This document shows, in pieces, positions 1 to 64,000 of a stretch of DNA of 64,000 bases. The stretch is taken from contig DASTMO010000075.1 in NCBI GenBank assembly GCA_035714115.1, positions 10,291-74,290 of the forward strand. The letters run 5' to 3'. The position numbers and the translations under genes are program-made. The DNA comes from Alphaproteobacteria bacterium (lineage in GTDB: Bacteria > Pseudomonadota > Alphaproteobacteria > SMXQ01). Under the pieces are notes generated by a model. The model ran no database searches and was not told where the DNA came from. It was given only the letters and a program-made list of their open reading frames with translations. Position 1 is the first letter of the stretch, and each line of letters opens with the position of its first letter.

Positions 1-807
1 CGCATCGTCGCCCGCCATCGTGCCTGTGTGGCTCGCCGCGGCGACCCGCGCCGCCTCGCTGCGGCCGATCTTCAGCACGATCAGCGGCTTGCCCGCCGCC
101 AGCGCGCGCGCGGCGGCGTCGAGGAACTCCTTGGGCTTGCGCACGCCTTCGATCATGCAGGCGATCAGCTTGGTATGCGGATCGGCAATCAGGAAATCGA
201 TGTAATCGGCGAAGCCGAGATCGAGCTCGTTGCCGCTCGAGACCGCGTAGGAGAAGCCCAGGCCGCGCACTGCCGCCTGCTGCAGCCAGAACTGGAAAGT
301 GCCGCCCGACTGGAAAACAACGCCGCACGGCCCCGGCGGTAAGTCGCGGATGCGGCTCGACGGATAGAGCAGCAGGTTTTCGCGCAAGGCCAGAGCGCCC
401 ATGCAATTGGGCCCGACAAAGCGGATGCCGTAGCGCTCGCGCAAGTCCAGCAGAGCGTCGGCCCGCTTCTGACCGACGGGATCGTTGCCCTCGCCGAACT
501 GCGCGGCGAAGACGATGGCGCAGCGCAAGCCGTTCTCGGCGCCTTCGCGCAACGTGTCGGGAATGACGTCGGACGGGATGATCGTCAGCGCCAGATCGAC
601 CGGACGGCCGATCGAGGCGAAATCGGGATAGACCTTGCGGCCCCACAATTCGTCGCGCTTGGGATTGACGAGAAAGAGCTCGGCGCTCGGATTCGACGCG
701 GCGTAGTTGGCATAGATCGCTTCGGGCCAGCCACCGCGGCTTTTGTCCGTCGCGCCCACGAGGGCGATCGATTTGGCCTGAAAAAGCGGCTCGGCGGCGA
801 GACTCAT
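1..807 (-). CDS. CoA-binding domain protein (ADP-forming acyl-CoA synthetase-like); C-terminus runs off the window edge
   Basis: The minus-strand frame is open from ATG at 805-807 to position 1. The translation MSLAAEPLFQAKSIALVGATDKSRGGWPEAIYANY...FVGPNCMGAL...VFQSGG has the succinyl-CoA-synthetase-alpha-like CoA-binding fold and a ligase-CoA domain. It is absent from the ORF track only because it is truncated. Confidence 0.6.
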   Translation of the reverse strand, partial: MSLAAEPLFQAKSIALVGATDKSRGGWPEAIYANYAASNPSAELFLVNPKRDELWGRKVYPDFASIGRPVDLALTIIPSDVIPDTLREGAENGLRCAIVFAAQFGEGNDPVGQKRADALLDLRERYGIRFVGPNCMGALALRENLLLYPSSRIRDLPPGPCGVVFQSGGTFQFWLQQAAVRGLGFSYAVSSGNELDLGFADYIDFLIADPHTKLIACMIEGVRKPKEFLDAAARALAAGKPLIVLKIGRSEAARVAAASHTGTMAGDDA

Positions 808-1091
808 CGGTTTCTCATCCTCGCAGGCTGTCTCGCCGAGCAGGCTCGGAAAGCGAACGTCGAAGGTGCGGCCGAACGCCGAACCTATTCCTCTTTGGCG
901 TACCCCGCGCGGCCGCCTGCCGAGAAGCGTTCAAAAGGTTTCTGGTCGGTTGAAGATTCTTCAATAATAAAACCGCTCACTTGCGGGTCCGCTTCCCTAC
1001 ACTCCGATGACATGATTCAGCGCGGCCATAGTCGGCTTTTGCGCAACGTCCCGCTTTTCCGTGCATGCACAGACCATCGAGGGGGAGTTCA

Positions 1092-2135
1092 ATGTTCATC
1101 GTGAAGCATGGCGCCATCGGCGCCGCCATTTTCTGCGCCGCGTCCTTCAACTCTGCGGCGCAAGCGCAAACGCCCTATTACCAGGGCAAGACGATCAACG
1201 TGATCATCGGCTCGGGAGTCGGCGGCGGCTACGACGTCTACGGCCGCCTGTTGGCGCAGTTCCTCGGCAAGCATATTCCGGGCAACCCGCGCTTCATCGT
1301 TGAGAACCGACCCGGCGCGAGCACGCGCACAGCGACGACTTACGTGTCCAAAATCGCGCCGAAGGACGGCACCGTGATCGGCAATTCGGTCAACACGCTG
1401 CCGTTCGACCAGTTCCTCTATCCGAAGGACAAGCGCGAGTACGACCTGACGAAGGTCCAATATATCGGCAACATGGCGGCGCTGACTGGCATTCTCGTCG
1501 TCAACGCCTCGACCGGCATCAAGACGATCCAGGAGCTGAAGACCAAAGAAGTGGTCATCGGCACCAACAGCAAATCCTCCGAAACCTACATCGTTCCGGC
1601 GGTACTGAAGGAGATCGGCGGCTACAAGCTCAAAGTCGTCCACGGCTTCCCTGGCAGCGTGAACGAGATCGATCTGGCGATGGAGCGCAACGAAGTCTCC
1701 GGCCGCGCCGGCTCATGGTCGGGCTATACCACGCTCAATCCCAATTGGGCCAACGAGGGCAAGCTGGTGCCGCTGGTGCAGGCCGGCACGCAGGAAGCGA
1801 GCTATCTCGCCGGCAAGGGCGTGCCCTTCCTCGAGGACATCGCCCAGAACGAGACTGAGAAAGCCATCTATACCGCCATCTCGATGGGCTCGATGTTCTC
1901 GCGCGCCTATTGGGTCGCGCCGGAGGTGCCGGCGGCGCAGGTCGCCATCCTGCGCACCGCGTTCGACTCATTGATGAAGGATCCCGATTTCCTGAAATGG
2001 TGCGCCAGCCGCAGCATCGAAATCACGCCGTCGAACGGCGCCGAGGTGAACCAGTCGCTCAAGAAGATGGAAGCGATGATCGGCAGCTTGAAGCCCAACG
2101 AGCTCGAGCTGCTGCAGAATATCCTGCGCGAATGA
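1092..2135 (+). CDS. TctC/Bug-family tripartite tricarboxylate transporter substrate-binding protein (orphan)
   Basis: GAGGGGGAG RBS precedes ATG at 1092. A signal peptide (MFIVKHGAIGAAIFCAASFNSAAQA) is followed by the Bug/TctC hallmarks YYQGKTINVIIGSGVGGGYD and NRPGA. No tctA/tctB gene is nearby. Confidence 0.85.
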   Translation: MFIVKHGAIGAAIFCAASFNSAAQAQTPYYQGKTINVIIGSGVGGGYDVYGRLLAQFLGKHIPGNPRFIVENRPGASTRTATTYVSKIAPKDGTVIGNSVNTLPFDQFLYPKDKREYDLTKVQYIGNMAALTGILVVNASTGIKTIQELKTKEVVIGTNSKSSETYIVPAVLKEIGGYKLKVVHGFPGSVNEIDLAMERNEVSGRAGSWSGYTTLNPNWANEGKLVPLVQAGTQEASYLAGKGVPFLEDIAQNETEKAIYTAISMGSMFSRAYWVAPEVPAAQVAILRTAFDSLMKDPDFLKWCASRSIEITPSNGAEVNQSLKKMEAMIGSLKPNELELLQNILRE

Positions 2136-2145
2136 GGCCGCTCGA

Positions 2146-3078
2146 CTAGTCGAACAGCTTGTCGAGGTTCTTGTCCCACGGCCGCTCCTTGAACCAGGCG
2201 GCGAGGTAGTTCACGAGCAACCGCACCTTCTTCGGCGTGTGGCGGTTGTGGGCGAACAGGATGTAGACCGGTCGTTCGACCGTCGGCAGATGCTTCATGA
2301 TGCGCTTAAGCGTGCCGTCTCGTAGGTCCTGGCTGATGTAATAGGTCGGCAGCATGGCGATGCCGAGCCCGGCGATGGCGGCGCGGCGGATCGACAACAC
2401 GCTGTTCGAATAGAACACGCCCGAGACCTTGACGTTGGATTTGCGCCCCGCGCCAGGGAAGCGCCACATCCGGTCGGGCGACAGCCGCAGATGCACCAGG
2501 CATTTGGCGTCGGCCAGATCATCGACGCTGCGTGGCTCCGGATTGCTCTTCAAGAAGGACGGGGCGGCGCAGACGATCCAGCGCAGCGCGGCGATCTTGC
2601 GCGCGACGATATAGGACTTCTCCGGCAGAGCCGACAGGCGGATCGCCACATCGAATCCCTCGTTGGCGAAGTCGAACGACCGCGTGAAGGAATCGTCGAG
2701 AATCAGCGTGACGTTGATGTCGGGATGGGCGACGGCGAAATCGGCGATCGCCGTCGAGAGATGAATGCCGCCGAAAGATTTGGGCGCGATGATCCGGATG
2801 GGCCCGTGGGGCGCGACGCGGGTCTGGGTGATCTCGGCGTCCTGCCGCTCGAGATCGCCGAGGAAGCCGCGGCAAAATTCGTAATATTTCTCGCCCGCGT
2901 CGGTCAGCGAGATTTTACGCGTGGTGCGGTGGAACAGCCGAGCGCCCAGGCGATTCTCCAGATCGACCACATGCTTGGTGATCAAGGCGCGCGACGCGCC
3001 GAGCTTTTCCGCCGCCGCCGCGAAACTGCCCGCCGCCGCCACCTCGACGAAACTCTGCATCGTTCTTAAGCGATCCAT
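2146..3078 (-). CDS. LysR-family transcriptional regulator
   Basis: N-terminal HTH (MQSFVEVAAAGSFAAAAEKLGASRALITKHVVDLENRLGARLFHR) plus a LysR substrate-binding domain. It is divergent from the SBP-cupin genes. Confidence 0.9.
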   Translation of the reverse strand: MDRLRTMQSFVEVAAAGSFAAAAEKLGASRALITKHVVDLENRLGARLFHRTTRKISLTDAGEKYYEFCRGFLGDLERQDAEITQTRVAPHGPIRIIAPKSFGGIHLSTAIADFAVAHPDINVTLILDDSFTRSFDFANEGFDVAIRLSALPEKSYIVARKIAALRWIVCAAPSFLKSNPEPRSVDDLADAKCLVHLRLSPDRMWRFPGAGRKSNVKVSGVFYSNSVLSIRRAAIAGLGIAMLPTYYISQDLRDGTLKRIMKHLPTVERPVYILFAHNRHTPKKVRLLVNYLAAWFKERPWDKNLDKLFD

Positions 3079-3238
3079 CGGTCTCTCTTTCTTGCCCGGG
3101 CTCCCCGGCGCAGCCCAAAGCCGAATAACTCAAATTCCTGAGAATGCGATAGTTGCTAATGCCGAATAGGCCAATCTGAAATTTGGTGATGCGGTTCAGA
3201 TTACAGTTTAGCTTATGGGCCAAATAATGCGCGGCAGT

Positions 3239-3263
3239 CTTGCACAAGACCAAGCTTGCGCGA
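3239..3263. promoter_or_regulatory. Candidate LysR-type binding site (imperfect dyad CAAG-N6-CTTG) in the divergent intergenic region
   Basis: The sequence cttgcacaagaccaagcttgcgcga contains a partial T-N11-A-type dyad between the LysR gene and the SBP gene. The call is weak. Confidence 0.2.
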
Positions 3264-3291
3264 CGCACAAAACACGCAGGGAGAGAACGTC

Positions 3292-4437
3292 ATGCATCCA
3301 GCGCTCCGGGGGGCGTTTGCCGGTTTGGCTTCGCTATTGGTCGCCGGCGCGGCCCAGGCCGCCGATCTGCCGAAGATGACTCAAAAGATTCTCGGCGAAC
3401 TGAAGCTTCAGCCTTCGCTGATGAACGGCATCGACGATGAATTGAAGGTGCCGCAGGCCTGGCTCGATGCCGCCGCCAAAGAGGGCGAGGTCATCATCAT
3501 GGGCACCTGGCCGGAAAAACAATTTCGGGTAATGGTCCAGCCCTTCACCGAACGCTATCCCGCGATCAAGGTCACCTACGAGCGCAACACCGGCCAGGGC
3601 CGCGGCATGCAGGTGGTGATGGCGCTGCAGAACGGCCGCGTGCTCGCCGACGTGCTGACCAGCATCGCCGACACCTACATCCAATATCAGGAGATGAAGG
3701 CCTTCGCCGATCTGCGCGATCTGCCTGGCATCAAGAACATCCCGCCCGAATATGCGTCGTCTGACGGCACCTGGGTCAGCCACAAGCTGTCCTACCGCTG
3801 CATCGGCTACAACACAGACAGCTTGAAGAAGGCCGATATGCCGGCCAAGTGGGAAGACCTGCTCACCAATCCCAAATGGCGCAACGGCAAGCTGACGCTG
3901 ACCAACCAGCCGAACTCCTGGCTGCTCGGCCTGTGGGAGACCTACGGCGAGGATTGGGGCCGCGATTTCACGCGCCGCCTGTTCGAAGAGGTGAAGCCGC
4001 AGCAGCGCAAGGAAAGCATGACAGCCGCCACCGCGCTCACCGTGTCGGGCGAGCTGTTCGCGACGCTGCCGGCGCCCGAGTGGCAGGTGCAGGGCTATGT
4101 CGATAAGGGCGCGCCGATCAACTACCACTGCCCCGAGCCCGTGCCGATCACGCTGTCGCAGATCGTCCTGCTCGACAAGTCGCCGCGCAAGAACGCCGGC
4201 AAGGTCTTCCTCAACTGGATGCTGAGCCGCGAAGGCCAGATGATGCAGTACTACGATTCTTATGTGGTGCCCGTGCACAAGGATCTGCAGATCCCGCCGT
4301 TCGTGTCGGACTTCGTCAATGTCGCCGGCAAACAGAAGAACGTGCGCGACGAATCCCTGCTTGGCAGCGACATGCAGAAAAAGATGCTCGAGACTTGGAA
4401 CAAGTATTTCGCCGCGACCAGCGGCCGCAACCAATAG
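3292..4437 (+). CDS. ABC transporter periplasmic solute-binding protein (family 1, iron/thiamine-type fold), orphan
   Basis: GGGAGAG RBS, then Met at 3292. Signal peptide MHPALRGAFAGLASLLVAGAAQA. Extracellular solute-binding protein features follow. No permease or ATPase genes are adjacent. Confidence 0.8.
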   Translation: MHPALRGAFAGLASLLVAGAAQAADLPKMTQKILGELKLQPSLMNGIDDELKVPQAWLDAAAKEGEVIIMGTWPEKQFRVMVQPFTERYPAIKVTYERNTGQGRGMQVVMALQNGRVLADVLTSIADTYIQYQEMKAFADLRDLPGIKNIPPEYASSDGTWVSHKLSYRCIGYNTDSLKKADMPAKWEDLLTNPKWRNGKLTLTNQPNSWLLGLWETYGEDWGRDFTRRLFEEVKPQQRKESMTAATALTVSGELFATLPAPEWQVQGYVDKGAPINYHCPEPVPITLSQIVLLDKSPRKNAGKVFLNWMLSREGQMMQYYDSYVVPVHKDLQIPPFVSDFVNVAGKQKNVRDESLLGSDMQKKMLETWNKYFAATSGRNQ

Positions 4438-4458
4438 CCGTCCTCAGGGAGAACAGAC

Positions 4459-4944
4459 ATGTCGCCGACCATCGACACCAATGCCGCCGCCGAAGCGGAG
4501 CTTGAAACGCTCCACACCGAAGCGGAATCGCGCATCACGACCTACAGCTATGCGCGACAGCAGGGCGAGAGCGCGAAATCTCGGGTCAGCCTTGCCAGGA
4601 CCGATCTGGTCAACGCCGTGGTGCAGATCGTCAAGAAGGACGGCGGCGAAAACAACCTGCATTACCACACGGCGATCGACACCTTCTGGATGGTGCTGAA
4701 GGGCCGTGTGCGGTTCTACGGTCCGGGCGACGAGCTGATCGGCGAGTTCGGCCCGATGGAAGGCACCGTCACGCCGCGCTATTCGCGCTATTGGTTCGAG
4801 AACGCGGGCGACGAGGAGCTGGAGCTGCTGCAGGTCGCCGGCTCGACGCGCGCCAAGGACGCCGCGCCGATGGGCGGCCGCACCGACGTCGCGCCGCAGC
4901 GCTTCAAGGTCAACAGCTCGGATCGCTTCTCGGCGGAACGTTAG
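4459..4944 (+). CDS. Cupin-domain protein
   Basis: AGGGAGAA RBS. Conserved-barrel cupin motifs (HYHTAIDTFWMVLKGRVRFYGPGDE). A hairpin terminator follows. Confidence 0.7.
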   Translation: MSPTIDTNAAAEAELETLHTEAESRITTYSYARQQGESAKSRVSLARTDLVNAVVQIVKKDGGENNLHYHTAIDTFWMVLKGRVRFYGPGDELIGEFGPMEGTVTPRYSRYWFENAGDEELELLQVAGSTRAKDAAPMGGRTDVAPQRFKVNSSDRFSAER

Positions 4945-4961
4945 GCAACCGCTCGAAACGC

Positions 4962-4992
4962 AAAGCCCGCCTCAATGAGGCGGGCTTTTTTA
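4962..4992. terminator. Rho-independent terminator (usable in both directions) between the cupin and the convergent TctC gene
   Basis: aaagcccgcctcaatgaggcgggcttttttag is a perfect GC stem plus a T-run. Confidence 0.75.
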
Positions 4993-5033
4993 GGACTGCA
5001 AAATCCATTATTCGCCAAAGGATCGGCCGCTCA

Positions 5034-6059
5034 TCAGTTTGCCGGCCGTTCGATCGCCGCGCGCGCCGACTCCACTACGTCAGGCGACGCCGTGAACATC
5101 TTCTGCACAAGCTGCTGTATCTTTTCACCGCTCACTGGCTGCAGCTCCAACTTCTGCTTGTCGGCCTCGGCGACGAAGGCCGGGTCTTTCATCGTCGCAT
5201 CGAATGCGCGGCGCAACGCCTGCACCCGGTCGGCCGGCACACCCGGCGGCGCGGCGAACGGCCGCCCCATCGCTTGGCCAGCAAGGATCAGCTCAAGCGC
5301 GGCGCGCTCCTTATCGGTGCGCGCCAGCTCCATCACCGTCGGCACATTCGGCATATCCGGATGTTTTTCGACCGAGAACTGCAGCGCCACGGTCAGCTTG
5401 CCTTCGCGCAGCCAATCCGCGCGCGTCGCCTGCGCCGCCGACCAGGTATAGCCGCAGCGGCCCTGCGTCTCGCCGCGCTCCATGGCCAGCATCAGATCGC
5501 TGGCGCCCGGATAACCCGTCACGGTGCGCACGTTGGCGCCGAACAGGTTGCGCAAGATCATCGGATAGGTGTCCGATTCCGAGCCGGCGGCGTTGGCGCC
5601 GAACACGATCTCCTTGGTCAGCAGATCCTGCACGCTCTTGATGCCGACCGTATGCCAGACCGTGCAGATGCTGATCTCATTGTTGGCGCTGCCGATCCAG
5701 TTGATCTCAGACGGCTCGAAGTTCGTGCTCGGCCGCCCGAGCAGGCGGTCCATGGCGACGCTGCGTGCGAAGGTGGCGATGGTCAGGCCGTCCTTCGGAT
5801 TGACGGAGTAGAGCTCGTTGACCGACACCAGGCTCGCCGCGCCCGGCCGGTTCTTGACGATGACGCTCGGGACGCCGGGAATATGCTTGCCGTAGTAATT
5901 GGCGATGACGCGGGCGTAGATGTCGTAGCCGCCGCCCGGCGGATAGCCGACGATTACGTTCAGCGTCTTGCCCTTGTAGAACTCCGCCGGCGTTTCCGCT
6001 TGCGCGGCCGGCGCGGCGAGCGCGATGAGAGCGCCCGCCGCCAGCATCAGCTTTTTCAT
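5034..6059 (-). CDS. TctC/Bug-family substrate-binding protein (orphan)
   Basis: The true start is the internal Met (MKKLMLAAGALIALAAPAAQA signal peptide) within the long 568-aa ORF. It carries the FYKGKTLNVIVGYPPGGGYD Bug signature. Confidence 0.85.
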   Translation of the reverse strand: MKKLMLAAGALIALAAPAAQAETPAEFYKGKTLNVIVGYPPGGGYDIYARVIANYYGKHIPGVPSVIVKNRPGAASLVSVNELYSVNPKDGLTIATFARSVAMDRLLGRPSTNFEPSEINWIGSANNEISICTVWHTVGIKSVQDLLTKEIVFGANAAGSESDTYPMILRNLFGANVRTVTGYPGASDLMLAMERGETQGRCGYTWSAAQATRADWLREGKLTVALQFSVEKHPDMPNVPTVMELARTDKERAALELILAGQAMGRPFAAPPGVPADRVQALRRAFDATMKDPAFVAEADKQKLELQPVSGEKIQQLVQKMFTASPDVVESARAAIERPAN

Positions 6060-6070
6060 GGCGGCCCCCG

Positions 6071-7105
6071 TCACTCGTTCGGCAGCAGGGTGCGGGCCTT
6101 GGCCTTCACCGGCTCGGGCAGCGAATAGAGGTCTTGCACGATCTTCTGGATTTCCTCGCCGCTGATCGGATCGAACTCGAGGCTCTGCTTCTTGAGCGCG
6201 GCCTGGAATTCCGGATCCTGCATGGTCTTCGCATAGGCGGCGCGGATCGCGGCGACCCGGTCGGCCGGCACGCCCGGCCCCATGAAGGACGGATAGCCGG
6301 TCTCGGACGGCGCGCTGATCAGCTCCATCACCTGACGGTCTTCCTGGTTCTTGGCGTAGTCGAGCGCGAGCGGCACATCGGCGGGAATGTCGTGCGCTTT
6401 GCGCAGGCCGAGCTGGACGATCACCTTGACCTTGCCCGACGAGACCCAATCGACCGAGCGGCCGGCGTTCAGCGAGCCCCAGGTAGTGCCGACCTTGCCC
6501 TGCACCTCGCCGCGCTCCATGGCGAGATCGACATCGCCAACGCTCTTGTAGCCCGAGACGATCTTGAATTTGGTGCCGACGAACTGGTTGAGGATCGTCG
6601 GGAAGACGCCAGTGTCTTGCGCCAGCGTGGTCGCGCCGATGACGACTTCTTTCTTCATCGCGTCTTCCAGGGTGCGCACGTCGGTGTTGGCGGTCCAGAC
6701 CGAGCCGACCGAAACGGTGCGCGCCGGGCTGCCGATCCACTGGAACTTGGTCGGCTGGAATTTTGCCTGCGGCCGGTTGAGCAGCGGCGCGAGCATGAAG
6801 CCGCGCGTGATGAAGGCCCAGTTGAGGCCGTCCTGCGCGCCGATCTGCTCGATGTAGTTGGCCAGCACGATGCCGCCCGCACCGGGCATATTACGGACCA
6901 CCAGCGTCGGATTGCCGGGAATGTACTTGCTGATGACCTGCGAAATGTTGCGCGGATAAGCGCCAACGGCGCCGGCACTCTCGCCAGTGCCGATATACAT
7001 ATTGATGACCTTGCCCTTGTAAAACTCCTCGACCGATTGGGCCGAGGCGGACGCGGACACCACGGCGGCGGCAATGGCCGCAGCCGATAAAACCAGCTTC
7101 TTCAT
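6071..7105 (-). CDS. TctC/Bug-family substrate-binding protein (orphan)
   Basis: Signal peptide MKKLVLSAAAIAAAVVSASASA. Bug-family motifs FYKGKVINMYIG...RNMPGAGG. Confidence 0.85.
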   Translation of the reverse strand: MKKLVLSAAAIAAAVVSASASAQSVEEFYKGKVINMYIGTGESAGAVGAYPRNISQVISKYIPGNPTLVVRNMPGAGGIVLANYIEQIGAQDGLNWAFITRGFMLAPLLNRPQAKFQPTKFQWIGSPARTVSVGSVWTANTDVRTLEDAMKKEVVIGATTLAQDTGVFPTILNQFVGTKFKIVSGYKSVGDVDLAMERGEVQGKVGTTWGSLNAGRSVDWVSSGKVKVIVQLGLRKAHDIPADVPLALDYAKNQEDRQVMELISAPSETGYPSFMGPGVPADRVAAIRAAYAKTMQDPEFQAALKKQSLEFDPISGEEIQKIVQDLYSLPEPVKAKARTLLPNE

Positions 7106-7153
7106 CTGAGACTCCCTGTAGTCAGCGTTTTTTGTCGTGACGTGTTTTATTCA

Positions 7154-8881
7154 TCAGCGGCGCGCGACGCCTTTGTCGATGGTCACCCCGTAATCGCGCG
7201 TAGCGGCGTCGGCACTAATATAACCGCGATCCAGATCGCGCTGAATGGCCGCGAGATCGCGCTCGGCAGGCGGTCCATAACCGCCGCCGCCGCCCGTCTC
7301 CAGCGTCACGCGGTCGCCCGCTTCGATCTTGAAACCCTTGGCCTTGCAGACGATCTGCGTCTCGCCGGTGGCGCGTTCGACGACGACGCGGCCCGATTGC
7401 GCCTCCTTGCCGCCCTGCGCGCCCCACGGCGGAAACTTGGTGCGGTCAAGGTTGGTCTGCATGAAGCAGCCGGCGATCATCTTGTAGACCTTGCGGAAAC
7501 CGAGACCGCCGCGGAACTTGCCGGCGCCCGCCGAATCGGCGCGCAGCGAAAAGCTCTCGACCCGATAGGGCAGCAGCGATTCCTGCAGCTCGATGGGGAT
7601 CAGGCGCGTATCGCCATGCGCCATGGTGCGGAACGGCCCGGCGCCGTCATGCGTCGCGCAAGCGCCCCAGCCGCCATGGCCGCTGTCGTGGCCGTCGAAA
7701 TTGCGGCCGTCGGGACGGCGGCCGTAGAGGCGAAAGCCGGAATGGGTGCCGAAATGGCCGCCGGTCACGCGCTCGGGGATCGCTTTCTCCAACGTCTTGA
7801 TCACCGCGTCGATCACTGTGGGAAAGGGCATCGAATAATTGCCCATCGGCGCGGTATCTTCGGCGCTCAGGATCTTGCCCGGCGGCAGGATCAATTTCAG
7901 CGGCCTGAACAGGCCTTCGTTGGCCGGCTCATCCGCCGCCACGAGATATTTGAAAGCGACGCGCGCCGTGGTCAGGCCGCCGCCGAAATAGCCGGAATTG
8001 ACGCAGCCTTTGGCCTGCTCGGCGAGGCCGCTGTAGTCGACCGTCATCTCGTCGCCGGCAATGACCACCTTGACACGCACGGGGATCGGCGTGTCGCCCT
8101 CGCCGTCGTTGTCGAGGAAGGTCTCATGTTCGTAGGTGCCGTCCGGCAGCGCGAGGATGCGCGCGCGGGCTGCCGCCTCGGCCTGATCGAGCATGGTCGC
8201 CATGGCGGTGCGGAAGGTCGGCACGCCGTACTTCTCGGCCAATTGCACCACTTGGTCACGTCCCAAGAGACAGCCGGCCAACTGAGCGGATATGTCGCCC
8301 AAGAGCTCGATCGGCATGCGCGTGTTGGTTTCGATGATGCGCATGACTTCTTCGATCGGCTCGCCCTTCGACCAGATCTTCACCGAGCGCAGCTGCAGCC
8401 CTTCCATGAAGATGTCGGTCGAGCGCGGCGCCGAGCCGCCGATGTCAATCCAATGCACGTTGATCGCGAAGAAGCCGATCAATTCACCTTCTGGCGTCCG
8501 GATCGGCGTGTACATGACCGTGTTGTTGAGATGCTGGCCCTGCACGGCGGCATGGTTGCAGACCGCGACGTCGCCATGGAAGAAGCGGTCCTTGCCGTAG
8601 GTCTTCAAACCATCACGCACCGCAGTGCCGACCGAATCGGCGACGAAGGGCGGCATGCCGCCGGTGCATTGCGCGACCAGCTGACCATCGGCGTCGGTGA
8701 TGCCGACGGCGAAGTCCTTGTACTCGTAGATATAAGGGCTGAAGGCCGTGCGCGTGATGTTGGCGTCGATCTGGTTGGAGATCGAGATCAAGCCGTGGCG
8801 GATCACTTCGAGGGTGATCGGATCGAGCTTGTCGGCAAGTTGCGGTTTGGCGAGCTGGTTCATGTCGATCACTTTCCGCAA
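7154..8881 (-). CDS. hyuB: Hydantoinase B / 5-oxoprolinase B-subunit family protein
   Basis: A 575-aa HyuB-family sequence. It overlaps the upstream HyuA gene by 13 nt, the typical hyuA-hyuB arrangement. Confidence 0.85.
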   Translation of the reverse strand: MRKVIDMNQLAKPQLADKLDPITLEVIRHGLISISNQIDANITRTAFSPYIYEYKDFAVGITDADGQLVAQCTGGMPPFVADSVGTAVRDGLKTYGKDRFFHGDVAVCNHAAVQGQHLNNTVMYTPIRTPEGELIGFFAINVHWIDIGGSAPRSTDIFMEGLQLRSVKIWSKGEPIEEVMRIIETNTRMPIELLGDISAQLAGCLLGRDQVVQLAEKYGVPTFRTAMATMLDQAEAAARARILALPDGTYEHETFLDNDGEGDTPIPVRVKVVIAGDEMTVDYSGLAEQAKGCVNSGYFGGGLTTARVAFKYLVAADEPANEGLFRPLKLILPPGKILSAEDTAPMGNYSMPFPTVIDAVIKTLEKAIPERVTGGHFGTHSGFRLYGRRPDGRNFDGHDSGHGGWGACATHDGAGPFRTMAHGDTRLIPIELQESLLPYRVESFSLRADSAGAGKFRGGLGFRKVYKMIAGCFMQTNLDRTKFPPWGAQGGKEAQSGRVVVERATGETQIVCKAKGFKIEAGDRVTLETGGGGGYGPPAERDLAAIQRDLDRGYISADAATRDYGVTIDKGVARR

Positions 8882-10914
8882 AAAATGCGGATCTCCTTGA
8901 GCGGGCCAATCTCAAAACTGTCGGTCGGGCCGACGATGGTGGTCGAGCCGTATTCCTCTAACACCGCCGGGCCTTCGCCTTTGAAGCCGATGGGCAGCGC
9001 GTAGCGGTCGAACACCTTGGCACTGACCATCTTGCCGATGCTGCTGAACCAGACTTGGCGTTCGCCGCCGGCGCTGGCGCCGGCCGAGACGTCCGGCAGC
9101 TTGGCCAGATCGGGCCGACGCTGGCGCGCGAAAGCGGAGAGATGCAGCGCCTGAAATTCCGCGCCGGCCTTGGCGTCGGCGTGGCCGTAACGGCGCTTGT
9201 AGTCGCGCTCGAAGCCGGCGCGCACCTCGGCAACGCTGGAAAGGCCGCTGACCGGCACCTTGATGTTGTGACGCTGCCCGACATAGCGCATCTCGGCGAA
9301 GCGCTCGAAGAAGATATCGGTCGCGCCGAACTCGCGGCCGAGGGCCGCGGCGGCTTCCTTTTCCATCTCGGCGAATATCTTCTCGGCTGAACCGACCGAA
9401 TCGCCGTCCATCAGGCCGGTGAAGGTCTTGGCGAGATCGAGACGCGCGTCGGCCAGCAGCATACCGACAGCGGAGAAATTGCCCGGCGCCGGCGGGATCA
9501 CGACGGTGGGGATCGACAGTTCGTGCGCCAGCGCCGCCGAATGGAGCGGCCCGCCGCCGCCGTAGGCGAAGAGCACGAAGTCGCGCGGATCAAGGCCGTG
9601 CTGAACCGAGACCTGACGGATCGCGCCAGCCATGATGACGGTGGAGATGGCGAGGATGCCGTCGGCCGCGCGCGTCGCGCCGTCCACGCCGGCGTAGCCC
9701 AAAGGCTCGGCGATCTTGCGGATCGCGTTGAGCGCGCCTTCGGTATCGAGCGACAGCTCGCCGCCGAGGAATTTTGCAGGGTTAAGCCGGCCCAGCACCA
9801 GATTGGCGTCGGTGATGGTCGGCTCGGTGCCGCCGCGCCGATAGCAGACCGGACCCGGCGTCGAGCCGGCGCTTTGCGGCCCGACATGCAGGCGGCTTTG
9901 CGAATCGAGCCAGGCGATGGAGCCGCCCCCAGCGCCGACCTCGACGATGTCGATGACCGGAGACTTGATCGGGAAGCCCTTCACGTAGCCGTTGGCGTAA
10001 TAGACCGAATCGACCGAGAAGCGGCCGTTCTCCACCAAGGCGCATTTGGCGGTGGTGCCGCCCATGTCGAAGGCGATGATGTTCTTGAATCCGAGTGCCT
10101 CGCCATAGGCGCCGGCGCCGATACAGCCGCCGATCGGGCCGGATTCGACCAATGCGACCGGGGTGCGGCAGGTGCGGTCGACCGACAGCAGGCCGCCGTT
10201 CGAGCCCATCATGAACAGCGAGCCTTCGAAGCCCTTGCCGCGCAGATCGGCGTCGAGGCTGCGGATGTAGCTGTTCACCTGCGGCCCGACATAGGCGTTG
10301 GCGGCGACGGTCGAGGTGCGCTCGTACTCGTACCACTCGCGCGTCAGTTCGGTCGAATGGGTGACATAGACGCCGGGCAGCAGTTCCTTCAGCCGCGCGG
10401 CGGCCTGCTCCTCATGCGCCGGATTGGCGTAGGAGTTCATGAAAAAAACGGCGACCGATTCGACCTTCTCGCGCTTGATCGTCTCAGCCAGCGCATCCAG
10501 CGCCTTGATGTCGAGCGGCGTCACGGTATTGCCTTGGCTGTCCATGCGCTCGGCCACTTCAAAGCGACGCTCGCGCGGAATGAGCGGCTCATCGCGCTGA
10601 TAGTGCAGATCGAACGGATCGGGGCGATTGCCGCGCGCGATCTCGAGAACATCGCGGAAACCCTGCGTCGTCACCAGCGCAGCCTTGGCGCCCTTGCGCT
10701 GAATGTACGCGTTGATGACCAGCGTGGTGCCGTGATTGAGAAAGGTTGCCTGCTCTGGCGTCAGCTTCGCTTTGTCGAAGCAGTCGAGGATGCCTTTGAC
10801 GAAATCGTCATAGGTCGTCGGGCTTTTGGTGTAGGTGACTTTGCCCGCCTCGTGATCGTAAGCGACGAGATCGGTAAACGTGCCGCCGATATCGACGGCC
10901 ACGACGTAGGACAT
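8869..10914 (-). CDS. hyuA: Hydantoinase A / 5-oxoprolinase A-subunit family protein
   Basis: The N-terminal MSYVVAVDIGGTFTDLV is the ASKHA-fold ATPase signature of HyuA. AGGGAG RBS. 681 aa. Confidence 0.85.
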   Translation of the reverse strand: MSYVVAVDIGGTFTDLVAYDHEAGKVTYTKSPTTYDDFVKGILDCFDKAKLTPEQATFLNHGTTLVINAYIQRKGAKAALVTTQGFRDVLEIARGNRPDPFDLHYQRDEPLIPRERRFEVAERMDSQGNTVTPLDIKALDALAETIKREKVESVAVFFMNSYANPAHEEQAAARLKELLPGVYVTHSTELTREWYEYERTSTVAANAYVGPQVNSYIRSLDADLRGKGFEGSLFMMGSNGGLLSVDRTCRTPVALVESGPIGGCIGAGAYGEALGFKNIIAFDMGGTTAKCALVENGRFSVDSVYYANGYVKGFPIKSPVIDIVEVGAGGGSIAWLDSQSRLHVGPQSAGSTPGPVCYRRGGTEPTITDANLVLGRLNPAKFLGGELSLDTEGALNAIRKIAEPLGYAGVDGATRAADGILAISTVIMAGAIRQVSVQHGLDPRDFVLFAYGGGGPLHSAALAHELSIPTVVIPPAPGNFSAVGMLLADARLDLAKTFTGLMDGDSVGSAEKIFAEMEKEAAAALGREFGATDIFFERFAEMRYVGQRHNIKVPVSGLSSVAEVRAGFERDYKRRYGHADAKAGAEFQALHLSAFARQRRPDLAKLPDVSAGASAGGERQVWFSSIGKMVSAKVFDRYALPIGFKGEGPAVLEEYGSTTIVGPTDSFEIGPLKEIRIFCGK

Positions 10915-11018
10915 ACTGCGCTCCCTGGCGAATGACGGTGCCCTTGCCGCGCGAAACGTCGCCGCGAATGGGCTTTTTCTGTCGCCATTATCGGAGCGCG
11001 GAGCACTCCGAAAAAAGA

Positions 11019-11459
11019 CTATTTTTTAGGCCTATTTTTTAAGGCGACCTTCTTCCTGGCCGCCAATTTGGCGCGCGCCGGCCGCTTTGCCGGCACCAGG
11101 CCGAGCCGCTCCGGCAGACTGAGGTAGCCGTCGACCATAGACTCATATTCGGCGATGCATTGGCGCGACGGCTCTACAAGTTTCTTGCGCCCATCCTCCG
11201 GCGCGGCGACGAAGCGCACATAGCCGCGCGTCACCGCCGTTTGCAGGATGCGCCGCGCCGTCTCCTTGGAGCAGCGCACCTCCGCGATGCACTCTTTGAC
11301 GGTCGGCAGCTTCCGCTCGTAATAGCCGTACATGACGACCGACCAGATCACCGTGTGATCGCGCGTCAGTCGGAAATAGCGCACGCTCTTGCCGCGGGTC
11401 GATCGGTGTGTGCCGATGCGCCATTGCGCGAAGGCTTGATAAGCATTGGGGGAAGGCAT
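11019..11459 (-). CDS. Winged-helix (MarR-like) transcriptional regulator with a basic K-rich C-terminal tail
   Basis: The predicted wHTH segment is LPTVKECIAEVRCSKETARRILQTAVTRGYVRF. The C-terminal tail is AKRPARAKLAARKKVALKNRPKK. The family assignment is tentative. Confidence 0.45.
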   Translation of the reverse strand: MPSPNAYQAFAQWRIGTHRSTRGKSVRYFRLTRDHTVIWSVVMYGYYERKLPTVKECIAEVRCSKETARRILQTAVTRGYVRFVAAPEDGRKKLVEPSRQCIAEYESMVDGYLSLPERLGLVPAKRPARAKLAARKKVALKNRPKK

Positions 11460-11566
11460 GGTGCATCTTACGCTACTGCGCCGCGCGGCACACGAGCATC
11501 AAAAAGGCCCGACCCGCAATAGAGCCAGCTCGCGGTATCCACTTATAGATATTTGAATTGCTTGAA

Positions 11567-13432
11567 TTAATTCAGAGATCGAGGCGCTGCAGAGACGGCA
11601 CGAAGACCCACCTGATCGATATGACGCACAAGCCGCTCAACTTCACTGAGCAGTTGCTGCTCGGTAAACGGCTTCGTCAGAACGCCTATCTGCTCATAAG
11701 AGGATGGCAAATTTGCCCGTCCGTAGCCACTGACGAAAATAAACGGCACCTTCGCCCGCGTCAGCGCGGCAGCGACTTCGGTCACCGGCTTGCCGTGCAG
11801 ATTACCGTCCAGCAAAGCGACATCGAACTCGCGGGCCTCAATCATCTGAAGCGCCTGTTCGACCGTGCCGGCGGGACCGACGGCGGTGATTCCCGCATCC
11901 TCCAGCATTGCCTCGATTTCCAAAGCGATCATCGTTTCATCCTCGACGATGAGGACGCGGCACCCACGCAGCTTGCTTTCAGGCTGAGTGATTTCTGATA
12001 GCTGGGCGCTTTGCGGCTCTGGCGCTGGCTGTTTCGACGGTGCCGCGGCGAGCGGCAGCGGCATGATCAGGTCCCAAGCAATGCCGTCGGCACGATAATC
12101 CGCATGAGCCGCGCCACCCTCGGCTTTGGCGCTTTGCTCAATTAAAGTCGTCCCGAATCCGCGGCGCTTCGGCGCCTTCACGCGAGGGCCACCCTTCTCC
12201 AGCCAATTGAGGTGGAGCTGTTCATTCTGAATGCGCCACATCAAAGCCACGGTGCCGTCGGGCGTGGAAAGCGCCCCATACTTAAGCGCATTCGTGCATA
12301 GTTCGTGCAGAATGAGCGCGAGGTGCAAGGCGGTTTCGGGAGCCAGCCACACTTCGGGCCCAACGGCCTCGAAACGCGCAGCATCCACCGCGCCAAGTCT
12401 AAACTGATCTGCAATCAGGTCGCTCAAAGAAGCGCCCTGCCAGGTGGCCTCGCTCAAGAGCGAGTGCGCGCGAGCGAGCGACTGAATTCTTCCAGTAAAG
12501 TTGCGGGTGAAGACTCCTGGGTCCGGAGCGTGACGCAGCGTTTGCGAGGCAATGGCCTGCACCGTCGCCAGCGTGTTTTTGACCCGATGGTTCAGCTCGC
12601 CGATCAATAGCAGCTGCGTTTCCTCAGATCGCCGGCGCTCGCTCACATCCAAAATTTGCGCATTGATCGATACGGAACTGCTGATCGGATCGACCAGGAC
12701 CGAATAGTACCATTCGCACTCGACTGCAGAGCCATCCGCCCGCTTGTTGCGGCAAAGGCGCATATCACGCTCATCGATAAGCGAAGGCTCGGTGACGATA
12801 TCGCGAAGATAAGCAGCATCTCCAACGTCGATCCAATCGCATTCCGCCAGAGACTTTCCAACCATCTCATCGGCGCTCCAGCCAAAGAGACGGCTAGCCC
12901 CGGATGACCAATGGAGAATATTGAGGGCCGCATCGAATTCCACGACCCCGAGCGGCGAATTGTCGCGATGGGCTTCGAGACGGCGAAGCGCGCTCGCCAG
13001 ACTCGAAGAGTTCATGCGCAGTTCATCGCGTTGCGCGGCGAGCTCTTGGCGCTGACTTGCAAGCTCGAAAAACACATCCGCCTTGTTGCGTAGAATGAGC
13101 GGCTCGATGGGCTTTTGAATGAAGTCGACCGCGCCGGCCTCATAACCTCTGAAGCGGCGCTGATTATCCGCGATGCCGGCCGTCACAAAAATAATGGGAA
13201 TGCTTCTGGTGCGCTCATTGCCGCGCATCAACTCTGCGAGTTCAAAACCGTCCAGGCCGGGCATTTGCACGTCGATCAGAGCCAATGCCACTTCGTGCTT
13301 CAAGAGAAGCTCGAGTGCTTCGTCTCCGGAGCGCGCTTTTAGAAGGAGAATATTATCGCGGCGGAGCAGCGCCTCGAGCGACAGAAGATTCTCTTCCAGA
13401 TCGTCGACCAGCAGGAACGATACAGCCCTCAT
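11567..13432 (-). CDS. Hybrid response regulator / PAS / HWE-family (HisKA_2) sensor histidine kinase with a C-terminal receiver
   Basis: Domain order REC-PAS-HWE/HisKA_2-REC: N-terminal REC (LLVDDLEENL...DVQMPGLDGF), coiled coil, PAS, HWE/HisKA_2 H-box (HRVKNTLATVQAIASQT), N-box (HELCTNALKYGAL), and C-terminal REC (VLIVEDETMIALE). The start is set at ATG 13430-13432, which forms an ATGA overlap with the cheB stop. A GGGAGGG RBS lies upstream. Confidence 0.8.
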   Translation of the reverse strand: MRAVSFLLVDDLEENLLSLEALLRRDNILLLKARSGDEALELLLKHEVALALIDVQMPGLDGFELAELMRGNERTRSIPIIFVTAGIADNQRRFRGYEAGAVDFIQKPIEPLILRNKADVFFELASQRQELAAQRDELRMNSSSLASALRRLEAHRDNSPLGVVEFDAALNILHWSSGASRLFGWSADEMVGKSLAECDWIDVGDAAYLRDIVTEPSLIDERDMRLCRNKRADGSAVECEWYYSVLVDPISSSVSINAQILDVSERRRSEETQLLLIGELNHRVKNTLATVQAIASQTLRHAPDPGVFTRNFTGRIQSLARAHSLLSEATWQGASLSDLIADQFRLGAVDAARFEAVGPEVWLAPETALHLALILHELCTNALKYGALSTPDGTVALMWRIQNEQLHLNWLEKGGPRVKAPKRRGFGTTLIEQSAKAEGGAAHADYRADGIAWDLIMPLPLAAAPSKQPAPEPQSAQLSEITQPESKLRGCRVLIVEDETMIALEIEAMLEDAGITAVGPAGTVEQALQMIEAREFDVALLDGNLHGKPVTEVAAALTRAKVPFIFVSGYGRANLPSSYEQIGVLTKPFTEQQLLSEVERLVRHIDQVGLRAVSAAPRSLN

Positions 13433-14004
13433 CTCGCCGTACCCTCCCGAAGGTAATCCGCAATCTCGCTCAGCGACATCACGGCAGCTCCCGGGCATAG
13501 CGCGATCGCCGCCTCCGGCATGGCCGAGGAAAAGGCCTTAAGCGGATCTTGCACCAGAACCACGCCGCCCGCGTCCGTGATCGCGCGCGCGCCCTGGGCA
13601 CCGTCCTGATTGGCCCCAGTCAGAATCACCCCGATTAACCCAGGGCCGTAAACATCCGCCGCGCTTTCGAACAGCACGTCTATCGACGGCCGAGAGAAAA
13701 GCACCGGCTCATCGCTCGAAAGCGAAAGGCTTTCTTCGCTCTCGACGAGCACGTGATAATCGGGAGGGGCAAAATATATTGTGCCGGGCTCGATAGGCTC
13801 TTTGTCTTCGATCTCACGAACGTCGACTTGGCATTTCGCCTGAAAGAGTTCCGCCAGCACGCTGCGTTTGTCCGGCGGGACATGGACGACCACAAACACC
13901 GGCAATTTGAAGTTCGCCGGTAAAGTTGTTAGCACGGCCGACAAGGCTTCGAGAGCGCCGGCAGATGCGCCAATGACGATCGCTTTGGCTTGAGACGCCG
14001 TCAT
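13429..14004 (-). CDS. cheB: CheB-type protein-glutamate methylesterase, catalytic domain only (no receiver domain)
   Basis: MTASQAKAIVIGASAGALEAL...VVVHVPPD...DVLFESAADV covers the Ser, His and Asp regions of CheB_methylest. The ATG overlaps the cheR stop as ATGA. Confidence 0.85.
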   Translation of the reverse strand: MTASQAKAIVIGASAGALEALSAVLTTLPANFKLPVFVVVHVPPDKRSVLAELFQAKCQVDVREIEDKEPIEPGTIYFAPPDYHVLVESEESLSLSSDEPVLFSRPSIDVLFESAADVYGPGLIGVILTGANQDGAQGARAITDAGGVVLVQDPLKAFSSAMPEAAIALCPGAAVMSLSEIADYLREGTAR

Positions 14005-14840
14005 ATGGCGCGCCTCTGATAAATTTTTTCGTCGCGGTCGAAATCCGCAAAGAAATTTGCATGACGAGAAAAGCGCAGGCTTTCCTTTGCGCCGAGCCCC
14101 AAGAACCCCTTTCGCGACAGCGAATCCTTGAATAAGCCGAGCGCCCGATCCTGCAAGCCGCGGTCGAAATAGATCAAAACGTTGCGGCACGAAACAAACT
14201 GCATCTCCGCGAAAACGGCGTCGGTCACCAGACTATGGTCAGAGAACACGACGTTGCGCCGCAGGCTCTTATCGAAGGCCGCGCGCCCATATGCGGCTTG
14301 GTAATAGTCCGACAAAGAGGATTTACCGCCGGATTTGCGGTGGTTTTCGGTGAACAGCTGCATGCGTTCCAGAGCGAAAATCCCGGATTCCGCAGCGTGA
14401 AGAGCATCCTGATTGATGTCGGTCGCATAGAAAATCGTGCGCTCCTCGATGCCCTCCTCGCGAAAGAGAATGACCATCGAATATAACTCTTCGCCGCCGC
14501 TGCAGCCGGCAATCCAGACTTTGAGCGACGGGTAAGTCCGCAAATGCGGCACCAGCTTTTCACGAATGACGCGAAAGTAGCCAGGATCGCGGAACATCTC
14601 GCTGACCTGAACCGTCAGATAGCCCAACAGCCGTGGCAGCATGGAAGGCTCATGTAGCAGACGGTCCTGCAAGGCGGAGATCGTCGCAAAACCCAACTGA
14701 TCGCGCGCCTGACGAAGACGGCGCTTGATGGACGCCATCGCGTAATTGCGAAAATCGTAATGATATTTCAGGTACAGCGCCTCCAAGAGGAGCCGTATTT
14801 CGATATCTTCGATTTTCTCCGGCGCCGCATCGTCCGTCAT
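14001..14840 (-). CDS. cheR: CheR-type protein-glutamate O-methyltransferase
   Basis: CheR N-terminal helical region and SAM-dependent methyltransferase domain (VWIAGCSGGEELYSMVIL...NVLIYF). ATGA overlaps at both ends. Confidence 0.85.
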   Translation of the reverse strand: MTDDAAPEKIEDIEIRLLLEALYLKYHYDFRNYAMASIKRRLRQARDQLGFATISALQDRLLHEPSMLPRLLGYLTVQVSEMFRDPGYFRVIREKLVPHLRTYPSLKVWIAGCSGGEELYSMVILFREEGIEERTIFYATDINQDALHAAESGIFALERMQLFTENHRKSGGKSSLSDYYQAAYGRAAFDKSLRRNVVFSDHSLVTDAVFAEMQFVSCRNVLIYFDRGLQDRALGLFKDSLSRKGFLGLGAKESLRFSRHANFFADFDRDEKIYQRRAI

Positions 14841-17800
14841 CGCGGCATCCAGACACGCACAAGCGACAGGAGCTTTTCGACATCCAGCGGCTTCGCCATG
14901 TAATCGTTGGCACCGGCATCGATACAGCGCTGCTGATCGTCGGGCATAGCCTTAGCTGTCAGGGTGATGACCGGCAGCTTCTTCAAAAGGGGATTCTTGC
15001 GGATTTCCCTGGTTGCGGTGAGACCATCCATCACTGGCATCATCACGTCCATCAGCACCAGATCGATGGCCGCATTGGGGTCTTTCGCCGACTGCTCAAG
15101 GACGGTCAAAGCTTCCTGGCCGTTGCGCGCGATTTGGACGACCGCTCCGCGAGGCTCGAGAATATTTGTTAAGGCGTAAACGTTCCGGATGTCGTCCTCG
15201 ACCACCAGAATTCGCCGGCCTTCCAGCAAAGCATCCCGGCTTCTCGCCTTACGGATCATGCGTTGATGCTCATCCGGCAGCTTCGATACCACCTGATGCA
15301 GGAAGAGACTGACCTCGTCCAACAATCGCTCCGGGGACTTCGCGCCTTTGATGATGATCGATTTGGAATAGCGGCGCAGCCGCTGCTCGTCATCGGCGGA
15401 AAGCTCTCTGCCGGTGTAAACGATGACCGGCGGGAAGGAGTGGGGCCCACCTTCGCTCAGCGTTTCGAGCAAGGAATAGCCTGAGGCATCCGGCAACGAC
15501 AGATCCAGGACCATGCAATCGAACGTCTCTTCTTTGAGATGTGCGAGGCACTCAGCCGCCGTGCCAACCGTGACTGCCTCAACCTCATGGGACGTCAAAA
15601 GCTTGGCCACCGCTTCTCGCTGAACGATGTCGTCTTCGACGATGAGGATACGCCGCACCCGCTGCGATAATCGATCATTGAGCCTGGTCAGCACATCGAC
15701 CAGCTGCTCGCGTTTGACGGGCTTCAGCTCATAGCCGATCGCGCCGAGCGAAAGCGCCGTTTCGGCCTGATCGCTCGCCGACACGACATGGATGGGGATA
15801 TGGCGCGTTTTGACGTCTTGCTTCAGCCGATCCAGCACCGACAAGCCGGATTGATCAGGCAAGCCCACGTCGAGAACGATCGCATTGGGCATATAATGTT
15901 GGGCGAGGTTCAAAGCCTCTTCGGCCGTACCGGCGACGAGCGATTTGAAACCCATTTCGCGCGAAAGATCGCGCAGGATGGTCGCGAAGCTGTCGTCATC
16001 CTCAACGACCAAGAGCACGCGCTTAGAGCCGGCTTGCTCGGCACGATCGTCTTCGACTTTACGGATGCGGCCCGGCAGGGCCGGCTGCGGCGTTTCCACC
16101 TTGGGCCCGGATGGCGCCGGCATGCTCTTTTGAGCATTGCGCGCCACGACCTTGGCCGGGTCGTAGGACACCGGAACCGTAATCGTGAAGGTGCTGCCTT
16201 TTCCCAGTTCGCTATCGAGGTTGAAATCGCCGCCTAACAGGCGAACCAGCTGACGTGAGATAGACAGTCCCAGGCCGGTGCCGCCGTATTTTCGGCTGAT
16301 CGTGCTGTCCGCCTGATGGAAGGCTTCAAAGACATGACTTTGCTGGCCTTCAGCAATGCCGATGCCCGTGTCGGAGACCGCAAAGGAAATGCGCTCGTCG
16401 CTCGCCCGGCGAATCGACAAGCTGACTTTGCCCGTCTCGGTGAATTTGAAGGCATTGGACAAAAGATTTTTAAGAACCTGCTCGAGCCGCAGCGGATCGG
16501 TGTCCATGAGTGGCGGGCATTCAGGCTCGATCTGGACGACGAACTGCAACTTTTTCTGCTGAGCGACGGGCTGGAAGAGCTGGCGCAAATTGCCCGCCAA
16601 CCGCTCGACGGCAACCGATTCAGGTTTGATGTCCACATGGCCGGCCTCGATCTTGGAAAGATCGAGGATGTCGTTGATGAGCGTCAGCAGATCGTTGCCG
16701 GACGATTGAATCGTTTGAGCATATTTGACTTGCTCGGCTGTCAGATTGTCGTCCGGATTGTCGGCGAGAAGCTTGGCGAGAATCAACGAGGAATTCAGCG
16801 GCGTGCGCAATTCGTGCGACATGTTCGCCAAGAAGTCCGATTTATATTGGCTTGCCTGCTCTAACTCCCGGGCTTTGAGCTGCACCGAGATGTTGGCTCG
16901 CTCCAGATCGTCCTTCTGCAATTCGAGCTGCTGAGTTTGCTCTTCCAGCTGGGAATTCGTCTGCTCAAGCTCGGCCTGCTGTTGCTCAAGCCGCGCTTGC
17001 GATTCCTTAAGCGCGCGACCTTGCTCTTCCAGCTCTTCGTTGGACACGCGGAGCTCTTCACTTTGCGTTTGCAGTTCTTCCGATTGACGTTGGGTTTCTT
17101 CCAAGAGGTTCTGCAGTTCGCTGCGATAGTTGGCCGAGCGCATGGCGATCGCCACCGGGGCGGATGCCTCGTCCAACAGGGCGAGCATGCTTTCATCGAC
17201 CGGCCCTAAGAAACCCAGCTCGATGACGGAAGTGACCGCGCCATCGACGCTATTGGGGACAATCGCAAGATGCCTCGGCTTGTCGCTCCCCAATGCCGAA
17301 CCGAAGGCGATGTATCCGTCGGGAATTTCGCTGATCACTCTCGGGCGATTTTCCGCAGCCGCCTGCCCCAGCAAGCCGCCTCGCAGGTGGAATTTTGCCG
17401 GAACGTTCGCGGTCTCCGGCACTCCATATGTGGAGGCGCGCCGGAAGGTCTCACCGGCGCCGATGAAAAGCGCGCCGGCAACGGCCCCAAGATAGCGCGC
17501 CAAGAATTCGAGAATATTATTCCCGAGCTGCTCGATAGATTGATCGCCGGCCATCGCGGCCGCCAATTCAATCTGCCCCTTTTGCAGCCACTCCTCGCGC
17601 CGGCGCGCCAATGTCGCCCTTCGGGTCAGGAAGCCGATCGTTGCCGTGAGGAAGATGCCCAACAATCCAGAAAGCAAACCGCTGGCAAGCGCTGTCGCTT
17701 GCGCTTCTTTCATTTCCGCTAAGCGTTTGACGCGAGTGCTGGTCTCTTCTTGAGCCACTGCATCGAGCTGCGCTCGAATGGCGTCCATTTCCGCTTTGCC

Positions 17801-18268
17801 GCGATCGGAATTGACGATCGCCAGCGCCGCTTCAAAACCTTGCGTGCGGCGTATTTCGATTGTCTGCGTGAGCTCCCGAAGTTTGGCGGCCACATGCGTT
17901 CTCAATGCGGCGATTCTCGGCGTTTGAGCTGCGTTATCGCCGGTCAGTTCGGCAATCTTGTCGAGTTTGGAGGGAATGTTCTCCAAAGCCTCGCTGTACG
18001 GCTGAAGATACGCCTCGTTGTTCGTCAGCAGAAAACCGCGTTGTCCCGTCTCCGCATCTTGCGTGCTGGACAACAGCTCATCGAGCGCGACGATCACGGT
18101 ATGCGTGCGGACGACCTTCTCATTGCCCTCGCGCAAAGCTTCGAGGTTGAAATAGGCGACCGTGCCGCTAACGATAAAAAAGACCAGAGCGCCCGCTAGA
18201 CCTAGCGAGACAACAGGATCCAGCCCCAGTTTGCGCACTGAACTCTGTGGCATCGCGCTCTTTTGCAT
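14837..18268 (-). CDS. Hybrid sensor histidine kinase: TM, CHASE3 periplasmic sensor, TM, GAF, EELQ-repeat coiled coil, HisKA, HATPase_c, three receiver domains
   Basis: 1143 aa. Two TM helices flank a CHASE3 signature (ETGQRGFLLTNNEAYLQPY). H-box SHELRTPLNS. G-boxes. Three REC domains (VLLVVEDDDSF.., ILIVEDDIVQ.., ILVVEDDIRN..). Confidence 0.9.
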   Translation of the reverse strand: MQKSAMPQSSVRKLGLDPVVSLGLAGALVFFIVSGTVAYFNLEALREGNEKVVRTHTVIVALDELLSSTQDAETGQRGFLLTNNEAYLQPYSEALENIPSKLDKIAELTGDNAAQTPRIAALRTHVAAKLRELTQTIEIRRTQGFEAALAIVNSDRGKAEMDAIRAQLDAVAQEETSTRVKRLAEMKEAQATALASGLLSGLLGIFLTATIGFLTRRATLARRREEWLQKGQIELAAAMAGDQSIEQLGNNILEFLARYLGAVAGALFIGAGETFRRASTYGVPETANVPAKFHLRGGLLGQAAAENRPRVISEIPDGYIAFGSALGSDKPRHLAIVPNSVDGAVTSVIELGFLGPVDESMLALLDEASAPVAIAMRSANYRSELQNLLEETQRQSEELQTQSEELRVSNEELEEQGRALKESQARLEQQQAELEQTNSQLEEQTQQLELQKDDLERANISVQLKARELEQASQYKSDFLANMSHELRTPLNSSLILAKLLADNPDDNLTAEQVKYAQTIQSSGNDLLTLINDILDLSKIEAGHVDIKPESVAVERLAGNLRQLFQPVAQQKKLQFVVQIEPECPPLMDTDPLRLEQVLKNLLSNAFKFTETGKVSLSIRRASDERISFAVSDTGIGIAEGQQSHVFEAFHQADSTISRKYGGTGLGLSISRQLVRLLGGDFNLDSELGKGSTFTITVPVSYDPAKVVARNAQKSMPAPSGPKVETPQPALPGRIRKVEDDRAEQAGSKRVLLVVEDDDSFATILRDLSREMGFKSLVAGTAEEALNLAQHYMPNAIVLDVGLPDQSGLSVLDRLKQDVKTRHIPIHVVSASDQAETALSLGAIGYELKPVKREQLVDVLTRLNDRLSQRVRRILIVEDDIVQREAVAKLLTSHEVEAVTVGTAAECLAHLKEETFDCMVLDLSLPDASGYSLLETLSEGGPHSFPPVIVYTGRELSADDEQRLRRYSKSIIIKGAKSPERLLDEVSLFLHQVVSKLPDEHQRMIRKARSRDALLEGRRILVVEDDIRNVYALTNILEPRGAVVQIARNGQEALTVLEQSAKDPNAAIDLVLMDVMMPVMDGLTATREIRKNPLLKKLPVITLTAKAMPDDQQRCIDAGANDYMAKPLDVEKLLSLVRVWMPR
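16852..17122 (-). repeat. Low-complexity coding repeat encoding a Glu/Gln-rich heptad coiled coil (SEELQTQSEELRVSNEELEEQ...LEEQTQQLELQ)
   Basis: gagctg/cagctg/ctcttc motifs recur in the DNA. The translation is a roughly 90-residue EELQ-type repeat between the GAF and HisKA domains of the CHASE3 kinase. Confidence 0.7.
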
Positions 18269-18631
18269 ATTGGTCTCGTCAGCATTGAGGAATTGGGCAT
18301 GAAGACCTCATGCGGCGCGCATGCGAGTTCTCGCAGCATCGCCGAGACATGAAGCGTGAGGATTTAACGGTAGCGCGACGGTTTGGCGGGCATCGGTGAG
18401 TTACGTTTGGGATGCGAAAACGTTCCGTCACCCAACTGATTAAATGCATCCAAGGCGATCATGCTGAGTCAGAGGTGCTCAGGGAGCACATCCGACTGAT
18501 CAGCAAGATGCGCGATCATCAGATACGGACCAGAAGGAAAGCCATTCGGTTGCAGAAAAAGTCGGGGATTCCGAACCTGCGCAAGCTCCCGAAATCACGC
18601 ACAACCCATTGATATATAGTGATAATTAAGA

Positions 18632-18725
18632 TGGCGGAGGGGGTGGGCTTCGAACCCCGCCGGCCGCGCTGATGCGCGCGGCCGCCACTTCATAGCCAGT
18701 AGGTTCGAACCCACGCGATGCGCTG
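18632..18725 (-). repeat. Degenerate partial copies of the tRNA-Ser 3' end (T-arm and acceptor); possible att-site remnant
   Basis: tggcggagggggtgggcttcgaacccc (18632-18658) matches the 3' end of the adjacent tRNA-Ser with one mismatch. A second ggttcgaacccac fragment lies at 18702-18714. Confidence 0.55.
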
Positions 18726-18739
18726 ATCAAAAGGGGAAA

Positions 18740-18829
18740 TGGCGGAGGGGGTGGGATTCGAACCCACGGTACCCTCGCGGGCACAACGGTTTTCGAGACC
18801 GCCCCGATCGACCACTCTGGCACCCCTCC
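18740..18829 (-). tRNA. tRNA-Ser (anticodon CGA)
   Basis: The reverse complement folds as a class II tRNA of 90 nt. Acceptor GGAGGGG, long variable arm, anticodon stem GCGGU/ACCGU with loop CUCGAAA, T-arm GTGGGTTCGAATCCCAC, encoded CCA. Confidence 0.85.
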
Positions 18830-19169
18830 GCAGGGATCCGCCGGCCCGCGAAACGTCCGCAAAACGCGGACCGGGCCAGCCCATCGGCTCGCATAGCAAG
18901 CCAAGGACGATCAAGGGCGCGGACACTAACCGACCTGCCTCCTCGATGTAAATGGGCGATGCGACCGAAACGCCGACGTTTTCGGCAAAAAGACCTGGAT
19001 TTATACCGGGATAAGCCGGGGCGGCCGCATTGGCAGGCGACACCTATATATAGGGGGCTTGCCGGAGCCGCCCCCAAGGGCGGGCCGACGCCGCCGCTGG
19101 GGGACGAAAAAGGGCGGAAATCCGCGATTTTTCAAGGAGTCGCCCGGTTCCGGCATGGGGCGAAATCGG

Positions 19170-19198
19170 TTGACTCATGGGGGGCCGTCTATATATTT
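19170..19198 (+). promoter_or_regulatory. Candidate sigma70-type promoter for rplU-rpmA
   Basis: TTGACT, a 16-17 nt spacer, then TATATT/ATATTT, about 80 bp upstream of rplU. Confidence 0.3.
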
Positions 19199-19277
19199 CG
19201 CGCTCTTTCGCGAATTCGCAGCGGCGCGACCGGGCATTGCCGGGCGCGCAGACCTTTGGAAGAACAGGATAATCGAT

Positions 19278-19742
19278 ATGTTCGCGGTCATCCGCACCGG
19301 CGGCAAGCAGTACAAAGTCGCCCAGAACGACGTCATCATCGTCGAGAAGTTGCTGGCCGAAGCTGGCGACGACATCGACTTCACCGACGTCCTCGCGCTC
19401 AATGACGGCTCCGTCACGACCTTCGGCAAGCCCGGCGTCGCCGGCGCCCTCGTCACCGCCGAGGTGCTCGAGCAAGCTCGTGGCGACAAGGTCATCATCT
19501 TCAAGAAGCGCCGTCGCCAGAACTACCGCCGCAAGAACGGCCATCGTCAGGATCTGACGGTCGTGCGCATCACCGGCATCCTCGCCGACGCCTCCAAGCG
19601 TCCGGAGAAGAAGGCCAAGGCCGCCAAGCCGGCTGCCGAAAAGACTGCGGCGCCGGCCAAGAAGGCGCCCGCCGCGAAGAAAGCTCCCGCCAAGAAGGCC
19701 GCGGCTAAGAAAGCCGCCGCGCCCAAGGCGAAGAAGTCGTAA
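19278..19742 (+). CDS. rplU: 50S ribosomal protein L21 with a Lys/Ala/Pro-rich C-terminal extension
   Basis: [25 protein letters not shown] is the L21 core. The tail [46 protein letters not shown] follows. Confidence 0.9.
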
Positions 19743-19754
19743 GGAACAGAGAAC

Positions 19755-20012
19755 ATGGCTCACAAAAAAGCAGGCGGTAGCTCCCGCAACGGTCGCGACT
19801 CCGAAGGCCGTCGCCTCGGCGTGAAGCTGTTCGGCGGCCAGATCGCCGAGCCCGGCAACATCGTGATCCGTCAGCGCGGCACGAAGTACCATCCCGGCGC
19901 GAACGTCGGCATGGGCCGCGACCACACGATCTTCGCGACCATCGAAGGCGTCGTGACCTTCCAGCGCAAAGAAAAAGACCGCATGTACGTGTCGGTCCAG
20001 CCGCGCGGGTAA
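19755..20012 (+). CDS. rpmA: 50S ribosomal protein L27
   Basis: [24 protein letters not shown]... is the canonical L27. Confidence 0.95.
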
Positions 20013-20055
20013 GTCCCGCCGGCCTATTCCCTGTCGGCAGGGATTGAGCTTTAAA

Positions 20056-20090
20056 GAAGGGGAATGGTCCGCCATTCCCCTTCTTTTTTG
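20056..20090 (+). terminator. Rho-independent terminator after rpmA
   Basis: aaggggaatggtccgccattcccctt stem followed by cttttttg. Confidence 0.8.
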
Positions 20091-20112
20091 TTCTGAGACA
20101 TCTGCAATTTGA

Positions 20113-22322
<2,210 letters not shown>

Positions 22323-22337
22323 GCCTGCGAGATCTTC

Positions 22338-23612
22338 ATGACCGTCGCAACTGCCAATAGCGAAACTCCCACCGCTCTGATCGCTCGCCTCGCCAAGGAC
22401 GCGCGCGACGCTTCGCGCGCCTTGGCCCGCGCCACGGCGGAGCAGAAGAACAAAGCGTTGAGCGCCGCCGCCGCCGCGATCCGCGCGGCCAAGACCGAGA
22501 TTCTGCAAGCCAACGCCGAAGACATGCAGGCCGCCGGCGATCTGTCCTCCGCTATGCTCGACCGCCTCGAATTGAACGATGCGCGCGTCGAAGCCATGGC
22601 CAAAGGCCTGGAAGAGATCGCTGCGCTGAAAGATCCCGTCGGCGACGTGATCGCCGAATGGACGCGGCCCAACGGCCTGAGAATCTCGCGTGTGCGCGTG
22701 CCGCTCGGCGTCATCGGCGTGATCTACGAATCGCGCCCTAACGTCACCGCCGACGCGGCGGCCCTGACGCTGAAATCCGGCAACGCGGTGATCCTGCGCG
22801 GAGGCTCGGAGAGCTTCCGCAGCAGCAAGGTGATTCTCGAAGCGCTGCAGGCGGGTGTGAAATCCGCCGGCCTGCCCGCCGCCTGCGTGCAGTCGATCCC
22901 GACGACCGACCGCGCCGCCGTCGGCGCCATGCTGGCGGCCGCCGGCTTGATCGACATCATCGTACCGCGCGGCGGCAAGTCGCTGATCGAGCGCGTCATC
23001 GCCGACAGCAAGGTGCCGGTGATCAAGCATCTCGAGGGCAACTGCCACGTCTATATCGACGGCGACGCCAATCTGGAAATGGCGCGCAAGATCGTCATGA
23101 ACGCCAAGATGCGCCGCACCGGCGTCTGCGGCGCCGCCGAGACGCTGCTGATCGACATGCGCGCGCTGGCCAGCCACGGCAAGATCATCGTCGACGACCT
23201 GATCGCGGCGGGCTGCGAAGTGCGCGGCGACGACAAGGTGCAGAAGATCCACCACGGCGTGAAGCCGGCCAGCGAGGCCGATTGGGGCACTGAATATCTC
23301 GACGCCATCATCGCCGCCAAGGTGGTGGATGGCGTCGACGATGCCATCGCCCATATCCGCCAATATGGCTCGCAGCACACCGAATCGATCGTCACCGACG
23401 ACATTCCCACCGCCGAGAAATTCCTGGCGGAAGTGGACAGCGCCATCGTGCTGCACAATGCCTCGACTCAGTTCGCCGACGGCGGCGAGTTCGGCTTCGG
23501 CGGCGAGATCGGCATCTCGACCGACAAGCTGCACGCGCGCGGCCCGGTCGGCGTCGAGCAGCTGACCAGCTACAAATATGTTATCCACGGCGCCGGCCAG
23601 GTTCGCCCGTGA
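22338..23612 (+). CDS. proA: Gamma-glutamyl phosphate reductase
   Basis: Aldehyde-dehydrogenase-family ProA sequence ([10 protein letters not shown]...CNAxExLLI). Confidence 0.9.
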
Positions 23613-23628
23613 AAATGGCTCGCCCCTG

Positions 23629-24264
23629 ATGAAAGCGCCTGCCCCGCCTCTTTCAGCGCCCGCGTTGGCGGGCCTGCGCGTCGGCCTGCTCGGCGGCTCG
23701 TTCAATCCGGCGCACGAAGGCCATCTGCATATCAGCCTCTTGGCCCTGAAATATCTGCAGCTCGACGAACTGTGGTGGATGGTCTCGCCGCAGAACCCGC
23801 TGAAATCGAAGGCTGACATGGCGCCGTTCGGCGAGCGCCTCGCTTCGGCCCGCGCCATGGCGCGCCATCCACGCATCCTGGCGACCGACCTGGAGACGCG
23901 GCTGAACACGCGCTACACGGCGGACACGCTGCATGCGCTCAAGCGCCGCTATCCGCGCACCCATTTCGTCTGGATCATGGGCGCGGACAATCTGGCGCAA
24001 ATCCCGAAATGGGAACGTTGGTCCGAAATCTTCGCCAGTGTGCCGGTTGCGATTTTCGACCGTGGAACTTATGTTTTCCCCGCTTTGGCCGGCAAAGCCG
24101 CGAGACGTTACGGGGCCAAGCGCGTTAGCGTCGAGAATGCCGCGCGATTGGCCAAAGCGACGCCGCCGGCCTGGGCCTATTTCCATATTCGCCGGCATCC
24201 GGCTTCGGCGACCAGCATCCGAGCTGGCCGTCGGGTGGCCGGACGTTTCGGCAAGACCGCTTAG
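23629..24264 (+). CDS. nadD: Nicotinate-nucleotide adenylyltransferase
   Basis: GGSFNPAHEGH (H/T-x-G-H) nucleotidyltransferase motif. The likely start is Met at 23629; the track ORF begins at 23578. Confidence 0.85.
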   Translation: MKAPAPPLSAPALAGLRVGLLGGSFNPAHEGHLHISLLALKYLQLDELWWMVSPQNPLKSKADMAPFGERLASARAMARHPRILATDLETRLNTRYTADTLHALKRRYPRTHFVWIMGADNLAQIPKWERWSEIFASVPVAIFDRGTYVFPALAGKAARRYGAKRVSVENAARLAKATPPAWAYFHIRRHPASATSIRAGRRVAGRFGKTA

Positions 24265-24273
24265 AACCTCAAG

Positions 24274-25122
24274 GTGACGATCATTCCCGCTCCCAAGAAG
24301 ACCAAAGCCGCCCAGAAGAGCACCGCGAAGAAGGCCGCGAGCAAGAAAGCCGCGCCGAAAAAGCCGGTGAAGAAGGCCGTGGCGAAGAAGACCGCTCCAG
24401 CGAAGAAGGTCGTGGCCAAGAAGGTTGCCGCGAAGACCTCCGCGAAAAAGACCGCCGCCAAGAAGAGCGCGGTCAAGAAGGCGGTCGCAAAGAAAGTCGT
24501 GGCGAAGAAAGCCGCGGCGAAAAAGGTCGTCGCGCCGAAGAAGGCTGCGCTGAAGACGAGCGCGCCCGCGAAGAAGCCTGTCGCCAACAAGACTGTTGCG
24601 CCAAAGGCCGCTGCGCCGAAAGTCAGCGCGCCGAAAAAGCCCGCGAAGCCCTTGTCGCCGGTCGAGCAATTGCTCGCCCAGGTCACGCAGATCCTGGAAG
24701 ACGGCAAGGCCGAGGACATCGTCGCCATCGACATGACCGGCAAATCCGCCATCGCCGACTACATGGTCGTCGCCACCGGCCGTTCGCAGCGCCAATTGGC
24801 CGCGCTCGCCGAACATCTGCGCGCTCAGCTCAAGCTCGGTGGGCGCCGTCTGCCGCAGCCCGAAGGCCTCGGCCAGGGCGATTGGGTGCTGCTCGATGTC
24901 GGCGACATCATCGTCCATCTGTTCCGCCCGGAAGTGCGCGGCGAATACAATCTCGAGAAGATGTGGAGCCAGCCGTTCGGCGCCGAGCCGACGGGCATGG
25001 AAGGCATGGTGAAAGACCATGCCGTGCCGACGCCCCATGCCGAGCGTATGGCCGAGCAGCAGGTGAAGACCTTCCGCCCGGACTTCCGCGGCCGTAACAG
25101 CCATAAACCTCGCCGCCGTTAA
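24274..25122 (+). CDS. rsfS: Ribosomal silencing factor RsfS (Iojap) fused to a ~140-aa N-terminal Lys/Ala-rich histone-H1-like repeat region and carrying a C-terminal extension
   Basis: The central DUF143/RsfS core (EDIVAIDMTGKSAIADYMVVATGRSQRQ...VLLDVGDIIVHLF) is preceded by AKKAA/KKPV-type repeats (residues ~1-140) in the same open frame. Confidence 0.8.
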   Translation: MTIIPAPKKTKAAQKSTAKKAASKKAAPKKPVKKAVAKKTAPAKKVVAKKVAAKTSAKKTAAKKSAVKKAVAKKVVAKKAAAKKVVAPKKAALKTSAPAKKPVANKTVAPKAAAPKVSAPKKPAKPLSPVEQLLAQVTQILEDGKAEDIVAIDMTGKSAIADYMVVATGRSQRQLAALAEHLRAQLKLGGRRLPQPEGLGQGDWVLLDVGDIIVHLFRPEVRGEYNLEKMWSQPFGAEPTGMEGMVKDHAVPTPHAERMAEQQVKTFRPDFRGRNSHKPRRR

Positions 25123-25145
25123 GGCGCCCCAGTCCAGGCAACAGC

Positions 25146-25601
25146 ATGCGGGTCACCATTCTTGCCGTCGGCAAGGCCAAGGCCGGCCCGCAGCGCGAGC
25201 TTTACGACCACTATGTCGGCCGCTTGCGCTGGCCGCTCCGCCTGATCGAGGTCGAGGAGAAGCGCAAGCTGGCCGCCGACGCGCTCAAGACGCGCGAGGC
25301 CGAACTGCTGCTCGCGCAATTGCCCGCCGGGGCCAAGCTTTGCGCCCTCGACGAGCATGGCACGGCGGCCTCCAGCGCCGATTTCGCCGGCTGGCTGCGC
25401 CAATGGCAGGATCAGGGATCGGACGTCGCCTTCGCGATTGGTGGCGCTGATGGCCATGGCCCGGCCCTGCTGGCGCGCGCCGATCGCAAGCTGGCGCTGG
25501 GCGCGCTGACCTGGCCGCATATGCTGGTGCGCGGCCTGCTCGCCGAGCAGATTTACCGCGCCCAGCAAATCCTCGCCGGACACCCCTATCACCGCGAGTA
25601 G
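25146..25601 (+). CDS. rlmH: 23S rRNA (pseudouridine1915-N3)-methyltransferase RlmH
   Basis: SPOUT-fold RlmH sequence, 151 aa, in the conserved position after rsfS. Confidence 0.9.
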   Translation: MRVTILAVGKAKAGPQRELYDHYVGRLRWPLRLIEVEEKRKLAADALKTREAELLLAQLPAGAKLCALDEHGTAASSADFAGWLRQWQDQGSDVAFAIGGADGHGPALLARADRKLALGALTWPHMLVRGLLAEQIYRAQQILAGHPYHRE

Positions 25602-25761
25602 TGCTGCGGAAAAAAGGGCGGAACTTGGGCCCAAGTTTGGGCCGAAGTCCGCATTCCACTCGCCTCAACCCTACCGATTCACCCTTTGATGGCCTATATT
25701 GTAGGGAATTGACGGCCCATTTGGCCGTTCATCCCCCATTCCCGCCGTCCAAGGCCGCCCG

Positions 25762-27357
25762 ATGAACGATATGAGCCCCGACAAAAGCCGAACCCGCCGC
25801 CCCGTGGTGCTGTGCGTGCTCGACGGCTGGGGTTATCGCGGCGACAAGCTGATGGCCGACGACGCCATCCGCAACGCCAAGACGCCGAACCTCTGCGCTC
25901 TCGGCGAAAGCTCGCCGCACGGCCTGCTGAACGCCTCCGAACTGTTCGTCGGCCTGCCCACCGGCCAGATGGGCAATTCGGAAGTCGGCCATATGAACCT
26001 CGGCGCCGGGCGCGTCGTGATGCAGGAGCTGCCGCGCATCGACGCCGCCATCGCCGACGGCTCGCTGAAAGTCAGTCCGGTGCTCGCCGACTTCGTCGCC
26101 AAGCTGAAAGCCTCGGGCGGCGTCTGCCACCTGATGGGCTTGATCTCGGACGGCGGCGTGCATTCGCACCAGGATCAGATCGCCGCGCTGGCGCGCTATG
26201 TCGGCGAGGCCGGCGTGAAGGTCGTCGTGCATGCCTTCCTCGACGGGCGCGACACGCCGCCGTCGAGCGCCAAGGGCTTCGTCGAGAAGTTCGAGACCGA
26301 CATCCACGGCAAAGCCGCCATCGGTACCGTCTCAGGCCGCTACTACGCGATGGATCGCGACAAGCGCTGGGACCGCGTCGAGCTTGCTTACAAGGCGCTG
26401 ATGTTCGCCGAAGGCCAAACGGCCGCCGAGGCGCAGACCGCCATCGATATTTCCTACGCCGCCGGCAAGACCGACGAGTTTATGCTGCCGACCATCCTGC
26501 CCGGCTATGAAGGCATGAAGGACGGCGACGGCATTCTCATGGGCAACTTCCGCGCCGACCGCGCGCGCGAGATTCTCGCCGCCCTGCTCGATCCGGCGTT
26601 CGACGGCTTCGCCCGCGCCAAGACGCCGCGCTTTGCCGCAGCGCTCGGCCTCGTCGAGTACTCCTCCTCGCTCGGCAAGCTGATGGGCGTGCTGTTCCCG
26701 GCGACGCCGCTCAGCCATATCCTCGGCGAAGTGCTCGCCGCCGCCGGCAAGACGCAGCTGCGCATCGCCGAGACCGAGAAGTACGCGCATGTGACGTTCT
26801 TCTTCAACGGCGGCGAAGAGAAGCAATTTCCCGGCGAAGAGCGCATCCTCGTCGCTTCGCCCAAGGTCGCGACCTACGATCTGCAGCCGGAAATGTCGGC
26901 GCCTGAAGTGACCGACAAGCTCGTCGCCGCCATTGAGTCGGACAAATTCGACTTCGTGCTGGTGAACTACGCCAACACCGACATGGTCGGCCATAGCGGC
27001 ATTTTCGATGCCGCCGTTAAGGCTGTCGAAGCGGTCGACGCCTGCATCGGCCGCCTCGCCGCCGCCGTGAAAAAGATGAACGGCGCGCTGATCATCACCG
27101 CCGATCATGGCAATGCCGAGATGATGAGCGATCCGATGACGCATCAGCCGCACACCGCGCACACGACCAATCTGGTGCCGATGCTGCTGGTCAATGCGCC
27201 CGAAGTGGCAAAGATCGCCGACGGCGGCGCCCTCGCCGATGTCGCGCCGACCGTGCTCGATCTCATGGGCCTGCCGCAGCCTAAAGAGATGACCGGCCAT
27301 TCGCTGCTCATCAAGGCCGGCGGGGCGATGGCCCGCGCCGACCGCGTGACCGCCTAA
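25762..27357 (+). CDS. gpmI: 2,3-bisphosphoglycerate-independent phosphoglycerate mutase
   Basis: VLCVLDGWG...GNSEVGHMNLGAGR is the iPGM signature. 531 aa. Confidence 0.95.
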   Translation: MNDMSPDKSRTRRPVVLCVLDGWGYRGDKLMADDAIRNAKTPNLCALGESSPHGLLNASELFVGLPTGQMGNSEVGHMNLGAGRVVMQELPRIDAAIADGSLKVSPVLADFVAKLKASGGVCHLMGLISDGGVHSHQDQIAALARYVGEAGVKVVVHAFLDGRDTPPSSAKGFVEKFETDIHGKAAIGTVSGRYYAMDRDKRWDRVELAYKALMFAEGQTAAEAQTAIDISYAAGKTDEFMLPTILPGYEGMKDGDGILMGNFRADRAREILAALLDPAFDGFARAKTPRFAAALGLVEYSSSLGKLMGVLFPATPLSHILGEVLAAAGKTQLRIAETEKYAHVTFFFNGGEEKQFPGEERILVASPKVATYDLQPEMSAPEVTDKLVAAIESDKFDFVLVNYANTDMVGHSGIFDAAVKAVEAVDACIGRLAAAVKKMNGALIITADHGNAEMMSDPMTHQPHTAHTTNLVPMLLVNAPEVAKIADGGALADVAPTVLDLMGLPQPKEMTGHSLLIKAGGAMARADRVTA

Positions 27358-27362
27358 AGCTC

Positions 27363-28835
27363 TTGAAGCGGAGCGCCTCACTCGCCGCGCTGATGATCAG
27401 GGCGGCGGCCGTCTGCGCTCCCGCGCTCGCGCCCGCCGTCTTCGCCCCTCCCGTCTTCGCCCAATCCCGTCCTGCCGTCGCGCCGCCGCCGCCGTCGCGC
27501 GACGATGTCGTCGGTGATCGCCTGAAGGAGATCGAGCGCGCCCTGGCGGAAAGCCGCAAGCGCGACGCCAGCTTGCAGGAACAAGCCCAGACGCTGGCCG
27601 AAGAAGTGACGGAAATGCGCGCCGAGTTGATCAAGGCGGCGCGTACGGCGCAGGGCCATGAGCAGGCGCTGTCGGAAATTGCGCAGACCTTGTCCGCCCT
27701 CAACGGCGAAGAACGCGAAAAGTCCGAGGCGCTGGTCGGCAAGCGCGAGAAGCTCGGCGAGCTGCTGGCCGCGCTGGAACGTTTGGCCCGCCTGCCGCCT
27801 GAAGCGATGATCGCCTTGCCCGCCGCGCCGACCGACACGTTGCGCAGCGCTATCCTGCTGCAGAACGCCGTGCCCGAACTGGAAAAGCAGGCCAACGCCC
27901 TGCGCGGCGAGATCCGCCAGCTCGCCGACCTGCGCCAGGAGATCAACCAACGCCGGCGCGATCAGGAAGCGCAAGCCAAAGCGCTCGGCACCGAGCGCGC
28001 GCGGCTCGGCCAGCTGCTCGCCAAGAAAGCTTCGATGGAGACGCAGACGCGCGCCGAGCGCGAGCGCGCCGCCGCCTCCGCTAAGAAGCTGGCCGAGGAA
28101 GCCGGCGACTTGCGCGATCTGCTCGCGCGCATCGAGGCCGAACGCAAAGCCCGCATCGAAGCCGAGCGCAAGGCGGCCGAAGAGCGCGCCCGCGCCGAAG
28201 CCGCCGCGCGGGCCAAAGCCGAGGCGCTCGCCAAAGCCCAAGCGGAAGCCCGCGCTAAGGCGCAGGCCGAAGCCGCCGCCCGCGCCCGCGCGCAAGGCCA
28301 GCCGGAACCGCCGCCGCCCCCCGAACCTGCCGCCCCGCCCCCGGCGGTCGCCGCCAAGCCGCCCGCTTCAACTTCCCGCGAGGTCGCGGCGCTCTCCACC
28401 CTGCGTCCCGGCCGCCCCTTCGCCCAGGCCCACGGCAGCCTCGCCTTCCCGGCTCAAGGGCGAGTGGTCATCGGCTTCGGCGAACGCGATGGATCGACGG
28501 AGACGCGCGGCCTGACGATCCAGACCCTGCCCGGCGCCCAGGTGGTCGCGCCCTATGACGGCCAGGTCGTTTTCGCCGGCCCCTTCCGCGATTATGGGCT
28601 GCTCTTGATCATCGAGCATGGCGGGGGATACCATAGTCTTTTAGCGGGGTTGGAGCGCATCGACAGCGCCGTCAACCAGACGTTGCTGGCAGGCGAGCCG
28701 GTTGGCGTCATGGCCCGGCCGGGCGACGGGAACCCGCGGCTCTACATGGAGCTGCGGCAGAACAACCGGCCGGTCAATCCCCTCCCGTGGCTCGCCGCCC
28801 CGACTCGCACACTCACTGGTAAGGTTAGCGGATGA
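27363..28835 (+). CDS. envC: Murein hydrolase activator EnvC-like protein (coiled coil plus M23/LytM peptidase domain)
   Basis: Signal peptide, long coiled coil with ERKA/AEAR repeats, Pro-rich linker, and a C-terminal LytM domain (GLLLIIEHGGGYHSLLAG). Confidence 0.8.
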   Translation: MKRSASLAALMIRAAAVCAPALAPAVFAPPVFAQSRPAVAPPPPSRDDVVGDRLKEIERALAESRKRDASLQEQAQTLAEEVTEMRAELIKAARTAQGHEQALSEIAQTLSALNGEEREKSEALVGKREKLGELLAALERLARLPPEAMIALPAAPTDTLRSAILLQNAVPELEKQANALRGEIRQLADLRQEINQRRRDQEAQAKALGTERARLGQLLAKKASMETQTRAERERAAASAKKLAEEAGDLRDLLARIEAERKARIEAERKAAEERARAEAAARAKAEALAKAQAEARAKAQAEAAARARAQGQPEPPPPPEPAAPPPAVAAKPPASTSREVAALSTLRPGRPFAQAHGSLAFPAQGRVVIGFGERDGSTETRGLTIQTLPGAQVVAPYDGQVVFAGPFRDYGLLLIIEHGGGYHSLLAGLERIDSAVNQTLLAGEPVGVMARPGDGNPRLYMELRQNNRPVNPLPWLAAPTRTLTGKVSG

Positions 28836-30187
28836 AAACGAAGTACATGGTTGCGGCTCTGCTCTCCGCCGCGGCGACCGGCGCGCTCCTCAACGGTCCG
28901 CTGCCCTTCGTCGGCAGCGCCGACGCGCAATCGCAGCGCGGTTCGGGTTCGGCCAACGCGCCGGCCAAGAACGCTGACACTTACCAGCAGCTCAACCTTT
29001 TCGGTGAAGTCTTCGAGCGCGTGCGCTCGGATTACGTCGAGCAGACCAACGACAAGGATCTCATCGAGAACGCGCTCAACGGCATGTTGACCGCGCTCGA
29101 TCCGCATTCGAGCTACCTGAACGAGAAGAGCTACCGCGACATGCAGGTGCAGACGCGCGGCGAGTTCGGCGGCCTCGGCATCGAAGTGACGCAGGAGAAC
29201 GGCCTGGTGAAGGTCGTCTCGCCGATCGACGACACGCCGGCCGCGCGCGCCGGCCTGCAGCCCAACGACCTGATCGTCGCGCTCGACGGCGAGCAGGTGC
29301 AGGGGCTCACGCTGCAGGAAGCGGTCGAGAAGATGCGCGGCCCGGTCAACAGCTCGATCAAGATCACCATCCGCCGCGGCACCCGCGAGCCGTTCGACGT
29401 GACGCTACAGCGCGCCGTAATCACCGTGCAGTCGGTGCGCTCGCGCATGGAAGGCGAAGACATCGGCTATGTCCGCATCACCTCGTTCAGCGAGCAGACC
29501 AACAGCGGCCTGACCAAGGCCGTCGAGAAGCTGCAGCAGGACAGCAAGGGCAAGATGCGCGCCCTGGTGCTCGACCTGCGCAACAATCCGGGCGGCCTGT
29601 TGGATCAGGCGGTCGCGGTGTCCGACAGCTTCCTCGAGAAGGGCGAGATCGTCTCGACGCGCACGCGCCGCGCCGATGACGCTCAGCGCTTCAACGCGCG
29701 CCCCGGCGACCTGATCAAAGGTCTGCCGCTCGTCGTGCTGATCAACTCCGGCTCCGCCTCGGCGTCGGAAATCGTCGCCGGCGCGCTGCAGGACCAGCGC
29801 CGCGCCATCATCATGGGCACCAAGTCGTTCGGCAAAGGCTCGGTGCAGACCATCATTCCGCTGCCCGGCCACGGCGCCATGCGCCTGACCACGGCGCGCT
29901 ACTACACGCCGTCGGGCCGCTCGATTCAGGCGCTCGGCATCGAGCCGGACATCCAGGTCGAGCAGCTGCGCCTCGAGGCGATCAGCGAGAACGGCCGTCA
30001 GCGCGAAGCCGACCTGCGCGGCGCGCTGCGCAACCCGAATGCCGCGCCGGGCGTGCCGGTCACGCCGACGCCGAACGGCAACGGCGAGAACGCCGCCGCT
30101 GTCGCCGCCGAGGTGCAGGACTATCAGCTGACCCGCGCCCTCGATGTGCTGCGCGGCATCGCGCTCTACAACAGCAAGCCGCAGTAA
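28832..30187 (+). CDS. ctpA: Carboxy-terminal processing protease (S41 family)
   Basis: PDZ domain plus the S41 catalytic region (NSGSASASEIVAGALQD...GTKSFGKGSVQ). ATGA overlaps the envC stop. Confidence 0.9.
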   Translation: MKTKYMVAALLSAAATGALLNGPLPFVGSADAQSQRGSGSANAPAKNADTYQQLNLFGEVFERVRSDYVEQTNDKDLIENALNGMLTALDPHSSYLNEKSYRDMQVQTRGEFGGLGIEVTQENGLVKVVSPIDDTPAARAGLQPNDLIVALDGEQVQGLTLQEAVEKMRGPVNSSIKITIRRGTREPFDVTLQRAVITVQSVRSRMEGEDIGYVRITSFSEQTNSGLTKAVEKLQQDSKGKMRALVLDLRNNPGGLLDQAVAVSDSFLEKGEIVSTRTRRADDAQRFNARPGDLIKGLPLVVLINSGSASASEIVAGALQDQRRAIIMGTKSFGKGSVQTIIPLPGHGAMRLTTARYYTPSGRSIQALGIEPDIQVEQLRLEAISENGRQREADLRGALRNPNAAPGVPVTPTPNGNGENAAAVAAEVQDYQLTRALDVLRGIALYNSKPQ

Positions 30188-30253
30188 TGTCGCCATGCGC
30201 CCCGCCGCCCCCAACGAAGACTGGGTGGGCGGTGGGGCGCGGCGAACGAACCG

Positions 30254-31480
30254 ATGACCGACGAGCCTGACTTCGACGCCCCCGCCACCGGGCGACGACC
30301 GCCGATTCGCCGTCGCGACGACATGACGCCGTCTCGCCCTTGGGGGCTTCTGTCGGCGCTGATCGTCGGCGGCCTGCTGCTGACCGGACTCATCGGCGTC
30401 GCGCTCTGGCTCAGCCTGAGCCCAAGCGCGCCCAAGGATGGGGCCGCTGTGCGCGTCGCCATAGCCCCGGCCGTTCCTGTTCCCGCCTCTCCCGCGCCCG
30501 TCGCGCCCGAGCCCCCGTCTGCTGCGGAAGCGCCTGCCGCGCAAGCGCCCGCCATAGAGGCGCCTGCCGAAGCCCCCCCGGCGCAGGAGGCGGCGCGTCC
30601 GCCTGAGCCCGCCATTCCCGCGCCGCCACCCTCCACTGCCATTCCGGAAACGCGCGTGCCGGTGCCGACCATCGAAGGCCTCGCCCCAGTGCCGGACAAC
30701 GCCTTGGTCGAGCGCACCGCTGAGGGGCCGCTGCCCAAGATCGGCGCCGACGGCCGCAAGCCCTGGCAGGTCTATGCCCGCCCATTCGATGCCGCCGACA
30801 AACGGCCGCGCATCGCCCTGATCATCAGCGGCCTCGGTCAATCCGCCGCCGCCACCGAAGCCGCGATCCAGCGCCTGCCGGGCGGCATCACGCTCGCCTA
30901 CACCGCCTATGCGCGCAATCTGCAGCAGTGGGTCGAGCTGTCGCGTGCCGCCGGCCATGAGGTGATGCTGAACCTGCCGATGGAACCTGTCGGCTATCCG
31001 GCCAACGATCCCGGCCCCTACACGCTGCTGACATCGCTGAGCGAGGCCGAGAACCGCGCCCGCCTCAATTGGCTGATGTCACGCATGACCGGCTATGTCG
31101 GCCTGGTCAACGTCATGGGCTCGCGCTTCACGGTGGAAGCCGGGCCGTTGCAGCCGGTGCTCGGCGATTTGAACAAACGCGGCCTGCTGTTCGTTGACTC
31201 GCGAGCCAGCCTTTCGAGCGTCGCCGGCAAGATGGCTGGCGACATGAAGCTGCCGCGCGCCCTTAACAACCGCTTCATCGACACCAAAGCGGCGCGCGAC
31301 GACATCGACCGCCAGCTCGAAGAGCTCGAGAAGACGGCGCGCAGCGAAGGCGTGGCGCTCGGCATCGGCGCGCCTTATCCGGTGACGATCGAGCGGGTGG
31401 CGCGCTGGGCGCTGGAGCTGAACGACAAAGGCATCGCGCTCGCGCCGGTCAGCGCCGTGGTGGATCGCCAGAAGAACTAA
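30254..31480 (+). CDS. Divergent polysaccharide deacetylase family protein (YibQ-like) with a Pro/Ala-rich N-terminal region and a TM helix
   Basis: The C-terminal half matches the divergent polysaccharide deacetylase fold (IALIISGLG...VMLNLPMEP...GLVNVMGSRF). It sits in the conserved envC-ctpA-yibQ order. Confidence 0.75.
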   Translation: MTDEPDFDAPATGRRPPIRRRDDMTPSRPWGLLSALIVGGLLLTGLIGVALWLSLSPSAPKDGAAVRVAIAPAVPVPASPAPVAPEPPSAAEAPAAQAPAIEAPAEAPPAQEAARPPEPAIPAPPPSTAIPETRVPVPTIEGLAPVPDNALVERTAEGPLPKIGADGRKPWQVYARPFDAADKRPRIALIISGLGQSAAATEAAIQRLPGGITLAYTAYARNLQQWVELSRAAGHEVMLNLPMEPVGYPANDPGPYTLLTSLSEAENRARLNWLMSRMTGYVGLVNVMGSRFTVEAGPLQPVLGDLNKRGLLFVDSRASLSSVAGKMAGDMKLPRALNNRFIDTKAARDDIDRQLEELEKTARSEGVALGIGAPYPVTIERVARWALELNDKGIALAPVSAVVDRQKN

Positions 31481-31499
31481 GAACGAGGGAGACGCTTAC

Positions 31500-32018
31500 G
31501 TGACCGCCGCGCCGCTGCCGCCCGAATTCGCCCATCTGCCCTATCGCCCTTGCGTTGGCATGATGCTGCTCAACGCGCGCGGCGAAGCCTTCGTGGCGCG
31601 CCGCATCGACATGCCGTCCGAAGCCTGGCAGATGCCGCAGGGCGGCATCGACGAAGGCGAAGCGCCCGAAGTGGCGGTGTTCCGCGAAATGCGCGAGGAG
31701 ATCGGCACGGACAAGGCCGAGATACTCGGCGAAAGCGCCACCTGGCACGATTACGATCTGCCGACCGAATTGCTCGGCAAGATTTGGGGCGGACGCTATC
31801 GCGGCCAGCGCCAGAAATGGTTCGTGCTGCGCTTTACGGGGCGCGACCGCGACATCAACATCCTGACCGAAGAGCCGGAATTCCTGGCCTGGAAATGGGC
31901 GCCGGTGAGCCAGCTGCCCGACCTAATCGTGCCGTTCAAGCGCGAGCTCTATCAGAAGATCGTCGGTGAATTCGCGCCCTATGCCGAGCGCCTCGCGGCC
32001 GAGACCGGCGCACGCTAG
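31500..32018 (+). CDS. rppH: RNA pyrophosphohydrolase (Nudix)
   Basis: YRPCVGMMLLN...Nudix box GGIDEGEAPEVAVFREMREEIG. GTG start. Confidence 0.85.
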   Translation: MTAAPLPPEFAHLPYRPCVGMMLLNARGEAFVARRIDMPSEAWQMPQGGIDEGEAPEVAVFREMREEIGTDKAEILGESATWHDYDLPTELLGKIWGGRYRGQRQKWFVLRFTGRDRDINILTEEPEFLAWKWAPVSQLPDLIVPFKRELYQKIVGEFAPYAERLAAETGAR

Positions 32019-32035
32019 AGCATCTAGGCAAAAGA

Positions 32036-32070
32036 AAAGGCCCGCTGAAACGAGCGGGCCTTTGTTCGTT
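32036..32070. terminator. Bidirectional rho-independent terminator between the convergent rppH and ferritin-like genes
   Basis: ggcccgctgaaacgagcgggcc stem with T-runs on both strands. Confidence 0.75.
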
Positions 32071-32084
32071 CAGCGCTGCGCACT

Positions 32085-32897
32085 TTAAGCGGCGGCGGCC
32101 AGCTTCTTCTGGCGATAGGCGACGAAGCGCCAAGCCACCGTACCCACGCAACGGCTGAGCCAGCCGTTCGGCTTGAAGCCGGCGGCCTTCAGCGTCATCG
32201 AGACGGCGCGCTCGATGGTGTTCGGCTGATAGAAGCGCATGGCGCGGCGCATATATTCGCGCGCGTATTTCTCGCGATCGTAGGTCTCGCCTTTGCCATT
32301 GGCGGCGTAATAGGCGTAGGCCAGCTCGTCGTCTTCCGTTTCGACCATGCGGCTGAGCGCGATTTTGAGGCGCTGCCACTGGTTCATCTCCTCGCGCGCC
32401 AAGTAGTCGCGCAGGTGCGTGTAGAACAGCTTGTAGTGGCGCAGCTCGTCCGCCGCGATGCGCTGGCAGATGGCTTTCAGCACCGGCTCGTCGGTCGCCG
32501 CGCCGAGCGAGGCGTAATAGCTGCTGGTGCCGACCTCGACGATGCAGCGCGCCACCAGCTCGCCGGCGCGCGAGCCGCGCACCGACTTGGTGGCGTCGAG
32601 CGGCAGCTTATAGCCGTCGGTGAAGGCTTTGAACGAGGTCGGGAAATCGAACGAAGCGTCGGCCATCTCGGCCCAGCGGCCGAGCACGTCGCCATGCTGG
32701 ACCTCTTCTTCGGCCCAATGGCGCGCGACATCCTGGAATTCCGGATCGTCAGAGAAGACGTTGCAGAGATAGAGGGCGTAATCGTCGCCGTTCTTCTCCA
32801 CCATGCTGGCGGCTTTGACGATCTTGAGGATGTCCGGATCCACCTTCGACGGATCGAAGCGGTCCCAGGGAATATCGTCGGCTGTCCAATGTTTCAT
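32085..32897 (-). CDS. Ferritin-like diiron-carboxylate domain protein (function unknown)
   Basis: Two E-x-x-H motifs (EEEVQHGD and ADELRHYKLF) in a ~270-aa helical protein. Confidence 0.6.
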   Translation of the reverse strand: MKHWTADDIPWDRFDPSKVDPDILKIVKAASMVEKNGDDYALYLCNVFSDDPEFQDVARHWAEEEVQHGDVLGRWAEMADASFDFPTSFKAFTDGYKLPLDATKSVRGSRAGELVARCIVEVGTSSYYASLGAATDEPVLKAICQRIAADELRHYKLFYTHLRDYLAREEMNQWQRLKIALSRMVETEDDELAYAYYAANGKGETYDREKYAREYMRRAMRFYQPNTIERAVSMTLKAAGFKPNGWLSRCVGTVAWRFVAYRQKKLAAAA

Positions 32898-32977
32898 GGC
32901 GGTCGTCGATTCCTACGCGGGTTCCAAGACAGGCTGTCACAAAATTATAGGAACAGCCCGCTCGCCTTGCCAGGGCG

Positions 32978-33022
32978 AAAATACGAATAAAACCAAGGCC
33001 TACGACGGGAGTCGTAGGCCTT
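32978..33022 (-). terminator. Rho-independent terminator after atpC
   Basis: Perfect 12-bp stem aaggcctacgac/gtcgtaggcctt, followed on the minus strand by GGTTTTATTCGTATTTT. Confidence 0.75.
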
Positions 33023-33065
33023 GATGAACGGTATCCGTGCGGAAGAGTTCCGCGAACGACGAGTT

Positions 33066-33488
33066 TTAAGCGGCAACCGCCGCGATCATGGCCTCGGCCA
33101 CGGCGACATCCTTGAGGGCGCGGGCCTTGGCAATTTCGTCGGCGCCGGCTTCCGTCACGCGGGCCTGGGCCGCGGCGAGGCGGGCCTGGGCGTCGGCGGC
33201 GGTCAGGTCGGCGAGCGGCGCAGCCTGCTCGGCGAGCACCGTGCAGCGCGTCTCGGTCACTTCGGCGACGCCGCCGGCGACGAAGATGCGCTGGGTGATC
33301 GACTTGGGCTCGATGCTGCCGTCGTAGATGTCGATGATGCCGGCGCGCACGGTGGCGATCAACGGCGCATGGCCCGGCAGCACGCCGAAGTCGCCTTCGG
33401 TGCCGGGGACGACGACCATGTCGACGTCCGCCGAGACCAGCAGGCGCTCGGGAGCAACCAGTTCGAAAGTGACTTTGCCGTCCGCCAT
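33066..33488 (-). CDS. atpC: ATP synthase F1 epsilon subunit
   Basis: MADGKVTFELVAPERLL... Confidence 0.9.
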   Translation of the reverse strand: MADGKVTFELVAPERLLVSADVDMVVVPGTEGDFGVLPGHAPLIATVRAGIIDIYDGSIEPKSITQRIFVAGGVAEVTETRCTVLAEQAAPLADLTAADAQARLAAAQARVTEAGADEIAKARALKDVAVAEAMIAAVAA

Positions 33489-33515
33489 CGTGATCGTCCT
33501 ACGCTTGCGAGTGCC

Positions 33516-35003
<1,488 letters not shown>

Positions 35004-35903
35004 TTAGACGGCTTCAGCGCCCGAGACGATTTCGATCATCTCGCGGGTGATGACGGCCTGACGCGTACGGTTGTAGTTGAGCGTGAGCTTGTTGATCATT
35101 TCGCCAGCGTTGCGCGTCGCGTTGTCCATCGCGGCCATGCGCGCGCCCTGCTCGCCGGCGAAGCTTTCCAGCATCGCGCGGAACACCTGCACCGCGAGAT
35201 TGCGCGGCAGCAGATCGGCGAGAATCTCGGTTTCGTCCGGCTCGAATTCGTAGATCGCCGGCACGCCGGCGCTGGTCGGCGCGGTCTCGGCGACGACGGG
35301 CGCGGCCGGAACCGGGAACGGGATCAGCTGCTGAACGGTCAGCTCCTGCGTGATCGCCGACTTGAAGCGGTTGTAGACCAGCGAGGCGACGTCGAATTCG
35401 CCGGCGGCATACATGTCGGCGAGCAGCGCGGCGATGTCCGCGCCTTCTTCGAAGCGCAGCTTCGGCTTGCCGATGCCGTCGACCGACTTGAACATGATCG
35501 GGCCGAACTCGCCCTTGAGCTGATCGCGGCCCTTGCGGCCGAGGGTCAGCACTTTCACGGTCTTGCCGGCGGCGAGCAATTTACGGATGTGAGCGCGCGC
35601 GCCGCGCACGATCGAGCCGTTGAAGCCGCCGCAGAGGCCGCGGTCGGAGGTCAGCACGACGACGAGATGCACGTCGTCCTTGCCGGTGCCCGAGAGCAGC
35701 GCCGGCGCGCCCGAAGACGTGCCGATGGCCGCCGCCAGCGAGCCCAACATGCGCTCCATGCGCTGGGCGTAGGGGCGGGCCGCTTCGGCCTGCTCCTGCG
35801 CGCGGCGCAGCTTCGACGCCGCCACCATCTTCATGGCGGAGGTGATCTTGCGCGTGTTCTTCACGCTGTTGATGCGGACTCGCAGGTCCTTAAGGCTGGG
35901 CAT
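35004..35903 (-). CDS. atpG: ATP synthase F1 gamma subunit
   Basis: [36 protein letters not shown]. Confidence 0.95.
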
Positions 35904-35927
35904 CGGCTTGCGCTCGGCGTCCGGTGA

Positions 35928-37456
<1,529 letters not shown>

Positions 37457-37457
<1 letters not shown>

Positions 37458-38017
37458 TACCCGATCCCTTTCATGGCGAGCTGAAGCTTCTGGAGTTTGG
37501 TACGCAGCGACGAATCGACCATGCGCGAACCGACGCGCACGACGAGGCCGCCAAGCAGGCTGGAATCCACCTTGGTCTCGACCGCGACCTTCACGCCCAT
37601 CGACTGACGGAGCGCCTCTTCGACGGCCTTACGCTGGCTGTCGTTGAGCGGGGTGGCGGAGGTGACCTCGGCGGTCATTTCGCCGCGGCTGTCGGACAGC
37701 CGGGCGAGAAATTCGGAGATGACGCCGTCGATCGCGAAGAGACGGCGGTTCTGGGCCATGACGCCCAGGGTGTTGCGGGTCAAAGCGCTGAACTTGGCGG
37801 CGTCGGCCAGGGCGACGACCGCTTTCGCCTGCTCGTCGCGGCCGATGATCGGCGAGACGATGAGGCGGTTGAGATCGGCGCTCTCGGCCTTCATCTGGCG
37901 CAGCGCGCGCAGATCGCCGGCGACCGCATCGAGCGCCTTTTCGCGCTCGGCGAGCTCGAACAATGCGGTGGCATAGCGCCCGGCGATGCCGGTTGCGCCT
38001 GTGGACTTGGAAGGCAC
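37457..38017 (-). CDS. atpH: ATP synthase F1 delta subunit (OSCP)
   Basis: OSCP-family sequence. TAATG overlap with atpA. Confidence 0.9.
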
Positions 38018-38287
38018 CTGGGAAAAGCTCCCGAAATGGGCCGATGGTCATCACCGGCGGGATGTCTGGCCCGGAGAACGGGGAATTCGGGGCGCGCAGA
38101 AGCTTTGCGCGGGCCGCCGAGGAGCCCCCCGTTTGGGCGTGCGTTAGCTACCATAGGGTTTGCGCCGTTGCAACCGCGCGAAGCCGGCTTTCGCGTGACT
38201 CTCAAGCATCGGGAATGGCTATGAAAATTCGCGCCGCGCCGAGGCCCGAAAAGGCCCGATCCGGCCCCGAAATGCGGACTTAGCAGG

Positions 38288-40534
38288 TCAGAAAAAGCTG
38301 TAGGGGTCCATGTCGACCTGAACCCGCACATTGGCCGGCTCAGGGACCGCCGCCAGCCAGCGCCGGATGGCGCTTTGCAGGGCGAATTTCTTGGGCGCGC
38401 GCAGCAAAAATCGCCGCCGATGGCGGCCGCGCAGCAGGCTAAGGGGGGCCGGGGCCGGCCCCAGAACCCGAAGGGCCGGATCGGCGGGCGCGGCGCGGGC
38501 CAATTTGCGGGCATGGGCGTCCACCGCCCCGGCGTCCGGGCCGGACAGGATCAGCGCCGCCAGCCGGCCATAGGGCGGCATGCCCGCCGCCTCGCGCGAA
38601 TCGGCCTCCGCCGCCATGAAGGCGTCGCGCGCGCCCCGGGCGAGCGCCTGCATCACCGGATGTTCCGGGGCGTAGGTCTGCAAGCAGACATGGCCAGGCT
38701 TGCCGGCGCGCCCGGCGCGCCCGGCCACCTGGGTCAAAAGCTGGAAGGTGCGTTCGCCGGCCCTGAGATCGCCGCCGGCCAGGCCGAGATCGGCATCGAC
38801 CACCCCGACCAGGGTCAGGCCGGGGAAATGGTGGCCCTTGGCCACCACCTGGGTGCCGATCAAAAGGTCGATCTCATGGTCCGTCACCTGACGCACCAAT
38901 TCCTCGGCGGCATGCGGCGTGGTCAGGGTGTCGCTCGCCATCACCGCGCGGCGCGCGTCCGGGAACAATTGCGCCGCCTCTTCGGCAAGGCGTTCGACGC
39001 CCGGTCCGCAGGCGGCCCAGCTGTTCTTGTCCTGGCAGGATGGGCAAACCTCCGGCAGCTTCATCGTGTGGCCGCAATGGTGGCATTCGAGCCGCGCGCG
39101 TCCGCGATGCTCGACCATCCAGGCGGTGCAGTTCGGGCATTGGATGCGATAGCCGCAGGTACGGCAGAGCGTGAGCGGCGCATAGCCGCGCCGGTTGAGG
39201 AACAGCATCGCCTGGCCGCCGGCCGCTAGCGTATCGGCGAGACGCTTGTGCAGGATCGGCGAGAGCCATTGGCCGCGCGGCGGCGGATCCTTGCGCAAAT
39301 CCACCAGCTCGACGTCGGGCAGGCTTGCGCCGCCGTGGCGATCGGCGAGATGCAGATGGGCATAGCGCCCGCCCTGCGCGTTCACCAATGTTTCGAGCGA
39401 CGGCGTGGCGGAGACCAGCACGACCGGAATCTCGCCTAAGTGCGCGCGCACCACCGCCATGTCGCGCGCCGAATAGAGCACGCCTTCTTCCTGCTTGAAG
39501 GAGCCGTCATGCTCTTCGTCGATGATGATGACGCCGAGATCCTGGAACGGCAGGAACAGAGCCGAGCGCGCGCCGACGACGACGCGCGCCGATCCGTCGG
39601 CCACGCCGCGCCAGGTCGCGCGCCGCCGTGCCGGCGTCACTTCCGAATGCCAGATCGCCGGCGCGGCGCCGAAGCGCGCCTTGAAGCGCGCGAACCATTG
39701 CGCCGAAAGGGCGATTTCCGGCAGCAAAACCAGGGCTTGTTTGCCCTCTTCCAGCGCCGCGGCGATGGCCTCGAAATAGACCTCGGTCTTGCCCGAGCCG
39801 GTGACGCCGTCGAGCAGAGTCGCGCTGTAGGCGTTCGCCTTGGTCTTCTCGATCAAGTCGCGCGCCACTTCGGCCTGATCGGGCGACAGCACCGGGCGCG
39901 GCAGCGACAAATCCGGCGCATCAAACGGCGACGGCTGCGACAGCGCCACCGCTTCGAGCGCGCCCGCCGCGACGAGGCCGTGGATCACGGAAGTGCCGAC
40001 GCCCGCTTCGCGCGCCAATTCGCTCGCTACGCGCGGCGGGCCATCGGCCAGCACCTTCATCACGCGGCCACGCGCCGGAGTGAGGCGCAGATCGGCGTCG
40101 TTCCAGCTATCCACAGGTTTGTATGCGGTGACCGGCGTCGGCGCGTCGAGCGCGTCGGGCACGCTGATGACCATTTTGAGCACGGCGCCCGGCGGAGTCA
40201 GCGTATAGCTCGCCACCCAATCGACGAACTTGCGCTGCACATCCGACAGCGGCGCGGCGGGCAGGACGCCGATCACTTCCTTCAACTTTGCGAGAGGGAC
40301 GTCCTCGCCATCGGCTTCGTCGCGATCCCACACCACGCCGATGCGCTCTTTCTTGCCGAGCGGCACGGCAACGACGGCGCCCGGGACCAGCTCCGCCGCG
40401 ATGTCCTCGGGCGCGAGATAATCGTACGGCCCGGCCAGGGGCAAGGGCAGCAAGACGCTGACGCGCTTGCGCTTGTCCGGCGCGGCGGCAACGGCCTGCG
40501 GGCTGGCCTGAAAACTGGTGCGGGAGGCGGGCAT
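38288..40534 (-). CDS. priA: Primosomal protein N' (replication restart helicase PriA)
   Basis: Walker A GVTGSGKT, DEAH-like DEEHD, Cys4 zinc-binding motifs (CRTCGYRIQCPNC...CHHCGH...CPSC). The start is Met at 40532-40534. The track ORF is artifactually extended upstream. Confidence 0.9.
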   Translation of the reverse strand: MPASRTSFQASPQAVAAAPDKRKRVSVLLPLPLAGPYDYLAPEDIAAELVPGAVVAVPLGKKERIGVVWDRDEADGEDVPLAKLKEVIGVLPAAPLSDVQRKFVDWVASYTLTPPGAVLKMVISVPDALDAPTPVTAYKPVDSWNDADLRLTPARGRVMKVLADGPPRVASELAREAGVGTSVIHGLVAAGALEAVALSQPSPFDAPDLSLPRPVLSPDQAEVARDLIEKTKANAYSATLLDGVTGSGKTEVYFEAIAAALEEGKQALVLLPEIALSAQWFARFKARFGAAPAIWHSEVTPARRRATWRGVADGSARVVVGARSALFLPFQDLGVIIIDEEHDGSFKQEEGVLYSARDMAVVRAHLGEIPVVLVSATPSLETLVNAQGGRYAHLHLADRHGGASLPDVELVDLRKDPPPRGQWLSPILHKRLADTLAAGGQAMLFLNRRGYAPLTLCRTCGYRIQCPNCTAWMVEHRGRARLECHHCGHTMKLPEVCPSCQDKNSWAACGPGVERLAEEAAQLFPDARRAVMASDTLTTPHAAEELVRQVTDHEIDLLIGTQVVAKGHHFPGLTLVGVVDADLGLAGGDLRAGERTFQLLTQVAGRAGRAGKPGHVCLQTYAPEHPVMQALARGARDAFMAAEADSREAAGMPPYGRLAALILSGPDAGAVDAHARKLARAAPADPALRVLGPAPAPLSLLRGRHRRRFLLRAPKKFALQSAIRRWLAAVPEPANVRVQVDMDPYSFF

Positions 40535-40642
40535 GGGATACACTCTAACCGCGCTTCGCGCCCGAAGCCACGACGCGGCCATGACGCCACGCGCCTGTTT
40601 CGCCCCGCCCGCATACACCCTCTTTTTCGAGCATAGCCCGCC

Positions 40643-41326
40643 ATGAAATTCTTCATCGACACCGCCGACACCAACGACATCCGCGAACTGGCGGCGACCG
40701 GCCTGCTTGACGGCGTGACGACCAATCCCTCGCTCATCGCCAAGAGCGGGCGCAATATGATCGAAGTGATCAAGGAGATCTGCGACATCGTTCCCGGCCC
40801 GGTGAGCGCCGAAGCGGTCTCGATGGATCACGCCACCATGCTCGCCGAAGGCCGCAAGCTCGCCGCCATCGCGCCGAACGTGACGGTGAAGGTGCCGTTG
40901 ACACCCGACGGGCTCAAGACCTGCAAGGTGCTGTCCGACGAGGGCCGCCAGGTCAACGTGACGCTCTGCTTCTCCGCCGGCCAGGCGATCCTCGCCGCCA
41001 AGGCGGGCGCGACCTATATCTCGCCCTTCATCGGCCGCCTCGACGACATCAGCATGGACGGCATGGAGCTGATTGCCGACATCTGCCACATCTACGAACA
41101 GTACCCTGACTTCAAGACCCAAGTGCTCGCCGCCTCGATCCGCCATCCGCTGCATCTGATCCAGGCCGCCAAGCTCGGCGCCCATGTCGCCACCCTGCCC
41201 GGCTCGGTCATCCGTCAGCTCTATCAGCATCCGCTGACCGACAAGGGTCTCGCCGCCTTCACCGCCGATTGGGCCAAGACCGGCCAGTCCATTCTCGGCG
41301 ATTCTAAGAAGTCGGCGGCGGAGTAA
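40643..41326 (+). CDS. tal: Transaldolase / fructose-6-phosphate aldolase family protein (short type 3B)
   Basis: [16 protein letters not shown]...Schiff-base Lys region TVKVPLT. 227 aa. Confidence 0.8.
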
Positions 41327-41332
41327 GTCGGC

Positions 41333-42115
41333 ATGAGTCCGCGCGGCCCCCGCGACAGATCGGACAGCCTCGCCGCGAGCGAGACGAGCGCCCTCGCGCC
41401 CGAAACGCCGGCGCAGCAGGCGATCTCGGCCGATCTCGTGGCCGGCTATCTGCGCCGCCATCCCGAGTTTCTCGCGCAATATCCCGACCTGCTGGAAACG
41501 CTGAAGCTGCCGGGCCGCTTCGGTCCGCAGCCGGGCCCGCGCGTGAAGGGCGGCGTGATCGACCTGCAAACGGCGATGATGGAGCGCCAGCGCAGCGAGA
41601 ACGCCCGCCTGGCGACGCTGCAAGCGGAGCTCCTGGCCACCAGCCGCGCCAACATGTCGAGCCAGCAGCGCATCCATGCCGGCGTGCTGGCACTTCTGGA
41701 AGCGACCACCTTCGAGCATCTGATCTCGGCGATCACCACCGATCTCGCCGTGCTGCTCGATGTCGATGTCGTCGCGCTCTGCGTCGAAGCGCCGGAAGGC
41801 CATCACCATCGCGACGTCGCCGGCGTGCATATCCTGACGCCGGGCGATGTCGACGCCATCATGGGCACGCGCGACACGTTGCTCACGCCGGCGCTGCACG
41901 GCCAGAACCCGCTCTACGGCGCGGCGGCGACGCTGGTGCGCTCCGAAGCGCTCTTGCGCCTGCGCCCCTCGGCCACCTCGCCGACCGGGCTTCTCGCGCT
42001 CGGCTCGCGTCACGAAGGCCGCTTCGACGCCAGCCAAGGCACCGAGCTGCTCGGCTTCCTCGCCCGCATCCTCGAGCTTTGCATCCGCACATGGCTGGGT
42101 CTGCCGCGCGACTGA
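41333..42115 (+). CDS. DUF484 (GAF-like) family protein, conserved partner of XerC
   Basis: DUF484 signature (VAGYLRRHPEFL). It sits immediately upstream of and overlapping xerC, as in many proteobacteria. Confidence 0.7.
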   Translation: MSPRGPRDRSDSLAASETSALAPETPAQQAISADLVAGYLRRHPEFLAQYPDLLETLKLPGRFGPQPGPRVKGGVIDLQTAMMERQRSENARLATLQAELLATSRANMSSQQRIHAGVLALLEATTFEHLISAITTDLAVLLDVDVVALCVEAPEGHHHRDVAGVHILTPGDVDAIMGTRDTLLTPALHGQNPLYGAAATLVRSEALLRLRPSATSPTGLLALGSRHEGRFDASQGTELLGFLARILELCIRTWLGLPRD

Positions 42116-43047
42116 CCCTCACGGCGCGCGATCCGGCCTTGGCCGGCGCGCTCGCCGATTGGCGCGCCTGGCTCGCCGACGAACGCCGCGCCTCGCCCCA
42201 TACGCTCGAAGCCTATGTCGGCGACCTCGCCGGCTTTCTCGCGTTTCTCAGCAACCATCTCGGCGGCGATCCATCGCTCGATGATCTTGCCGCGTTGAAG
42301 GCCGCCGATTTTCGCGCCTGGCTGGCGATGCGCGCGCGCGACGGCCTGGCCCGCAGCTCGACGGCGCGCGCCATGTCCACCGTGCGCGGCTTTTTCCGCC
42401 GCCTGGAAAAGCGCGACCTCATCAGCAACCCCGCCGTGCGCGCCGTGCGTACCCCGAAACTGCCGCAGGCCGCGCCCAAGCCGCTCAGCGAACAGGGCGC
42501 GCGCGAAGTGATGCAGAATGTCGGGGCCATGGCGAAAGAGCCGTGGATCGCCAAGCGCGACGCCGCCGTGCTGCTGCTGCTCTACGGTTGCGGCCTGCGC
42601 ATCGGCGAAGCGCTCGGCCTGACGCGCGGGCGCGTGCGGGACATGGCCGGCGGCGCCATGACGGTGCGCGGCAAAGGCAGCAAGGACCGCATGGTGCCGG
42701 TGTTGCCCGTCGTCGCCGACGCGGTGAAGGATTATCTCGCCGCCTGCCCCTATGCCGGCGGCGAGAGCGATCCGCTGTTCCTCGGCGCGCGCGGCAAGGC
42801 GCTCGATCCGGCCATCGTGCAAAAGGAGATGCGGGCTTTGCGCCGCGCACTCAATCTGCCGGAAACGGCGACGCCGCATGCGCTGCGCCATAGCTTCGCC
42901 ACCCATCTGCTCGGCGGCGGCGGCGATCTGCGCACCATTCAGGAACTGCTCGGCCACGCCTCGCTCTCGACCACGCAGCGCTACACCGCCGTCGATTCGG
43001 CCAAATTGCTCGACGTCTATCGCAGCGCGCATCCCAGAGCACGCTAG
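42079..43047 (+). CDS. xerC: Tyrosine recombinase XerC
   Basis: Phage-integrase-family catalytic residues R...HxLRHSFATHLL...Y (RYTAVD). Chromosome-dimer-resolution context. Confidence 0.85.
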   Translation: MHPHMAGSAARLTLTARDPALAGALADWRAWLADERRASPHTLEAYVGDLAGFLAFLSNHLGGDPSLDDLAALKAADFRAWLAMRARDGLARSSTARAMSTVRGFFRRLEKRDLISNPAVRAVRTPKLPQAAPKPLSEQGAREVMQNVGAMAKEPWIAKRDAAVLLLLYGCGLRIGEALGLTRGRVRDMAGGAMTVRGKGSKDRMVPVLPVVADAVKDYLAACPYAGGESDPLFLGARGKALDPAIVQKEMRALRRALNLPETATPHALRHSFATHLLGGGGDLRTIQELLGHASLSTTQRYTAVDSAKLLDVYRSAHPRAR

Positions 43048-43072
43048 ACACGTTCGCTAAAGGAGTACGCCC

Positions 43073-43519
43073 ATGATCACTCGTCGCGATGTTTTGAAAA
43101 GCCTGGCCGCCTGCAGTCTCCTCGCCGCCGCCGCGCCATTGCTGGCGAAAGCCGCGCAAGCGCAGGGCGCATCGACCAGCGCGCGTTTCGATCAGCGCGA
43201 GACGCAGATCATCCGCGACTATTACCGCATGGAAGTGGCCAAGGCGCGCGCCAACCGCGGCAAGGGCGGCGGCGTACCGGCCGGCTTGCCGCGCAAGGAC
43301 GAACTGCCGCCGGGCTTGATGCGGATGATTCAGGAAGGCCAGCCGCTGCCCGCCGCCGTGCCGAAGAAATCCCTGCCGGCCGATCTGGAGAAGAGCCTGC
43401 CGGTGCGCCCGACGTCGCTGCGCCTGATCGCCGGCGATCTCGTCATGCTGGTGGATGGCAAGGGCACGGTGCGCGACATCCTGGCGATCACCGAGATCAT
43501 CGAGCCGCTGTACCGCTAA
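43073..43519 (+). CDS. Hypothetical periplasmic protein with a Tat-type signal peptide
   Basis: AAGGAG RBS. N-terminus MITRRDVLKSLAACSLLAAAAPLLAKAAQA. No recognisable domain. Confidence 0.5.
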   Translation: MITRRDVLKSLAACSLLAAAAPLLAKAAQAQGASTSARFDQRETQIIRDYYRMEVAKARANRGKGGGVPAGLPRKDELPPGLMRMIQEGQPLPAAVPKKSLPADLEKSLPVRPTSLRLIAGDLVMLVDGKGTVRDILAITEIIEPLYR

Positions 43520-43809
43520 TCGCGCTTGCGACCGAACCAGCCTTTGATTTTGCCCGGCAATTCTTTCGACCAAGCCTCGGCATGGTCGAGCTTCGCGCCC
43601 CATTTGGGATAGCGGCGCTTGAATTTCTGCTTGAGCGCGCGCACGCGCGACGAGCCCTTCGACAGCAGCGCCAAGCCGACGAGCAGGAACAGCACGCCCT
43701 GCAGGATCGGCAGGAACAGGCCGAGCACGCCGAGGATGACGAAGAACGTCCCGGCGACGAGGTAGAGTTTGCGTTTGACCGTCTGGGTGAGCCAGGCCGG
43801 GCGTTTCAT
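43516..43809 (-). CDS. YbaN/DUF454 family inner-membrane protein
   Basis: Two TM helices with FLLVGLALLSKGS. 97 aa. Confidence 0.65.
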   Translation of the reverse strand: MKRPAWLTQTVKRKLYLVAGTFFVILGVLGLFLPILQGVLFLLVGLALLSKGSSRVRALKQKFKRRYPKWGAKLDHAEAWSKELPGKIKGWFGRKRD

Positions 43810-43827
43810 CCGCGACCTGGCCTCCCG

Positions 43828-45243
43828 TCACATATGGATCGGACGACCGTCGACCGCGAGCGCCGCTTCCTTCACGCTTTCCGACAGGGTCGGATGAGCG
43901 TGGCAGGTGCGCGCGATGTCCTCGGCCGAGGCTCCGAACTCCATGCCCACCGCGATCTCGGCGATGAGATGGCCGGCATCGGCGCCGACGATATGGCAGC
44001 CGAGCACGCGGTCGGTCTTGGCGTCGGCGAGGATCTTCACGAAGCCGTCCGTCGCGTTCATGGCGCGGGCGCGGCCGTTCGCCGTGTAGGGGAACTTGCC
44101 GGCCTTGTAGGCGACGCCGGCCTGCTTCAGCTCTTCCTCGGTCTTGCCGATGGCGGCGACTTCCGGGGCGGTGTAGACGACCGACGGAATCGCGTCGTAG
44201 TTCACGTGGCCGGCCTGGCCGGCGATGCGCTCGGCGAGCGCCACGCCTTCGTCCTCGGCCTTGTGCGCCAGCATGGCGCCGATGATGACGTCGCCGATGG
44301 CGAAGACGCCCGGCGCGCTGGTCTTGAAATGGCCGTCCGTCTCGATGCGGCCGCGGCTGTCCAGCTTCACGCCGGCCTTCTCGAGACCCAAGCCTTCCGT
44401 GTAGGGCTTGCGGCCCACGGCCACCAGCACGACGTCGGCTTCCAGCGTTTCGGCCGCGCCGCCGGCGGCGGGCTCGAGCGAGAGCGTGACGCCCTTCGCG
44501 CCCGGCTTGGCGGACGTGACCTTTGTCGAGAGCTTGAAGGCCATGCCCTGCTTGGCGAGGATCTTCTGCATCGACTTGGACACTTCGCCGTCCATCGGCG
44601 GCAGGATGCGGTCGAGGAATTCGACGACGGTGACCTGGGTGCCGAGGCGCTGATAGACCGAACCCAATTCAAGGCCGATCACGCCGCCGCCGATCACCAC
44701 CATGGTCTTCGGCACGCCACCGAGCGTCAGCGCGCCGGTCGAGGAGACGATGGTCTTCTCGTCGATGACGATGCCCGGCAGCGACACGACGTCGGAGCCG
44801 GTGGCGAGCACGATGCTCTTGGCGGTCAGCTTGGCTTCGCCGCCGGCATTGAGCTTCACCGCGACCACGCCGCCGCCCTCGAGCGAGCCGGCGCCCTTGA
44901 ACCATTCGATCTTGTTCTTCTTCATCAGGAAGGCGACGCCGTCGACGTTCGACTTCACCGTCTTGTCCTTGTGGGCCATGAAGGCGCCGAAATCGAGTTC
45001 GGGCTTGCCGACCTTCACGCCGAAGGCGGCGAGATGATGGGCGGCTTCCTCGAACTTCTCGGAGGCCTGCAGCATCGCCTTGGACGGAATGCAACCGACA
45101 TTGAGACAGGTGCCGCCGAGCGTCTCGCGCTTCTCGACGATGGCGGTCTTGAGGCCAAGCTGGGCGGCGCGGATGGCGCAGACATAGCCGCCGGGGCCGG
45201 AGCCGATGACGACGACATCGAAATTCGTGGGTTGGTCGGCCAT
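43828..45243 (-). CDS. lpdA: Dihydrolipoyl dehydrogenase (E3)
   Basis: GSGPGGY FAD motif and redox-active GGTCLNVGCIPSK. Confidence 0.95.
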   Translation of the reverse strand: MADQPTNFDVVVIGSGPGGYVCAIRAAQLGLKTAIVEKRETLGGTCLNVGCIPSKAMLQASEKFEEAAHHLAAFGVKVGKPELDFGAFMAHKDKTVKSNVDGVAFLMKKNKIEWFKGAGSLEGGGVVAVKLNAGGEAKLTAKSIVLATGSDVVSLPGIVIDEKTIVSSTGALTLGGVPKTMVVIGGGVIGLELGSVYQRLGTQVTVVEFLDRILPPMDGEVSKSMQKILAKQGMAFKLSTKVTSAKPGAKGVTLSLEPAAGGAAETLEADVVLVAVGRKPYTEGLGLEKAGVKLDSRGRIETDGHFKTSAPGVFAIGDVIIGAMLAHKAEDEGVALAERIAGQAGHVNYDAIPSVVYTAPEVAAIGKTEEELKQAGVAYKAGKFPYTANGRARAMNATDGFVKILADAKTDRVLGCHIVGADAGHLIAEIAVGMEFGASAEDIARTCHAHPTLSESVKEAALAVDGRPIHM

Positions 45244-45344
45244 TTTGGCGATCCTAATTCAAATGAGGGCTGAGACGGTTGCGCCCCGCTGCCGATTGTT
45301 AAAGCGGTCAGGCAGGGCGCAACGCGAGGCGAACGGAAACGCGA

Positions 45345-46577
45345 TTAGACGTCGAGCAGCAAGCGGCTCGGGTCTTCGATGCATTCCTTGATGCGGACCA
45401 GGAAGGTCACGGCCTCGCGGCCGTCGACGATGCGGTGGTCGTAGGACAGGGCCAGATACATCATCGGACGCACTTCGATCTTGCCGCCGATGACGATCGG
45501 GCGTTCCTGGATCTTGTGCATGCCGAGAATGCCGGACTGAGGCGTGTTGAGAATCGGCGTCGAGAGCAGCGAGCCGTAGATGCCGCCGTTCGAGATGGTG
45601 AAGGTGCCGCCGGTCATGTCCTCGATGGTCAGCTTGCCGTCGCGCGCCTTGCGGCCGTAGGCGGAGATCGCCTTCTCGACATCGGCGAGGCCCATCGTGT
45701 CGGCATCGCGCAGCACGGGAACGACCAGGCCGTTCTCGGTGCCGACGGCCACGCCGACGTCATAATGGTTCTTGTAGACCAGCTCGTCACCCTGGATCTC
45801 GGCGTTGACCTCAGGAATTTCTTTGAGGGCGGCGATGGCCGCCTTCACGAAGAAGCTCATGAAGCCGAGCTTGATGCCGTGGCGCTTCTCGAAGTTGTCT
45901 TTGTAGGCATTGCGCAGCGCCATCACGTTGGTCATGTCCACCTCGTTGAAGGTGGTGAGCATGGCGGCGGTGTTCTGCGCTTCCTTCAGGCGCTCGGCGA
46001 TGCGGCGGCGCAGGCGCGTCATCTTCACGCGCTCTTCGCGCGGACCCGAAGCGCTCGGAGCCGACGGAACGGACGGCGCGGGAGCGGCCTTCGGCGCGAC
46101 CGGCTTTTCCGGGGCGGCGGCGGCCTTCTCGAGATGAGCCAGCACGTCTTCCTTGGTCAGACGGCCGTCCTTGCCGCTCGCCTTGATCTTGGCGGCGTCG
46201 AGGTTGTTCTCTTCGATCAGCTTGCGCACGGCGGGAGCCAGAGGCGCGTCAGCAGTCGCAGCCGGGGCCGCGGCGGCAGGCGCCGGAGCGGCAGCGGCCG
46301 GGGCGGCAGCGGCTTTCGGCGCGGCCTTCGCGCCAGCAGCGCCTTCGGCGATACGCCCGAGCACCGCGCCGACGGCGACTTCGCCGCCGGTCTGCACGAG
46401 AATCTCGTCGATCACACCGGCAACCTGCGCATTGACCTCGACGGCGACCTTGTCGGTCTCCAGCTCCACGAGCGGTTCGTCGATCTCGACCCGGTCGCCC
46501 GCGGCCTTGTGCCACTTCGCGACGGTCGCTTCGGTCACCGATTCGCCCAGCGTGGGCACGACGATATCAACAGCCAT
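45345..46577 (-). CDS. sucB: 2-oxoglutarate dehydrogenase E2 (dihydrolipoyllysine-residue succinyltransferase)
   Basis: Lipoyl domain ([10 protein letters not shown]), Ala/Pro linker, catalytic DHRIVDG. The start is Met at 46575-46577. Confidence 0.9.
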
Positions 46578-46711
46578 GTCTCTTTCACCTGATGGGCCGG
46601 CGGCATTTGAGCGGTCATCGCTCCTGTCGCCCGGCTTGTCTTCCGCCCATCCCATGATGGGCGGCCTTCAAAAACGAAACCCCCGCCGGCTCTTGCCAGC
46701 GGGGGCGGAGA

Positions 46712-49627
46712 TCACTTCACCGTCAGCGCGTCGCTCACCAGTTGCGCCTGCTCCTGGTTGTGACGGCGCAAGAGGCCGGTGGCCGGCGAAGCCGATTCGG
46801 GGCGGCCGGCGTAGCTCGGGCGCTGCGCCTTGACCTTGAGACCGCCGAGCACCGCTTCGATGCGGCGATCGACGAAGGTCCAGGCGCCCATGTTCTGCGG
46901 CTCTTCCTGACACCAGACCACTTCGGCGTTGGGATAGCGCGCCAGTTCGAGCGAGAGCGTGCCGGCCGGGAACGGATAGAGCTGCTCGACGCGCAGGATC
47001 GCGACATCTTTCAGGCCGCGATTCTCGCGCTCCTGCCAGAGATCGTAATAGACCTTGCCGGTGCAGAGCACGACGCGCTTCACCTGGGCGTCGGCGACGA
47101 GCGCGTTGGTCTCGCCGATGACGCGGTGGAAGCTGGTGCCCGGGCCCATGTCCGCCAGTTTGGAGACGCAGAGCTTATGACGCAGCAGCGATTTCGGCGT
47201 CATGATGATCAGCGGCTTGCGGAACTTGCGGCGCACCTGGCGGCGCAGGATGTGGAAGTAGTTCGCCGGAGTCGTGCAGTTGGCGACCTGCATGTTGTCT
47301 TCGGCGCAGGCCTGCAGATAACGCTCCAGACGCGCCGAGCTATGCTCCGGACCCTGGCCTTCGTAGCCGTGCGGCAGCAGCATGACGAGACCCGACATGC
47401 GCAGCCACTTGCTTTCCGACGAGGAGATGAACTGGTCGACGATCACCTGCGCGCCATTGGCGAAGTCGCCGAACTGGCCTTCCCACAGCACGAGCGAGTT
47501 CGGATCGGTGATCGAATAGCCGTATTCGAAGCCGAGCACGCCGGCTTCCGACAGCGGGCTGTCGACCACTTCGTACTGCGCCTGCTTCGGATCGATATGC
47601 ATGAGCGGCACGTAGCGCTCTTCGGTCTGCTGATCGACCAGCACCGAATGACGCTGCGAGAAGGTGCCGCGGCCCGAGTCCTGGCCCGACAGGCGGACCG
47701 GCGTGCCTTCGAGGGCGAGCGTGCCGTAGGCCAGCGCTTCGGCGGTCGCCCAGTCGAAGCCCTCGCCCGTCTCGAACATCTCGGCCTTCTGCTGCAGCTG
47801 ACGCTGGATGCGCGAATGCAGCTTGAACTCCGGCGGCACGGTGGAGAGCGCCTTGCCGACCTTCTTCAGGACGTCGATCTCGACGGCAGTGTTGCCCTTG
47901 CGGTCGTCGTTGCCGGCCTGGCCGAAGCCGCGCCAGCTGCCTTCGAACCAGTCGGCCTTGTTCGGCTTGTAGGTCTTGGCCGCCTCGAACGCCTCGTCGA
48001 GGCGCTGATGCATGGCCTTCTGGATGCCGGACGCTTCCGCCTCGGTATAGACGCCTTCGGCGACCAGACGCTTGGCGTAAATCTCCTGCACCGTCGCATG
48101 GCCGGCGATCGTGCGGTACATGATCGGCTGGGTGAACGAGGGCTCGTCGCCTTCGTTATGGCCGTGGCGGCGATAGCAGAACAGATCGATCACCACGTCC
48201 TTCTTGAAGGCGTGGCGGTATTCCGAGGCGATGCGCGCGACATGCACGACCGCTTCCGGATCGTCGCCGTTCACATGGAAGATCGGCGCCTGGAAGCCCT
48301 TGGCCACATCCGACGGATAGGGCGAGAAGCGCGAATAGGACGGCGCGGTGGTGAAGCCGATCTGGTTGTTCACGATCAGATGGATCGTGCCGCCCGAGCG
48401 GTAACCGCGCAGGCCGGCGAAGCACAGCGTTTCCGGCACGAGGCCCTGGCCGGCGAAGGCGGCGTCGCCGTGCATCAGCACGCCGATGACCTTTTCGCGG
48501 GCCAAGTCGCCGCGGATCGCCTGCTTGGCGCGGACCTTGCCGACGACCACCGGGTCGACGGCTTCGAGGTGCGACGGGTTGGCGTTGAGCGAGAGATGGA
48601 CCTTCTGGCCCTCGATCTCGCGGTCGCCCGACGCGCCGAGATGGTACTTCACGTCGCCCGAGCCGACGGTGCCGTCGGGGTTGGACGAGTTGCCCTGGAA
48701 TTCGGAGAACAACGCCGTGAACGACTTGCCCATGATGTTGGTGAGCACGTTCAGGCGGCCGCGGTGCGGCATGCCCATCACGACTTCCTCGACGCCGAGG
48801 CGGGCCGAGGCGCGAATGATTTCTTCGAGCACGGGAATCATCGATTCGCCGCCATCGAGACCGAAGCGCTTGGTGCCGGTGAACTTCAGCTGGCAGTACT
48901 TCTCCAGGCCTTCGGCGCCGGTGATGTAGCCGAACACGGCCTTCTTTTCGTCGGCCGAGAGATTCGGACGGCCGCGCGAGCGCTCGACGCGCTCCTGGAT
49001 CCAGGCCTTCTCGGCCGGATCCTGCATATGGAGGAATTCGACGCCGATCTTGCCGCAATAGGTTTCGCGCAGAACGTCGATGATCTTACGCAGCGTCGCG
49101 GTCTCGAGACCGAGCACGTTGTCGATAAAGATCGGGCGATCCCAATCGGCGTCCGTGAAGCCGTAAGAGCTCGGCTCCAGTTCCGGATGCGGGACTGGCG
49201 GGTTGAGGCCCAGCGGATCGAGATCGGCCATCAGATGGCCGCGCACGCGATAGGCGCGGATCAGCATCAGGGCGCGGATCGAATCGAGCGTCGCGGCGCG
49301 CAGTTGCGCCTGGCTTACGCCGGCGGCAGCGGGAGCCGCGCCGTCAGCCGGCTTCGCCGGAGCCTTCGCGCCTTTCGGCGGCGTCGGGTCGAGCCAGGGG
49401 GCGAAGTCGTAAGCCGCGCCGTTGATCTTCGCGCGCTTGGCTTTGGGAGCCCAGCTCGCGCCATAATGCTCTTTCAGCGCCGCGTGAGCGTCGTCGCCGA
49501 GGCCGGCGAAGAACACCGCCCATTCGGAATCGACGGAAGAAGGATCGTTGGTCCAGCGCGCGTAAAGCTCGGAGATGAAAGCGCTGTTGCCGCCGGAGAA
49601 AATGCTGTCGGGTAGATCGGTCGCCAT
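46712..49627 (-). CDS. sucA: 2-oxoglutarate dehydrogenase E1 component
   Basis: 971 aa. TPP-dependent E1o family. Confidence 0.95.
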   Translation of the reverse strand: MATDLPDSIFSGGNSAFISELYARWTNDPSSVDSEWAVFFAGLGDDAHAALKEHYGASWAPKAKRAKINGAAYDFAPWLDPTPPKGAKAPAKPADGAAPAAAGVSQAQLRAATLDSIRALMLIRAYRVRGHLMADLDPLGLNPPVPHPELEPSSYGFTDADWDRPIFIDNVLGLETATLRKIIDVLRETYCGKIGVEFLHMQDPAEKAWIQERVERSRGRPNLSADEKKAVFGYITGAEGLEKYCQLKFTGTKRFGLDGGESMIPVLEEIIRASARLGVEEVVMGMPHRGRLNVLTNIMGKSFTALFSEFQGNSSNPDGTVGSGDVKYHLGASGDREIEGQKVHLSLNANPSHLEAVDPVVVGKVRAKQAIRGDLAREKVIGVLMHGDAAFAGQGLVPETLCFAGLRGYRSGGTIHLIVNNQIGFTTAPSYSRFSPYPSDVAKGFQAPIFHVNGDDPEAVVHVARIASEYRHAFKKDVVIDLFCYRRHGHNEGDEPSFTQPIMYRTIAGHATVQEIYAKRLVAEGVYTEAEASGIQKAMHQRLDEAFEAAKTYKPNKADWFEGSWRGFGQAGNDDRKGNTAVEIDVLKKVGKALSTVPPEFKLHSRIQRQLQQKAEMFETGEGFDWATAEALAYGTLALEGTPVRLSGQDSGRGTFSQRHSVLVDQQTEERYVPLMHIDPKQAQYEVVDSPLSEAGVLGFEYGYSITDPNSLVLWEGQFGDFANGAQVIVDQFISSSESKWLRMSGLVMLLPHGYEGQGPEHSSARLERYLQACAEDNMQVANCTTPANYFHILRRQVRRKFRKPLIIMTPKSLLRHKLCVSKLADMGPGTSFHRVIGETNALVADAQVKRVVLCTGKVYYDLWQERENRGLKDVAILRVEQLYPFPAGTLSLELARYPNAEVVWCQEEPQNMGAWTFVDRRIEAVLGGLKVKAQRPSYAGRPESASPATGLLRRHNQEQAQLVSDALTVK

Positions 49628-49854
49628 CTGGGTTCGCTTACCTGTGGGGTTCCGCCTGAGAACCCGCCTTGCTGCGCTCCGGGGCGATTATCGCTCCCTA
49701 AGAGCGTCGAGAACGGGTCAGGGCCCGTTGCCGTTCCTGCCAAAACCGCAGGCTCCTCGAGCCCCGCTGATATGGGGTTAACCATAACGCGGCGCAACAC
49801 GCGAGGACGCGGTCCCGGACCGATCCTTATCGGTCCGGGACTGTTAACAAGGGC

Positions 49855-51903
<2,049 letters not shown>

Positions 51904-52530
51904 GTTCGCCCGATGATTTGCAGATCTTGCTTCGGCAGGAGGCCGTCGACAGGGTCACGATCGGCGCGCTCGAAACGCGCTCGAAAAGACGCGAAGCCCG
52001 GCGCGAAGCCGCGGCCGCCATTGGCCGCCGACCCGGCCGGGTACGGTGCCGCGTAATCTATCACCCTCGCTTTTCGGATCAACCTATAACGGGCGGTTTT
52101 CGGCCATTTTCCGCCGTAAAGTCAGGCTCTTGCCGCAATTTCCGACAGCTTCGTGACCGCTCAGCCACGGTGCATTGGCGCAGCCGTTGACCCCATAGGA
52201 ATTCACGAAGAGAGGACGTTATCGGTGCCTCGAAAGGCGCTCCGAAGGCCGCCTGGCAGGCGCGGCGCCGCGGATCGCGCCGAGCGGCCGATAAAGGGCG
52301 AATAAATATTTGGAATCAATTGAGTAGCCGGCGATCAATGAGATCGCAGGGGCGCTCTATATATAAGTGTGTCGCGTGGCGGAGCGGCAGCGCGTAAAGC
52401 GCGGGGAAAGGGCGAGCGATAGGTACCCCCGAAACGTTCCCGCCCCGACCATCGCTTGGGCGATGGACGGGGCGGGTAAGGCTGGCCCGGGAACAAGTCC
52501 CGGGCCGAAGTCTAGCTTCAGAAGAAGCTA

Positions 52531-52620
52531 TTACTTCTTCTTGGCCGGGGCCTTCTTCTTGGCCTTCTTCGCAACCTTAGCCTTCTTGGCAACCTTCTTC
52601 TTCGCGGGCTTCTTAACCAT
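52531..52620 (-). CDS. Candidate 29-aa lysine-rich mini-protein (MVKKPAKKKVAKKAKVAKKAKKKAPAKKK) between mdh and sucC
   Basis: The minus-strand ORF runs in the same direction as the flanking TCA genes, with AGAGAG about 7 nt upstream of ATG. The plus-strand 93-aa ORF over the same DNA is its hydrophobic mirror. Confidence 0.35.
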   Translation of the reverse strand: MVKKPAKKKVAKKAKVAKKAKKKAPAKKK

Positions 52621-52685
52621 TGTTCTGCTCTCTTTGTTAGTGTGTTGATTATCCGAAACGATTTTACGCTTTGGTCTGCCCTGAT

Positions 52686-53657
<972 letters not shown>

Positions 53658-53970
53658 TTACGTCTTCACGTCACGAAACGGAACTGGATCTTCATAACGA
53701 CGCTGCGGCTTCCGTCTTCATTCAAGCTGCAAAGCGTAACGCTTTGTCGAATACCGTCCGCGATCTCGCCGTGAGCTTCGAAGCAACCTGCCTTCATCAA
53801 GCGATCAACCTCGAACAGAAGCGTCTCTCGCGTCATCGATCGGCATCTTCACTCGTCGTCTTCGCCGACCGATCGAGCGGCACTCGTCACCGCCGGAAAG
53901 TCCGTAAGCAGGACTCTCGACGCGCATAATTATCCAAAATTGAAACGTAGAAAATAAAAAAATGTGTTGC

Positions 53971-54180
53971 GGAGACGATTCGAGTCGTTTTTTTCGCCTC
54001 GCGCGACTCATTCGACACGCGATTCGATCCTTCGAGGACGATTTCCGATTCGTTTTTTCGTCTCATCGAGTCGTTTCGACTCGTGCTTTTGGACTGAAGG
54101 AGTCGTTTCGACTCGCGCTTTTGGACTTTGGCGACTCGATTCGAGTCGCGCGCGGCAAACGCGCGACGACTCATTCGGTT
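53971..54180. repeat. Array of palindromes and tandem ~33-bp repeats built on the half-site CGACTC/GAGTCG upstream of mdh
   Basis: CGAGTCG-TTT-CGACTCG occurs twice within two tandem ~33-bp units (54067-54132). The perfect 17-nt palindrome CGACTCGATTCGAGTCG sits at 54132-54148. GACTCATTCG occurs twice. Flanking DNA is AT-rich. Confidence 0.7.
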
Positions 54181-54216
54181 CGACCGCCGCGCGCGCCTCT
54201 GACAGGTCAGATGCGC

Positions 54217-55056
54217 TCAGACTCCGTAGTCGAGACCGATGTCGACGGCCGGCGCGGACTGCGTCATGCGCCCCACCGAGACAAAGTCGACGCCGCTGGA
54301 AGCCTTGTCGCGTATGGTTTCCAGCGTAATGCCGCCCGATGCTTCAAGCACCGCGCGGCCAGCGACGATGGCGACCGCCTGCTTGAGCAGCGCCGGCTCC
54401 ATATTGTCCAAAAGGATCATGCCGGCGCCGGCGGCGACCGCTTCTTTCACCTGATCGAGGGTGTCGCACTCCACTTCCACCACCGTCAGGGCCGGGGTGA
54501 CACGCTTGGCGCGCTGCACTGCAGCGGTGAGGCTGCCGCAGGCGGCGATATGGTTGTCCTTGATCAGCACGCCGTCATCCAGGCGCAGGCGGTGGTTGCG
54601 CGCGCCGCCGGTGAAGCTGGCGTATTTGGCGAGATTGCGCAGGGTGGGGATGGTTTTGCGCGTATCGATCAGCGTCGCGCCGGTTCCCTCGACCAGTTCG
54701 GCGTAGCGCCGCGTCACCGTGGCGATGCCCGAGAGATGCTGCAGGATGTTGAGCGCCGTGCGCTCGGCTTCGAGGATGGCGCGGGCATCGCCGGAAAAGC
54801 GCGCCAGCACGGTCTTGGCGTTAACTTTCTCGCCATCCTTCACTAAGGCCTGCGTTTCAATATCGGCACGCACGCGCTTGAACACCGCCATGGCGATGTC
54901 GATGCCGCAGACCACGACCTCCTGACGCGCCACCATGGCGACCTTGAGCTGCGTGCCCTCGGGAATGGTCGCGTAGCTCGTGAGGTCGCCGCGGCCGACA
55001 TCCTCGGCCAGGGCGCGATCGATGAAGTCGTCGATTTCGGCGCGGGAGAGCTGCAT
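54217..55056 (-). CDS. nadC: Nicotinate-nucleotide pyrophosphorylase (carboxylating)
   Basis: QPRTase family, 279 aa. Confidence 0.9.
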   Translation of the reverse strand: MQLSRAEIDDFIDRALAEDVGRGDLTSYATIPEGTQLKVAMVARQEVVVCGIDIAMAVFKRVRADIETQALVKDGEKVNAKTVLARFSGDARAILEAERTALNILQHLSGIATVTRRYAELVEGTGATLIDTRKTIPTLRNLAKYASFTGGARNHRLRLDDGVLIKDNHIAACGSLTAAVQRAKRVTPALTVVEVECDTLDQVKEAVAAGAGMILLDNMEPALLKQAVAIVAGRAVLEASGGITLETIRDKASSGVDFVSVGRMTQSAPAVDIGLDYGV

Positions 55057-55135
55057 CGGAATAATCCTGCGGATGGAGAAACGGCGGCCTCTTTATAGGA
55101 GGCCGCCGCTCGCGGTGCAAAATGTAGAACGAACC

Positions 55136-56167
55136 TTAACGGGCCTTGTCCGCCGCCGTGGCCGGCGCCGGGATCGACGCCGACATGGCGAGCATGCGTT
55201 CGAGCGGCAGCGCCGCCGCCTGGCGCAGCGGTTCGGCGAGATCGAGGCTCGGCGTCATGTCGCGCAGGGCGAGATAGAGCTTCTCGACCGTGTTGAGCGC
55301 CATGAAGGGGCAGGCGTTGCAGGCGCACGGGCCTTCGGTGCCGCTGATCGGAATGAAACGCTTGGTCGGCGCCAGCTTCTGCATCTGATGGATCAGGCCG
55401 GTGTCGGTGCCGATGATGAATTCCTCGGCCTTCGATGCCAGCACATATTCGAGGATCGAACGCGTCGAACCGACATGATCGGACTGCGCCAGAACGCCGG
55501 CGCCGCTTTCCGGATGCGAGGCGACCAGCGCCTTAGGGTGGCGCGCCTTCAGCTTGGCCAGCTCGCGGTCGGCGAAGCTTTCATGGACGATGCAGGTGCC
55601 CGGCCACAGCGTCATCTCGCGGCCGGTAGCCTTGGCGAGATAAGCGCCGAGATTGCGGTCGGGCGCGAACAGGATCGGCTTGTCCGCCGGGATCTGACGG
55701 ATGATCGCTTCGGCGTTCGACGAGGTGACGATGATGTCGCTGAGCGCCTTCACCTCGGCCGAGCAGTTGATGTAGGTGATGGCGACATGGTCGGGGTGGG
55801 CGTCGCGGAACGCCTTGAACGGGCCGGGCTTGCAGGAATCTTCCAGCGAGCAGCCGGCGGCCATATCGGGCAGCAGCACGGTCTTGGAGGGCGACAGGAT
55901 CTTCGCCACCTCGGCCATGAATTTCACGCCGCAGAACACGATGACGTCGGCGTCCGTGCTCGCCGCCTTGCGCGACAGGTCGAGCGAATCGCCGACGAAG
56001 TCGGCGAGATCCTGGATTTCGCCGTCCTGATAATAGTGCGCGAGGATCACCGCGTTGCGCTCGCGGCGCAGGCGGTTGATCTCGGCCGGCAGGTCGAGGC
56101 GCGGGTCGACCGGCGCGCGCCCATTGGGGTTGGCGGCGGCAGAGGGAACGATCAACGTGTCGGACAT
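55136..56167 (-). CDS. nadA: Quinolinate synthase A
   Basis: NadA family with three conserved Cys (Fe-S ligands). 343 aa. Confidence 0.9.
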   Translation of the reverse strand: MSDTLIVPSAAANPNGRAPVDPRLDLPAEINRLRRERNAVILAHYYQDGEIQDLADFVGDSLDLSRKAASTDADVIVFCGVKFMAEVAKILSPSKTVLLPDMAAGCSLEDSCKPGPFKAFRDAHPDHVAITYINCSAEVKALSDIIVTSSNAEAIIRQIPADKPILFAPDRNLGAYLAKATGREMTLWPGTCIVHESFADRELAKLKARHPKALVASHPESGAGVLAQSDHVGSTRSILEYVLASKAEEFIIGTDTGLIHQMQKLAPTKRFIPISGTEGPCACNACPFMALNTVEKLYLALRDMTPSLDLAEPLRQAAALPLERMLAMSASIPAPATAADKAR

Positions 56168-56439
56168 CTCAGAAGCGATCCTCGGTTCCGATCCGCGCGA
56201 GCCCTAATCGTGACGGGGGTCATGACGGGCGGGGGCGCGGACAGTGACGGAATGCCCCGACCGGCGGGGTGCGGCGCGGCCCGATGCCGCGCCCGGAACA
56301 GTGAGGCTTGTTCCTTAAGAAATAAGGGGCTCTGTTGGTACTGCAAGGCCTTGGCCCTGACAAGGGAGGGGGAGCGCATGGCCGCCATGCGCCGTGGCAA
56401 TTTCGCCACATGCGCCCTAAAGCCCTGAGATGTCAGCCG

Positions 56440-57684
56440 TCAGGTCAAATGCTTAGCCTGGCGGTAGCCGTCGGTCTGCATTTCCAGCAGGCGCGAGACG
56501 GTGCGCTCGAACTCGAAGGCGAAATCGCCGTCGGGATAAAGCCGGCGCGGCTCGACGGCCGCCGAGGCGATCAAGTTGACCTTATGCTCGTAGAGCGCGT
56601 CGATCAGCGTGGTGAAGCGGAAGGCCTCGTTGCGCTTTTCCGGTCCGAGCTGCGGCACGCCGTCGAGGATCAGCGTGTGAAAATGCGTGGCGACCGCGAT
56701 GTAGTCCGCCGCGCCGAGCGCGCGGGCGCAGAGATCGTCGAAGCCGAAACGCGCCACGCCCTTGGCCGAGACCGGCACGGCGAGCTTGCGCCCCTGCACC
56801 ATCAGCACCGTCGGCTCGGCCTCGGGCGCCGGCACGACCTTGAAGCCGGCCTGCCGCTCTTTGGCCGAGAGCGGCAACGACGGCGCGTCGTCATCGCCCG
56901 TGCCGTCTTGCGTCAGCAAGTCGTAGGCCTCATCAAGCGCATGGCTGGCGGCGGGCCCGAGCGGCGAATGCCACAGCGGCATGCCTTTCAGACGCAATAG
57001 ACGGTAATCCTCGCCGCCGTCGAGCTCGATGACGTCGAGCTTCTCTTTGAGCAGCGCGATGAATGGCAGGAACAGTTCGCGCTGCAACCCGCCTTTATAA
57101 AGTTCGTCGGGCGCGCGATTGGAGGTGGCGACGACGACGATGCCGCGCTCGAACAAAGCCGTGAACAGGCGGCCGAGGATCGCCGCGTCGGCGATGTTGG
57201 TCACCTGAAACTCATCGAAACAGAGCAGCCAGGTCTGAGCGGCGATTTCGGCGGCGAGCTTGGGCACCGGATCGGCCTCCGCGCCCTTGGTGCGCTGACG
57301 CCATTCATGCAGGCGCTGATGCACCTCGATCATGAAGGCATGGAAATGCACGCGGCGCTTGTGATGGGCGGCGACCGGCGCGGTCTCGTAGAACAAATCC
57401 ATCAGCATGGACTTGCCGCGCCCGACCGCGCCGAAAATGTAAAGCCCCTGCGGCGGCGTCTCGTCGCGGCGGGCAAGCCCCAGGCGCGCCTTCCAACTGC
57501 CGAGCGCGCCCATGAAGCCGCCGCCGCCGTCGACCGGCCGGTAGGACTTTAGCGCATCGTGCAGCTGCTGCAATTTTTCGGCGGCCAGATCCTGCACGGG
57601 ATCGGGCTTGATCGCGCCCGAGCGCCGGCGCTCGCGCAGCGCGGCGACGGGACCTTGGGACGATGAGGCGTCGGTTGGAGCCAT
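56440..57684 (-). CDS. zapE: Cell division protein ZapE (AFG1-like ATPase)
   Basis: Walker A GAVGRGKS and AFG1-family architecture. Confidence 0.8.
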
Positions 57685-57756
57685 GGCGGCGCAGACTAGT
57701 CCGCCCTACCCCTCTCCGTCCACCATGGGCGACCTCTTCCCTGCTAGACTGCGGCG

Positions 57757-58530
57757 ATGAAACGCATCGCTTCCGCCGCCAATCCGCTCTATGCCGCCCT
57801 GAAGAAGCAGGCGGAAGAGCCGCGCGCGCGCCGCAAGGAGAGCGTGGCGATCTTGGACGGCGCGCATCTGTTGCAGATGGCGCTGGCCGCCGGGCTGGAG
57901 CCGGACTTGGTCGCCGTCGCCGAGAGCCGCGCCGATCAGCCGGAGATCGCCGCGCTGATCGCAGGTTTGCCCGAGCGTGCGCTGATGCTGCTGCCGGACG
58001 GCTTGGCCAACGCGCTCTCCACCGTCGAGACGCCGACTGGGCTGGTGGCGCGCATCGCTCTGCCCGCCCCGCATGAAGTTAAGGGCGCGGCGATCCTGCT
58101 GTCCGACATTCAAGACCCCGGCAATGTCGGCACCATGCTGCGCACCGCGGCGGCGGCGGGCGTGAAAAGCGCCTATCTCTCCGCCGGCTGCGCCGAAGCC
58201 TTCTCGCCGAAGGCGCTCCGCGCCGGCATGGGCGCGCAATTCGCCCTCGCCATTCATGAGCGCGCCGATCTCAAAGCGCTGATCGCCGAGAAGCCGGCGC
58301 GCGTGCTCGCCACCGATCTGGCGGCGACGCGCTCGCTCTATGACGTAAGCTTGCCTGCCGACTGCTTCTTCCTGTTCGGCAACGAAGGCGCCGGACTCGA
58401 TCCGGCTTTGAGCAATGCCGCCGGATTGCAGGTGCGCATCCCGATGCCGGGCACCGCCGAATCGCTCAACGTCGCCGCCTCGGCCGCGGTCTGCCTGTTC
58501 GAGTGGGTGCGGCAGCAAGGCACGAGGTAG
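57757..58530 (+). CDS. TrmH/SpoU-family RNA 2'-O-methyltransferase
   Basis: SPOUT motifs (LLSDIQDPGNVGTMLRTAAAAG, LFGNEGAGL, ESLNVAASAAV). Confidence 0.75.
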   Translation: MKRIASAANPLYAALKKQAEEPRARRKESVAILDGAHLLQMALAAGLEPDLVAVAESRADQPEIAALIAGLPERALMLLPDGLANALSTVETPTGLVARIALPAPHEVKGAAILLSDIQDPGNVGTMLRTAAAAGVKSAYLSAGCAEAFSPKALRAGMGAQFALAIHERADLKALIAEKPARVLATDLAATRSLYDVSLPADCFFLFGNEGAGLDPALSNAAGLQVRIPMPGTAESLNVAASAAVCLFEWVRQQGTR

Positions 58531-58644
58531 ACAACACAACTTCCGTCATGCCCGCACTTGTTGCGGGCATCCACGCCTTACGATGCGGATGAAAGAAAGT
58601 CGTGGATGGCCGGAACAAGTCCGGCCATGACGATGATCAAAAGA

Positions 58645-58680
58645 AAAGGGCCGTCCCTTGGGACGGCCCTTTCGTTTGCT
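58645..58680. terminator. Bidirectional rho-independent terminator between the TrmH-like gene and sdhB
   Basis: aaaagggccgtcccttgggacggcccttt-cgtttg. Confidence 0.75.
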
Positions 58681-58706
58681 CTCTCTCGCAAACGTAAACT
58701 TGCAGC

Positions 58707-59483
58707 TTAGCGCCGTTCGACCATCAGCTTCTTGATCTCGCCGATCGCCTTGGCCGGGTTGAGACCCTTCGGGCAAGTGCGCGTGCAGTTCATGATGGTG
58801 TGGCAGCGGTAGAGGCGGAACGGATCCTCGAGATTGTCGAGGCGCTCGCCCGTGCGCTCGTCGCGCGAATCGGCGATCCAGCGATAGGCCTGCAGCAGGA
58901 TGGCCGGGCCGAGGAAACGGTCGCTGTTCCACCAGTAGCTCGGGCAGGAGGTCGAGCAGCTGAAGCAGAGGATGCATTCCCACAGGCCGTCGAGCTTCTC
59001 GCGCTCTTCCGGGCTCTGCAGACGCTCGCGGCTCGGCGCGGTGGTCTCGGCCTGCAGCCAGGGCTCGACCGATTCATACTGCGCCCAGATCTTCGTCAGA
59101 TCCGGCACCAGATCCTTGATCACATCCATATGCGGCAGCGGATAGACCGGCACGTCGCCCGAGCATTCCTCGATCGGCTTGATGCAGGCGAGCGTGTTGC
59201 CGCCGTCGATGTTCATCGAGCAGGAACCGCAGATGCCTTCGCGGCAGGAGCGGCGGAAGGTCAACGACGGATCGATCTCGTTCTTGATCTTGATCAACGC
59301 GTCGAGAACCATCGGGCCGCAAGCATCGAGATCGATGTTGTAGCTGTCGAGGCGGGGGTTCTCGCCCGTCTCCGGATCCCAGCGGTAGATCTTGAAGGTC
59401 TTGACGTTCTTCGCGCCCGACGGAGCCGGGAAGGTCTTGCCTTCCTTCACTCGGGAATTGCGCGGCAGAGCCAGTTCAACCAT
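58707..59483 (-). CDS. sdhB: Succinate dehydrogenase iron-sulfur subunit
   Basis: Three Cys clusters ([33 protein letters not shown]). Confidence 0.95.
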
Positions 59484-59506
59484 GACTTACGTCCTTGCTC
59501 TCTCGA

Positions 59507-61297
59507 TTAATACACGCGCTCTTTCGGCGGGATCACTTCGATTTCGTCGGTCATCGTGTACATATGGACCGGGCGGTAATCGAGGGTGATCTTGCCGGTG
59601 GCGTCGCGATACGCCAGCGTGTGCTTCATCCAATTCACGTCGTCGCGGCTCGGGTAGTCCTCATGGGCGTGAGCGCCGCGGCTTTCGTGGCGCGCTTCGG
59701 CCGAGTACATGCTGACTGCGGCCTGGCCCATCAGATTGTCGAGCTCGAGGGCTTCGACGAGATCGCTGTTCCACACCAGCGAGCGGTCGACGACCTTGAG
59801 ATCGTTCATCGACGCGGCGGCCTGGTCGATCAGCTGCTTGCCTTCGGCCAGCACGCTCGCCGTGCGGAACACCGCGCAGTTGTTCTGCATGGTCTTCTGC
59901 ATGGAGAGGCGGATGTCGGCGGTCAGCGTCTTGCCGTTGGCGTTGCGGATGCGGTCGAAGCGCTCCAGCGCCGCCTCATGGGCGTCGGCCGGCAGCGCCT
60001 TGAGCGTCGCGCCCGGCTTGTGGGTAGCGGCGATGCGCAGCGCGGCGGCGCGGCCGAACACCACGAGATCGAGCAGCGAGTTGGTGCCAAGGCGGTTGGC
60101 GCCATGCACCGACACGCAGGCCGCTTCGCCCACCGCCATCAGGCCGGGGACGATGGCGTCCTTGTCGCCGCCCTTCGGACGGATGACTTCGGCGTGATAG
60201 TTCGTCGGAATGCCGCCCATGTTGTAGTGCACGGTCGGCAGGATGGGGATCGGCTCCTTCGTCACGTCGACGCCGGCGAAGATCATCGCCGTCTCGGAGA
60301 TGCCCGGCAGACGCTCCGCCAGCACCTTCGGATCGATGTGCTCGAGATGCAGATGGATGTGATCCTTGTTCGGGCCGACGCCGCGGCCTTCGCGGATCTC
60401 GATCGCCATCGAACGCGACACGACGTCGCGCGAGGCCAGATCCTTCGCGGTCGGCGCGTAACGCTCCATGAATCGCTCGCCTTCCGAGTTCGTCACATAG
60501 CCGCCTTCGCCGCGCGCGCCCTCGGTGATCAGGCAGCCCGAGCCATAGATGCCGGTCGGGTGGAACTGGATGAATTCCATGTCCTGCAGCGGAATGCCGG
60601 CGCGCAGCGCCATCGCGCCGCCGTCGCCGGTGCAGGTGTGCGCCGAGGTGCAGGAGAAGTAGGCGCGGCCGTAGCCGCCGGTGGCGAACACCACCATCTG
60701 GGCGCGGAAGCGATGGATCGTGCCGTCTTCCAGGCACCAGGCCATCACGCCGCCGACGCCGCCTTCGGAATCGTTCAGCAGGTCGAGGGCGATATATTCG
60801 GAGAAGAACTCGGCTTTGTGCTTCAGGCACTGCTGATAGAGCGTGTGCAGGATGGCGTGGCCGGTACGGTCGGCGGCGGCGCAAGCGCGGCGCGCCATCG
60901 ACTTGCCATGGTCCAGCGTGTGGCCGCCGAACGGGCGCTGGTAGATCTTGCCTTCCGGGGTGCGCGAGAACGGCACGCCGAAATGCTCGAGCTCGATCAC
61001 CGCATCGATGGCGTTGCGGCACATGTATTCGATCGCGTCTTGGTCGCCCAGCCAGTCCGACCCCTTGACGGTGTCGTACATGTGGAACTTCCAGTTGTCG
61101 TGATCGAGGTTGCCGAGCGCGGCGCCGATGCCGCCCTGCGCGGCGACGGTGTGGCTGCGCGTCGGGTAGACCTTGCTGATGCAGGCGGTGCGGAAGCCCG
61201 CCGCCACCATGCCGAGGGTCGCGCGTAAACCCGCGCCGCCGGCGCCGACGACGATGACGTCATAGGCGTGATCGATGATCTCGTAAGACTTCGGCAT
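59507..61297 (-). CDS. sdhA: Succinate dehydrogenase flavoprotein subunit
   Basis: The start is Met of [26 protein letters not shown] (61295-61297), not the upstream ORF start. FAD-binding and [10 protein letters not shown] motif. Confidence 0.95.
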
Positions 61298-61301
61298 GGG
61301 A

Positions 61302-61697
61302 TTAAGCCCCGAAAGCGATCTTGAGGACGGCGAAGATGCCGGCGAGCGCCAGCAGCAGGGCCGCGAACTTGACCAGGATGAGCGAGACGAGCTTGGCGGC
61401 TTCGCCATGCACGTAGTCTTCGATGACGACCTGCAGGCCGAGCGCGGCGTGATAGAAGCCAGCGCCGACCAGCACGACCATCAGCAGCGCGTTGAGCGGA
61501 CGCGCGACCCAGCCGGTGAAGGCGGCATGGTCGGCGCCGGCGAGCCAGGCGATCGAGGCGACGAACCAGATCGTCAGCGGCACCAGGGCGACGGCGGTCA
61601 GGCGCTGGGCCCACCAATGCTGCACGCCTTCCTTGGCGGAGCCGAGATGGCGCACGCGACCCAGCGCGGTGCGCATTTGATTTTTCGCGACGGACAT
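61302..61697 (-). CDS. sdhD: Succinate dehydrogenase hydrophobic membrane anchor subunit
   Basis: Three TM helices. TAATG overlap with sdhC. Confidence 0.8.
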
Positions 61698-62092
61698 TAG
61701 AAGCCCCCCATGAAGCTGATGCCGGCGGCCCAGGCGATCACGGTGAGCGCGATGGAGACGGCGACCGTGACGATGGCGCTGCTCCAGGCGGTCTCGAGCG
61801 CGAAGCCGTAGCCGGCGTCCCAGAACAGGTGCCGGATGCCGTTGCACAGGTGATAGAACAGCGCGTAGCTGAAGCCGAAGAGGATCAGCAGGCCGAACCA
61901 GGAGCCGATGAAGCCCTGCAGGTTGGCGAAGGCGACCGGGCCGCTGGCGGCGGCGGTCAGCCAGCAGACCAGCAAGAGCGCGCCGACGCTGAGCGCGATG
62001 CCGGTGGCGCGGTGCAGGATCGACAACAGCATGGTGAACTTCCAGCTGTAGATCGAGATGTGCGGCGAAAGCGGTCTTGCGGTTTTTGCCAT
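61697..62092 (-). CDS. sdhC: Succinate dehydrogenase cytochrome b556 subunit
   Basis: MAKTARPLSPHISIYSWKFTM... heme-ligand His region. Confidence 0.85.
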   Translation of the reverse strand: MAKTARPLSPHISIYSWKFTMLLSILHRATGIALSVGALLLVCWLTAAASGPVAFANLQGFIGSWFGLLILFGFSYALFYHLCNGIRHLFWDAGYGFALETAWSSAIVTVAVSIALTVIAWAAGISFMGGF

Positions 62093-62516
62093 CGGGAGCC
62101 TTCGTGAACGGCGAATGCGGGGTGGACGCGAGCGACAAGTTGCAGATCGCCGCGCGGCAGGCCGCAGCGGCGGGCCGATATCAGAAACGCAGGACAGGTC
62201 CCAGAGGATCAGTCTGACGAGAGCGGACGGAAACGTGGGGCACGAGCGGATTGGGTTTCCAAAACGGCCGGGATAGCGGGCGCCGCCGATACCGGACATC
62301 CTGTCCGAAACCCAGGGCCGACGGCCCTGTTGCGGTGCGGGAAGGGTGTAGCCCCGCCGCCTCGCCAAGTCAACGCGCCGGGCACAGGCGCGAAGCGGTT
62401 TTTCGGAAAAATCTGAGCCTTTTCAATGGCCGGCCTGAAAAGAGCCGGGCTAGAGGCGGCGCTTATGGCGCAATCGGCCGATCCGAATGCCCGGGCGGTC
62501 CAAAGGACCGCGATCT

Positions 62517-62813
62517 TTAAGACGGCCGGTCAGAATGACCGAGACCCATCTCCGGGGCGATCCGGTCGCGCACCCGCTGTTTGAGCTCTTTCATCTCGGG
62601 AAAGCGCCCCTCCGCCTTGCGCGACCAGATCAAAGTGTCGTCGACGCGCACTTCGAAGATGCCGCCGGTGCCGGGCAGCAGAGCCAGCTCGCCGATCTCT
62701 TCGGAGAAGGTGGTGAGCAGCTCCTGCGCCATCCAGGAAGCGCGCAGCAGCCAGCGGCATTGCCGGCAGTAGAGAATTTCGACGCGGGGCGCGCGCGGCA
62801 TCTTCGGCCTCAA
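62517..62813 (-). CDS. SelT/SelW/Rdx-family protein (Cys-containing homolog, CRQC motif)
   Basis: EILYCRQCRW aligns with the CxxU/CxxC Rdx redox motif. No in-frame TGA. Confidence 0.6.
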   Translation of the reverse strand: MRPKMPRAPRVEILYCRQCRWLLRASWMAQELLTTFSEEIGELALLPGTGGIFEVRVDDTLIWSRKAEGRFPEMKELKQRVRDRIAPEMGLGHSDRPS

Positions 62814-63584
62814 TCAACGAAACGGATTTCGAACAATATCAACGGCCCTGCGCGGCGGCGAGGCGCGAATGGGGATAAGCCTGTGGAGAGGCTGTGCGCG
62901 CAATGTGCGGATCGCGTCTTTCCATGCACAAGTTTTTGGGCGAGCTATCCGCGCCGCGCCTTGTCCGCGAGGCCGGCGCTGGCGATGCTTCTCGCGATCA
63001 GTAGGGGTTCCGCCGCGAGACCGGCGATGCGCCGCGAAGGCTCTTTCGAGGGCCTGCGAGCGCTGGCCAAGCGGCGGGGGCGAAACGATCGGCGAGCGCG
63101 GGGCGCAAGTCCCACGCTGGCGGATCGGCAAGCCCGCACCCGGCGCGAGCGGTCGCAAGACCGTTCAAGCGCTGCCCTCCGGGCGCCGCGAGGCGATGGG
63201 TCGGCAGCGTGACGCGACGGACGGAACGAGCCGCCTCTGCACCGAGGCCGGCGCTTCCAAGCCGCAAGGCCTGCGCTCCCCAAGGACGCAGGCGGGCGGC
63301 CGACGGGACGGACCCGCGAGGGTGCGTCCGCGCCCCGGGCGGGGCCGCTGCGAGAGGCCTCTTCGCGGAAGCTGGAGGAGCGGACGCCGCCAGGACGCGC
63401 GAAGCGCTTGAGGCACGGCGGCAGAACGGAACGGTCCGGGGAAAGGCCGGCTTTGCGAAAGGCCGCGCCAAAGGCGGACGACGGAGGGCTTTCCCTCGCC
63501 GGGAAGGCAGGCCGTGGCGATCAGCGAAGCGCATCTCTCCCTGGGGACGCGGGTCGCGAAGCGCCGGAACGTCCGACGGCTCTT

Positions 63585-63690
63585 GCGGATCGGGAGTCAG
63601 GCCGGCTCCCGAGGCGTCAGGCGGTGTCTTGCCGGGCACACGCCGGGTTCTCGCGAGAGAACCGGGCAACCTGACGCCTCCATTCTTTAC
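63585..63690. repeat. Nested inverted repeat (outer 12-bp arms ggaggcgtcagg/cctgacgcctcc enclosing a 10-bp-stem hairpin ccgggttctc/gagaacccgg)
   Basis: Read directly from the sequence within the ~1 kb gene-free spacer. Confidence 0.6.
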
Positions 63691-63893
63691 GGGGCGGCGA
63701 ATCGGGGATCAAGCCCCTTTCGGCTCCGTTCCCCCTTCACGGCATTGTTCATTCTCACGACATTATTAGAGCCCGCCGGCCGTCCGCGCGGCGCTCGCGG
63801 TTGTCTCGGGCATGGGGCTGCGATAAGAAGCGAAGCCCGCGTCGCGCAGGGCGCGGCCCCGTCAGGGGCTGAGACAGGGAGCCTGCGTCCGTA

Positions 63894-64000
63894 TGAATGT
63901 CACCACGTTGTTTCTCAAGGGCCTGATCGTCGGCGTCATCATCGCCGCGCCGGTCGGCCCCGTGGCCGTGATGTGCATCCACCGCTCAATCGCGCAGGGC
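63894..64000 (+). CDS. LysE/RhtB-family amino-acid exporter (N-terminal fragment, continues beyond the window)
   Basis: MNVTTLFLKGLIVGVIIAAPVGPVAVMCIHRSIAQG is the typical LysE-family first TM helix. Confidence 0.5.

Follow-up and report, generated by a model that had tools for sequence, protein, structure and literature searches.

A conserved cassette that joins CheR and a receiver-less CheB to two sensor kinases, with a glutamate-rich kinase coil as their possible substrate

The 64-kb stretch of DNA that we analyzed (the window) carries on its minus strand four genes that, according to the ORF list and Pfam, encode a hybrid histidine kinase (HK1), a CheR, a receiver-less CheB and a second kinase (HK2) (Table 1). 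The original prediction had proposed an operon with three ATGA stop/start overlaps, and both the ORF coordinates and a direct reading of the sequence agree with it; the overlaps are located at 14837–14840 (HK1/cheR), 14001–14004 (cheR/cheB) and 13429–13432 (cheB/HK2). The longest ORF forms of genes 3 and 4 span 13429–14190 and 11567–13498, whereas the 191- and 621-aa forms start at the ATG codons at 14004 and 13432, respectively. Tight junctions are kept in related loci: the CheR and CheB genes overlap by 4 nt in 62 of 79, and CheB and gene 4 overlap or are at most 20 nt apart in 72 of 77. The idea that these overlaps impose obligate co-translation and a fixed stoichiometry was not sustained, since such overlaps are frequent in operons of high GC content and are no proof on their own. 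A terminator-like hairpin downstream of HK2 plausibly marks the end of the operon; such sites are not more numerous in the region than expected by chance, and it is the position alone that is suggestive. The next ORF after the operon encodes a 146-aa protein without a Pfam or NCBIfam match.

Table 1. Coordinates of the four genes and of the features discussed in the text (positions in the window).
Feature	Position	Strand	Basis
Gene 1, HK1: membrane hybrid histidine kinase, 1143 aa	14837..18268	-	ORF list, Pfam
HK1 CHASE3 sensor domain, aa 49-184, presumed periplasmic	17717..18124	-	PF05227, E=1.8e-40
HK1 GAF domain, aa 243-376	17141..17542	-	Pfam GAF_2 and GAF
HK1 Glu/Gln-rich coiled coil, aa 385-475; proposed methyl-accepting segment	16844..17116	-	Translation, conservation, heptad register
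Four consecutive Glu-Glu pairs at heptad positions f/g (E390/391, E397/398, E404/405, E411/412); candidate methylation sites	17033..17101	-	Translation
HK1 HisKA/DHp domain	16640..16843	-	Pfam
HK1 phospho-accepting His485 codon	16814-16816	-	Translation ending ...NMSH
HK1 HATPase_c catalytic domain, aa 591-700	16169..16498	-	Pfam
HK1 three receiver domains, ~aa 751-1137	14858..16018	-	Pfam Response_reg, three stretches
Gene 2, CheR-type protein-glutamate O-methyltransferase, 279 aa	14001..14840	-	Pfam CheR_N + CheR; 5FTW alignment
Gene 3, receiver-less CheB methylesterase/deamidase, 191 aa	13429..14004	-	Pfam CheB_methylest
Gene 4, HK2: REC-PAS-HWE kinase-REC, 621 aa	11567..13432	-	Pfam
Terminator-like hairpin + T-run, ~40 nt past the HK2 stop	11509..11528	-	Position

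The Pfam profile search gave the domains that had been claimed for all four proteins. In HK1, these are, in order, CHASE3, GAF, HisKA (residues 476–543), HATPase_c and three Response_reg domains, and about 78 of the 80 related loci encode a kinase of this architecture. The phospho-accepting H485 occurs in every one of the 77 HK1 sequences compared (per-column conservation), and the acidic pocket, phospho-Asp, Thr/Ser and Lys can be read in all three receivers. The product of gene 2 has both CheR_N and the SAM-binding CheR domain, and aligns with the CheR of B. subtilis (5FTW) across the motifs GCSxGEE, ATDI and CRNVxIYF. As had been proposed, CheB has no receiver: CheB_methylest is the only Pfam domain of gene 3 and takes up the whole protein (residues 9–185 of 191, profile positions 1–174 of 174). 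Its alignment with 1CHD pairs GASAGA with GASTGG, VHVPP with QHMPP and RPSIDVLF with RPSVDVLF and keeps the catalytic triad (S14, H41, D109), which is invariant in 67 diverse receiver-less CheBs. Its relatives are similar in size, with about 190–210 aa in nearly all of the 150 best-matching cluster representatives (clusters at 50% identity, one representative each). Both enzymes are true members of their families with intact catalytic motifs, and the alternative that they belong to other families was not borne out. HK2 shows the order Response_reg, PAS, HWE_HK/HisKA_2, HATPase_c_2 and Response_reg.

Canonical CheB has an N-terminal receiver that is phosphorylated by CheA, and we examined the surroundings of the operon for chemoreceptor machinery. 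Every ORF of at least 60 aa in the window was searched with phmmer, using as queries the window's own receiver and kinase domains together with E. coli Tsr signaling-domain and CheW sequences. The matches were limited to the four operon genes, and no MCP, CheW or further receiver or kinase genes were found in the 64 kb; these queries work, since they detected MCP and CheW genes in the related loci L008, L020, L025 and L076. The absence of MCP, CheW and CheY-like genes that had been put forward holds for the window, while that of CheA is indirect, as judged from the lack of a further kinase-core or CheW-like match. A chemoreceptor set just outside the window was also sought: in a 98%-identical relative, about 10 kb past the left end contain solely metabolic and transport genes, with no MCP or CheW. 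A GGDEF/EAL response regulator like CfcR is also absent from the window. From the features of a canonical chemosensory pathway, the CheR domains and the CheB triad are present, whereas MCP, CheW and the receiver of CheB are absent.

Using the receiver-less CheB alone as seed, we collected 80 loci, and in about 78 of them the genes HK1 (CHASE3-GAF-coil-HK and three REC domains), CheR, CheB and REC-HK follow in this order. These loci belong to Alpha-, Beta- and Gammaproteobacteria, Planctomycetota, Verrucomicrobiota, Acidobacteriota, Myxococcota, Bdellovibrionota and Bacteroidota, counted as at least nine phyla, and the cassette is present in at least 600 stretches of species-representative genomes. 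Judged from sequence, the present locus thus belongs to a widespread type of signaling cassette, the four genes of which encode a CHASE3/GAF hybrid kinase, CheR, receiver-less CheB and a REC-kinase. MCP or CheW genes lie within 10 kb in 4 of the 80 loci; the other 76 have none, and the kinases are always adjacent. The linkage is thus strongly conserved across phyla, which favors a role of the enzymes in the phosphorelay rather than on MCPs. The proposal of a methylation module serving a two-component phosphorelay was thus supported with respect to gene linkage, and the target of methylation is putative.

It could also be that CheR and CheB act on conventional chemoreceptors encoded elsewhere in the genome, and that the kinases merely regulate these or share their expression, so that adaptation in chemotaxis would be linked to an envelope signal. 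The two enzymes are genuine members of their families and their active sites are intact, to our knowledge all substrates described for them are MCPs, and the source genome is a MAG, our MCP survey covering the window and, in the relative, about 10 kb beyond it. However, we consider this explanation unlikely in view of the lack of MCP and CheW (and, indirectly, of CheA) in the area surveyed, the composition of the 76 loci mentioned above, and the loss from CheB of the receiver through which CheA acts. In addition, PMC4951495, citing Garcia-Fontana 2013, states that a role in chemotaxis was excluded for the P. putida homologues, the cheR and cheB of the cfc cluster.

The arrangement had been regarded as mechanistically undescribed, but the same gene order is present in P. 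putida cfcABCDE (PMC4951495) and, as cited in PMC8175716, in the BmsA and P. brassicacearum clusters. CfcA (PP_3761) is a CHASE3/GAF hybrid kinase, CfcB and CfcC are CheR3 and CheB3, and CfcD has a REC domain (PMC4951495, PMC6849547). As at the present locus, the hybrid kinase comes first, followed by cheR, cheB and a receiver protein; neither cluster has MCP, CheA or CheW, and the phospho-His is close to residue 490 in both (H496 in CfcA, H485 in HK1). In contrast, there is no equivalent of cfcE, the fifth gene, at the present locus, and the kinase encoded by our fourth gene is of the HWE type and also has PAS and another REC. The BmsA cluster of Pseudomonas alkylphenolica and P. brassicacearum 3082-3079, which are tied to biofilm and motility phenotypes as cited in PMC8175716, consist of a CHASE3/GAF hybrid kinase, CheR, CheB and a hybrid histidine kinase, exactly as here. 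This likeness was judged by domain architecture and gene order as given in these reports (PMC4951495, PMC6849547, PMC8175716); the features in common with the cfcABCD/BmsA type are a CHASE3-GAF-HisKA-HATPase kinase with receivers, tight same-strand cheR and cheB, and a kinase with an N-terminal REC. No Pseudomonas match appeared among the best 120 from a search seeded with a Moraxellaceae CheB. We found in the literature no description of the role of CheR and CheB in such cassettes, and no biochemical evidence of kinase methylation.

A candidate substrate is provided by the Glu/Gln-rich coiled coil of HK1. Its 13 heptads follow one another without a break, with Leu occupying position a and Gln, Ser or Thr position d, and it is continuous into the DHp helix, without gaps or stutters from L385 to H485, as deduced from the heptad register and the conservation of HK1 orthologues. 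Each Glu of the four pairs listed in Table 1 is kept in 65–77 of the 77 orthologues. The mean conservation of the coil (0.83) exceeds that of the ATPase domain (0.74) and of the sensor domains (0.55–0.58), and extends to all seven heptad positions, the solvent-facing e, f and g matching those of the core. Runs of at least three heptad-phased [DE]EL motifs were detected in 62 of the 8252 ORFs of the 80 loci, all of them HK1 orthologues. Furthermore, among coil-seeded metagenomic loci, cheR was adjacent in 18 of 20 with at least three phased EEL heptads versus 2 of 18 with one or none (Fisher p=1.5e-6, uncorrected for phylogeny, the loci not being phylogenetically independent), although L122 and L149 have four such heptads and no cheR within about 4 kb. 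These patterns suggest that CheR and CheB may modify the glutamate-rich helix of HK1.

This putative reaction would resemble canonical adaptation in that the enzymes belong to the same families, with intact active sites, and the proposed substrate consists of EE pairs seven residues apart on a coil that controls a kinase. It would differ in that MCP, CheA and CheW are absent from the locus and CheB has no receiver, and in the way in which the kinase is controlled: HK1 is a classical HisKA dimer governed in cis through its own helix, whereas CheA is governed in trans through a receptor array. The classical methylation consensus of MCPs such as Tsr and Tar is E-E-x-x-A-S/T at heptad spacing, and the HK1 heptads EELQTQS, EELRVSN and EELEEQG fit it more poorly than those of CheB-CheR fusion proteins. 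In these fusions, both enzymes are joined to a kinase or PAS output in place of an MCP (WP_247894479.1 of Azospirillum sp. B510, WP_232281594.1 of Sagittula stellata), and three unrelated ones (Azospirillum, Sagittula, Nostoc) carry EEL heptad arrays after the CheR domain. The similarity of this array to the HK1 coil is detectable, and its match to the MCP consensus EExx[AS][ST] is the closer of the two. However, a fusion is a single polypeptide that contains CheB, CheR (in this order) and the coil, its CheR is only about 30% identical and the CHASE3/GAF kinase is absent; the present locus has separate genes with CheR first. The view of the locus as an unfused CheB-CheR-PAS-HWE kinase therefore stands for the EEL heptad coil that both have in common, but not for the CheR sequence or the domain order; nor does it for the kinase, because HWE occurs in about 10 of 78 cassettes and the coil belongs to the first kinase instead of the HWE kinase.

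The coil might also be conserved merely as the helix that transmits signals from GAF to DHp, with CheR and CheB having a different substrate or a non-catalytic scaffolding role. GAF kinases with similar Gln-rich coils before the DHp were found without adjacent cheR/cheB (e.g., L143–L148, L159–L163), and therefore the coil type is not exclusive to the cassette. P. putida mutants in the other cfc genes retain the CfcA-dependent crinkly phenotype (unpublished statement, PMC4951495); hence, CheR and CheB are not required for signaling as such, which is also expected of a modulatory module. Against this explanation, the invariance of the CheB triad argues for an enzymatic function, the solvent-facing positions of the coil are as conserved as its core, the number of EE heptads tracks the adjacency of cheR, and the array travels with CheB-CheR in the fusion proteins. 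It thus appears improbable to us.

Natural fusions include CheB-REC-HK (P0131), CheB-REC (P0127, P0134) and CheR-CheB (P0246, P0253), and the N-terminal REC of HK2 shares 47–50% identity with the REC that follows CheB in the CheB-REC(-HK) proteins. On the basis of the CheB-REC(-kinase) fusions, we suggest that the receiver of gene 4 may supply the missing regulatory domain of CheB. These fusions, together with the tight CheB–gene 4 junction, could also indicate that the gene 4 product or one of the receiver domains is the methylation target, with CheB docked to that protein, and not the HK1 coil; this is not likely, however, since the fused REC is explained just as well by regulation of CheB, as in canonical REC-CheB, the type of gene 4 kinase varies (HWE in only about 10 of 78 cassettes and HisKA elsewhere, with or without a C-terminal REC), and none of the gene 4 proteins among the ORFs of the 80 loci has three phased EEL heptads.

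The reading that we favor, with a probability of about one half, is that this is a cassette of the cfc/BmsA type in which CheR and CheB tune the HK1 coil and the receiver of gene 4 closes the feedback. An envelope signal would be sensed by the CHASE3 domain of HK1 and relayed along the long parallel coiled coil to His485 of the DHp. Glutamates in the EE heptads (E390–E412) would be methylated by CheR and demethylated by CheB, altering the charge and packing of the coil and resetting kinase output, that is, adaptation or gain control exerted on a histidine kinase without MCP, CheA or CheW. HK1 would phosphorylate, among other receivers, the N-terminal receiver of gene 4, which could then work with CheB as a substitute regulatory domain, closing the feedback loop. 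Slightly more tentatively, we propose that this would represent MCP- and CheA-independent adaptation in a phosphorelay, CheR and CheB acting on kinase coil glutamates and the CheB receiver being supplied in trans by the REC-kinase.

Taken alone, the present locus adds a further copy to a common cassette, the arrangement of which was already known. For work on the c-di-GMP pathway of P. putida CfcA/CfcR, which is related to salt and biofilms, the four EE pairs that precede the phospho-His offer specific mutation targets. In the textbook view, the memory of bacterial chemotaxis is based on the reversible methylation of glutamates, which, as far as we know, has been described solely on chemoreceptors. 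If the proposed model is true, methylation adaptation would be a general option for two-component signaling, operating through the sensor kinase's own helix, and this would account for the many 'orphan' CheR/CheB pairs and for the CheB-CheR fusion proteins, two long-standing oddities.

The four minus-strand reading frames were present in the ORF list of the window, and the ATGA overlaps that join them were read directly at 14837-14840, 14001-14004 and 13429-13432. A Pfam search reproduced the domain layouts expected for the four proteins and placed the second and third of them in the CheR and CheB families. The Ser, His and Asp motifs of CheB aligned with those of 1CHD, the catalytic domain of Salmonella CheB, and Ser14, His41 and Asp109 showed no variation across 67 diverse receiver-less homologues. 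The best alignment of CheR was with B. subtilis CheR (5FTW), and its SAM-binding motifs are intact. None of the four operon proteins scored above the cut-off of an NCBIfam family; among partial matches, HK1, the product of gene 1, came closest to TorS, HrmK and BarA, and the gene 4 receiver to EpsF. A scan of the minus strand upstream of HK1 revealed no sigma-70-like site, and the number of terminator-like sites was no higher than chance. About 108 nt separate gene 4 from a downstream 146-aa ORF, which is kept in a close relative and has a basic C-terminus; it had no match in Pfam or NCBIfam.

Features of the operon and adjacent region (nucleotide positions in the window; domain limits in residues)
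Feature	Position	Strand	Description	Basis
Gene 1 (HK1)		minus	CHASE3 49-184, GAF 243-376, HisKA 476-543, HATPase_c 591-700, three receivers	Pfam
Gene 2		minus	CheR_N + CheR	Pfam
Gene 3		minus	191 aa, CheB_methylest over the whole length, no receiver	Pfam
Gene 4		minus	REC-PAS-HWE_HK-HATPase_c_2-REC	Pfam
Terminator-like hairpin	11509-11528		3' of gene 4	
146-aa ORF	11019-11459	minus	downstream of gene 4	
tRNA-Ser(CGA)	18740-18829	minus	directly upstream of the operon	
Copy of tRNA-Ser 3' end	18631-18657		27 nt, near-perfect	

The original prediction regarded this arrangement as the window's most likely candidate for a mechanistically undescribed signalling system; the gene order has, in fact, already been reported for cfcABCDE of P. 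putida and for genes 3082-3079 of P. brassicacearum. In P. putida, the first gene encodes CfcA (PP_3761), a multisensor CHASE3/GAF hybrid kinase with a phospho-His496, and CfcD bears a receiver (PMC4951495, PMC6849547). The P. brassicacearum genes have the same context, hybrid kinase-CheR-CheB-hybrid kinase, and the passage describing them refers to BmsA, a CHASE3/GAF kinase of P. alkylphenolica (PMC8175716). A 2025 preprint on HsbA names CfcA without referring to CheR or CheB. A role of CheR and CheB in the cfc/BmsA clusters is stated neither in these papers nor in the others found, and literature searches on CheB-CheR fusions, on CheR-like and CheB-like proteins with a coiled coil and on BmsA yielded no mechanism. 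The assignment of the operon to the cfcABCD/BmsA-type cassette is well supported.

Receiver-less CheBs form a large family. Nearly all of the best 150 receiver-less CheB representatives (one per 50%-identity cluster) are 190-210 aa long, and 769 representatives were obtained at E<=1e-30. When an alignment of receiver-less CheBs was used to scan species-representative genomes, at least 600 rows were returned, giving 80 loci. Among the matches listed, domain mapping revealed the order HK1 (CHASE3-GAF-coil-kinase-three receivers)-CheR-CheB-REC-kinase in about 78 of the 80 loci, and the hosts include Alpha-, Beta- and Gammaproteobacteria, Planctomycetota, Verrucomicrobiota, Acidobacteriota, Myxococcota, Bdellovibrionota and Bacteroidota. 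Within this same set the junctions are tight throughout, with a 4-nt overlap from CheR to CheB in 62 of 79 loci, and the fourth gene encodes an HWE kinase in only about 10 loci and a HisKA-type kinase in the rest. A protein search seeded with the CheB of a Moraxellaceae locus (L063) included no Pseudomonas protein in its top 120. Several variants were also observed: a single-domain receiver gene between HK1 and cheR (loci L081, L121, L129, L133 and L134), cheR-cheB upstream of the kinase (L108, L115 and L135), and a kinase followed by a fused CheB-CheR gene (L142, L145 and L157). Two cluster representatives (P0121 and P0125), each about 560 aa long, have two tandem CheB methylesterase domains separated by a zinc-ribbon-like cysteine motif, CPDCGG...CRTGH, an architecture seen in no cassette.

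Between the GAF domain and the H-box, HK1 carries a Glu/Gln-rich segment (LLEETQRQSEELQTQSEELRVSNEELEEQGRALKESQARLEQQQAELEQTNSQLEEQTQQLELQKDD...) that aligns without gaps across all phyla of the cassette loci. Mean conservation reaches 0.83 in this segment; HisKA scores 0.89, the ATPase domain 0.74, and CHASE3 and GAF 0.55-0.58. Between L385 and L469 the segment forms an uninterrupted series of 13 heptads, in register to His485, with Leu at position a, Gln, Ser or Thr at position d and nearly invariant surface positions, among them the Glu-Glu pairs at f/g in four consecutive heptads (390/391, 397/398, 404/405 and 411/412). The cause of this conservation could be purely structural, and a related Gln-rich coil does occur in kinases lacking cheR and cheB; however, since every face of the helix is conserved, the pattern suggests that dimer packing is not the only constraint, enzyme recognition being one possibility. 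The HK1 coil was also used to seed a scan of metagenomes, which recovered relatives from 94% down to 42% identity. Among loci with enough flanking DNA, cheR was adjacent in 18 of 20 with at least three phased EEL heptads, and in 2 of 18 with one or none (Fisher p=1.5e-6, ignoring shared ancestry); the exceptions include two EEL-rich kinases without a nearby cheR. The paralogous GAF-coil-hybrid kinases of L143-L148 and L159-L163 have a Gln-rich pre-DHp coil (ELQARSEELQDQQVELQRSNAELEDKA...) in which EE pairs are few, and neither cheR nor cheB lies next to them; this family would offer a natural negative control for the idea of coil methylation.

The gene 4 protein might instead be the methylation target; three phased [DE]EL heptads were present in 62 of the 8252 ORFs of the 80 loci, all of them HK1 orthologues. 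The classical methylation consensus is E-E-x-x-A-S/T with seven-residue spacing, as in EETAAS and EQLTAT of Tsr/Tar. The CheB-CheR fusion proteins of Azospirillum B510, Sagittula stellata and Nostoc HK-01, encoded on unrelated plasmids, carry after the CheR domain heptad arrays that match this consensus. A protein-database search with the fusion coil returned only short fragments, many of them named CheB/CheR fusion protein or containing PAS_10, with no full architecture to count. The HK1 heptads are not claimed as consensus sites, because the classical extended MCP consensus fits them inexactly.

The absence of a receiver in CheB is compatible with adaptation, since the catalytic domain of CheB is active on its own and feedback can come from conformation-dependent substrate access. 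Natural fusions among the representatives comprise CheB-REC-kinase (P0131), CheB-REC (P0127, P0134) and CheR-CheB (P0246, P0253). The receivers fused to CheB are 47-50% identical to the N-terminal receiver of gene 4, which suggests that CheB acts in complex with this receiver; HK1 would be a possible kinase for its phosphorylation.

The window derives from an 85-kb contig of an alphaproteobacterial MAG. All its ORFs of at least 60 aa were translated and searched with its own receiver and kinase domains, and with the signalling domain of Tsr and CheW, both of E. coli. In agreement with the claim that no such genes lie nearby, no MCP or CheW was found among these ORFs and only the four operon genes matched. 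The queries work, since they picked up MCP and CheW genes in four of the retrieved loci; the absence of CheA from the window is indicated indirectly by the lack of any further kinase-core or CheW-like match, the queries not being CheA-specific. The neighborhood was also followed for about 10 kb past the left end in a 98.4%-identical relative (GCA_044226095.1), where only metabolic and transport genes were present. In a rival reading, the substrates would be MCPs encoded elsewhere. It is well supported that the operon CheR and CheB serve the kinases rather than MCPs. By eye, the remaining genes of the window look like housekeeping genes (ribosomal proteins, obg, proBA, ATP synthase, priA and TCA-cycle enzymes). 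On the minus strand, the longest ORF at 38288-42037 has 1249 aa, with a C-terminal part that by eye alone is like the PriA primosomal helicase; its N-terminal ~480 aa are Arg/Gly/Ala-rich and resemble an out-of-frame high-GC artefact, and the true start is probably internal.

Upstream of the operon, the copy of the tRNA-Ser 3' end lies 108 nt from the gene. In the 98.4%-identical relative (locus L001), identity ends at 18747, the 3' end of the tRNA, and an integrase, a Methyltransf_21 gene and tRNA-Leu follow instead; the region 18631-18829 has the appearance of a hot spot where integration has recurred. Third-position GC is 0.65-0.70 in the four operon genes compared with 0.83-0.91 in almost all neighbors, and overall GC falls to 0.57-0.61 across 10-20 kb of the window. 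Together with the tRNA-adjacent position, these values suggest that the cassette was acquired horizontally. Even when up to 3 mismatches were allowed, no third copy of the repeat turned up that could mark the far end of an island containing the operon.

The observation is confirmed, and the interpretation in the original prediction is supported in part: the dedication of CheR and CheB to the kinases is well supported, but the arrangement was already known. We give roughly even odds to the reading in which the HK1 coil is methylated and the gene 4 receiver closes a feedback loop. The analysis provides a concrete, testable candidate target for CheR and CheB in an already known cassette.

Follow-up and report, generated by a model that had tools for sequence, protein, structure and literature searches.

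The operon and its kinase

The window analysed here, a stretch of 64,000 nucleotides of alphaproteobacterial DNA, carries an operon of four genes, all of which overlap through ATGA junctions. All features named below lie on the minus strand. The first gene is an open reading frame (14837..18268) whose translation of 1143 residues and Pfam matches identify a hybrid sensor histidine kinase with the domain order CHASE3-TM-GAF-coiled coil-HisKA-HATPase_c-REC×3. In this protein the periplasmic CHASE3 sensor domain occupies residues 49-184 (17717..18124; Pfam PF05227, E = 1.8e-40) and is followed by a GAF domain at residues 243-376 (17141..17542; Pfam GAF_2/GAF), the HisKA/DHp domain at residues 476-543 (16640..16843; Pfam) and the HATPase_c catalytic domain at residues 591-700 (16169..16498; Pfam). 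Three stretches matching Pfam Response_reg form the REC domains at about residues 747-1143 (14840..16030). The phospho-accepting His485 (16814-16816) lies in the H-box, which is invariant in 104 family representatives.

The three downstream genes follow without a gap. At 14001..14840 we found a CheR-type glutamate O-methyltransferase of 279 residues (Pfam CheR_N and CheR), which keeps the FRD Arg and the IYF Tyr motifs when aligned to solved CheR structures. The adjoining CheB gene (13429..14004) encodes 191 residues with a methylesterase domain alone (Pfam CheB_methylest), and its Ser-His-Asp triad aligns with S164/H190/D286 of 1A2O. Judged from their sequences both enzymes look catalytically competent. 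Since this CheB is without a receiver domain, the classical phosphorylation feedback is missing. A preliminary description of this DNA had placed CheR and CheB next to the kinase as translationally coupled genes, and the ATGA overlaps at the kinase/CheR and CheR/CheB junctions bear this out. The fourth gene (11567..13432; Pfam) encodes a REC-PAS-HWE histidine kinase-REC protein; its longest reading frame starts at 13498. Translation probably begins at the ATG at 13432, where the CheB stop codon overlaps it in the same ATGA manner. Just past this last gene a consensus scan gives weak evidence of a terminator-like hairpin (11509..11528), such sites being as frequent in the region as expected from shuffles.

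The flanking genes are of housekeeping type (hydantoinase, Obg, ProB), and none of those scanned looked like CheA. No MCP signalling domain was detected in the 64-kb window with a probe that was validated by its matches in 4 of 80 related loci; within 10 kb of the remaining 76 loci the domain was likewise absent. An E. coli CheW probe matched nothing anywhere and hence stands without a positive control.

The coiled coil and its conservation

Register analysis places a coiled coil at residues 382-472 of the kinase (16853..17125), a run of 13 heptads without a break in which d is Leu and a is polar (S/N/Q/T). The preliminary description had put it at residues 383-472, between the GAF and HisKA domains. 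That coil is real, maps to 16853..17122 of the minus strand, and according to Pfam does lie between GAF (243-376) and HisKA (476-543, with His485). The peptide quoted there, SEELQTQSEELRVSNEELEEQGRALKESQARLEQQQAELEQTNSQLEEQTQQLELQ, corresponds to kinase residues 396-451. One register collects twelve strongly hydrophobic residues, as compared with a shuffle mean of 4.6, and none of 20,000 shuffles reached twelve (p below 5e-5). Three EEL triplets recur in phase (p about 0.0008). The segment had also been described as packed with Glu-Glu and Glu-Gln pairs, which is literally true, but their density is not above the expectation from composition. We counted 14 [EQ][EQ] dipeptides versus 16.5 expected and six EE dipeptides versus 4.7 expected (p = 0.30), so that the abundance of the pairs follows from the 43% E+Q composition of the coil. 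A match to PF28019 (HmpF) in the Pfam columns was set aside as faint, non-specific coiled-coil similarity.

An AF2 model gives one unbroken helix of 145 residues (359-503; pLDDT 96-98 within the coil) in which the last GAF helix, the coil and DHp helix 1 with His485 are joined end to end. The alignment behind it was built from protein-search fragments with thin coverage of GAF. The model was computed for the monomer, and the oligomeric state is therefore one that we infer. Asn410 and Asn438, both conserved and both at a positions, suggest from the sequence a parallel two-stranded coil dimer. We also considered G417 as the turn of an MCP-like hairpin and rejected it: the AF2 helix is straight there and the residue is Ser in 49% of relatives.

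For comparison we used the best 80 of 399 CheR relatives in species-representative genomes, mostly Alphaproteobacteria. In all 79 of these loci in which the kinase could be compared, the coil is the most conserved segment of the kinase, and in 75 of the 79 it ranks first among all eight operon segments. Its median identity over the 79 loci is 82%, against about 52-53 for GAF, 69 for the kinase core, 73 for REC, 77 for CheR and 62 for CheB. Coil identities range from 75 to 94% across alphaproteobacterial orders, and not a single indel was found within the coil among the 79 orthologues.

Column conservation, computed on 104 representatives clustered at 50% identity, defines a core at residues 389-444 (16937..17104), LEETQRQSEELQTQSEELRVSNEELEEQGRALKESQARLEQQQAELEQTNSQLEEQ. 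Mean entropy at positions b, c, e and g is 0.8-1.4 bits within this core versus 1.6-2.8 bits in residues 445-472. The core is built on a repeat unit of 28 residues, complete at about 402-429 and repeated in degenerate form at 430-457; relatives have three copies. Three Glu-Glu pairs at b-c positions stand out as candidate methyl-accepting pairs: Glu397-Glu398 (17075..17080; 91% and 91% conserved), Glu404-Glu405 (17054..17059; 100% and 97%) and Glu411-Glu412 (17033..17038; 97% and 98%). Asn410, at the a position just before the third putative pair, is conserved in 100% of the representatives. These outward-facing pairs match the H-box in conservation, and among the 104 representatives they are exchanged from Glu to Gln in only 1-4%.

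The phase of the coil relative to the phospho-accepting histidine is strictly kept. Asn410 lies 75 residues from the His in our kinase and 54, 68, 82 or 110 residues from it in relatives; the distance equals 5 modulo 7 in 217 of 220 unique sequences. Changes in coil length of -21, -7, +7 and +35 residues thus leave the heptad phase to the His intact.

Genomic linkage and related families

With the coil as sole query, 1093 representatives (50% clustering) were retrieved at E values of at most 0.001. Among the best 150 matches, the long proteins have a common coil-HisKA core, with GAF ahead of it in nearly all. A GAF match N-terminal to the coil was likewise found in nearly all family representatives of at least 600 residues, the exceptions being P0203 and P0242, which show coil-HisKA without a GAF match; P0242 comes from a 2.6-kb contig and begins at its edge. 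CHASE3 is variable within the family, and relatives have dCache, HAMP or nothing in its place.

Co-occurrence of this repeat with CheR and CheB in kinase neighbourhoods, to which the preliminary description had pointed, proved to be nearly universal and independent of the sensor type. Among the best 80 of the 399 CheR relatives a full kinase precedes CheR in all 79 loci that reach far enough and CheB follows CheR in all 80. Starting from the coil side in metagenome loci, we found CheR after the coil kinase in 54 of 55 cases and CheB in 51 of 53. Where the N-terminus of the kinase is dCache-GAF, HAMP-GAF or GAF only, the CheR gene is also next to it. In the set of 80 CheR loci a match to the HWE kinase comes after CheB 79 times, and the remaining locus (L045) ends inside CheB. 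The fourth gene differs among relatives (REC-HK, REC-HK-REC or REC-PAS-GGDEF), whereas the GAF-coil-HK core is constant. Two coil kinases, L083 and L160, have neither enzyme nearby, and two others, L082 and L131, are without CheB only.

These features fit a class that has already been named. PMC6943060 and bioRxiv 10.1101/2022.05.07.491037 credit the methyl-accepting coiled coil (MAC) class to Wuichet and Zhulin 2010, and MAC profile HMMs are carried in MiST 3/4; neither Pfam nor NCBIfam includes a model of the class. MAC proteins were experimentally uncharacterised according to the 2022 preprint (bioRxiv 10.1101/2022.05.07.491037). Within the class, MAC2 proteins combine a sensor, a coiled coil and a histidine kinase in one polypeptide, with separate CheR and CheB genes adjoining and no MCP in the cluster, which is the arrangement in the window; the coil is proposed as the methyl acceptor, as in the preliminary description. 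Judged by secondary descriptions of the class, our kinase looks like an ordinary MAC2 member, and the idea put forward in that description is a rediscovery of the published MAC2 prediction and not a new system. Searching the accessible literature we found no demonstration that a MAC coil is methylated. In the literature examined we also did not find the site-level conservation, the 28-residue unit, the phase locked to the His or the failure of the MCP consensus.

A second branch of the class links the repeat to CheB and CheR in a single chain. According to the preliminary description, a repeat of this style goes with the CheB-CheR modules of fused kinases, and we did find [S/N]EEL heptads in 94 full-length CheB-CheR-coil-HWE_HK proteins, collected with a chimeric query made of the window CheB, the window CheR and a MAC1 coil fragment. 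These MAC1 proteins (KEGG K13924, 'two-component system, chemotaxis family, CheB/CheR fusion protein') have in common with our system the in-phase [S/N]-E-E-L-x-x-x, CheB, CheR and a histidine kinase, the latter being of HWE type like the fourth gene of the window operon. Our coil matches 89 of the 94 MAC1 coils, and hhalign of the MAC2 and MAC1 coils gives a probability of 82% (E = 1e-5) as compared with 24% for the reversed control, although at about 19 bits the similarity is weak. CheB and CheR are fused N-terminal to the coil in MAC1, for example as CheB[6-168]-CheR[209-465]-coil[636-717]-HWE_HK, whereas they are separate reading frames in the window. The MAC1 coil is also more regular (NEELQSx in 5-6 copies, compared with SEELQTQ/SEELRVS/NEELEEQ here) and has the CheR part before it and PAS domains after it, while ours runs directly into the HisKA DHp helix. 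Two MAC1-like fragments (L168-L170) were not accepted as fusions; they are coil-PAS_10-PAS-HisKA genes with no detectable CheB/CheR upstream.

Probable relatives of the kinase are known from Pseudomonas. P. putida CfcA (PP_3761, cfcABCDE) and P. alkylphenolica BmsA are CHASE3/GAF hybrid kinases encoded by the first gene before CheR, CheB and another kinase. We compared CfcA through its descriptions and through two peptides encoded by published primers (PMC4951495), ESARYRQ and ANMS(H>A)EL, which fit the coil-start and H-box motifs of the family; its phospho-accepting histidine is H496, ours H485. The Pseudomonas cluster has five genes, the window operon four, in a context of alphaproteobacterial type and with an HWE kinase as the last. 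CfcA signals to the diguanylate cyclase CfcR and thereby to c-di-GMP and biofilm. Within the literature examined we found no test of CfcA methylation.

The coil also resembles signalling-helix (S-helix) linkers in that an unbroken helix joins DHp helix 1 to the cytoplasmic sensor domain before it, with the register kept and with indels of whole heptads. S-helix linkers comprise about 40 residues. The window coil differs from them by its length of about 90 residues, its near-invariant exposed residues and its tie to CheR/CheB.

The coil as a candidate substrate of CheR and CheB

The established target of CheR and CheB is an antiparallel four-helix bundle, and a subset of MCPs tethers the two enzymes through a NWETF-type pentapeptide. 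The window coil is like an MCP in being a helical Glu-rich segment with Glx pairs at b-c and with CheR/CheB as partners. Unlike in an MCP, the kinase is part of the same polypeptide, and the coil would probably act without CheW/CheA coupling. The likeness does not reach the sequence motifs. Alignment with the MCP methylation consensus [AS]-x-x-[EQ]-[EQ]-x-x-A-[ST], a comparison suggested in the preliminary description, gave no match in residues 376-492, and neither did the relaxed [ASTG]2-x2-[EQ]2-x2-[ASTG]2 and half-site forms. MCPsignal (PF00015) did not match the kinase, even at E values up to 10 on the coil+HisKA fragment. The AF2 monomer model contains a single helix instead of an MCP-like antiparallel hairpin or four-helix bundle, and the protein ends in ...LSLVRVWMPR, without a C-terminal NWETF-type pentapeptide. 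Tsr site 3 is M-E-Q-L-T-A-T, which compares with S-E-E-L-Q-T-Q in our coil. The proposal that the coil is the substrate of the neighbouring enzymes is partly supported. Gene linkage, with the enrichment near CheR/CheB genes that the preliminary description required of it, and the conservation of the EE pairs speak for it; the argument from EE/EQ density is weak, and the MCP consensus is missing.

Three other explanations have to be weighed against it. That composition alone has produced the pattern, by chance in a low-complexity stretch rich in E, Q and L, would agree with the [EQ][EQ] and EE counts, which do not exceed those of shuffles, and with the faint, non-specific Pfam matches. The heptad periodicity, the 1093 coil-search representatives with their coil-HisKA core in the long ones among the best 150, and the gap-free identity across orders refute it, and we give it practically no credence. 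It is unlikely, too, that the coil is a signalling-helix linker from GAF to DHp and nothing else, with CheR and CheB modifying remote chemoreceptors or the REC-PAS-HWE kinase. The helix is indeed continuous into DHp with its heptad phase strictly kept, the coil has no MCP methylation consensus, and two family members are without CheR and CheB nearby. However, a mechanical coil needs conserved a and d positions, yet here b, c, e and g are near-invariant as well, and coil conservation exceeds that of the catalytic core. As to the alternative targets, MCP genes are unlinked, and the architecture of the fourth gene varies among relatives while the GAF-coil-HK core is constant. For this reason we also rejected, as a conserved substrate, the short coil that the fourth protein has between its REC and PAS domains. 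In P. putida the presumably orthologous CheR/CheB of the cfc cluster were reported not to be involved in chemotaxis (PMC4951495).

No better placed is the idea that the acidic face is a docking surface for CheR/CheB or for another partner, such as the REC domains of the kinase itself or the REC-HWE kinase, with methylation occurring elsewhere or regulation by binding only. Extreme surface conservation would suit any obligate protein-protein interface. E/Q interchange is common at MCP methylation sites, and its rarity at the EE pairs of the coil speaks for docking too. Against it we find that the catalytic motifs of CheR and CheB are complete and that in our register the b/c Glu pairs match the placement of MCP methylation sites as seen in Tsr. 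Moreover, EEL heptads are also present in the proteins that have CheB and CheR fused to the coil, and a docking function is not needed where the enzymes are covalently attached.

We therefore consider it probable that this coil is the methyl acceptor in a sensor kinase of the MAC2 class. To our knowledge methylation of kinase coils has been predicted since 2010 and never demonstrated. Several points run counter to the proposal: the missing MCP consensus, the missing likeness to MCPsignal and the rare E/Q exchange at the EE pairs, and also the single helix predicted by AF2, the receiver-less CheB and the four kinases without one or both enzymes. The conservation of the coil surface may also be due to another binding partner.

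With slightly less confidence, though still leaning in its favour, we suggest a more specific form of this reading. CheR and CheB would act on a parallel two-stranded coil and would recognise [S/Q/N]-E-E-L in the 28-residue unit, a code that has no relation to the MCP consensus, and CheB would not be controlled by phosphorylation. Methylation would tune the kinase directly, with coupling through the heptad phase that is locked to the His. On either reading CheR would methylate, and CheB demethylate, the second Glu of the pairs, that is the c positions E398, E405 and E412, with E391, E433 and, once deamidated, Q440 as further possible sites. Neutralisation of the charge may alter how stable the coiled coil is or how it packs, and shift the on/off equilibrium of the kinase. 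This would serve as adaptation or gain control for signals that enter via CHASE3 and GAF. The output would pass via the three REC domains and via the REC-PAS-HWE kinase encoded in the operon.

The family concerned is large, with 1093 coil representatives and 399 CheR relatives in species-representative genomes, and the site-level map given here is an aid for designing a methylation experiment. If the coil were methylated, adaptation by reversible Glu methylation would extend beyond chemoreceptor arrays. It would then operate inside two-component kinases that steer lifestyle, which in Pseudomonas means c-di-GMP and biofilm.

Organization of the kinase operon

The hybrid kinase (1143 aa, ORF 14837..18268, minus strand) contains CHASE3 (residues 49-184), GAF (243-376), HisKA (476-543) and HATPase_c (591-700) domains and three receiver domains, as assigned by Pfam. 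Its coil (residues 383-472) is encoded at 16853-17122 on the minus strand, and the peptide quoted in the preliminary description represents residues 396-451. On the same strand follow, again by Pfam, a CheR (279 aa, CheR_N and CheR domains), a CheB of 191 aa made up of the methylesterase domain alone, without a receiver, and a REC-PAS-HWE_HK-REC protein (longest ORF 11567-13498, minus strand). All three junctions carry an identical 4-base ATGA stop/start overlap (14837-14840, 14001-14004 and 13429-13432). Therefore CheR and CheB were correctly described as translationally coupled, and the coupling reaches the fourth gene too, which more likely starts at the overlap ATG at 13432 than at the longest-ORF start 66 bases upstream inside CheB. 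A terminator-like hairpin lies 3' of the last gene, such sites being no commoner in the region than in shuffled sequences. The operon is an isolated insert amid housekeeping and metabolic genes, with hydantoinase/oxoprolinase A and B downstream (7154-10914, minus strand) and obg and proB upstream on the opposite strand (20134-22322, plus strand); we found no chemotaxis or flagellar genes among the flanking genes examined.

Proteins of the MAC (methyl-accepting coiled-coil) class unite receptor and kinase functions; MAC1 proteins incorporate CheB and CheR domains and MAC2 proteins are associated with them (bioRxiv 10.1101/2022.05.07.491037). The window kinase is very probably a MAC2 member. Counterparts known genetically in Pseudomonas are BmsA and CfcA (PP_3761). 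CfcA is likewise a CHASE3/GAF hybrid kinase, heads cfcABCDE and needs its H496 for the activity of the diguanylate cyclase CfcR (PMC4951495). In the literature searched we found no methylation test on BmsA, CfcA or other such kinases.

Structure and conservation of the coil

Residues 382-472 comprise 13 unbroken heptads. Twelve positions of a single register hold strongly hydrophobic residues, almost all of them Leu, compared with a mean of 4.6 in 20,000 shuffles, none of which reached 12, and three EEL triplets lie in phase (p ~0.0008). The heptad repeat noted earlier is thus confirmed, whereas the density of Glu-Glu and Glu-Gln pairs noted with it is explained by composition: because E and Q make up 43% of the coil, pair abundance is not significant ([EQ][EQ] dipeptides, 14 observed versus 16.5 expected; EE, 6 versus 4.7, p = 0.30). 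AlphaFold2 modelling of residues 231-548 (mean pLDDT 88.9) drew on 91 homologous fragments. The predicted GAF fold leads into a single continuous helix (359-503) that spans the coil (pLDDT 96-98) and continues as DHp helix 1, which bears His485; a loop and then DHp helix 2 come after it, and no hairpin appears in this model. A search by sequence found no solved structure covering the GAF-coil region. The a positions are polar with Leu at d, and Asn410 and Asn438, both at a, are 98-100% conserved. Asn at a positions of coiled coils favours parallel in-register dimers, and we infer a parallel dimer for the coil, consistent with a homodimeric kinase.

A genome scan with the window CheR gave 399 relatives. 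The best 80 loci, which we analysed, belong for the most part to Rhizobiales, Caulobacterales, Sphingomonadales and Acetobacteraceae, besides a small number of gamma- or beta-proteobacterial or oddly binned MAGs. The order CHASE3-GAF-coil-HK-REC, CheR, CheB, HWE kinase was found in all 79 loci reaching far enough upstream. Within the kinase the coil ranks first in conservation at every one of them (79/79), and at 75 of 79 it does so among all eight operon segments (median identity 82%, versus 52% for CHASE3, 53% for GAF, 69% for the kinase core, 73% for REC, 77% for CheR and 62% for CheB), with no coil indel in any orthologue. Complete operons also occur on MAG contigs labelled Patescibacteria, Rickettsiales and Micavibrio (L072, L049 and L057; CheR 72-76% identical to that of the window); of these labels, Patescibacteria in particular looks like a binning error.

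Used on its own as query in a full HMMER search, the 100-residue coil matched 1093 cluster representatives at E <= 0.001 and 243 at <= 1e-10. Among the best 150, those of at least 600 aa share a coil-HisKA core behind varied N-termini, nearly all with a GAF match before the coil. Two coil-HisKA fragments (P0039 and P0058, 69-79% identical), deposited as hypothetical proteins of the fungi Rhizopus arrhizus and Friedmanniomyces endolithicus, are most likely bacterial contamination of those assemblies. The NCBIfam equivalog HrmK, a cyanobacterial hybrid kinase, aligns to residues 383-861 (387 bits, below the 725-bit cut-off); as this alignment begins at the coil start, HrmK may carry a related coil before its HisKA domain.

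If the coil were purely structural, its a and d positions should be conserved rather than its outer face. Across 104 of the best 150 representatives, the Glu pairs at b-c are near-invariant: E397 and E398 are each 91% conserved, E404 and E405 100% and 97%, E411 and E412 97% and 98%. Mean entropy of the b, c, e and g columns is 0.8-1.4 bits in the core (389-444) versus 1.6-2.8 bits in the C-terminal third (445-472). Between Asn410 and the phospho-acceptor His, 200 of 220 unique sequences have a spacing of 75 residues; the other spacings of 54, 68, 82 and 110 are all congruent to 5 mod 7, and three sequences deviate, at 76. Hence length changes by complete heptads, and the Glu-Glu face keeps a fixed azimuth to the His. 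A 28-residue, four-heptad unit, QQEELRVSNEELEEQxRALKESQxxLEx, underlies the core (16937-17104, minus strand), and the window kinase has one good and one degenerate copy of it; the distant relatives L083 and L086 have three good copies and accordingly longer coils.

Linkage with CheR and CheB and relation to fused kinases

In a metagenome scan with the coil-only alignment (80 loci), CheR follows the coil in 54 of 55 and CheB in 51 of 53 loci with enough downstream DNA, always 2.0-2.3 kb past it. The enrichment of the repeat near CheR and CheB, proposed earlier as a test, is therefore clear, as counted on coil-bearing kinases alone. Where the N-terminal sensor is different or unrecognisable (dCache-GAF, HAMP-GAF or GAF-only relatives), CheR follows in four of five whose flanking DNA was usable, and the fourth gene varies (REC-HK, REC-HK-REC, REC-PAS-GGDEF). 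Two coil kinases, L083 (P0222) and L160, have neither gene within 6-8 kb and largely keep their EEL motifs, and L082 (P0241) and L131 have CheR without CheB. An MCP probe, validated by matches in four loci, found nothing in the 64-kb window and nothing within 10 kb in 76 of 80 loci; a CheW probe matched nowhere and hence had no positive control. Proteins of ~365-500 aa that unite CheB_methylest and CheR domains (P0376-P0383, P0387-P0388 and others), 45-72% identical to the window enzymes, were also retrieved. In some relatives the two enzymes appear fused to each other and not to a kinase; some of these proteins could instead be gene-calling artefacts across an ATGA overlap.

A NEELQ-type repeat had been said to occur in fused CheB-CheR kinases, and it does. 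A consensus for CheB-CheR fusion proteins retrieved real fragments with PAS_10, at least 12 of which, among the matches listed, are labelled 'CheB/CheR fusion protein'. A chimeric query retrieved 94 full-length MAC1 proteins of ~1040 aa, CheB[6-168]-CheR[209-465]-coil[636-717]-PAS-HWE_HK, whose coil shows the same heptad as the window coil (Glu-Glu at b-c between a polar a and a Leu d). Comparing the profiles of both coils gives a result (probability 82%, E = 1e-5; reversed control 24%) suggestive of a common origin, short of proof because both are repetitive. HWE kinases recur with these modules, as the fourth operon gene and at the C-terminal end of MAC1 proteins (P0384 and others). NEELQ-coil-PAS_10-PAS-HisKA genes at L169/L170 (6001-8277) and L168 (3968-6260) are frameshift-split on these contigs, and no CheB or CheR is detectable upstream despite the JGI name CheB/CheR fusion protein. 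Upstream in L169/L170 is an SNF2-family helicase gene, with genes for IS66-family transposases at a distance of a few kb. The NEELQ-coil genes may be truncated MAC1 derivatives.

The coil as a possible methylation substrate

Both enzymes keep their catalytic motifs. Window CheB, aligned to Salmonella CheB (1A2O), conserves Ser164, His190 and Asp286. Window CheR aligns best with B. subtilis CheR (5FTW, 91 bits), and its N-terminal domain has a basic stretch, KRRLRQAR; in Salmonella CheR the corresponding helix touches the acidic methylation helix. Also retained are the FRD Arg and IYF Tyr motifs, which correspond to Salmonella CheR R98 and Y235, residues highlighted in PMC5907407. By bit score, window CheR matches MAC1 CheR domains (median 107 bits) somewhat better than it does any solved chemotaxis CheR; CheB does not share this preference (74 bits against 101).

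In the proposed mechanism CheR would methylate, and CheB demethylate, the Glu at position c of each pair (E398, E405 and E412). Charge neutralisation on the polar-core coiled coil would alter its stability or packing and so bias the kinase. Further conserved c-position Glx residues are 391, 433 and 440; Q440 aligns with a Glu of the paralogous repeat unit and so could be a deamidation site. The pairs lie at b-c, as do the methylation sites of Tsr and Tar (e.g. M-E-Q*-L-T-A-T). The MCP consensus [AS]xx[EQ][EQ]xxA[ST], suggested earlier for comparison, has no match in the coil, nor have the relaxed form [ASTG]2-x2-[EQ]2-x2-[ASTG]2 and half-sites, and Pfam finds no MCP signalling domain there even at E up to 10. 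As CheB has no receiver, feedback, if any, would act through conformation-dependent substrate availability or REC-rich partners.

Hence the proposal that the coil is a CheR/CheB substrate survives its linkage test and loses its arguments from pair density and MCP consensus. What is observed comprises the anatomy, the pattern of conservation, the fixed heptad phase relative to the His, the linkage of the genes, catalytic motifs that are intact and the lack of linked MCPs. The substrate inference is reasonable, and we think it fairly probable that the coil is a methyl-accepting segment that biases the kinase. The idea restates a published prediction; the site map of candidate Glu residues eases an experimental approach to the question of coil methylation.

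Follow-up and report, generated by a model that had tools for sequence, protein, structure and literature searches.

The spacer between nadC and mdh in the 64-kb stretch of DNA analyzed here (the window) carries a dense array of GANTC pentamers upstream of a conserved putative mdh promoter. GANTC is the target of CcrM, an alphaproteobacterial DNA adenine methyltransferase of the cell cycle, and we consider it possible, with a probability of roughly 0.4, that the array is a cluster of CcrM methylation sites that would make transcription of the mdh-suc genes methylation-sensitive, either via GcrA or via an occluding protein. The methylation itself, its reader, the transcription start and the effect on expression are all predicted from sequence comparison. 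Taken as a whole, the array resembles a methylation-linked regulatory region of unusual density, and not a classical operator or a mobile element.

Gene context of the array

The gene order on the minus strand is sdhCDAB, zapE, nadA, nadC, the spacer, mdh, sucC, sucD, sucA and sucB, with a SpoU-type gene on the opposite strand between sdhCDAB and zapE (Table 1). The synteny from zapE to mdh-sucCDAB is an alphaproteobacterial arrangement. NadC and Mdh are identical or nearly identical to proteins of metagenome-assembled genomes of uncultured "Alphaproteobacteria bacterium" (Mdh is 100% identical to the annotated Mdh P0121), and the closest named relatives of Mdh, at 76-78% identity, belong to Stella/Allostella, Stellaceae, Dongiaceae and Oceanibaculum. 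Apart from Rickettsiales and Magnetococcales, the Alphaproteobacteria have conserved CcrM, with GANTC as its target (PMC3973325). From the alphaproteobacterial affiliation, we infer that the host encodes ccrM. Searches with tblastn gave no match to ccrM, gcrA or mucR in the 64-kb window or the syntenic loci, and the gene calls of the window place no regulator gene adjacent to the array.

The spacer is 565-568 bp long, depending on whether mdh starts at ATG or at TTG, and its GC content is 0.41-0.51 at 53900-54150 compared with 0.65 for the whole window, in line with an earlier first-pass annotation that had called it AT-rich. Five layers can be told apart in the nadC-mdh region, namely the 3' hairpins, a 32-nt repeat, a block of GANTC sites and A-tracts, an AT-rich core and a leader.

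Table 1 Features of the nadC-mdh region and its neighboring genes, in coordinates of the window.
Feature	Position	Strand	Remarks
zapE	56440-57684	-	
nadA	55136-56167	-	
nadC (quinolinate phosphoribosyltransferase)	54217-55056	-	NCBIfam TIGR00078, E=1.4e-94; stop codon 54217-54219
Small hairpin CTGACCTGTCAG	54199-54210	-	Just past the nadC stop; paired in the MFE fold
nadC 3' hairpin GAGTCGTCGCGCG-TTTGC-CGCGCGCGACTC	54143-54172	-	Inverted repeats; compensatory change in contig L008
8+1+8 palindrome CGACTCGATTCGAGTCG	54132-54148		Three back-to-back GANTC pentamers (54133, 54138, 54143)
Tandem repeat	54067-54151		Tandem Repeats Finder; period 32, 2.6 copies; confined to the window species
Upstream block	53970-54066	-	Conserved in four species (NadC identity 81-100%); 75 of 97 columns invariant
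AT-rich core TTTTTTATTTTCTAC-N-TTNCA-W-TTTTGGATAATTATGCGC	53922-53969 (48 nt)	-	Near-invariant in all long-spacer species
GAGTC	53912-53916		About 6-10 nt past the predicted transcription start; conserved in the window, L129, L130 and L131
GANTC sites (14)	53912, 53977, 53982, 54005, 54021, 54047, 54068, 54078, 54100, 54110, 54133, 54138, 54143, 54168		
Presumed mdh 5' leader	53649-53921 (~270 nt)	-	172 of 270 columns invariant in four species
mdh (malate dehydrogenase)	52686-53648	-	NCBIfam match; ATG at 53648, in-frame TTG at 53651
sucC, sucD, sucA, sucB	Downstream of mdh	-	NCBIfam matches

GANTC is the common unit of the array

The first-pass annotation had reported about nine copies of CGACTC/GAGTCG within 200 bp, and nine copies are indeed found in 191 bp (53982-54172). 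Each of them is a GANTC site, a feature which that reading had not spotted, and the neighboring GATTC and GAATC words are GANTC sites as well; once these are counted, the number rises to 14 in about 250 bp (53912-54172). Over the whole window, CGACTC/GAGTCG occurs 24 times, compared with 56.7 occurrences expected from shuffles. The hexamer is therefore depleted elsewhere and concentrated in the spacer.

The window contains 130 GANTC sites in total. Thirteen of the 14 array sites lie in the 250-nt stretch upstream of the AT-rich core; dinucleotide shuffling of this stretch yields 3.0 sites, and none of 2000 shuffles reaches 13. Other true intergenic regions of the window, as delimited by rough gene calls, hold 0-2 GANTC each, and in unrelated loci totalling 1.28 Mb no 250-bp segment has more than nine. 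Among the 16 palindromic pentamers of the form XYNY'X', the ones frequent in the spacers of the window and its relatives are GANTC (37 occurrences) and the GC-only words CGNCG and GCNGC. In genomes with CcrM, GANTC has been described as under-represented overall and favored in intergenic DNA (PMC3973325). Outside the spacer, the ratio of observed to expected GANTC in the window is 0.56, which ranks eighth of 24 among pentamers of the same composition and is no outlier.

The sites of the array also differ in context from those elsewhere, as 12 of 14 match YGAKTCK, the context preferred by GcrA, compared with 46 of the 116 other sites in the window (Fisher p = 0.0013). All four central bases of GANTC are in use across the array and its relatives, and the sites occur in isolation, in direct or inverted repeats, and as pentamers that abut at a 5-bp spacing. 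This mixture of arrangements, together with the use of all central bases, agrees with selection acting on how many GANTC words are present rather than on one operator geometry.

GANTC enrichment recurs at orthologous mdh loci

Syntenic loci were found via NadC homologues at graded distances and their spacers were aligned. Identity to the NadC of the window is 87% for locus L129, 82-83% for L130 and L132, 81% for L131, 78% for L216, 76-77% for L217 and L218, and 70-74% for L133, L134 and L135. A search of metagenome contigs with NadC returned almost only relatives of about 50% identity, and the homologue in L136 (75%) does not lie beside mdh.

In the 142-174 nt upstream of the core, six GANTC sites are present in L129, five in L130, six in L131 and six in L216; these counts are reached by 9, 29, 6 and 11 of 2000 dinucleotide shuffles, respectively. 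With the window included, GANTC is enriched over shuffles in five of six species. As the upstream part of L216 cannot be aligned to the window, its enrichment is independent; this part carries GAATCGATTC and CGAGTCG-GAAAT-CGACTCG. Sites in direct repeat are found in L129 (CGAATCGAAAAACGAATCG) and L131 (GAATCGAATC). In L217 and L218, the core is kept and only one upstream GANTC is present. The 17-bp palindromes and the 32-nt units of the window are absent from L129, L130 and L131, and L216 alone has one analogous pair. In footprinting of orthologous mdh upstream regions, which the first-pass annotation had suggested as a check, the enrichment of GANTC recurs, and no palindrome of 14-20 bp is conserved.

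Sites close to the putative promoter were also found. In L129, L130 and L131, a GANTC lies at about -22, flanked by the putative -35 and -10 elements, and a GANTC at about +8 is present in most relatives. The three most distant loci, L133-L135, have a compact promoter region of 110-120 nt, and two of them (L133 and L134) carry a single CGATTCG at about -20, directly upstream of GCTAGT. In the window, the only promoter-proximal site is AGAGTCC at about +8 of the predicted start, a low-ranked context for GcrA; in L217, GATTC lies at the position of this GAGTC.

A conserved block, a putative promoter core and a leader

The part of the array that is shared between species is the upstream block, which includes the GANTC sites at 53977, 53982, 54005, 54021 and 54047 and the edge of the one at 54068. 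Besides a small inverted repeat (TCCT..AGGA), it has two A6-7 tracts, and a CGANTCG follows each of them. The GANTC columns of the block are no better conserved than their neighbors, and single GANTC sites are lost from it in L129 and L130. An alignment fold of the block yielded no compensatory pairs or covariation.

The adjacent AT-rich core is the same but for a few positions in the window, L129, L130/L132, L131, L216 and L217/L218, even at loci whose flanks defy alignment, and it occurs once in the 64-kb window. We regard it as a putative mdh promoter with GATAAT (53934-53929) as the candidate -10 element, the transcription start being predicted from conservation only; a scan for the sigma-70 consensus called no promoter on either strand. 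Read on the plus strand, the core contains TTATCCAAA, which is one mismatch away from a DnaA box. A replication origin or a parS site was considered and rejected, as the locus shows no gene-strand switch, a single DnaA-like box and no parS match.

The presumed mdh leader is partly conserved and ranges from 105 to 317 nt across relatives, and its folding energy is ordinary (z = 0.13). A comparison with Rfam gave no match at E<=5 in 52500-55200, and at gathering thresholds the whole window gave one tRNA only. Small open reading frames through the array or the leader were rejected, as their frames are broken by indels in relatives.

Tandem repeat and nadC 3' hairpins

The tandem units with paired half-sites, the perfect 17-nt palindrome CGACTCGATTCGAGTCG and the two copies of CGACTCATTCG (at 54004 and 54167) had all been described in the first-pass annotation, and all of them are present. 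The paired motif CGAGTCGTTTCGACTCG is exact once, at 54067-54083, and its second copy, at 54099-54115, starts with G and has one mismatch, while GCTTTTGGACT is exact at both 54085 and 54117. Each 32-nt unit is made up of a CGAGTCG-AAA-CGACTC(G/C) palindrome, in which two GANTC sites lie 10 bp apart, and AGTCCAAAAGC.

Six metagenomic contigs with an identical NadC carry the same array with at most four SNPs. Contig L008, whose NadC is identical to that of the window, is without exactly one 32-nt unit (54084-54115), so that the copy number of the repeat is polymorphic within the species, with only two alleles seen. With head-to-tail units and a copy number that differs between strains, the repeat is a variable-number tandem repeat. 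L008 also loses one GANTC through a change from GAATC to GAAAC. Judged by this comparison of sequences, the array can do without its densest part, which is species-specific and copy-number variable and cannot be essential.

Two further substitutions in L008 bear on the nadC 3' hairpin, a GC-rich stem of 12 bp with one bulge and a 5-nt loop, whose two ends are formed by the GANTC sites at 54143 and 54168. A change from G to C at 54170 and one from C to G at 54145 affect the two partners of a single base pair in this stem, and are therefore compensatory. Since each of them falls on the N of a GANTC, which is not read, the change argues for selection on pairing in the stem, which would most simply act as an RNA hairpin at the 3' end of nadC. 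GC-rich hairpins are found 3' of nadC in relatives, too. The stem has no U-tract and a terminator scan of the minus strand was empty, so it does not qualify as an intrinsic nadC terminator. On the plus strand, a terminator-like hairpin with a T-run was called at 54067-54083, inside the species-specific repeat. On either strand, folding of the array is more stable than that of shuffles (z about -2.7), a signal that is expected from its palindromes, so that the fold does not identify a strand. What repeats in the array is the CcrM site; the palindromes that catch the eye come from an expansion that is polymorphic and specific to this lineage, and from the nadC hairpin.

These observations bring up a non-regulatory explanation, in which RNA hairpins at the 3' end of nadC, acting as terminator or stabilizer, were multiplied by slippage duplication of a hairpin unit, and the excess of GANTC is a by-product of a seed rich in TCGA and GANTC. 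The compensatory change in the stem, the difference in unit number between strains, the lack of the repeat in the closest relatives, the folding signal on both strands and the hairpins that follow nadC in relatives would all be in accordance with it. However, it leaves unexplained why the non-repeated block conserved in four species has an excess of GANTC, and why L216, which cannot be aligned there, has six sites. Moreover, direct-repeat arrangements cannot form hairpins, the hairpins on the nadC strand are without U-tracts, and the alignment fold of the conserved block has no covariation. We regard this explanation as doubtful, although it accounts well for the repeat and the compensatory change.

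Is the array an operator of a transcription factor?

The first-pass annotation had interpreted the array as a multi-site operator for a dimeric transcription factor. Parts of this proposal hold, as the array is placed immediately upstream of the highly conserved, promoter-like core of mdh-sucCDAB, its motif is far above chance and the enrichment is found at orthologous mdh loci. The geometry does not: the tandem units and 17-nt palindromes belong to one species only, whose strains differ in their number; the arms of the nadC 3' hairpin account for two of the half-sites; and what the species have in common is the GANTC pentamer itself, in direct, inverted and back-to-back (5-bp) arrangements, not all of which could be used by a dimeric helix-turn-helix protein.

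A related version would have a transcription factor read CGANTCG, perhaps as an A-tract followed by CGANTCG or as CGANTCG-N3-5-CGANTCG pairs one helical turn apart, with the identity of the sites as CcrM targets being coincidental or secondary. A flank bias beyond GANTC speaks for this version, as CGANTCG is the context of 10 of the 14 array sites compared with 29 of 116 sites elsewhere in the window. Many array sites are preceded by an A-tract, and the 7-mers with the strongest enrichment include AAAACGA and AAACGAC. The paired module is present in the window and again in L129 and L216, the period of 32 bp amounts to about three helical turns, and the whole block of ~100 nt is conserved rather than GANTC alone. 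Yet the 17-bp palindromes are species-specific and polymorphic, and the block conserved in four species is without a CGANTCG pair. Sites also occur as direct repeats or at a distance of 5 bp, which puts them on opposite helix faces, and typical dimeric helix-turn-helix proteins need more than a 3-nt half-site (CGA/TCG). No regulator gene lies adjacent to the array. On balance, we consider an operator of this kind unlikely.

Known regulators do not fill the role either. AkgR and CceR regulate sucCDAB, sdh and mdh in Rhodobacter sphaeroides, with the motifs GTGATCAC-N13-GTGATCAC and YGTT-N6-AACW, respectively (PMC4323418). As alphaproteobacterial regulators of the TCA cycle, they resemble the factor proposed in the first-pass annotation, but neither motif is present as a functional site in the array or the orthologous spacers; a regular-expression scan of six spacers for both motifs found a single lone GTGATCAC, in L130. 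Patterns for CtrA, FixK/Fnr, the alphaproteobacterial LexA box, EcfG and sigma-54 are absent from the six orthologous spacers.

Small RNA and mobile element

A small RNA transcribed from the plus strand, antisense to mdh, could start in the AT-rich core and end at structures of a hairpin plus a T-run, with CGAGTCGTTTCGACTCG followed by TGCTTTTGG, a combination present twice. The terminator-like site called on the plus strand and the T-runs that follow several motifs on this strand would suit such a transcript, but it is very unlikely, given that no promoter-like site was called on either strand, no Rfam match was obtained even at E<=5, the terminator-like units are missing in relatives and the alignment fold of the conserved block has no compensatory pairs.

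That a miniature repeat of the mobile or dispersed kind (MITE or REP-like) was inserted upstream of mdh, the second possibility raised in the first-pass annotation, is extremely unlikely: the DNA is palindromic and about 70-110 nt longer than in relatives, but this extra DNA is a local tandem duplication of two head-to-tail units without terminal inverted repeats or target duplication, the 17-mer (with up to three mismatches), the 11-mer and the core have no second copy within 64 kb, relatives hold no other copy, a 28-mer has no match in viral contigs, blastn against plasmids was empty, and the 16-mer GAGTCGTTTCGACTCG gives at least 120 single matches in genome contigs that are scattered over phyla as by chance, with none inside a GANTC cluster among the matches listed.

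A model for methylation-dependent control of mdh-sucCDAB

In the CcrM-site reading, CcrM would methylate the array at N6 of adenine, and passage of the replication fork would leave the sites hemimethylated. The methylation state of the dense array could then alter the occupancy of a methylation-sensitive factor. One candidate is GcrA on RNA polymerase, whose preferred context YGAKTCK is matched by most of the sites; another is a protein binding AT-tracts, such as MucR, that would compete with CcrM. As an outcome, mdh-sucCDAB would be transcribed in step with replication, the cell cycle or the growth state. The slippage-prone repeat would add two GANTC sites with every unit.

GcrA of Caulobacter rides the sigma-70 RNA polymerase and activates promoters with methylated YGAKTCK sites, and at the promoters regulated by it the sites lie no more than about 40 bp from the start, centered near -20 or at +2 to +30 (PMC4647560). 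In Caulobacter, a single GANTC within 50 bp of the start is almost always the rule for cell-cycle promoters, with more than one in just 11 of 96 (PMC4287350). The array shares with CcrM/GcrA promoters such as ctrA P1, mipZ, ftsZ and podJ the GANTC word, the YGAKTCK context and an alphaproteobacterial host, and relatives also have sites near -20 and just past the putative start. In contrast to the one or, rarely, two sites within 40-50 bp at those promoters, the 13 upstream sites of the array span about -45 to -290 relative to the predicted start, and the putative target is a TCA-cycle operon instead of a cell-cycle gene.

In Caulobacter and Sinorhizobium, GANTC sites can be shielded from CcrM by MucR (Ardissone et al. 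2016, PMC5172544). The likeness to these hypomethylated sites lies in the occurrence of GANTC in AT-rich promoter DNA, where CcrM could be blocked by a zinc-finger protein of the nucleoid type. Dense arrays are not described in that paper.

Outside the Alphaproteobacteria, Dam-dependent clusters of GATC are known from enterobacteria, at pap, agn43 and oriC (SeqA). They resemble the array in having close-set methylation sites and a protein occupancy that depends on or blocks methylation; it is a resemblance only, as methyltransferase, motif and phylum are different and no counterpart of SeqA, Lrp or OxyR was identified at the array. The repeat itself is reminiscent of promoter-proximal VNTR or contingency loci, with a 32-nt unit upstream of a putative promoter and a one-copy difference between strains. 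Classical contingency loci, however, have units of 1-7 nt within or between promoter elements, compared with the long unit and the two alleles seen here.

Several observations do not sit easily with the methylation model. The depletion of GANTC is unremarkable, the GANTC columns show no extra conservation, L217 and L218 have a single upstream site and the densest stretch is confined to one species and variable. Likewise, the spread of the 13 upstream sites exceeds the distance known for GcrA, the site near the start, AGAGTCC, is low-ranked, and mdh and the suc genes are missing from the Caulobacter lists of ccrM-dependent genes that were searched.

A more far-reaching version, in which a dense and expandable "rheostat" of CcrM sites together with the DnaA-box-like TTATCCAAA would couple mdh-sucCDAB to replication and the cell cycle in an uncultured Rhodospirillales-like lineage, appears rather improbable. 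Direct epigenetic control of central carbon metabolism by the cell cycle, tuned between strains by repeat number, is not described for CcrM/GcrA systems. To our knowledge, epigenetic control by CcrM and GcrA is known almost only from genes of the cell cycle and division. No precedent for a dense upstream GANTC array or for a TCA-cycle operon as target was found in the literature. If the CcrM-site reading is true, methylation-dependent control would extend to central carbon metabolism, and the array would point to a cooperative, density-dependent reading of N6-methyladenine. If the array is neutral, it offers a clear example of slippage multiplying a short palindrome beside a highly constrained promoter. 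In related species, the enrichment of GANTC has been kept despite turnover of the surrounding sequence.

A near-invariant core upstream of mdh

Upstream of mdh lies an AT-rich core of 48 nt, and the NadC proteins of the long-spacer species sharing it are only 76-87% identical to that of the window. The core contains GATAAT on the minus strand and the DnaA-box-like TTATCCAAA on the opposite strand. No consensus sigma-70 promoter was called within its 48 nt.

In distant relatives the promoter is compact and follows the pattern CTTGC-N-CGATTC(G/A)GGCTAG, in which a GANTC site directly precedes a -10-like GCTAG. An identical architecture is found downstream of nadC at L220, a relative's locus where mdh is not the neighbouring gene.

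Coordinates of the features described (L-handles denote loci of relatives).
Feature	Location	Strand	Remark
AT-rich core, 48 nt	53922-53969	-	essentially invariant in all long-spacer species
Compact promoter	L133 11828-11944		distant relative
Compact promoter	L134 11836-11957		distant relative
Compact promoter	L220 about 4020-4040		mdh not adjacent
mdh-sucC spacer	51904-52685
Low-GC stretch	11460-18829
tRNA-Ser(cga)	18740-18829	-	bounds the low-GC stretch

Strain differences and neighbouring sequence

Between the window and L008 (897-1185), from a strain of the same species, two of the substitutions, at 54145 and 54170, hit both partners of a single base pair of the nadC 3' hairpin and turn it from G:C into C:G. 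Each of these positions is also the N in the middle of a GANTC site.

The mdh leader of the relative L130 holds one AkgR half-site, GTGATCAC, at about 11163. Since the matching position reads AGCTCAC in the window and GAGATCAC in the relative L131, this half-site probably represents a chance occurrence.

The mdh-sucC spacer is unusually long in the window, at 782 bp, and measures ~145 bp in distant relatives. It includes an AT-rich stretch near 52550-52700 (GC 0.44-0.47) and a single GANTC site. Gene callers placed a 29-aa ORF in this spacer at the loci L001 and L129, and L129 additionally has two genes inserted there, one of them encoding a Rieske-type protein.

Composition of the whole window

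Among the 24 pentamers of GANTC's composition, CTNAG showed the strongest depletion across the whole window, with an O/E of 0.36 versus 0.56 for GANTC; a comparable CTNAG bias was found by Gonzalez et al. 2014.

A stretch of ~7.3 kb has a lower GC content (0.58) and contains ORFs failing the GC3 test applied in gene calling. It probably represents a genomic island that inserted at tRNA-Ser(cga).
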